From assembly GCA_965113315.1 (NCBI GenBank), contig OZ220371.1: a stretch of 64,000 bases of DNA. One strand, given 5' to 3'. Shown in pieces: positions 1-64,000 of this stretch. Source of the DNA: Podarcis vaucheri (lineage: Eukaryota). Numbering within the stretch: the stretch's first letter is position 1; each line of letters begins with the position of its first letter. The notes beneath the pieces were generated by a model, which made no database searches, had not been told where the DNA came from, and was given only the letters and a program-made list of their open reading frames with translations. Made by a program: the position numbers and the translations under genes.

Positions 1-137
1 TTTCATTCCTTAAAAAGGCCATCTAGTTCAACGTCAGTTCAGGATCTGCAGTGAGTATGCAAGTGTAACATCCAGCCTCTTTCCTTGTTAGAGCAAACAC
101 TTTTTGATTCACCTCTTCTGTTTCCAGAAGGCTAGTA

Positions 138-378
138 CGGTGGTACCTCGGTTTAAGAGCAGCCCTGTTTACAAACTATTTGGTTTACGAACTCCGCAAA
201 ACTGGAAGCAGTGTCCTGGTTTGCAAACTTTGCCTCGGTCTAAGTATGGAAGCTGAACGATGGAATGGCACCGGCAGCGGGAGGCCTCATCAGGGAAAGT
301 GTGCCTCAGTTTAAGAACGGTTTTGGTTTAAGAACGGACTTCCGGAGCAGATTAAGTTCGTAAACGGAGGTACCACTG
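138..378. mobile_element. Tc1/mariner (Tigger/pogo-like) MITE
   Basis: TIR CGGTGGTACCTC...GAGGTACCACTG, TA on both sides. Confidence 0.88.
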
Positions 379-527
379 TATAGGCATCCTGTCCTTTGTT
401 ACAACCATTGGCATGCAGCAGTGTGTTAGATAATTTGAGTGATGTGAAATTTGTCCCCTTCCTCTTTATATGGCAAGAATTCTTTATCTCAAAGGCCATT
501 CTATATTTAAGGAGGCTGTTTCTCCTT

Positions 528-735
528 ATAGAACATGAGAACCCAAGAAGAGCCCTGCTGGATCAGGCCCAAGGCCCTTCTAGCCCAGCATCCTGTTCTC
601 ATAGGGGCCAAACAGATGCCTATGGGAAACAGCACTCTGCCCACTTGTGATTCTCAGCAACTGGCACTCAGAGGCATGTTGTGTCCCATCAGGGAAGGTA
701 GAACATAGCAGTCATGGCTACTAGCCATTGAAGTC
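528..735 (-). mobile_element. CR1 LINE 3' end fragment (boundaries approximate)
   Basis: AGAACATGAGAACCCAAGAAGAGCCCTGCTGGATCAGGCC resembles a reptile CR1 3' terminus in reverse. Confidence 0.6.
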
Positions 736-803
736 AGAGTAGACTATTGTGGCTACCCTATAAAAAGTTTCTATAAAACTGCATCAATTATAATCCACTG
801 TTC

Positions 804-1232
804 GATGAAGGTGATAGACTACATGGGACTGGCTGAAATGACTGGCAGAATCCATGACCAGGGGAAAGAGACGGCGGATGAAGACTGGAAGAAATTTAAA
901 TCTTATCTTAAGAAACATTGTAAAATTAAGGAATGCTAAAATGTCAAGGTTTTGAAAATAAGGGGATTACAGCTGTAAAAGATTAAGTAAAAGAAAAGAA
1001 TAAGGCAAAATTTGATAAGACCAAGGACTAGGATTTGCTGAAACAAATTTGGAAACTGGACTGCAGAAAGGGGAGGTATGGGGAAGTCGGGGAAGTAAGG
1101 TTTAAGAAAAAAGTATTTGAAATTATACATGTTTGTTTGTATGTTTGTATGTTTGTTTGTATTGTATTGTGTAATGTTTGTGTTTATAAAAACTGTGAAA
1201 AACCAATAAAAATTTTATATTATATATATATA
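804..1232 (+). mobile_element. 5'-truncated L1-type LINE 3' end
   Basis: 15-bp TSD TATAATCCACTGTTC (789-803, 1233-1247); ORF2-like C-terminus MKVIDYMGLAEMTGRI...DWKKFKSYL; AATAAA and (TA)n tail. Confidence 0.82.
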
Positions 1233-4200
1233 TATAATCCACTGTTCTATGTAGTTTCTTGCTTTGAACCTCTGATCTGGCATCAGTAGACGGTCTTAGT
1301 GAGTCTCTTTGTGTATATATGTAACATCAGCGGGTAGCTGAATGATTCTAACATGTGCAGTTGTTCAAATGGTCTTAACTACTCTCAGTCTGAGTGAGGA
1401 AATGTGCGATATGGAGAACATTCAGAGTTCTGGAGCATGCAGTGAGTGGTGGTAAACAAAATGTATTAAATTCAACTAGAAACTTGCTAACTCCAGTGAG
1501 CAAAAATGTAAAATAAACTGTTAGAATAAAGGAAGTAGATATTTAGACACAATAGGGTATAAAGTTCAAGATTACATGGCAAATGGTTAAAATAAACACC
1601 AAGTAATAAATTAATAAAGAATACATGCACTATGCCTTCAACTCATATTAGTGTACAGTGATATATTTTCATTTTTAATTTCAAAGACAGGTTTTATTTT
1701 TAGATGGCCTCCTCTCTTAATTGGCACTGCCATTAAATCACAATAATATCTTGTTCATCAAGTTGTCTTAATTAGGAAGATTTTGCCGATTTAAATTGCG
1801 AGTAAACTTTTATTGTGTTGGAGTTGATTAGCTGATAACTCAATAATGTCTGTTATTTTTACCACAGATGATGTGGTTTTGTATATTGTTCATGAATATG
1901 CATCGTGGTAATTATGCTCATTACTGCAGTGAATGTTAGAAATCAGACTGACATCACTGAATATTAGCATTTATTTTTATCTCTCTGGGGCGTGATTCTG
2001 AAAACTCACCAGCTTTAATAGCACTATTCAGTACTAATATAGCTACAGATCATTCTTCAGTTATCTGGTGTCCTCCAGATGTTTTGTTCTGCAACTTCTA
2101 CCAGCTCCAGCCAGCATGACTATGGAGTCCAATCTGGAGGTCACCGGATTGGCCAAAGCTGTTATAGACTGCACAATAAGCTGCGCCACCATCCCATTCT
2201 CACAGAGATATATCAATGGCTAGATATTTCTAAATAACTCACTATTTATGTTATTACCAACATTGGCTTATTTTCTCATCTGAGTGAGAGGCCTTAGGAA
2301 TATATGAAACAAATGATCTGACTCAGACTAAGGCAGCTTCAGCATCTCTCTAGAGTTTCAGACAGAGGTCTTTCTACCTGGAGGTGCTAGGAATCAAACC
2401 TGGAACCTTCTGTAGGCAGAGGTTTTGCTCTCCCATTGAATTTGGCCCTTCCCCATGCCTGACTCTGAACTGACTTCATTCTTGGAGATAGGCCCAGGAA
2501 CTATTTAAAACCGTAGTTCTTTGGCTCATTTTGGAATCAATAGTTGTTTGAAGAGCCACAACTTCTTCATCCTCAGCAGACAACAACCATGATCCAATTG
2601 CCCATTCAGAGAATAGGAATAGAATGGGACTTCTCCAGAAAAGGGTGGAGAGACAGTGGGAGGAGGCTGTTAGACTCAGGTTGTCCTTTTAGCAGAGTAT
2701 TTTTAAATAAAGTTCTAGACCAACTATGCTTATAAGGGTTGTAAGCACAATTGCCATTACTAACCATAATAATACTCATTAGAATCATATTGAGCAGTGG
2801 CAGATGATAATTTGGCAAATGAAATACAACACAAAAGCACAGAACTTGCCATTTCTATGGTGTCCTTTGAAAACAATTCTGTACAAGACTAGTATGCAAA
2901 ACAATAGGTTAGGCATGGCAGTTGTGCTCTTATTTGCACTGAAGATTTTCTTTTGGTGATAGAAATGAGTTGTTTAGTATATGGCAGTGGTGGGCAACCT
3001 TTTAGACAAGGGGGAGAGGAGCAAAAGAAGTGACTTTTGATAGGACTGCCATACAGCTGAAATGTCCGGGGAGACCCAGGCATTTGGCAGCTCATATTGG
3101 GCCATATCTACAACTTTTGTGTCCGGATTTTCACTTTTTGAAATATGGCAGCTCTACTTTTGACCACCTTGTCTATGCTGTGTGAAGAGGGAGGGCCTTG
3201 TGTCAGGGTATGTGGAGCAACATATCAAAATGAAACAGGACAGACAAGAGGACAGTGTAGGTGATTGCATGCAGCCTCAGAGCACTGGTGGAGAAAGGGG
3301 GTGCGGGGTGCAGTCTGCCTTGGGTGTCATCCCTTGGGGGGTGGCATTGCCACACCACACATACCTCCCGGACACTCACCGCAGCCAGCACCCCCTCCCA
3401 GGATGCTCGCCGTGGGTGTCTAGCCCTGCCCTGGCGGGCGGCTAGCCCCACGAGCATCACTCTGGGTGCTGGAGCACCTTTCTCCGCCTTTGCCTCAGAG
3501 GGGTTAAATTTTGCTGTGAATGAGAGAGAGGGGAAATAAGTTGGCTAATTGGAGAGAATCAAAGAGCCTGGGGGCCCCTGAGTTGCTTGTTGCAAGAGTG
3601 AAGGAGGGTTGTTATATGTCCAGAATTTTCCAGACATACACGATTTCACAAAATATTTCACTTTTTGAAATATGACAACCAGAGAAGGAACCCTATAATG
3701 TGCATAGAGTAGATAATTCCCCCTAGTTTTCATTTATTGGGTTTTTACTCTTCCAGTATAGGATTAGTCAGGTTCTAGAAGGCTCTTCTGTGTCTCACTT
3801 TTCACCGCAGACAGTTGCTAGCTTTGGAAAACACTGCACATTGGTCTTTAATCCACATTCTGTAAGGCCGTTGCCAATAGAGGATTTAGCCTGACAGCTG
3901 TGTTTTCTTCCTGTTTTATTTTTCCGAAATACTTCCCCCGCCTCCATGCACTGTTGTTTGCAGCTTGCTTTTGATGTCCCTTTGTAACATTTCTAACTTG
4001 GCTTTCTTAGCAAATGAAGAACCATTCTCAAAATCACTAATTAGGTATTCAGTTGTTGGATCTCATTTCCTGGCTGCTTTCTCTTTGTCTCCATTTTGGG
4101 TACAACTTGCAGCTTTTTATCTTTGGCCTTTCCTAACAAAGATGTGATTATTGGTCAATATTCCTTAGCGTGTTGATCACTTGTTCTCTAAAAGAAGCAT

Positions 4201-4594
4201 TGTTGCATTGGGCTGAAATGTGTTCTCAAAACTTTATATATTAACTTCCTGTGATGTACTTAAGATGGATTCAAATTCAACCAGAAATTTGCATTTGAAT
4301 ATTGATAATAAGACTTCTTTACAGTATTCTCGATATTCAGAGAAGTGTGAGCTTTGAAGGGTGGGTGTATTTTGATTTGTGTATTGTTTCAGAAGGTGTG
4401 AATTGGATTGGTTCTCCTTTAAATAAGAATGGATTCCAGTTTTGTCTGCCTCCCTGTCTCCTGTTTTAGTAGCAAATGGCATCCAGACTGTTATTTGAAA
4501 CCAACACTTTTGTTTCTTTGTGAAGGTATGCACTCACTGTTATTTATACTAGCAGTGAGATCTATTAGCTGAACTAGTTTCAAGAGAACCTATA

Positions 4595-4851
4595 CAGTGG
4601 TACCTTGGTTAGTTTATGAACAACTTAGTTTATGAACAACTTGGATTAAGAACCCTGCAAACCCGAAAGTAGGTGTTTAGGTTTGTGAACTTTGCCTTGG
4701 TAGCAGAACATGTTTCCGCTTCCTGTTGAGTGTGTTCCAGTTGTAAATTGAGTCCCCCACTGCTATGGAAAAGCACGATTTGGTTTAAGAACGCTTTGGT
4801 TTAAGAACAGACTTCCGGAATGGATTAAGTTCGTAAACCATGGTACCACTG
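4595..4851. mobile_element. Tc1/mariner MITE, related to 138-378
   Basis: TIR CAGTGGTACC...GGTACCACTG, TA TSD. Confidence 0.88.
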
Positions 4852-7800
4852 TACAACAGTTTGTTCCCTTCGGTTTTTATATAATATTAGTAAGAACACA
4901 TCAACAATAGGTCATTGCCTCACAGTGATCTCTCAGTTGTTTATTCTATGAGTGAATATGAGGAGTCACACATGATAATGAAATTTGTGCATTTACAAAA
5001 GGTTTGTACCAAACGTGAGAGAGACCAATAACTGATACGATAAAGGGATATTTCTCTGACTATTCATCTCACTAGTAACAATAAAATAGATAGCTGTATT
5101 GTAAGTGACAGCCTCAATTGATACACAACTCTGATGGCTAGCTGTAGGGTATAGTGATTTATGTTGCTGACAATTACTTAGGCAAAACACTCACACAAAT
5201 CAAGAAATGCTGAGAGAAATTGGTAAGTATTAATAATATGCTTCATAATGTGCTAAATAGAGCTTGTGGTGCCAATCAATGGAATGTCATCAAGTAACGA
5301 AGCAAATAGAGGGGAAGAAAGAGGAAAGCAAAGAGCTGTAATTTGTTGCTAAGCAACACTTGGCCAATTTTTCTCTTGTTTCTTGTGGATTATCTAGAAC
5401 CAATTAAGGAGACCACCAGCTCAGGGCTGGCCCTGCCATTAGGCAAACTGAGAGAGGGTTGCCGCAGACAGCTGATATGGGGTATCGTGAAAGGGTAGCA
5501 AATGATTAGTTATGCAATTATTTTTATTGTTGCTGTTTTTTTGTTTCTTTTACTGCTAGGAGAGGCAGAATTGTTTTGGGGGTTATTATTATATTTTTGC
5601 TTCAAATTCCAAAATAACTTAACCAGCCTTGGGTGTTATGTACCTTGACCTGGAAGCAGGAACACCATGCTGTTCCGCCCCAGGTAGCAAAAAAATGTCT
5701 TGGCAAGGCCCTGCCTGAGGCTCTGGTTGTCACAGTTTCACTGGGAAAACCATGATTTTCAAAGCCCTGCTACAGGGAAAACTCAACACTTGATCAGTCC
5801 CAGTTTTAAAGCAGCAGCACAGCATGTGCCTAGGCTGGCAGAAGTTGAAGGCTCAAGATATACTTTGCTTAGAAAAGTCACATATAAAACCTCTACAATC
5901 TTCATATATAGAAACTACGGTAATCCTTGTGATGGTTGTCTGGTTCTTTTGTGAGGAAAATGTCATTTCTCTCCATCCAGAACATGCTGCTTTCAATCTA
6001 GATTGATTCTAGATTGTGCTATCCACATGGGTGCATGCTAAGAGTTTACTTCTAAACCACTGGTTCATGCCCAGGTGAGGGAGCAAACCTTTAAATAAAA
6101 ATACAACTAAGAGAAAATCAAAGCAAAGTACCCAGCAGAGACCCGGCTTATTTAGAAAATCTATTGCACAACAGAACAGTCTTGCTAACCAGTTGTTAGG
6201 TGAACCACTGCCCTCTCAAAAAAATGATTAATGGGAACCGTAGCTTGTTAAGGATGCTAGGAATTGTATCTCAGTGAGGGAGTAAACCAGTTTGGTGGGA
6301 AAATGTATGGGGTGTGCGCCATTTAAGTGCATAGGACATGCTTTCAGTTAGGTTCTCAGTGTTGGTTCTTCACATGCCATTGCAGTTTGGTGTGGCCAAC
6401 CAACAGAGCAAAACAGAGACATGGGGTCCCTGCATTCTCTAGGGGGCTCCACTGAGTTTGATTAGACAAACAGTGTCTCCACCTGAGAGATGAAAAGTCA
6501 TCAGGGCATGTGGTGGCAGCAAGATTTTAAACCAGAAGTATTTTTTAACCATTGTGTCCACTTTTTTCCATTTAGTAAATAAAACTATGGACTGTTTAAC
6601 ACCTTGAAAACAAGCTGCATTTGCAGAGTCATTGAAGAGAATGACCCCAAAAGATGGGATGGTTCATCCGGGCTTTAACAATCAGCATTGTTTTAGGCTT
6701 TTATTGTCTGAGATGGTAATAAAAATGAAACAATCAGCGCTCTATTTACACCCAGGAGATTATTCTTCTTGCTCCATGACCTGAGGTGCCATGGAGAAGG
6801 ACCTTCTTCTGCTGAGTCCTATAATGCTGATATTAAAAGTTTAATGAAACAGAGCATTGGAACACAAAGTGCAGTGCTTAGACTGCTCCTCTTGTGTTTT
6901 TATGTCCTTTGCATTAGTGTGAACCAGTATTTCTCCATAAATACATAGAAATAATAGTTGTAGTTGCTGAAAGGTTTTATAGCACAACATCAGCTAGTCC
7001 ACAAGAGGCAATGCAAAGCTAAAAAGCGAACATGTAAATAATACCTAACAGAGTCATGTGGGATCAAAGAAAGTAGGAAGAAAGTGTTTGCTATGGATCA
7101 GCCATGTGTTCTCTAGGTAACATTTTTGGTTCAAATGCAGCAATTTCAAGAAGGGAAGTCAGAAAGTCTTGTAAAATCCTAAATTCAACTTTTTGTGAAT
7201 GTTTGTTCACAGTCATTTCCTTCCTTTTGCTTGAGTGACCACTTAAAAACCTCTGTCCCATTCTTTCTTAAGTGATTCTAGCCAATTAAGGATCACATGC
7301 TGGATGTAATGATGGTACGGAAACTCTGGAGTCAATCAGATTTGACACTTTCCTGAGCATCACTAAGGGTGAATGGCTAATTTGGACTCAGGTGGTCTTT
7401 ATAGGAAAGATGACTAAATAGCAGGGGGGAGGGGGGATGCACCTTGGGATCAGACTACATGCTACCTTACACAGAAGTCAGTTTCTCTCTCCCCCCCCTC
7501 CCGTTCTGTGGCAGGTCAGGGAGGAAGGCAGCAGTCACCCATCAAACCATTTCACAAGCCACTTCTAAAGATAGTTTAAAATGAATAGCACACATTTAAA
7601 TTAGAAGTGTGCTACAATAATAAGCAGCAATGTGGGCAAAATATGTCAAATGTTTTTCCAGGTAGATGATCATCATCAAACAAACTTCACTATCAAGGGC
7701 AAATTAGATTATGTAGGGTAAGTAGAGTAAGGAATGTTAACTGAAATTTCAGTTTTTCTGATGTCTTTGATGAAGTTGCAAGCTTCACAAATGCATGCCT

Positions 7801-8140
7801 TTCAGTTTCATGTCTGCTTAGACAACAGTTCTCTTTGGTTACCTGGAGCTGAACTTCTTGATCTTTCCTAAGCATCATTGCCACCCTTATTGATGTCATG
7901 CACATATTATACAGATGCCATATACGTGTGGCATTAATCAGGATGACGCTGAAGAAAACATGGAAGTATTTGGGGATATAAAGAGGAAACGTCTTACAGG
8001 GATTTGTTTGAATAGCTTCAGTTTCTTGGCAAAATTGCTGATCAGTCTCAGCCAATGCCTTCTCACCTGCCCTTACATTCTGAATTTGGTTGATCTGGTA
8101 TATCTGGCTTGCTGTTCATCTGATTTTGTAATGTTAATAA

Positions 8141-8545
<405 letters not shown>

Positions 8546-8618
8546 TAGTTTTGAACCACAAACCTAACTGAAATGATGTAGGAGCCCGAGAGTGCCAAGT
8601 ATAACAGAACAGAACAGT

Positions 8619-8800
8619 AGTAGATAGGTAGCCGTGTTGGTCTGCCATAGTCAAAATAAAAAAAATCCTTCCAGTAGCACCTTAAAGACCAACTAAGTTA
8701 GTTCTTGGTATGAGCTTTCGTGTGCATGCACACTTCTTCAGATACCATAGTTCTTGGTATGAGCTTTCATGTGCATGCACACTTCTTCAGATACACTCTT
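8619..8800 (-). mobile_element. Penelope-like element terminal-repeat fragment
   Basis: 14-bp TSD CAGAACAGAACAGT (8605-8618, 8801-8814); GGTAGCCGTGTTGGTCTG...AGCACCTTAAAGACCAAC motif; contains hammerhead cores. Confidence 0.82.
8706..8794 (-). ncRNA. Tandem pair of minimal type I hammerhead ribozyme motifs (8706-8747, 8757-8794)
   Basis: Minus strand GUAU-CUGAAGA-A-GUGUGCAUGCACAY-GAAA-GCUC-AUAC, twice with a 49-bp period. Confidence 0.8.
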
Positions 8801-10197
8801 CAGAACAGAACAGTTTTGTAAGTTCTGGCCTTGGGTGCTTAAGGAGAAAAGGTGACTGCTGTAATATGGTAAGTAGCAGACTGAACTGCCTTCTGGATCT
8901 AAAACATTGCTTATGCGTCTTTTTTCTTTCTTCCTGGAAAAATAAATAAATCAATGGGTGCATCTCTACAAGTCATTTCAAAAGGACTCCTGCAGAGGAA
9001 AATATTATGTTAGAACCGGTCCTTTGAGAGTAATAGACGACTTTCACTTAAAAGTAATGGTTTTCACAGTATGAATTTCCCTAGGGAAACTGGGTCAGTT
9101 GTCATGTAGGCTCCCGGTGCATATCATCCGCCGATCTATACCAAGATGGAAAATATTACTAGCTGGAACCTTATTGAATTTTATTTGTAGTTATCCCTGT
9201 GGAAAGCTGTGACAGTGTTTTCTTAAATGAAGAAAGTTCACTGCAACTCCCTCGCTCTAAGAGCATTTTTAATGGCAGAAAAATGTTATTAAACGATGCC
9301 TGGGGGCGGGTCTGAGGGGGAACCTAGGCAAAAGGGGGGGAGTGTGCAATATTCTGCTGTTAAAGTTTCTCATTCCCCTTTCCTGCTGTGTTGCAGTTAG
9401 AGGTGTCAGGTCGGGACACTTGCAAAGTCAGATACCCCTGTTCAATGTTTGTAGGCAGTATCAAGGTGAAAAGCCTTGCCCAGCTCAAGTGGACCTCTTA
9501 CTGCAGTTCTCCTTGTGTAGGTACCTTTCACAGGTTATGACTTATCCATCCAACCATTCCCTCGCCTGTTGCCCCAAGCCACCCACTGCACTTGCACCTC
9601 TAGAACATGGCACTAGACTGGGGGTAGAGACCATGTTTATACCTATTATGTGCTTTACACAGGAAAAGACCAAGTTGTGCCTTGTGAGGAAGGCAGGCAT
9701 TGTTTGCCAAGGAATGGCAGTGTCACATATAGAGCCAGTTTGGATATGTATTTTCATCTTGCTATCCTGTGGCTTAAGATTAAGAATCTGCATTTCAATT
9801 TACCTGGGGATTGCAGATTTATTCATCTTAGGGTTTAATACTACTAGTGTTTTATTAGTATTAGGGTTTTAGGGGAAAGCTAACTAGCCTGGTGTACCAG
9901 GGAAGGCTGGAAGCATTGGGGGCTGAAGAGGATGTGTGGATCTGATGATCATTCCTGACTTGCTGAAGCTAAGGTCCATTCAGTTCAGATTCTGAAAAGA
10001 TTACTCATGTATAAAAGCATTTCTGATTTCCTTCAAGTAGCAGCCCCCTCTGTTTGTCCTGATCCCTTGTGTAAGGTGCTGGGTAAGGCGCTGTCCCTGA
10101 AAGGCAGCGTTGTCCTCCATTATGCATACATAGAAGTACTCTCTACTTGAGCATGAGAAGTGAGACCAGGGAGGCGGGGAATAATGATGGCTGATTA

Positions 10198-10330
10198 GGA
10201 CAGTGTTCTCAAAGCTACTAACATGAGTTTGACCAAACCACGGGAGGCTGTGGAAGACAGGAGTGCCTGGTGTGCTCTGGTCCATGGGTCACGAAGAGTC
10301 GGACACGACTAAATGACTAAACAACAACAA
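10198..10330 (+). mobile_element. BovB (RTE) LINE 3' end fragment
   Basis: GGTCACGAAGAGTCGGACACGACTAAATGACTAAA(CAA)n terminus. Confidence 0.9.
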
Positions 10331-11035
10331 TGTAATGGGAATGGGATGTATTGCAACTGGTGTGGTGTCCTAAAATGTAGCCAGTCTTAAACAGCACTAA
10401 GTAGGTGAGTGAGTTATTTATTTCTTTTATACTATTCAGATCTATTTTTAAAGATTTGAATCAAAGTTAATCAACTAGCAAATTTAAATTTGCATATATT
10501 TAGAGAAAATACCATGAGCATTAACAGTTCACCCTCTTGGGGAAACTTTTGACTTTCTCATACAAAAGTGTTCAGGGTCTTTTGGTGTTTACGAGAGCCT
10601 TCTAACCATAGATTGCACAGGCCACTAATGATTCTGCAGAAATAAAGCCATTCCCCTTACAAGACCATTTAAGAGGAATTGTTTTTGACAATATTGTGAC
10701 ATTAAACCACTGCAGAAGCAGCAGCGAGTTATGGCTTGGATTTGTTCTGTTGCCCACATATTATTTTTCTGTTGTGGAAACTGAGGCATAGGGAAGTGAA
10801 AGTTCTTATCCTGCAAAGTTCTTATCTTGATAGGCTTGCTTGCAACACTGCAAAGTGACATTTAACTAGTCTCTATTGTCTGCCTTCTTCCTGTAAATAT
10901 CCCTGAAAGCCATTTTACAAGCATCGTCTTTATTTAGGGCTGAATGAAACATTATGCACAAGTGCAAGCTGGGTCTAATTCAAATTGTCTTTTCCCACAC
11001 TAAAAATCTTGCAAAAAAAAATGCTGTGTGAAGAA

Positions 11036-11038
<3 letters not shown>

Positions 11039-11100
<62 letters not shown>
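11039..11100. repeat. Compound microsatellite (TC)n(TG)n
   Basis: Direct reading. Confidence 0.97.
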
Positions 11101-11104
<4 letters not shown>

Positions 11105-12811
11105 GGGGGGAGGGAGATAGAAATCTTTCTTTGCAAGATTTTTAGTCTGCTCCCTCCCTCCCCAACACAGCTGCTTGCCCCTATTACAGACACACATCTG
11201 GAAGGCTATAGTTGAGGGAAACTGCTTAGAGGAGTTTGAGAATGGAAAAGTGTCAAGAGGGGCATACATGTACACTTTTCAGCTTCATGTCACCTCCTTC
11301 GAAGTTGGTGTTCTGGTTTGGGGTTGTTGTTTTTTTGGTTTCTTAAAGGAGCCCATGGGTTGAATTGCATCAGTTTGCTTGTAATGTCTAGTTCCGCTCA
11401 TATAGCCCCTTTTTGCATTCACACACACACAAGCAGCTGCCTTGTGGGAGGGAGGAAGTTTATGCCCCTGTTTATTTTGCAAGCTCACCTTTGGGAACTA
11501 CAATTCCCAAAATGCTTCATTGCCTCATTAAAGAGCTTTGCCAAGCCGTAAGACACTTTTAAAGGGCCCTTGACACACATTTTGGCCTGCTGTCACACTA
11601 AAAAGGCTTGTACAAGTGCCAGAAACTTATGTCTCTTGTTTTCAGCCTCCTAGAAGAAAATAAATCTTATTAACTGGGACAAACCAGAAATGCTGGATTT
11701 ACCTGTTAAAGGTGTTAGAACTGAAGAGACACAAATATTTTAAGAATCAGACAGCTGAAAATTTTTAATTGGCAATAATTACTTTTAAGGGACCTATCTA
11801 ATAGGAGACAAAGGAAAAGGAGCAAATGGAAGATAAACTTCTGCAGAATAAACAGAGAAGGTGCAACAGGGTGCAAGCAGAGATAATTTTTGAAATTTTG
11901 GGGATGAACCAAGGGTTCTTGGCAAATGAATTTCATTGATTCAGATGCTTGGTAAAGCCTGGCTTTGTAAAAACAAAGACTTTGTCTAAATATGATTATT
12001 TTTGTACTGCTGGAATTTGTTAACCAGGTTGGCATTGTTAACTCATTAATGTAACTGTAAATATGTTGTCTTTTTTAAGGGATTGTACTTGTTTTACTTT
12101 GTTTTTATTACTCTTTTTTAAATACCTTGAGTCTCTGGAAAAATAAGTGGGATATAATTTTTGTTAAAGGTTTATTTTAGTCAGATTCCAGATGTATTCC
12201 TTACTCAAAATAGTGTTTTTAGGAGAGAAGCTATTTGGCATGTAAGAAAGCACCTTGAACACATCCCTATAATGTTTCAGTGTACTTACTTAAACCTTTA
12301 TTTGTGGTCCATGTTTGGATGTTTACAGACATTTCAAAACCTTGAGACCTGGAAACTTTTCAAAATGTAAAAGCTCAGACTTTGGTCCCATTTTTGCAAA
12401 TTTTGCCCATTTTTAGGTCCATAACTACCTGTTAAGCTGTCAGTCATGTTTCTGTACTAAACATTAACTTTTCTATAGATTCCTTCCTGTCCATTTTCTC
12501 TTATCTTTAGCAGCTGGGGATAGTAGTCAGGACCTCTGATGGAAAAGTAGGATTTTAGAGATTCCACGATACAATTGAGTCTTCTGGTTATTTATTTATT
12601 TATGGAAATAAAACATCACTCTGACATTTCACATCATTTCCTCAACCCCTTTGACAGATTACTGTCCTCACCAGGCAGTCTCATTATGGGCACTTGAAGT
12701 TCAGGAGTGTTTTCCCTTGTTCCAAATTAGGAGCTCAACATTTAACATATTAGAAAGGAGGCTCGTTATATTAGATTCCCTGTTCCCCTCAATCCACCGC
12801 TTTGGATAATA

Positions 12812-13149
12812 CAGTGGTGCCCCGCAAGACGAATGCCTCGCAAGACGGAAAACTCGCTAGACGAAAGAGTTTTCCGTTTTGGAGGTGCTTCGCAAAACGA
12901 ATTTCCTATGAGCTTGCTTCACAAGACGACAATGTCTTGCGAGTTCCTGCTGGTTCCCCCCCCTTTTTTTCTAAGCCGCTAAGCCGCTTATCAGCTGATC
13001 CGATCAGCAGATAAGCCACTAAAAGCCGCTAATAGCCGCTAATAGCGCTAATCCGCTAATCCGCCAATGGGCTTGCTTCGCAAGACGAAAAAACCGCTAG
13101 ACGAAGAGAATCACAGAACGGATTCTTTTCGTCTTGCGAGGCACCACTG
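12812..13149. mobile_element. Tc1/mariner MITE, second family
   Basis: TIR CAGTGGTGCCCCGCAAGACGAA/TTCGTCTTGCGAGGCACCACTG, TA TSD; internal GCAAGACG and GCCGCTAA repeats. Confidence 0.9.
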
Positions 13150-13564
13150 TATAGTGTCAACATGGACATGTGCAGTAGTAGCAGGAACCATATACCGTAC
13201 AAGGAATTTTTAAAAACCTTAGGAGGTCCTCTCCACACTCCAGAAGTAATTAACTTGTTCGATTACATTGGGCCTTTTGACATTTTCTATAGTGTTTAAC
13301 AAGCGGAACAATTTGCTAGCTTCTTCAAAGGTAACTTTGCAATACTTCTGCTCTCTAAAACTGTAGCTGCACTGCAGGATAGGCTGGGTTTTTGTTTTTT
13401 CAGCATTTTGATCCATGGCCTTTTCTTTTTCTATGTATTGTAGGTAATCAGGGATTGTGTAACATAGAACACACAAGAAAAAGTTTAAAAGGAGCAAGGG
13501 GGAGATTAGGGTGGGGCTGAGCAGCCACTCAACTCTGCCTGCACATAGAAACTGATGGCAAAAG

Positions 13565-13936
13565 CATACCCTCCAACATTTCTCTGATAAAAATAGGGAT
13601 GTCCCATTCCATAATGATAATTTATACCCCACACATCTTACTGGGTTTCCCCAGCCTCTCTGGGCAGCTTCCAACATATGTTAAAAAGACAATAAAATAG
13701 TAAACATTTAAAATATTTAAAAAAGCTTCCATCTGCAGGATTGCCTTCAGACAGCTTGGGGGGGGTCAGATAACCCCAGTGAAAATAGGGGCATCCTACC
13801 ACACCGTCCAACATTTTTCCAATGAAAATAGGAATGTCCTAAGGAAAAGCAGGACCTTTCAGAATCAAATCAGAAACTGGGACGGCTTCTCTAAATCAGG
13901 GATGTCCCTGGAAAATAGGGACGCTTGGAGGGTCTG
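13565..13936. mobile_element. Non-autonomous DNA transposon with 6-bp TSD and nested L2-like tail fragment (about 13620-13770)
   Basis: TIR CATACCCTCCAA/TTGGAGGGTCTG; CAAAAG at 13559-13564 and 13937-13942. Confidence 0.65.
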
Positions 13937-14635
13937 CAAAAGCAAGAGGCTAGAGTGTTGGACTAGGGTCTGGGATCTGAACTGGTAATGATGGACTAGT
14001 AACAAAACCTTCGGGTCATAGTAGCTCAATGCAGATGTTGACCCAGTGTGCAGCAGCTGGAACAAAAGCCAAATTTAATTATAGGGATCATTAGGAAGTT
14101 CACATAAATTTTTTAAAAAAATGCAGTTCAGAAGGGGTGGGATCTTGTAACCAATTTGCAGTTGCCCCCCCACCTCCCAGAGAAAGTGCTGGGAGGAGCA
14201 GCGATGATGAGTCCTCTTCCCCAGCCTACTAGACGTTCTAGAAGCTATTACTAGTCTTACAGAACTTAAAGAGAAGGCTTTAAATGTCTTGTCTCTCAAG
14301 CCCAAAAGCAAAAAAAACAACTCAGTAGCATTTAGTTATTGATTCAGCTGGTGTAGCTGTATTATTTTTTCTCCTGACAGGCCCTTTTTCAAGAGATGAT
14401 GCCCAATGGTAGCATAGAAACTCTTCTTCCCAGAAATGATAAAATGATAAAATCTCTTCCAAAATGAACCTGTAGTGCAAACAAATGGATGTTGTTATAG
14501 GAGCTCACATCTTCACTGCACAGAAATTCCTAGGGATCCAAGAAAGTTATGGCCATTGGTTCATTTTTTAAAAAAAAAAATATGGGAATTCTGGTTTGCT
14601 GAGCTAGTTGTTGAGCTATCCTAGAAATAAATTAA

Positions 14636-14914
<279 letters not shown>

Positions 14915-16024
14915 TAACAGTGTAAGTGTATATGAAATGCTCCCATCATGATTTATCATCACAATTTATTTGTGTTGGATCCAGCGTTGGTAATAAAATT
15001 GCATTCTTTTTTGCATACTTTGGCAATGACAAGAGCATTCTGATAACGCTGATGCGTGGAGCAGAAAATCCAGTTCATCAGATTTTTTAAAAAATCAAAT
15101 TTCTATTGTGGTTAATAAATGCTCTCGGTGTTTAATGCACAGTTCTCATTTTCACAGTAACTTGGATCCAAAGGGTCCATGTATGAGCACACGGTGCTTT
15201 TGCTTACACCTGGATAGGAGGAAATTGCTGATTCCCACCCTTGGCTTTCGATCCTTGGCTGTTCTGCCAGGGGCAGAGAGCAGGAAGGGCTTAGCTGGCC
15301 TGGACTCTGCTGGTTATAAACTGGCCCCACTGCCATCACCTGCTGGCATTGAGCCCAGTCTAGGTCCAATTATTACACCAGAGACAGGCTGGTGTGAAGG
15401 AGGGTTTTAGCTTCTCTGTGCTGTGAGTGATGGGGCTGTAGATGCAGCAGTGGCTGCCCCACTCTGTCGCTTTCCACTTCTACCTGGCTGGCATTAGAAT
15501 TGCTCTGTTACTCACCTGGAGCTGAGCAGATTGAAATGCTTTTGAGCTGGAGTGGAAAGTGAATCTGTGGGCTGAAGGCTTTAGGTAGAATGCCTTGCTT
15601 CCATCATTTCTCAAAGCAAGACCTTTTCATTTTGGCACTTCATCAAATGAAGTCCTCTATAAGACTCCTATTATGTACTTCTGACCATCAGAGAAGATTA
15701 AAAGGATGATACCTGAAATGAAACGTGGAGGCCTTGGTTTGATCAATGGTAAATTAAAAGATACCCAGTCTGATCTATACTACCTAGTTAACTTGAAGTA
15801 CTTGGAGTGTAGCCTGTTTAGCTCCGTTGACATTTATAGGACTAAATCGGGGGGGGGGGACAGACCCCAAGTTCTTTAGCTGATTGCAGAACAGGTTGTA
15901 CTTCTTCCATAACAGTAGCTGTGTTTTTTTCCCTAGGGAAGGCTTGCAGTTGGCTCATCCTCTTTTTGAGTCTGTGAATGGTGCAATAATGCTTCTGTAA
16001 CACAGGGCACAGAAGAGATTTCAA

Positions 16025-16169
16025 AGCTCAGTTGGTTAGAGTGTGGTGCTGATAACGCCCAGGTTGCAGGTTGAATCCCCGTATGGGACAGCTGCATATT
16101 CCTGTGTTGCTGGGGGTTGGACCAGATGATCCTCAGGGTCCTTTCCAATGCTACAGTTCTGTGATTCTA
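16025..16169 (+). mobile_element. tRNA-derived SINE with CR1-type tail (POM-SINE-like)
   Basis: A box AGCTCAGTTGG, B box GGTTGAATCC, tail GGTCCTTTCCAA...GTGATTCTA. Confidence 0.8.
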
Positions 16170-16467
16170 AGACAGATATAAAATGGCCAGCCCTTGTGTT
16201 AGCACCATATACAAATAATATAGCATACATGTGGGAATTGCAATGTCACACCCACACCATATAGTTATAACACATTACTCCCCCATGAAGAATCCTGAAA
16301 AATTCCCGTCACCCTTAACAAACTACAGCTCCCAGGATTATTTGGAGGAAGCCATGTGTTTTAAATGTGCTTTAAATGTATACTGTCAATGTGACCAAAA
16401 TGTTTCATTGTATCCTGGCCCAGTGCCAGGACTGCTTTTCTACTGGTCAGTCAGGCACCCTATAGGT

Positions 16468-16888
16468 CAGTGGCAGTCCTACATTTTGGGGGCCCTGAAG
16501 CTTGAACTATCATGGGGGCTCCTTCACAACTAGCAACAAGGTCTGGATAACCACAGTCATCTTCTTCAAGGGGGTTGTTCTATGACAGATCAGCATAATA
16601 TTATTATTTTTTTAAAATTAAGTACCAGTACTACACCTCAGATTTTGCTTCAAATTGCTGTACCATGACACTCTACCTTTACAACATTTGTGCTTTTGGC
16701 TTTCAAACTTTGGGATTGTTGAGATATATACAACAAAAAATTAATCCGTTTGAGCTGTGTGGCTCAAATTGGGTCTACCAGACCTAATTGTTTTAAGCAA
16801 CGTGGACTAAAGTCGCTTCTGGGACCCTCTGGGATTCGGGGCCCTGAAGCTTAAGCTTCATTTGTTTCATAGTAGATCCACCCCCCTG
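16468..16888. mobile_element. Degenerate hAT-like MITE
   Basis: Imperfect TIRs; subterminal GGGGCCCTGAAGCTT repeated near both ends; no clear TSD. Confidence 0.5.
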
Positions 16889-17620
16889 GGTCAGGCTTGC
16901 TCTCTCCCAGGGGTAATATAAGTAAGGAGCTCAGTCAGGCCAATTCACTGACCCTCAACAAGGCCGCTGAGCATCCTTAGTCTTCACTGGATAGTTCTTT
17001 GGGTATCGGCTGCCATTTTATACTCACATTGGAGTAAACCCCATTAAACTCAGCAGGTGTATACATGTATAGGAGTTACATACAGATACTTTTACTTTCA
17101 ATTATTTTTAGGACTGGGCCAGAATTGCTCCCAGTTTTGCAGGGCCATTCATCACCTCGTGAATTGAAGAGGTGTTCTCTTCAGCATTCATACGAACCCT
17201 GAGAATAGGCCTTGTGGGGAGGAGGCTGGCTGGACATTTTAGAAAGTTTTGTCCAATTGGAACCTGGCATGCTGAGAGTTTTGCACTGATGCTGTTAATT
17301 GTGATTAACACTGCATTAACAACAGTAAAGATCCCACAGCCACCTTGTACAGTGACTAAGGAAAGCACAGGCCTTATTGAAAACAAGCAATATATATATA
17401 CATATATATATTTGGAATTCGTAATATGTCCTGCCTTATTTGAGATTGTGTTGGGTTTCCCCACCCCAGAAATGCTCTCCACAAAGCCTTCAAAAGATTC
17501 AGCCCAGAACCATATCTTTTCCAGTGTAATCCATAATTAATCCCACATTATTTTATGAAGTGTTTCTTCTAGTATATGTGACATTTCCCTAATCAGATAA
17601 ATTATATATTTCTCTTGCAG

Positions 17621-17674
17621 GTTATTACAATTGGCAAGCATGTAAATGGATACCACTACATCATTGCAAATTTG
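17621..17674 (+). CDS. GRIA2: GRIA2 exon 5 (54 bp)
   Basis: cttgcag|GTTATT...AATTTG|gtaagt; VITIGKHVNGYHYIIANL; not in the ORF track. Confidence 0.96.
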
Positions 17675-18548
17675 GTAAGTTAATTTAATACTAATAACCA
17701 CAATTTAGCTCCCAGATATGAAAGTGGGGTTTGTTTGTTTGTCTGGTTTTGGGGTAATTTCATATGATATAGTTCATCAACAGATTAGATTGCTGTCTGG
17801 AAAACATCTTATAGAGCTGTTCAATAATTTGAAGTAGAAGAGGTAACCATGGATCATTTCAGAATTGCGTGAAATGATCATCCCCCTATCTAACAAGCCA
17901 GTTTTCCCACTCTGCCTTGCCCATTCCTCTTACTCACCCATCTCTTCTCATATTCCTCTTCTAACCCATTTACTGTAGCCTATTATTTTCCATGTGTTTA
18001 TTACACATGGATATCAGGGATCAGGAATATGCCTGTTGGTCCTATTTCTGACATGATGCATGATGCTGCCCTTTCCCATGACATTTGTGCATTGAGTGGT
18101 TATGTCAGAGAAGGTACCATGAGCCCAAGACCCTCTTGTTCTTTTTTTATGGCTTACTGTTAAATCATAAAGGGATCAATAAGGTTACTGTTACTTCTGA
18201 CAGTCAAAAAATATGATGCAAAGGGCCTTCTGAACATGCATAGACTACAGGTGCTTCCTTCTCGCAGCAGTTCTTCCTTACAAAAGTCTACTCCTGAAGA
18301 CCAATGCATTCCCTGAATGACATAGTCTCTATTTCCCTGAGCTCTTAAAGGTGAATGACAAGGCAGACAGCCAATTAACTCTTGGAAGTCTGCAGTAATT
18401 TTTGTTGGAAAGAGAAGAAACCCTTACATGAGGAAAAGTTTTACGAGTCAAATGTGTATGTGAACCTTTTAGTGTTAATGTTTTTCTTACTAAAATATGA
18501 CAGAAAAGTTGAATAACTGGCCAACTGACCAATGTGTTCAATGCCTAG

Positions 18549-18722
<174 letters not shown>

Positions 18723-19976
18723 TAATACACTTGGACTAGGGTATACTGTGGGAAAGAAGTGTTCGTTGTTGTAGTTGTCACACTAATAATGAATTCTGGA
18801 AGAACAGCTTTGTGAATCTATTCTAGAAAAAAAATGATAAACCTGTGGAAGATTGAAGACTAATAATTTTGATGAGGCATTAGCTCTCACAGACTAGTGC
18901 TCACTTCATCAGTTGCATGAACAACTATCCCATGTGGCAGAGTCAAAGGATAGCAGTGGTTGTGTCACATTTCTGTGAAAAATTAACTACCGTGCCCAGA
19001 ATTCATATGAAATAAAAGCAATAACTTCTTCATAATAGAAGTCATTGATGAAAATAGTCTTCCTTGCTAATGTCCTAAAGCAGGTTCATTACTTTCTGTG
19101 ATGCGAATGACACCCCCAGTCTTGACTGAATCAGAATTCGATAGAATTTAATTTTATATCCATGTTTCAGACTGAGGTGGTTTAATGGCCCAAGGGAAGG
19201 TATGCACTAATATGTCATATCTGTGACTTAAAATAGAAGAACCTCAACACTGCGACAAAGATGTAGTGATTAAAGGGGAAAGGAAAAAGAGAAAGACAGT
19301 ATGAGCTGTGGTGGTTAGATATTAGTTGTGGTGCTTCTCGCCTGGTGCTGCTTTTAAATTTTCATATTCCGCATGTGTTCGATAGAATATTCGTTTATTG
19401 AATTCCATCGCCAGTGTGCTGCATGGCTTATGCTGGTAGCTTAAAGGCAGGTACGTAGCTGTTGCATTTCCCAGTTGCCTTCCCCCTCCTGCTTCTCGTA
19501 AGCTGCAGTGACACCGGTTGTGAAAGGCTATTGCTGTAGCTCTGCCTCACCTGGCAAGTCCTACTTTCCCATCCCTCCACATTTGGCAGCCTCTGCTGTA
19601 TGGAAGAGCCTTACATAAGAGGAGGGGCCTCTAAACATTATTTGTTTAGAGTTGTTGGAAGAGCTGTAGATTCTGAAAGCTGTTTGTGACAAGAGGATGA
19701 AAGTTTTGGCATTCTGTATGGCTCTTTTTCTTCCCCACTCAGCCCCGCTGTTTTAATTAGGCATTGTCTTTCCAGAAGCAGTTTCCATAACCTTCTTCTT
19801 TTTTCCTCCTCCCACCTTCGGCAGAACATTCAAAATTATTGACTCAAAATTGGTTCTGGGAAGTAGGTTCATTTTCCTACAAAAATAGAAAAATATTTCC
19901 AATGTGCATATTTAATTCAGTTTATGTAAACTGGGGCAACTTCAACACAGAACTTGGATGAAAAGGAGTGCAGAGC

Positions 19977-20356
19977 TTTAGTAGAAATGTTATAAGGAAT
20001 TAAGTATAAATAGATTAACAGAAAATTAAAGGAAAAAATAAGGCAAGAATGTGTTAAGATAATTATAGGATAGAAAACAGAGGAAGATGGAAAGGAACTG
20101 CTGAAACAATTAATAGAAGTGGAATACAAAAAGGGAGATGAGAGGAGGTCGTTGGAAATAAGCGAATGAAAAATAAGATATTGAAAATGTTTGAGGTGTT
20201 TTTAAATTGTTTTTGTTTGTTTTTGTTTTGTTTTGTATGCAGGGTTTTTGTATTGTATTTGTATTGTTCTTCTTTTTCTTTTTCTTTTTTTGTTTGTAGT
20301 GTTGTGTTGAAACTGTTCGAAAAGTAATAAATATCATTTAAAAAGAAAGAAAGAAA
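19977..20356 (+). mobile_element. L1-type LINE 3' UTR fragment
   Basis: 17-bp TSD GAAAAGGAGTGCAGAGC (19960-19976, 20357-20373); AATAAA and A/GAAA tail. Confidence 0.8.
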
Positions 20357-21640
20357 GAAAAGGAGTGCAGAGCATATTTATGAAATGCTAGCAACGGAGA
20401 CTGCTTATTTATTTATGATGTTTCTATGTTGCTCCAAAGCACAGAGATCTCTGGGCAGCTTACAACAAATAAATTAATTTTAAAAGCCATTGCAATACAA
20501 AATTAAAAATAAAACTCCAACATCATAAATGGCATAAATACAGTTTTAAAAAACCCAACCCCAAAACACATCATACCCCAAAGTTGAAAAAGATATTAAA
20601 AACCTGAGGTGCCCAGACTGCAGGAGTTATTTTAAAAGCTTTGGTGGCCACAAAGGTATTCACCTGAAGCTGAAAAGACCACAAAGATCAAATCAGACAA
20701 GAAGTCTTAGGAAATCTGTTCCATAACCAGGTTGACCAGGTGGTTATCTGCCTCAATTCGAACAGCAAGTCTACTCAGAGCACGACTTGTTCCACCTTGA
20801 TATCCCAAGTTACTAAAGCTCAGTAAAAACTATACCTTATTTCATCACCAAAAGAATTCTGGGCACTGCAGTTTACGCCTCACAGAATTACAGTTACCAG
20901 CAACCCATAACACACTACAGTTCCCAGAATTCTTTGAGGGGAGAAATGTGCTTTGAATGTGCATTAAATATAATGTGTGTACAGAGAAGCAGAAATATGA
21001 CAGCCTCACCCCAGTACCAAAGTACAGCTCCAGAAATATTTTGCAATTCAGACTCGTCGTTTGATAGCAATCACTACTTGTCCTCAAGTTGCCTCCAGTT
21101 CCCCTTCAGTACATTTCCACAAGGAAACACACAAGGCCACTTTCTGTTGTGAGCATGATAAGCAATAAAATATGACTGACATAAATCAGTATGTCATATT
21201 ACAACACAAGGATGTGAGATATAGTACTAAATGGAAAGAGACATTTCCAGCCCAATTCACACCCTCAAAAAATGCATTTTAAAGGGAGCATTGTTTATTT
21301 ATTTAGAACAATCTTCAGAGTTTGTTTCTAACATATTTTTCAGGATTCAAACCACCACCCCCTTTGATTTCTTAAAACATTGGTGGGGAAAGGAATAAAA
21401 GTCCTGCAGATTCTGTCCCTTGCACTATAGTAATTTATTTCTATTGTTGTAGACGAGAGAGAGGGGGGGGTCCATTGATTTTCAGTCTGCCATCTCACAG
21501 GTCCCAGTTTGCACAATCTTCTGCTGTGCCTATGCAGAGAGATTGGTAAGTGGCCTGAACAGAATGAACCAGTGATGGTGCAAGTCACCATATGATGGCA
21601 CATCGCTTTACTACTACAGCATAGTTTGGGCTCCCTTTGA

Positions 21641-21880
21641 TTGTTGTTGTTTAGTCGTTTAGTCGTGTCCGACTCTTCGTGACCCCATGGACCAGAGCAC
21701 GCCAGGCACTCCTGTCCTCCACTGCCTCCCGCAGTTTGATCAGACTCATGCTGGTAGCTTCAAGAACACTGTCCAACCATCTCATTCTCTGTCGTCCCCT
21801 TCTCCTTGTGCCCTCCATCTTTCCCAACATCAGGGTCTTTTCCAGGGAGTCTTCTCTTCTCATGAGGTGGCCAAAGTATT
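21641..21880 (-). mobile_element. BovB (RTE) LINE 3' end, 5'-truncated
   Basis: ORF end YFGHLMRREDSLEKTLMLGKMEGTRRRGRQRMRWLD...HGVTKSRTRLND, (CAA)n tail, 11-bp TSD TCCCTTTGATT. Confidence 0.95.
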
Positions 21881-24800
21881 CCCTTTGATTACTAAAGCCC
21901 AAAAAGTCTGAAAGACCAAGTTCTTCCCTACAGACCCTCTCAGCAGAGGTTGCCCTCTTGGTAATGCTACCACCCTCAGAGTGTGGGGGGCTGGGGGAGT
22001 GAGCCAGGAAATGGCATTTTCTGTGGCAGCCCCTATGTTGTTGTTGTTATTTATTAACTGTATTGGTTGCTCTTCTTTGCAAGGTAACTCAAAGCAAGTT
22101 GCACTATATAAACAGACTCGTTCTTTAAAACTGGCATAAAAGAAAACAAAAATCTTAAAGACAAAGCTATTTTTAAAAGGCAGGATTTAAAAACTCCACC
22201 CACACAAGGAGGCCACAGATAATTATAGATTAATTATAGAATTGTATAAGTTGTAGAATTCCCTCTCACACAGAGGTGCGTCTGCCACCTTTGTTGTACA
22301 GTGAGCTACGATATCCTTCTGAGTCAACCACAGATTTTCTGTCTCTGAATATAAGAGATAAGGCAGCACAAGTAAAGCACTTATTTTCCTGGATAATGTG
22401 ACTGAAAAGCCAGTTGCCAGAATGTCATCTCCTTTGAAATAAGGCGAGCTGTTAAAATGGAGAACTTCAGCTCTCTGCTTGTCAATAGATTTCTGTTTCA
22501 GTGGAGGCATTTTTAACACAGCCTAACAGTAATCATGGTGGGAACCAGATGTTCCAAGCAGTTTACATTAATTTAAAAGCAATTTTGTTATAGTGCATGG
22601 TTGCTTCAGGTTGCTGTTGGTTTTTTTCTTTTTGCTCTACTGCAGTCTTAAGGTTACCTGAAGGCAGCATTTATTTAAGGTAGGATGTAAGGTAGCATTT
22701 ATTTTGTCAGCATGTGTGATTTAGAACACTCTTCAATCAAAAGAATATGTCAGAGGCAGAAAGGGAAGCAGGGATGGTTCAGCTTCCTCTGAGACAAGCA
22801 AAATAAATTTTAAAGAATTGCCTGTAAAATGCTTTAAGAAAAAGTTAGAGAGGGGAAGATGATTGGGACATCATATCCTTTCCCTTCTTTCCTTCCATTG
22901 ATGCTTTTTACCAGTATTGCTACTTCTTGCCTCTTAGGAATGCAGACAAGGCTCATTCACACTTTTAATAAGGCCACTACTTCTGACTCTTTTCTCCAGA
23001 ATTTCTCAGACTAGTTTTATGCCTCCCCTCCCCAGTTATTGCCTTTTTCTTCCTCTGGACATGCCATGTAAACTAGCAGTATGATAATATTATGCTTATT
23101 GATGGAAGTGGTATCAGATCTGTTTGTCCCCCCCTTGCCCCATCTTTGACTTTTACATCTGTGGAAAGGTTGTGCTGCCCTCCATTTTACAATCATGACC
23201 AAATGTTACTTAGGTACGACATCAACGTCAGTGTAATGGTTTTTCGGATGCCACTTCTCAGAGTAAAGCAACACACCTGCAGTGTCCTGATGCATTTGAA
23301 AACTTTCTTCCAAATATTTAATTTGCTATCTGTGTGAGTTTTGGAATGAAAGAAGTGGGATTTGAGTTTGGACTTGGCCAGCCAGAAAAAGATGGAAAGT
23401 GTGTTTGAAAATGAGGAAGGGATTGGTTCTGCAATGAGGAAGGGCAAATAAAGTTTGGAAGCTGGGTATTTCAGGGAATCAAATTCTTGGAAAGATGTGG
23501 GGGAATTGTCTGGCTTCTCATCTTTGCTCCCAGTGGGTGTCTGGCAACATTTTGTATGATCTTAAACTCCTTAATTAATTATTTTCTCTTCTGGAACAAT
23601 TTGAACTCAACCTCCCCACTGCTGTTTGTTTTGTTTTGGGTTGTGAAACTGACTATATTAATAGAGCAGGACAAGGCGGGCAGGGAGGATTTCTCCTGAT
23701 CAGGCATAGGACTTACACAGCCTGATCAGACACATGTTCCCTAAGTGGTAAAGCTGCCTTGGCCCATCCCATGGTCTTATTTCTCTTCCCACTTTGGTGC
23801 TTGCAGCAGAGCCTGGAAATGACTGCAGTAGCAAATACCCACCCTTCAACGCCTGTCCAGGACTGTGCAGACAGTGGCACCTGTGGGAGTGGATAGCCAG
23901 TCAATCTCTTCCATATCCTCCCCTGGGCTGTGTTACATTCCCCCTGTGTCCACCCCACACACCCCTGAAGTGATGCTGAGATTGCTCTACCCCTCCCTGC
24001 CCCAAGCAGGGGCTGTAATTTCCAATGCCTTTAATTTATATGCTCCTTCTTAGATGCATGCCCATACTTAGGTTGAAGCAAATGCTAGTGCAAATCTGTT
24101 TTGAGCATGTGGTCCTTCAGGCCTCTCTATGTGGCCCTTGGGACTTTCTACAGACCACACCAATCCTTCTCCTTGATTGCTTTTGCCTGGCTGGAATGGG
24201 TCTGTGAACTGTGAACATGTCTCTTGCTTCCCTGGGTGGAGAGGGTGTGTGGTCTGTGTGGTTTGTGTGTGTATACAAACTTTGGGCTTTTGCATAGCTG
24301 GAATGTAACCAGCCAAAATGTAGTTCAGTGATAAGAGTCCTATCCATTCTATAATGTTCTGCCATTGAGCTATGATGTGCACGAAATGATTTGGGAGAAG
24401 TGGGTTATGTGTTTAAAGTGTGACCTTTCTCCTTCTTTTCAAAAACACAATTTAAAGCCACAAGCTTTGACAGCAGCTTAGGAAGTGTGGTGGCATCACC
24501 ACACCTACGACCACGTCTGCTGTTGCATCACAGAACACTTGGGAGAATGACATGAGCCACTACTTGGCAAGAAGGCTAGAAACAGCTCAATTTTATTAAA
24601 AGACACAGACGAACCAGTATGTTGAACCTTAGTTCAGGGGACTGGGCAAGAGCATCTTCTACTTTTGCAGCTCTGCTAATATTCTATTTCTATGCAGATG
24701 CATTTAGGGTTTTGAGAAAATTGGATAAAACACTACGAGATCTACTTGGGCAATTAGGAAATGATAGGAAAGAGCAACCGCAAGATAAATCTAGAGCCTT

Positions 24801-26182
24801 GTGCTACACTTTTTAATACTGACACTTTGTTCTTGAATCATTAATCAGTGTATACAGGGATGAAAATATTACATCCATATACTTAACTTTGTATAAAGGT
24901 CACAGGCCTAGAAAATAAACCACCCTACTGTTTTGTAATTAATACTAGCTAGGAGTACGCGTCATAAACCATTTTATATTTGCCTCAAGACTGCAGTCAT
25001 TTCAGGGCGCATATAAGTGATTACAGTAGCAGCAGGAGAAATTGCCTATCTCAGCGGTGTGCTCTAGCATAATTTAGTTACTGACTAGTCTCCGAGCAAG
25101 CAACGCTAAATCATTCCAGCAAAAGATTAAATTTGGAAAATTTTGATCTATACTGTACTCCATACATGATCAGTGAATACGTGATCAAGAGAGAAGGGCA
25201 GATGGCAGCCATAAATGCTTCTGAGCACACAAACACCCCATTGCGTTACAGTGCCGGCTTTGCTTTTCTGGAGAGAAAAGGAAGTTGTTCAAAGTAGATA
25301 GTTCACCCCTCTGTGGGGGTGTCTAAGATAGATACTCAAGTGGGGAAATTTTTTCACCATGGGATACATTTAACCTGAAATGTATCATCTCATCCATAGG
25401 AGTCTTCTGACCCACGTCCTTTCTGTTTAAGGTGAAAGGATAAACAGATGTTCACCATTCATGCTACTGCTGGCTTCCAATACTAGTGGAAGTTGATGCA
25501 GTGACAGGAGTCTGGTAGCCTGAAAATGACAAGGAACAAGTTTATACAAGGAAAAGGCATTTGCTGCCATGATGCCTGAACCAGGAGCTTAAGATCAAGT
25601 GCCATAATAAAACCTTGCCATAGCTTTTAGGGGATTTTTGAGCAAACTGATGGAGCAAACGCCCTGTACATGTTCCCAGTAGTATTCACTGTTGGCTGTT
25701 TGTATTACAACTAGATATTTTTTACAGTTAATCCTCAAACTGCACTAAAGGTTGGCATCTCGTTAATTGGCCCTGAAACACAAACTCCTCTCCAAGTATT
25801 AGATGCAGACTTTACAAAACTCTCGAAAATTCTCTCCTGGGAGCTTTTAAGTAGGGAAAGTGAACTTGTATATTCTGTTATAATAAAAACTATAGGAAGG
25901 CCAGTTTCACTAAATCATTGTCTTATTAGGCACGCTGTAAGTGTGGCAAAACATTTCTGTTATTACAAGAAAAAATATCCAAATGATGGCACTCTTTAAA
26001 TCTTTATGAGGTGCAGAAAATTGAAGTTTCTGTGTGGACAAGATTTTCATGCTTCCAGCTGTTGAACAACTGCTGCAAGGTTCTAAAGAATTAATTTCAA
26101 ATCCTAACTTTCTACAGATTATGGTTAGGAACACTGGGCTTTACATTATACTTTACATTATGCTGAGTCTATCCTCTTAGTT

Positions 26183-26318
26183 CAGTGGTTCTCAACCTTG
26201 GGTCCCCAGATGTTTTTTGCCTACAACTCCCATGATCCCTAGCTCACAGGACCAGTGGTCAGGGATTATGGGAGTTGTAGGCCAAAAACATCTGGGGACC
26301 CAAGGTTGAGAAAGGTTG
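26183..26318. mobile_element. Palindromic hAT-type MITE
   Basis: Near-perfect fold-back of about 50-bp arms TTCTCAACCTTGGGTCCCCAGATG.../...CATCTGGGGACCCAAGGTTGAGAA. Confidence 0.85.
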
Positions 26319-27127
26319 TAGACTTAGCTCAACATCGGGGGTTGCCAATGTGGCGCTGTCCAGATGTTGTGGACTCCATCTCCCATCATCCCTGATCCTG
26401 GCTGAGGCCGATGAGAGTTCAACATGCCTAGGACTGGGCTGCCAAGTCCTCTCCTTTGATACCAAAGCTGGAGGGTGGCTAAAGCTTGTTGCAGTCATGT
26501 TGCACAGTGCCTACTACTGTTGACTCTAGGACTCAGGGACTTTCCGGTGTGATTTTCTCAGGGAGCTGCTGGCAGCTGCTACTCCCCTTGTCATTACTCA
26601 TGGGGTTAGATTAGCTAGGACTATATGCTGAACTGTCAACCTCATCACCACTAGGAGAACTCTTAACCTTAAGGGCTGGCAATGAAAGATAGGGTATGGG
26701 AGCTGTTCTGCTTTGCTGTAGGGACCAACTTTTGCTCATCCCCACCCCATTGTGTACAACCGCTGTAATTTTGGCTACATGAGTGATGCTACTTGGAGAA
26801 CTGAATCATAATTAGCATAAAGGATGGGCTTACCAATGAGATGACCTCCAGATGTTGATGGACTCTCTCAACAGCATGACCAATGACAGCATCTGGATGG
26901 CTGCAGGTTCTTCACCCTCAGCAGCTCCCCCAGTGTTGGGTAATGATAAGAAATATGCACTGAACTAAATCAGTTGTATGCATTGTGGAAAAATATAACC
27001 TCAAAGGGCGTGGAAATGATCTTTACTTTCCTTCCTTCTCTTTTAATGGATGCAATCAGTTACAAATAAGTACTGAAGGCTAGTTTCCTTAACTTGTGCT
27101 TAATGAATTATATTTGCTCCTTTTCAG

Positions 27128-27295
27128 TACACATCAGCTCTGACCTATGATGCTGTCAAAGTGATGACTGAAGCTTTCCGTAACTTGCGTAAACAAAGGA
27201 TTGAGATTACCAGAAGAGGAAATGCTGGAGACTGTCTTGCAAACCCAGCAGTGCCTTGGTCACATGGTGTAGAAATAGAAAGGGCACTGAAGCAG
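27128..27295 (+). CDS. GRIA2: GRIA2 exon 7 (168 bp)
   Basis: ttttcag|TACACA...AAGCAG|gtattg; [56 protein letters not shown]. Confidence 0.96.
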
Positions 27296-27536
27296 GTATT
27301 GTGGAATTACTGTGTATTAAATGACCTCTGAATGTCTTCAACATTAAAAATAAAAATAAAGGAAGACCAGTCAACCTGTGTATCCAACACTTCTGCGAGG
27401 ACTTCTCAGCAATGCAGAAAATGACAATCATCTGTAGAACGGTCCTCAGCACAAATAAAAATTCAGTTGATATGAAATGTATATTGTGGACAAATCAGTT
27501 TAACTTTACCATCCTTTCCATCCTTATTTCACATAG

Positions 27537-27641
27537 GTTCAGGTGGAAGGGCTATCAGGAAACATAAAGTTTGATCAGAATGGAAAGAGAATTAACTATA
27601 CAATAAATGTCATGGAACTCAAAAGTACCGGTCCCCGGAAG
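27537..27641 (+). CDS. GRIA2: GRIA2 exon 8 (105 bp)
   Basis: acatag|GTTCAG...CGGAAG|gtaatt; [35 protein letters not shown]. Confidence 0.96.
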
Positions 27642-54300: not shown

Positions 54301-57300
54301 ATAAACATTTTATATTCTTAAAAAGAGTGAATGGGGAACACAGAGGTTCATTTTACATCATAGAGAAGATCGGAATCTGAACCACAGTCTGGAGCAGAGA
54401 GATGCAGAAATGCACTGGATTTTTTAAACATCACTTTGTTATATACAGTATATAAGGCTAATTCTGGGGCCCATGTACACCCCTAGAAAACATTGCCATA
54501 CCTGTCATGCCAGCATTCCAGCATTATTTTGCATTGCTTGTTCTTGTTTAATGATTTCATATTTTTAGCAGACCAATTTAATTTTTATCAGTGTCAAGCT
54601 AACAGTGCCTCAGTTCTAGTTGCTGTTGCTTCGCAGATTGCACTCCTCTGTATTCAGGTATTATTATCATCTTAATTAAAATAGTTAATCATTTTCTATT
54701 AATCAGTAATGAAGGCTTTATATACAAAAGAGGAGTATTATTTGTTTTATAAGAGGACGTTATAACCATACCCACACAGACAAAATGGCTTTCCCTACTG
54801 TTTCTGCAGAATAAGTGTAGACAAGGATTTAAAATGGGAATCAGCTAGGCTTTTGTACACTTTTGATATATGCATGCTCATAAAAGCATTTTCTTGGGAG
54901 CAGTCATATTATATAAGGCTTCTTAGAGGTGGCCCTGTAAACTTGATTGTGGATTCCTAATAGATTTAAACAATGGGATCATATTACAGCAAATTGTCTG
55001 CATATTGTATTGCAAAAATTAACACATTATACATTAAATGCACATTGTGTGATGTGGCACTATATTTCCACTATACTGTGGTCTGAATAGGGCTTGCAGC
55101 ACAGATGGCCCCCACTGTTGATATAAAATATATGGTGACACGTCCACCATTCACACAATCCAATGCAAGCCTATTTACCTCTGTGGTATTACGTGGCATA
55201 GAGAATTTTGCTTCACTCCTTCCCCATCATGCTGAAGTATCATTATGACCCACTGCAGAAAATAAAGGAAAAGAGACAAGCAACACATCCTGTTCCTTTT
55301 CTGCTTTTGTTGCCCCTCAAAAGAGGGAATATCTCTCTGCACTGGAAAAATGCCCATCTCCCCAGAAGACACCCATATTTTCTCTCCTTCACTTGGCAGC
55401 AGAAGTAAGTCTTCTTGTTACTTTTCAGGCTTCAACCTCTTATTGCTTCTGGAACATGTTTGAAGTGAGCCTACTTTATTTCAAACCATTTCTCAACCCT
55501 GACTGCGGAATGAGAATGGGCCAAGAGGAATAAGCTGTGCATATGTGGCAAGTATAAAGCAATGGGGGAAGCAATAGCTTTGTTTTTTGTGTGATTTTGG
55601 ATTCCAAAAAGGAAAGTAACATCTTTCCCTGTCTCGCCAAAGTAACCATCACACCCAGTGACTTCCCATGGGACTACTGACTCCGGTCTTCAACAAGTTA
55701 GAATTTTGACAATAATTAAGAATTCGATTTGGCTTTCGGTCTCTTGTAAATTCCCACTGCCATCTGGAAAGGCGGCTTTCTGCTGACAGAATGGAGCAGA
55801 TGTAAATTCATTGAAAAGTAATTTATAGCAAAGCAAGGTTTGTATGTAACCAGTAGAGATTTTCTGCAAGCGCCACAGCATTGATTTCTATGCCTTCTGG
55901 ACAGAGACAGACAGCTTGACACTCCAGATGGTTCTGGGTCTCATCAGCTTGGATAATTATTACAATAGCCAGGGATGTTCTATTCTAGAGCATCTGTGTG
56001 GCATGATTTTTAAGCCCCCCAAGGTTATTGCAATTAGTATTTCTTACTCAAATATTTGTGTTAGCATTTAGATCTCATTTAAACATGACCCCCATGTACG
56101 GAAGGAAAATGTTCCCATGAGGTACCCCATATGCCTGGCATCTCGTCTACCTTTAAATCAGTTCACCTTGCCTGTATCTGCAGTGCTAGCATGTAATCAC
56201 AGCAGCCCCAGCGGGGCCCTGATTATTACCACCAGGAGCGAGGAGTAAGGTACCAGACTCTCTCAGGGTTGCTGTGCTGTTTCCTGGACTAATATAAGCA
56301 AGAAGAAGTTGCCGATGACCCGAAAAGGGACCAGATGGGAGATAGGGGCCATCCACAGAACACACCAGACCATTCATTTAAAAAAAACAAACCACTGTTC
56401 AGATAACTTACCCTACAGCAAGTTCAGTCCCAAAACCAGAACGTGCGAATTCTCCCGCTTGAGTCATGTGACCCATGCAAGATCACAGAATCCAAAAGAT
56501 ATGTGTGTTTTTTTCAGGGCCGTGCTCTGCCCAAGATCACAGCCCCAAGAAAGTGCTGGGACTGTGGGGGGGGGGGAGAGTGATCCTGGTGCAAATTCAC
56601 ACCAGAAATGTAAAAATGGTAAATGCAATGACCACCGTCAAAGAATGAAGTGTGATGAAACACCAATACCTCTAAATTATTTCATTACAATTAAAATGGG
56701 ATTGAATTAAAAATCGCCCCAAGTTTCCATGCAAAACACCCCCTCTTAATACACATTCAGTTCACCTGGAAATTATAGGAATGACTTTCAGGTGTAATTT
56801 GGAGGCTTTAAAAAGTTTATTCAGTAAATTAGTTTATCTGAATTAGTTCATTCCAAGCACTGACTAAAACAGAATGATTAAAGAAACTGAAAAAGAGACT
56901 CAGCGGATGATCATCTTTAGTATAGGTCAATGTCACTTCCAGGCTCACATTGACAATGCTTTCTACAGAGAGAGAAGCTATGTAATATAAATAATCTTCC
57001 AATTTCAGATCCCCCTTATATGTCAATATATATATATATAATGGTCTATGGAAATTAGTGGTCATTTAATTTGCTTCATTACATACTTCTTTGGTGAATT
57101 GCCACTGATTATAGTGATATCACCTTACCTTGATGGATTTCTTTAATCTATTTTACCATAAGGAAAGAATAATTCTATGCCATAGTCCTTTACTAAAGTA
57201 TGCACACTATTGATCCTAATGCGACTGAACATTCCTATCGCTAAATGCTGCATTGCAGCTAATGTTTCTTTGTTATTATTCATTAGGCACAGTCTGTTAT

Positions 57301-57917
57301 ACATTGTAATGTATATTAGTTAATGTATAGTGCTTACAAATGTGTTCAAGACCCATTTATACTGAAGGGATGGTGAGAATGGAGGTAATTCCAGATTTGC
57401 TTTCTACAATTCTCTATTTGAAGTGGAAATTCAGGGATTGCAGGGAAATAACCTCCAGCCTATCTGCCATAACACAGTGGAAAGGTTCTACATCTCAAAT
57501 GATTAAATTGACATTTGGGGGACTTCTGATGCTACAAGGTGCAAACTGTCAAGCAGCTTCCTTATACAGGACTTTTTAGGCTGCTTATTTTTCATCATAT
57601 CCACTCAGGGAAATATACATCCTGACCTTTAAGCTACTTCTAGAAAAGGAGACCTTATGCCACTAGTTATGTAAGAATTTCAAATATGTATGACTGTGGT
57701 CCTAAACAGATTTACCTGAAAGCTAGATTGGGGGGGGGGGTTGTGTGTTGCTATCAATAAATGTGTTTAGGTTAACTCCTTTGTTTATGGAGACTGGTGC
57801 CACACTTCAGTTTAAGCTGAAATAATTATTCCTATATAATTAACTGCAGACCAACCGGCACATCAGTTCTTAATATTTCCACCAATCCATCTGTTGGCTT
57901 GTGATTTTGCACTGGTA

Positions 57918-57971
<54 letters not shown>

Positions 57972-58016
57972 CCCATCTAGCTGGGTTTCCCCAGCCACTC
58001 TTGGTGCCTCCAAGGA

Positions 58017-58057
<41 letters not shown>

Positions 58058-58375
58058 TGATAGAACATTAGACATTAAAACCTTCCCTAAATAGGGCTGC
58101 CTTCAGGTGTCTTCTAAAACACAGATAGTTGTTTATTTCCTTGACATCTGATGGGAGGGAGTTCCACAGGGCAGGTGCCACTACCAAGAAGGCCCTCTGT
58201 CTGATTCCCTGTAACCTCATTTCTCACAGTGAGGGAACCACCAGAAGGCCCTTGGAGCTGGACCTCAGTGTCCAGGCTGAGTGATGGGGGTGGAGATGCT
58301 CCTTCAGGTAGACTGGGCCGAGGTCATTTAGGTCAGCAACAACACTTCGAATTGTGTCGGAAAAGTACTGGGAGT
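57918..58375 (-). mobile_element. L2-clade LINE 3' fragment with (TAT)n and (AAT)n arrays
   Basis: Aligns by eye to the L2 segment at 59365-59616. Confidence 0.82.
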
Positions 58376-59340
58376 TTATTCCAACCTAGAGTCTTACTTG
58401 CTAGGGCAACAAGCCTTTGGACTAATCCACAAGACATGTTTCCTTTACTATACAGTAAATATGCTCTAATCTGTTGTCATGGCATCCACTTATAAGTCTT
58501 CCTGTTGGATTTTTGTCTGTGTTATCCAACAGACAGAAATATAGCATACTATGTGTTTTGGTAGTAAGTGGCAATATTTCCCTCAAAAACCGTATGCCAA
58601 TAACCACCTAGGTGTTATTAATGGTGTTCACCTTCTGGGGCGAGGAAGACTTTCTTTTGAAATTTCTTTCACTTAAACTGCCAGTGAGTCCTTTTAGATC
58701 TGTAACTGCAGGTTAGATACGTGTGCTGAATGGGTGGAAAGGGGAGAGGAAGAAATGACAGAATACCTGGGCTGAGCAGGTTCCTGGCAACTACATAATG
58801 AGAACACTCACTGTTATTAATACCCATCTTCCATTTTGCTTTCTCTCTCCTTGTTGGAATAGGTCCTGGGAGACCTAAGACATTTATAACTCTAGCCAGG
58901 AGCAGCCATACCAGCAATGAACAGTTGCCATCCAAGGACCACCAATTGCTGGTTATTTGTATATGTGGGATCTAAAATTTAACTCATTTAAAGCAAAGGT
59001 TGTAATCCTAAATTAAAATCTTTTCTTGGCAAGTCTTGATACAGCCACAAACATTACAAACACAGTTTGACATGACTTACTCCCTGCAATCCCATTGCTG
59101 TCCACGTTGGGATTCTGGAGATTTCTTTCATCAGAGTTTTTGACTACCACCTTGTGAGTTTTATATTTTATGGATGATGAATGAGTTCAAAGAATCTTGT
59201 AAATATTAAGGAGGAAAATGTGCATACACATAGGAAACAAAACTGAAAGGCGATATATTCAATGTTATTGCTGGATTACCGGAGGGGCGGGACGTGATAC
59301 TACAAAGGCAGATGTTTGATATGATGGCCTTAAAGCTACC

Positions 59341-60080
59341 TTGTTGTTGTTTAGTCGTTTAGTCTGGTAGTTGTTGTTCTCTTTGACATCTGGTGGGAGG
59401 GTGCTCCAGGGGGGGGTGCCACTACCGAGAAGGCCCTCTGCCTGGTTCCCTGTAACTTGGCTTCTCATAGTGAGGGAACCGCCAGAAGGCCCTCGGCACT
59501 GGACCTCAGTGTCTGGGCAGAACGATGGGGATGGAGATGCTTCTTCAGATATACTGGACCGAGGCCATTTAGGGCTTTAAAGGTCAGCACCAACACTTTG
59601 AATTGTGCTCGGAAACATATTCTTGCCATCTCATTTTTGACCACATCCAGCTTCCCAAGGTTCATGGTTCTTACATTCCAGGTTCCTATGCAATATTTTT
59701 CTTTACAGCATTGGACTTTCCTTTCGCTTCCAGGCATATCTGCAACTGAGCGAACTTTCGGCTTTGGCCCAGCCGCTTCATCAGCTCTGAATCTACTCGT
59801 ACTTGTCCTCCGTTCTTCCTCAGTAGCATGTTGGACACCTTCCAACCTGAGGGGCTCATCTTCCAGCGTCATAACTTTTATATGCCTGTTGTCTTTGTCC
59901 ATGAAGTTTTCTTGGCAGGGATACTGGAGTGGCTTGCCGGTTCCTGCTCCAGGTGGATCACATTTGGTCAAAACTCTCCACTATGACCTGTCCATCTTGG
60001 GTGGCCCTGCACGGCATAGCTCATAGCTTCTCTGAGTTCTTCAAACCCCTTCACCACGACAAGGCAGTGATCCATGAAGG
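59341..60080 (-). mobile_element. Chimeric retroelement: BovB 5' end + L2 fragment + BovB 3' tail
   Basis: RTE 5' UTR and ORF start (YCIGTWNVRTMNLGKLDVVKNEMAR) fused in frame to L2 FRAQFKVLVLTFKALNGLGP; tail GACTAAACGACTAAA(CAA)n; TSD AGCTACCTT/AGCTAGCTT. Confidence 0.88.
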
Positions 60081-61022
60081 AGCTAGCTTACTGTGAGCTA
60101 ATTCATTCTTACATATCACCAAGAAAAGTACATAAAACTCCTTTCTAATAATAACAAATAAATATGAAATATTACTTAACTGCTAATTGCTATGCAGTAG
60201 TAGAAAAGAATCTTGGTGAACCACAGCCTAGACTGTGAATTGGTAACAATTATTGATATGTATGTTTGCTTTTCTGTTTTTTATCTACAAGATACACATT
60301 TACACATGAAGCTCAACTTTATTTGCATTTCTTCCCTTATTAATTGATGAGGAATGGTTGAAAAAAAGTGGATTTTTTTTTGTCACACTAACTTGAGATA
60401 AAGTGTGGTGAAAAGAAATACCTGTGTGTCTGGTAAGTGAAGGCTGATGCATGCATTCAAGTCACCACTTGATACAGTCATCAAGTGATGAGTGCACATA
60501 TTTGAATGAGCCCTTTTCCCCAAGTGCTTCTAATTAGGCTTTATTTCACAGCCCAGAAGATTAAGGCTGAAATCCTGTGTCCACTTGCTTGAAAGGAAGC
60601 CCCACTAAACTTAATGTGACTTCCTTCCAACAAGCAAATATTTGACACCTTGTGTTACTTTAGAGACTTTGTTTATCTAGTGTGCTCCTGGTTATTCTAA
60701 TTCATCGGGTGTTCCCCCTCATGTCACTTAAACCCTGTGTAGTTGAAGAATGCTTCCTTTTATCGAGACATAATGTCTGGCTTGTGTTTTTCCAGAGGGA
60801 AGTGCATCTCAGTATTCAAAAGGAACGATGAGCTTGCATTTCCTGCAGGAAGCTTTCATTTTAGCAAATAACATGTCAGAATGATCACAAAGCAATAGGA
60901 AGCCATGACTGACTATCGCTGTGCTAAAATGGTTTGACGTAGAGCACTACCAGTCCCCTCGCATTACAGCTCTCCCCTGCACTCCCCAAGGCCACTTACT
61001 GACACCAAGCATACATCCAGCT

Positions 61023-61069
61023 TGTTTTGTTTTGTTTTGTTTTGTTTTGTTTTGTTTTGTTTTGTTTTT
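61023..61069. repeat. (TTTTG)n microsatellite
   Basis: Direct reading. Confidence 0.95.
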
Positions 61070-63783
61070 GTGGTCAAGCACAAAGCAACCCCTACCCTTG
61101 ATCCTCAATATCCTAGATTCTCCTGTCTCAGAGGCTGTTGCCCGTGAGTGTGGAAGTACGGTAAGCTTTATTCAAGGCTTGTGGTGGCACAGGTCAGACT
61201 ATAGTGTCCAAGAGCAACAACAGGGGATGGAGACCAGACAAAAGCTACAGAGATGTCTTTAATGACTGGTCACATCCTTCCCACCAGCTTTTGAAGGGTG
61301 TGAGAAGGGTGTGCTCACTCGCAAGACTCTCTCTGCCCATGCACTTGGAGGGTCATGCTTCTCTGAGGGATGTGGGTCTGTTGGCAATGATGAAGGGGGG
61401 ACAAGGGTCAGCTTCTCTTGCTCCTTCTCTCCAGTTCTCTGGACTCCCCTCCCAGCTGACTGGTGCCCTCCCGCATTACAAGGGAATCTCTCCACTCAGT
61501 GGATAAGGCTAAAACTACTTTCAACTCAAGTCAGGGTATTACTTTCTGCTGAATTTGGAAAAAATATTGCATTGTGCTAGAATTAATATAATTCATTATT
61601 TATGATGCTCCGTTGTGGGGGTTTTTTGTTTTTAATTCAAAGTGCCTTTTTGTTCTTATTGCTTTTTATAGCATTTCTAAAGAAGGATAATGATATTTTA
61701 ATATGTTCTTTCAGCAAAAGTGCCCTATATAGCTAGCTTCCGCTGTCTCCCTGAAGTCTAAAAGCATGTTCCTGTAAGAACTTTTGTTTGTTTGTTTTCC
61801 TTATGTAACAGTAGAAACTCGCCCTCTAAATGAAAGCTGGAATTGTAATCTGATGGAAAGTGACAGCCCAAGATATTTTGCTACCTGAAGCAGAGGGCAA
61901 GTGCTGACCCTGCCTCTCCCTGCTAGGGTCAGCACTTTAAAAAGTCTTGCCACACTACCCACACACCAGAGCCTGCCTTCACCTATAATTACTCCATAGG
62001 TGTCATCTGAAGCAAATCACTTCACTCATCCATCACATCACCTGTCACATGCATGCATTCAACGGCATACTGGAAAATAAAATTTCATGTAGGGTGTTCA
62101 CACAAACACACTTCATATATTGCACCTGGAGGTCATGCCACCACCAGCTACAATGTCAATCTGCATGCAAAGCAGCCTAACATGTACATAGAGAAGCTCT
62201 ATCTAAGAGGGGGCCCTTGATTGTTCCAGAATTCCCTTGTAACAGGAGGCACTGTACATGTGTAGGCCAGAACGCAGATTGGGCTAAGTCGCATGCTGGC
62301 AGAGGAAGTGTGTGTGCATGTGGCTGATGCATGCATTGGTGAGATGTGTGGTACCAAGTATGACTCCATCTCTGTTTGGTGCTTGAACTTTGAGCTGAAA
62401 TCTGAGGCGAAAAAGAACTCCCCTCCTGTCTCTCCTCCCAGTCCCACCTACCTTCCTGGCAGCAGCTGTGGGAACATCATGCTCCTCCCTTTCCCATTCT
62501 TCCTGGAAATTTAAGCACTGTTTGGGCTATATTGCTTGTGCCAGCCATGCTGAGAAATATCTCCTAGCATCCCTTGAGCAGACAGCATTGACACAGTAGT
62601 GTTTCATCCACTATGAAGGGGAGGGGAGAGATGAAAGAGGAGGTAAAGGAATGGAGAAACACAAAACACCCACATTCCTTGTGGTCAAAGAAGAGTTAGA
62701 GGCAGCAGAAAGGGCTACTAACAGCAGCAGTCAGGTAAGAGGTTTTGGAGACTCAATGAGTTGGAGGAGGAGGCTACTAAGTGAAGATTTCAGCAGGAAT
62801 CTGAAATGAATAACAGTGACACTGCCCCACTGTTATTTGAACAGTGGTGTCTTAAGTAGCACTTCAGAGACAACTCTTGTATGTCACATTTTCCTCCGGT
62901 GGCAACATGTGTTATTATCTGCATTCAGAAATGTTCTTGTATCTAATTCCCCACAGGTCCTGATCATAATCTAGTCTATCCAGTTATGTGTGACTTTTAT
63001 GGATGACTTCATCAAAAGCCAGATGCTCTCTTCCACTGGAAGAGTACCCAGAGGGGAACGAAACAATCCACAATGTACAGAGCTTTGAATTTGTAGCCAT
63101 TTAGTGCTTATTTCCCACCGCATATCTAGATTCGTGAACAAACACATCTACTGGGAATTAAAATGTATCACAGTTAAGATCCCTGCAGGTATATTCAGGA
63201 ATTCCTACCCCATCCCTCCAGAATGTGTCCATCTACAACCTTGCTCATATCACTGATTTCAGTGGGACTTAAAGATTACATAACTTGTGCTGGGTTGCAC
63301 TTCAGCAGCAATCCTAACCATATTTGCCCTTGATCCTACCTAAATGTCATGGGAGCCCTGTGGATATATAAAGGAAACTGGGTATCTTGCAGTTTCTAAT
63401 ACACTTGTGTTCCTGGATCTGGCACTGCAACTGGATAACTGTGAGCCTGATTTGCATGTAAAACTAAGCTATGTTTGTTTAACAAACCAGAGTTAATGAC
63501 AAGTGATTCCATGGACAACCTAAAAACTGTGGCTTGTTTTGTTTTCTAACCACTCTTGCCTCTACCCATTGATTCAGTTCACGGTTTGTTGGCAGTAGAC
63601 AAACCATTGTTCAGTCAATGGGTAGGATTCACACAGGTCACTAAGCTGTTCATGGTTTATAGGCCATAGTTTAGCTTTATGTGCAAACCAGGTCACAGGG
63701 CATTTGGACATGGGGAAGGAAAATAAACAGCTTTTTGAAGCAGTCTATAACTTATTGTCATCATTGCCACACAGTGCCTAGAT

Positions 63784-63918
63784 CAGCCTTTTTCAACCTG
63801 TGGGTCCCCAGATGTTGTTGAACTACAATTCCCATCACCCCTAGCTAGCAAGGCCAGAGCTCAGGGATGATGGGAGTTGTAGTTCAACAACATCTGGGGA
63901 CCCACAGGTTGAGAACTG
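63784..63918. mobile_element. Palindromic hAT-type MITE, same family as 26183-26318
   Basis: Fold-back TCAACCTGTGGGTCCCCAGATGTTGTTGAACTACAA/TTGTAGTTCAACAACATCTGGGGACCCACAGGTTGA. Confidence 0.87.
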
Positions 63919-64000
63919 ATGGCGTTATGGTGGTTTTAAAAAAAGATAAAATATATTTTGTATTACACTTAGAGTTATTGTTTGTCAGGTTTGAGTAATT

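Follow-up and report, generated by a model that had tools for sequence, protein, structure and literature searches.

The 182-bp insert at 8619..8800 of a 64,000-nucleotide stretch of Podarcis vaucheri DNA (hereafter, the window) is best explained, with a probability that we put at about 0.8, as a young and short end of a Penelope-like element that lies antisense in an intron of GRIA2, and whose hammerhead motif was likely doubled by template switching at the 5′ junction. The resulting pair of hammerheads is predicted to fold into an inactive rod.

The insert is located approximately 100 bp inside the intron that follows the exon at 8277-8516. The best PDB matches of this exon are glutamate receptor 2 (E 6.6e-50, 77/79 residues identical). 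The exon encodes GluA2, and the insert is therefore antisense within the intron. A repeat finder detected a perfect 14-nt direct repeat on its flanks, so that the TSD-flanked insertion next to a GRIA2 exon proposed in a preliminary description of this DNA is borne out. Coordinates are given in Table 1. We found no sign of a host function for GRIA2, and no report of an antisense-hammerhead insert in a GRIA2 intron was found among publications judged on their titles and the start of their abstracts.

Table 1. Features of the doubled-hammerhead insert and its surroundings (window coordinates).
Feature	Position	Strand	Remarks
GRIA2 coding exon (GluA2 amino-terminal domain)	8277..8516	+	AG/GT boundaries; PDB matches; host context, outside the insert
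TSD, left copy (14 bp)	8605..8618	.	100% match to right copy; last bases also equal the element tail (tail seen in L010/L011)
pLTR end of Neptune-type Penelope-like element, helix I to tail	8619..8745	-	127/127 nt identical to L010, L011 and L013
Hammerhead unit B (downstream in RNA)	8708..8745	-	Intact minimal type I motif, C17 at 8712
2-nt filler TG	8746..8747	-	Lengthens helix I to 6 bp; non-native relative to the upstream sequence of L058; likely fold-back addition
Duplicated unit A (upstream in RNA)	8748..8797	-	Minimal motif 8757-8794, C17 at 8761; first 3 bases are native upstream sequence
Third partial echo of the core	8792..8804	.	At the 5′ junction, 4-nt overlap with the TSD; TRF row 8779-8804, period 13
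TSD, right copy (14 bp)	8801..8814	.	Same direct-repeat family, 100%

Several features of the host locus are worth recording. In the GluA2 exon (8279-8515, + strand), two residues are unlike those of the solved-structure sequences (Y to F and D to T). To the sense strand, the insert adds two weak acceptor-like CAG sites (8739-8741 and 8788-8790) behind a short pyrimidine run, and a donor-like GTAAGT site is found at 8818-8823 (+), just beyond the TSD. Use of these sites could conceivably create a cryptic exon of 76 nt or one of 27 nt (in frame). The two palindromes of the insert can also form a 13-bp hairpin on the GRIA2 pre-mRNA strand (8720-8782; -35.2 kcal/mol over 8690-8800), about 200 nt from the donor site of the exon.

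The element belongs to a large family. A DNA search of the same genome yielded 67 matches from the 40 candidates scored out of 1,254, and the top matches were 89-100% identical. When two further copies were compared with 8619-8745 without gaps, scores of 95 and 103 were obtained. The exact 34-nt hammerhead core was found in 7,972 copies in the genome, while the reversed control was found in none; therefore, the motif represents an element and not a chance resemblance. Judged by its sequence, the insert is a young copy of a very abundant Penelope-like family.

The Penelope origin that had been suggested for the insert finds support in parent copies, where its sequence is continuous with an ORF encoding RT and, at the C-terminal end, a GIY-YIG domain. 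At locus L223, a 599-aa ORF contains RVT_1 (E 1.3e-11) and GIY-YIG (E 3.1e-5); a hammerhead core lies around 180 nt downstream of the stop codon, and an inverted core lies upstream. A C-x4-C-x2-C linker separates RT and EN in 5/5 ORFs examined. As the Neptune clade is recognized by a CX2-5CxxC linker that connects RT to EN (PMC8557442), the element can be regarded as Neptune-type, an assignment made by linker motif rather than by tree. Unlike the Neptune elements described in PMC8557442, the copy at 8619..8800 carries no ORF. Hallmarks of EN+ Penelope-like elements are also present: the 14-bp TSD, the tail, 5′ truncation and, in related copies, junction echoes. Five long-ORF loci were fetched among the 150 matches listed; all were 5′-truncated, and no full-length pLTR-ORF-pLTR copy was found among the five. 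No full ORF was detected between the two same-strand cores of L110 (2.8 kb apart) or inside the inverted pair of L108, and L031 and L033 lacked a Penelope-like ORF of at least 100 aa.

Two further observations on the family deserve mention. In around 1,600 copies genome-wide, the C at the cleavage position is replaced by U (CUU triplet); these copies make up a subfamily variant (examples are L162-L191). Locus L058 shows a TATA-like box about 30 nt upstream of the core and an Inr-like TCAGT just 5′ of helix I, at the point where short copies begin; the latter sequence also reads as a splice acceptor.

The two minus-strand hammerhead motifs with a 49-bp period reported in the preliminary description were recovered by TRF (8699-8794, period 49, 2.0 copies, 97% matches, score 185), by the repeat finder (two 47-nt copies, 8699-8745 and 8748-8794, 98% alike, with one substitution) and by reading of the minus strand. 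Each copy contains, in this order, GUAU, CUGAAGA, an extra A, a 14-nt palindromic helix II, GAAA, GCU, C17 and AUAC. The anatomy is that of a minimal type I hammerhead, as had been claimed: both units have CUGANGA and GAAA boxes, an extra nucleotide before the palindromic helix II, an NUH triplet, a palindromic AGCU at 15.2-16.2 and a short helix I. Folding also reproduced the 6-bp helix I described for the 8706-8747 copy. The scissile bonds are predicted to lie after 8761 and 8712, 49 nt apart.

The units are not identical. They differ in their first 2 nt, and the outer core has a helix I of only 4 bp. In unit A, C11.1 is changed to U at 8769, and the G10.1-C11.1 pair, which is kept in unit B, is replaced by a G10.1-U wobble. 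Scanning with the Rfam hammerhead covariance models, a check that the preliminary description had put forward, gave no match at E<=10 in 7500-10000 or in 8600-8830; such models are uninformative for minimal motifs, and the scan indicates that neither region harbors a canonical type I hammerhead with a closed helix III. The + strand at 8601-8830 has neither a CUGANGA nor a GAAA box; therefore, the sense pre-mRNA is unable to form a hammerhead, in agreement with the earlier statement that it would not be cut.

The folding of the dimer is less favorable to cleavage. The strand order permits a double hammerhead, in which the two AGCU palindromes would make a 4-bp helix III, the inner helix I would be a 6-bp hairpin with a 7-nt loop, and the outer one would have 4 bp. 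However, helix II together with its loop is a perfect 14-nt palindrome, and two copies can pair as a 14-bp duplex; because of this palindrome, the copies are predicted to pair into an inactive rod. The rod, with paired helices II and no helix III, is the minimum-energy fold (-35.3 kcal/mol, z -4.3), and ViennaRNA gave it a probability of 0.975-0.978 in 4/4 sequence contexts. The double-hammerhead fold lies 20.7-22.2 kcal/mol above the ensemble, the inner core alone lies 16.3-17.8 above, and a gap of 6.9 kcal/mol to the double hammerhead remains even if the rod is forbidden. These folds include neither Mg2+, tertiary core contacts nor protein, and are uncalibrated by a known active dimer. When 18 tandem pairs were folded, the probability of the rod was at least 0.95 in 17/18 and 0.76 in the remaining pair. 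In prefix folds, local formation of the first helix II persists up to a transcript length of about 70 nt; since it forms before its partner exists, a kinetic window for cleavage during transcription is possible. Altogether, the antisense RNA is predicted to be mostly rod-paired, with at most rare cleavage of the upstream site by the downstream core. The proposal that the dimer cleaves twice and frees a 49-nt monomer is thus not upheld by the models: the rod dominates, the double hammerhead is predicted to be thermodynamically inaccessible, and the outer core combines its short helix I with the G-U pair at 10.1-11.1.

A genome-wide count of dimers, suggested in the preliminary description, revealed that close tandems are rare. 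A strict junction pattern produced 11 matches and a looser one produced 27 matches at 24 loci; as the patterns were exact, these tandem counts are lower bounds. Two near-complete units were found at 11 of the 24 loci, one complete unit plus a fragment at 8, and none at 5. The periods of the 11 two-unit loci range from 41 to 89 nt, with 9/11 at 41-49 nt, and their junctions are mostly different. The junction of the 8619..8800 insert is 1 of the 27 matches and is single-copy; hence, spread of the 49-nt unit as a family of its own was not found.

Other tandem arrangements were also observed. Loci L036 and L037 (G000:C26:10137105 and 11185231) are 1 Mb apart and have different flanks, and they share the same dimer junction and first-unit start, which hints at repeated copying of a tandem template. 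L150-L152 (G000:C27:27967806-27967929) is an array of four hammerhead units at 47 bp, and L094 (G000:C1:5631958-5632401) an array of five at ~101-104 bp. These arrays are retrozyme-like, belong to the same family and are also predicted to form rods.

The doubling is located at the 5′ junction of the copy. The 5′ ends of other copies were classified by motif. The sample was drawn from the 7,972 core hits and comprised the first 85, which lie within the initial 6.2 Mb of contig C1; head-to-head pairs were counted twice. Native upstream pLTR continued for at least 40 nt in 36/85 hits, and native sequence was lost within 0-3 nt of helix I in 35/85. An echo just upstream of helix I was inverted in 25/85 hits and direct in 6/85. 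Genome-wide, an exact pattern detected 4,282 copies with 12 native upstream bases, and a non-native base was found directly before helix I in 2,519 copies, compared with 126 at a control position inside the core; since these patterns differ in length or position, the counts do not provide exact ratios. The TG filler start is common to 828 genomic copies. TG is the reverse complement of the bases that follow the 3′ strand of helix I, and this is what fold-back of a cDNA end would be expected to produce.

The possibility that copies start at the cleavage site was rejected. The 1,678 copies without C17 are mostly C17U (95 T among the first 100 listed), and the 10 nt upstream are preserved in 27 of the 30 fetched; therefore, their starts are not at the cleavage site. 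On sequence grounds, copies begin just 5′ of an intact hammerhead, and not at the cut site, a pattern that fits the use of uncleaved RNA as template. In the anole, the uncleaved RNA of a Penelope-like element has been described as the template; reverse transcription begins at an internal point, the tail, and the cleavage site showed no RNA ends (PMC11167929).

A tentative explanation is that the family RNA may begin near the promoter start of the pLTR, 0-3 nt before helix I; a TATA/Inr layout has been described for rotifer pLTRs (PMC3846280). No G excess was found in favor of a transcription start as the source of the 5′ ends, and 329 RNA reads of run X23 pass that point into the upstream pLTR. 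A cap-derived G before the native start was discarded, with G in 101 copies versus A/T in 400 (13 T among the first 100 listed); in many of 20 G-start loci fetched, the G comes from an inverted echo. The idea of a 5′ exon spliced on at the TTTCAG that precedes helix I was also dropped, as no upstream sequence is common to the short copies. The literature on Penelope-like elements describes partial tandems, inverted ends, self-priming palindromes and TATA/Inr motifs in the pLTR (PMC8557442, PMC3846280), and nothing on Penelope junctions was found among the publications listed for template jumping or snapback.

With these observations in hand, the following history is likely for the insert. The endonuclease of the element nicked the target, as shown by the 14-bp TSD. 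Reverse transcription likely proceeded from the tail over ~127 nt and reached the 5′ strand of helix I; the template RNA would probably end at this point, near the promoter start of the pLTR. Through fold-back, the cDNA end likely gained 2 nt; it then likely re-primed 47 nt back, copying the hammerhead again. One more short echo was likely added before joining to the target via a 4-nt microhomology. Template switching could be attributed either to the RT of the element or to a host end-joining polymerase, and one CpG change in the upstream copy likely came afterwards. We infer this order of copying events from a single sequence.

Formation of the pair admits other explanations. Tandem duplications of ~49-bp size are common in vertebrate DNA, and a single-hammerhead insert might have been duplicated later by replication slippage or unequal repair; the 4-5-unit arrays found elsewhere do suggest some later expansion. 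This explanation seems, however, very unlikely: the match between the units extends over no more than 47 nt, the 2-nt filler that links them is the usual 5′-junction signature of the family, the duplication stops exactly at the 5′-end hot spot, and a third echo is found at the same junction. Even less credit can be given to an assembly error, which we consider extremely improbable. Four of the 24 listed runs were compared with 8525-9000, and the inner duplication junction was spanned by no listed contig piece, so that the doubling is unconfirmed in reads. However, the units differ by one substitution and the 2-nt filler, ten other loci contain two-unit tandems with junctions of their own, and a contig from run X1 matches 8772-9000 without difference, which makes the outer junction real in X1 (a run that may be the source of the assembly itself). 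In a comparison meant to detect an empty site, flank depth was nil on both flanks in X6, from another organism, and on the left flank in X1; these records are filtered, and hence provide no evidence of absence. Template switching at the 5′ junction thus remains the preferred origin of the doubling.

A different question is whether the pair works. One could imagine that the antisense RNA folds co-transcriptionally, or with the help of the element protein, and cuts at 8761 and 8712 to free a circularisable 49-nt unit, in other words a newborn retrozyme. We regard this as unlikely, even if all the pairs can be built and the catalytic boxes are intact in both units. Precedents point in both directions. 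Canonical hammerhead dimers of the axolotl cleave much better than monomers (PMC7229834), and one of nine Xenopus dimers was very active, while the other eight gave no product (bioRxiv 10.64898/2026.07.22.740005). In Schistosoma, the monomer of a minimal hammerhead was inactive, and the dimer or trimer weak (PMC4209133). Minimal dimers are therefore of low activity or inactive in these published accounts. The G10.1-C11.1 pair, absent from the outer core, is highly conserved in minimal hammerheads (PMC4209133), a viroid hammerhead is moderately slowed by an additional A at position 10 (PMC1636495), and the anole Penelope-like ribozyme requires the protein of its element (PMC11167929). Besides the predicted dominance of the rod and the 4-bp helix I of the outer core, the first cut would leave the upstream piece attached through no more than two 4-bp helices. 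Existence of the four-unit (47-bp) and five-unit (~102-bp) arrays and of a junction shared by the two C26 loci is in favor of a working pair; the single occurrence of the present junction among the 27 matches, indicating that it has not spread, is against it.

RNA data from a related organism (organism F) do not lend support to activity either, but the test is weak. Runs X21 and X23 contained 611 and 1,151 reads on the repeat, with both orientations about equal, and the X23 reads that enter the native upstream pLTR belong to this set. No reads were found on the unique flanks, and hence no sign of antisense transcription at this locus, in the 6% and 12% of the runs that were read (the tissue is unstated, and the insert may be absent from that organism). 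RNA starts or ends did not pile up at any position, in libraries unsuited to a 49-nt RNA. A bolder speculation, which we consider quite unlikely, is that 5′-junction scars of an active Penelope family seed retrozymes: the 49-nt tandem, chaperoned by the element protein, would free a circularisable RNA from GRIA2-antisense transcripts, and the four- and five-unit arrays and the loci with a shared junction would be later stages.

Several known systems come close to the insert. Both units have the layout of the turtle motif in the supplement of PMC4209133, and share with turtle-type minimal hammerheads the CUGAAGA box plus one extra A, a 4-bp helix I, the palindromic 15.2-16.2 and the absence of helix III. 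The location in the pLTR, the thousands of dispersed truncated copies and a proposed action as dimers with low in vitro activity are also traits of the minimal hammerheads described there. In contrast, the units of the present insert are 49 nt apart instead of ~3 kb, one of them has a G10.1-U11.1 pair, and helix II plus loop is a perfect 14-nt palindrome, which the turtle loop is not; the latter difference favors the inactive inter-copy rod.

Another lizard element, PAc (Poseidon) of Anolis carolinensis (Frangieh et al. 2024, PMC11167929), is likewise a Penelope-like element with a hammerhead in its pLTR, and the internal start at the tail, the uncleaved template and the lack of RNA ends at the cleavage site reported for PAc are features in common. 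PAc belongs, however, to another clade, and its hammerhead has been assayed (with assistance of protein), whereas cleavage is predicted from sequence in our case. Non-LTR retrozymes (PMC7229834; bioRxiv 10.64898/2026.07.22.740005) resemble the insert in having tandem units derived from pLTRs of Penelope-like elements, each with a type I hammerhead. With two consecutive hammerhead units in tandem, one of which has a change in helix II, the insert would fit the operational dimer definition of the preprint. It differs from retrozymes in the size of its unit (49 nt, compared with 51-972 bp in the reported families and 170-400 nt in classical ones), in harboring minimal rather than canonical hammerheads, in its single-copy junction, and in showing no sign of expression, circles or spread. 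Most likely, the insert is an ordinary insertion scar of a young and very abundant Neptune-type family, predicted to misfold.

An ordinary scar may still be informative. The family offers thousands of natural junctions in which copies start just 5′ of an intact hammerhead, in agreement with in vitro work in which uncleaved RNA served as template. Its monomer, dimer, four-unit and five-unit loci make up a ready series for asking if palindromy of helix II keeps dimers from cleaving. Should the dimer cleave, retrozymes could arise straight from Penelope insertion scars, and the 49-nt tandem would be one of the smallest retrozyme units.

Perfect tandem repeats are also found elsewhere in the window, at 45968-46059 (39 bp x 2.4) and 35606-35647 (16 bp x 2.6), and are probably recent duplications.

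Follow-up and report, generated by a model that had tools for sequence, protein, structure and literature searches.

Several kinds of composite retroelement insertion have been described that resemble the one reported here. Tripartite chimeric retrogenes are exemplified by WEIRD-MgSINE-MGL in Magnaporthe and B2-U6-L1 in mouse (Gogvadze et al., 2007, PMC2104539). Bipartite non-autonomous RTE elements include Bov-A, RTESINE, MAR4 and WALLSI3 (Kojima, 2018, PMC5786205; see also PMC3747384 for such derivatives), while non-classical, endonuclease-independent insertions are on record for L1 (Sen et al., 2007, PMC1920257). In lizards, U6-RTE and U6-L2 chimeras have been reported from Anolis, where template switching by RTE-like LINEs produces U6 chimeras (Doucet et al., 2015, PMC4476161). 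The element described here is a cross-clade variant of two known kinds, the tripartite chimeras and the bipartite RTE elements.

The element lies in a stretch of 64,000 nt from Podarcis vaucheri (contig OZ220371.1; hereafter "the window", meaning the whole of the DNA analyzed). It is 740 nt long, is read on the minus strand, and consists of a BovB 5' piece, an L2 piece and a BovB tail, all in the same sense and directly fused. Its features are as follows.

60081..60089, minus strand: 5' copy of the target-site duplication, 9 nt, first base A with T before it, 8/9 match to the 3' copy
59618..60080, minus strand: 5' UTR of BovB with codons 1-95 of its single ORF (nt 5-467 of the consensus), the ATG being at 59902
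59618..59619, minus strand: microhomology at junction 1, 2 nt, or 4 nt (to 59621) with the other L2 variant as donor
59361..59619, minus strand: C-terminal coding fragment of L2 ORF2, in the same sense as BovB, without the last ~150 nt of L2
59361..59364, minus strand: microhomology at junction 2, 4 nt, in the 3' arm of the BovB terminal hairpin
59341..59364, minus strand: last 24 nt of BovB with the (CAA)n end, terminal hairpin lost
59334..59342, minus strand: 3' copy of the target-site duplication, its initial two A shared with the BovB tail
59465..59902, minus strand: fused BovB-L2 frame, 145 aa from the ATG, 168 aa from a TTG at 59971, no Pfam match

The first-pass annotation had recognized the BovB 5' UTR and ORF start at 60080-59618, and this is borne out by a match of 96.8% (15 differences in 463) to nt 5-467 of a BovB consensus (3,225 nt, derived from 18 copies). 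The terminal 24 nt (59364-59341) are, as it had also stated, identical to positions 21641-21664 (24/24), and equally so to the consensus tail. Both BovB ends are therewith retained (nt 5-467 and the last 24 nt), while the middle ~2.7 kb is absent and ~255 nt of L2 stand in its place, with 16 differences in 259 from L2. The annotation was right in calling this piece L2 but not in placing it at the L2 3' end: it is a C-terminal coding part of ORF2, and the ~150 nt missing beyond it include the 3' UTR and the (ATT)n tail. The piece has no tail and no duplication of its own and shows microhomology at either end, which are features of endonuclease-independent LINE insertion.

The direct repeat 59334-59342 / 60081-60089 agrees with the 9-bp duplication with one mismatch that had been proposed; with the permissive finder used, a score of 8/9 is reached by 0.97% of 3,000 random flank pairs. 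Duplications of 9-14 nt were found by eye in 12 of 18 long BovB copies with a tail. Because the outer parts are one BovB, the single duplication around the element is not diagnostic of a tripartite chimera. The 4-nt microhomology annotated at the tail junction (59361-59364) is present, a length which ~1.9% of random L2/BovB joins reach. At the 5' junction, the 3-nt overlap (ATA) claimed near 59617 gives way to one of 2 nt against the closest L2 copies, or of 4 nt (59618-59621) against another L2 variant. BovB and L2 do share a reading frame, but the 168 aa credited to the fused ORF apply only from a TTG, and the frame ends prematurely inside L2 at a stop produced by CpG decay (59465-59467), with a 1-nt loss beyond it near 59410. 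Since such a frame match is a 1-in-3 outcome and the frame is now broken, the fused ORF carries no weight. A Pfam search with it gave no match, its protein homologues are from Podarcis and Zootoca, and an Rfam search returned one chance-level hit (E 0.77) and no ribozyme.

The outer parts are BovB (RTE clade). The consensus represents an element of ~3.2 kb with a single ORF of 1,010 aa, a (CAA)n tail and a duplication with initial A; homologues in lacertids carry PF03372/PF14529/PF00078, and one match is sheep CFDP2, which we take to be BovB-derived. The middle part belongs to an abundant LINE with an RT ORF and an (ATT)n tail, presumably L2, a label given from its C-terminal motif and that tail. 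No donor locus for the L2 piece stands out, the best copy reaching 95% with shared changes that are mostly CpG or common variants. The adjacent L2 at 58126-58374 was rejected as donor, at 81% to the fragment; this copy, which extends to about 57990, is older, retains its tail, lies 1 kb from the element and is truncated in the same zone as the L2 piece. A protein match (P0002) considered as a second fusion was also rejected, its coverage of 92% being alignment run-on. The (CAA)n tail and A-starting duplication of the element agree with what is described for lizard BovB in the portions of PMC13295347 and PMC6007223 consulted; in the former, Bov-B_PMu of Podarcis muralis has a (CAA)n tail, duplications that start with A, and ~3% divergence among long copies.

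The likeness to the described systems is partial in every case. As in the chimeras of PMC2104539, three same-sense RNA-derived parts lie within one target-site duplication with a LINE 3' end at the tail. In those chimeras, as far as the excerpts of that paper go, the 5' part is a different full-length RNA, joined with no microhomology and with no return to the first RNA, whereas here the outer parts are the same BovB, re-entry is internal, the middle comes from another LINE clade and both joints show microhomology of 2-4 nt; the element works like a tripartite chimera but, with respect to the different full-length 5' RNA and the lack of microhomology there, falls outside the definition. With the bipartite RTE elements it shares an RTE 5' end joined to an RTE 3' end and the loss of the coding middle. 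Those are amplified families, however, with about 40-90 nt of the 3' end among the table rows listed in PMC5786205, and the element is one copy with 24 nt of 3' end, a lost hairpin and a foreign filler. An internal LINE piece, microhomology at both ends and lost target DNA recall the non-classical L1 insertions, yet these are defined, in the sections of PMC1920257 drawn upon, against a known pre-insertion allele, and the element is known from the filled allele alone, with the tail as the remnant of the host BovB. The U6 chimeras of Anolis provide a parallel in template switching by non-L1 LINEs in a lizard; according to the part of PMC4476161 used, they involve one switch, to a small nuclear RNA, unlike the present element. 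Taken as one dead copy, the element is of little consequence. Its value would be as evidence that, by way of microhomology, a "stringent" RTE enzyme is able to jump to an internal position in the mRNA of an unrelated LINE and then return.

The element is real, single, old and inert. Counting copies of the junctions genome-wide had been suggested as a check, and in the 1.6 Gb searched (285 contigs) each junction pattern, at up to 2 mismatches, has one match, the element's own locus, which argues for a single copy and not a family. Similarity searches concur: of 121 candidates for junction 1, 40 were scored and the element locus alone spans it, and the same holds for junction 2 with 22/22 scored. 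The idea that it founded a nascent non-autonomous family, moving L2 sequence with BovB machinery, draws on the BovB 5' end and (CAA)n tail, which are kept as in bipartite RTE families such as Bov-A (PMC5786205, as excerpted). In view of one match per junction in an element about 3% diverged and common to organisms whose flanks differ by 1.4%, and of the loss of the terminal hairpin, this proposal is rejected as barely credible, although the insertion itself is common to related organisms.

The left flank joined to the tail and to L2 as far as 59390 is present in contigs of organisms A (run X3) and E (run X7), the right flank joined to the BovB 5' end in those of organisms A, B, C and D; in organism D (run X6) a contig covers the left flank plus 16 nt of the tail and stops at 59356. 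The flanks of D show 14 differences in 1,002 letters (1.4%) and the BovB part of the element is 3.2% decayed, so the insertion predates those splits. Outer junctions in the contigs of related organisms, together with one copy per junction, indicate an old element without daughters. In BovB a 5-bp terminal hairpin is predicted (pairing 0.80-0.84), which is absent from the predicted fold of the chimera. The 3' stem-loop serves the partner RT of bipartite RTE families, and the loss of the hairpin would probably account for the absence of daughters. An empty or intermediate allele was not found among the listed rows of 7 runs, of which X4, X5 and X12 gave no left-flank contig; the X13 coverage (ending near 59321) and the X6 contig (59356) are uninformative on the sequence beyond the tail. 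No RNA data with the element were found among the matches listed. Beside the duplication, at window position 60090, one letter is missing in run X3 and present in X4-X6.

The single assembly is the source for junction 1, which leaves room for a misassembly joining the BovB 5' end to L2 at this point. None of the public contigs spans the junction among the 32 pieces listed of ~110,900 and of ~66,000. These contigs appear to drop single-locus paths in high-copy repeats, since those of X3 also lack the window's own letters at BovB sites 59654, 59754 and 59798; at junction 2 the contig pieces have 26-30 letters on the L2 side, slightly below the 31 letters required to count as bridging. Given the flank-tail-L2 contigs in A and E, the flank-BovB 5' contigs in A to D, a duplication common to both sides and a contig of 83 Mb, we consider misassembly very unlikely.

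We suggest, with a probability of roughly 0.55, that the element is a single-copy dead BovB insertion in which ~255 nt of L2 replaced the middle 2.7 kb within one insertion event, the BovB RT copying three RNA stretches; it is likely a bipartite BovB insertion with captured L2 filler. This figure, as well as the weight given below to the two other origins, is a judgement and not a computed value. The double template switching put forward in the first-pass annotation thus stands as the best-supported origin, short of demonstration, and two rivals of the same anatomy had been overlooked there. The three parts, the duplication, the one copy per genome and the sharing among related organisms are observed; the insertion itself would have proceeded in the following way. 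The BovB protein would nick the target and prime cDNA synthesis from its own (CAA)n tail. Having grown by 20-24 nt, to the foot of the terminal hairpin, the cDNA would pair anew, through 4 nt at its end, with an L2 mRNA. Some 255 nt of L2 would then be copied up to a stall at the foot of a stem in L2, a frequent stopping point of L2 copies, followed by re-entry into the BovB RNA at nt ~467 through 2-4 nt and copying to its 5' end, with repair yielding the 9-nt duplication. Junction 2 coincides with the 3' arm of the BovB terminal hairpin. The 18 other tail matches in 613 kb, however, include no second BovB cut down to ~24 nt, and junction 2 is therefore not a demonstrated drop-off site. Likewise, 17 bipartite BovB copies hold no long foreign filler, the longest being 16-19 nt with two of them local BovB duplications.

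Junction 1 lies ~410 nt from the L2 3' end (window 59619; also 58374), in a zone that is a common 5'-truncation point. Of 20 L2 copies reaching the zone, 6 end at -11..+3 around it, where 0.75-1.5 are expected (P 0.0001-0.005), a count partly inflated as 4 of the 6 loci came from the set that suggested the interval; in unselected DNA, 2/5 L2 copies end in the zone. The L2 search seems to favor copies beginning near the query start (9/29 end at +40..+66, possibly a search artefact), and a first sign of a truncation cluster (10/29) was set aside as a possible query-start effect and then re-tested. A predicted L2 stem of 7 bp (7-9 bp; pairing probabilities 0.63-0.99) ends at the junction 1 base, while the local folding energy there is average for this L2. 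Its location in the truncation zone and at the end of the predicted stem points to reverse transcription of L2 RNA as the probable source of junction 1, whichever enzyme was at work. The BovB 5' part and the L2 part are equally decayed (CpG 5/28 vs 8/28; other sites 10/435 vs 8/229; P 0.45-0.73). Both the truncation zone and the equal age of the parts fit the rival origins equally.

The same anatomy would result if a 5'-truncated, same-sense L2 had inserted into a full-length BovB at nt ~467 and a deletion of ~2.9 kb had followed via the 4-nt microhomology, taking with it the 3' end of L2 and almost all of the remaining BovB. Only common parts are needed for this, as 20 long BovB loci include 5 nested insertions (one a same-sense L2-type with an ATT tail), 5 deletions >200 nt and 3 loci with both; two independent events are also named as an alternative for tripartite structures in the part of PMC4476161 consulted. 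Junction 1 has the look of an ordinary 5' junction of L2, the adjoining BovB sequence beyond it is similar to an L2 tail (TATT that close occurs at only 2% of BovB positions), and 4 nt of microhomology suits end-joining. The deletion, however, would have had to end by chance in the last 25 of ~2,740 nt (about 1% by our estimate), deletions in the 20 long BovB copies span about 230-670 nt, the L2 part is no younger than its BovB host, and the listed rows of the 7 runs hold no intermediate; an origin in two steps therefore appears rather unlikely, if far from negligible. Less probable again is a repair event, in which a full-length BovB already in place suffered a break that was resected and filled with L2 RNA or cDNA without endonuclease, the old duplication remaining intact. 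A tail-less internal fragment with no duplication of its own, microhomology at both ends and loss of target sequence is the pattern of the non-classical L1 insertions (in the excerpts of PMC1920257), and an RNA template would suit the location of junction 1 within the zone of L2 truncation. Here too the far end must land in the last 25 nt by chance, and no L2 donor locus stands out; such events are moreover rare (21 loci), and 71% have extra nucleotides according to the same excerpts, of which the element has none. The best reading remains an origin of the element in one event, favored by the frequent insertions of a BovB 5' piece plus a 3' piece in this genome.

Such insertions are seen at many loci. 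Among 30 loci retrieved with a query from the BovB 5' end (L173-L202), 7 have 5' and 3' pieces in direct orientation and 10 have an inverted 5' piece, one of the latter being the query locus itself, and their breakpoints differ.

Direct bipartite loci: L174, L175, L180, L181, L189, L198, L202
Inverted bipartite loci, among others: L177, L179, L183, L185, L186, L188, L190, L191, L199
Further bipartite BovB loci: L223, L224

A duplication was found by script in 6/7 of the direct loci. The 3' pieces of bipartite copies measure 70-613 nt and are always near the BovB 3' end, as in the element, and breaks are often at nt 200-240. The sample obtained with the 5'-end query is biased towards bipartite copies; with a second query, 29 loci yielded 1 direct and 1 clear inverted case, several of these loci being copies of a single duplicated region, and in 464 kb of unselected DNA 2/12 BovB 3' ends carry an inverted upstream piece. 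Inverted forms within one duplication fit twin priming at insertion. The inverted BovB insertions in unselected DNA are at L123:5050-5665, with a duplication of 13 nt with one mismatch, and at L131:4536-5423. At L197:1460-1705, an isolated stretch of BovB (nt 3-202) is flanked by direct repeats of about 11 nt and has almost no tail. Two loci taken up as similar chimeras were rejected, L056 being two separate BovBs and L050 a BovB with an unrelated insertion.

These frequent, independent bipartite and inverted BovB insertions are a better lead than the element, and the many direct and inverted cases make an insertion-time origin testable. We tentatively propose that the BovB enzyme may habitually quit the RNA 3' end early and finish on its own 5' region, direct or inverted, so that bipartite copies would arise de novo many times per genome, sometimes capturing LINE RNA of another clade in between. 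If so, this would account for the tendency of RTE LINEs to give rise to bipartite derivatives, and in the element one would see preserved a case of how foreign middle bodies enter RTE-type SINEs. In the literature searched, a scope that excludes Repbase, Dfam and most subscription journals, neither a BovB-L2-BovB element nor an inverted bipartite BovB is described. The text of PMC13295347 gave 0 hits for "internal deletion", "chimer", "inversion" and "bipartite"; Podarcis BovB copies are listed in its supplements, which may be relevant to the bipartite insertions.

Elsewhere in the window there are two ordinary 5'-truncated BovB copies of 240 and 134 nt (21641-21880 and 10198-10331), and on the plus strand exons of an ionotropic glutamate receptor gene (8141-34896; ANF_receptor, Lig_chan-Glu_bd, Lig_chan). 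In the genome at large, a BovB copy with the same flanks at many places marks a tandemly duplicated region (G000:C18:2.78-3.79 Mb; L042-L044, L225-L232). Small repeat families in the window are represented at 309-381, 4783-4853 and 35413-35521, and at 35060-35194 / 50119-50259; in a further one, the pair 26178-26318 / 63779-63916 matches in either orientation, as expected of a palindromic element.
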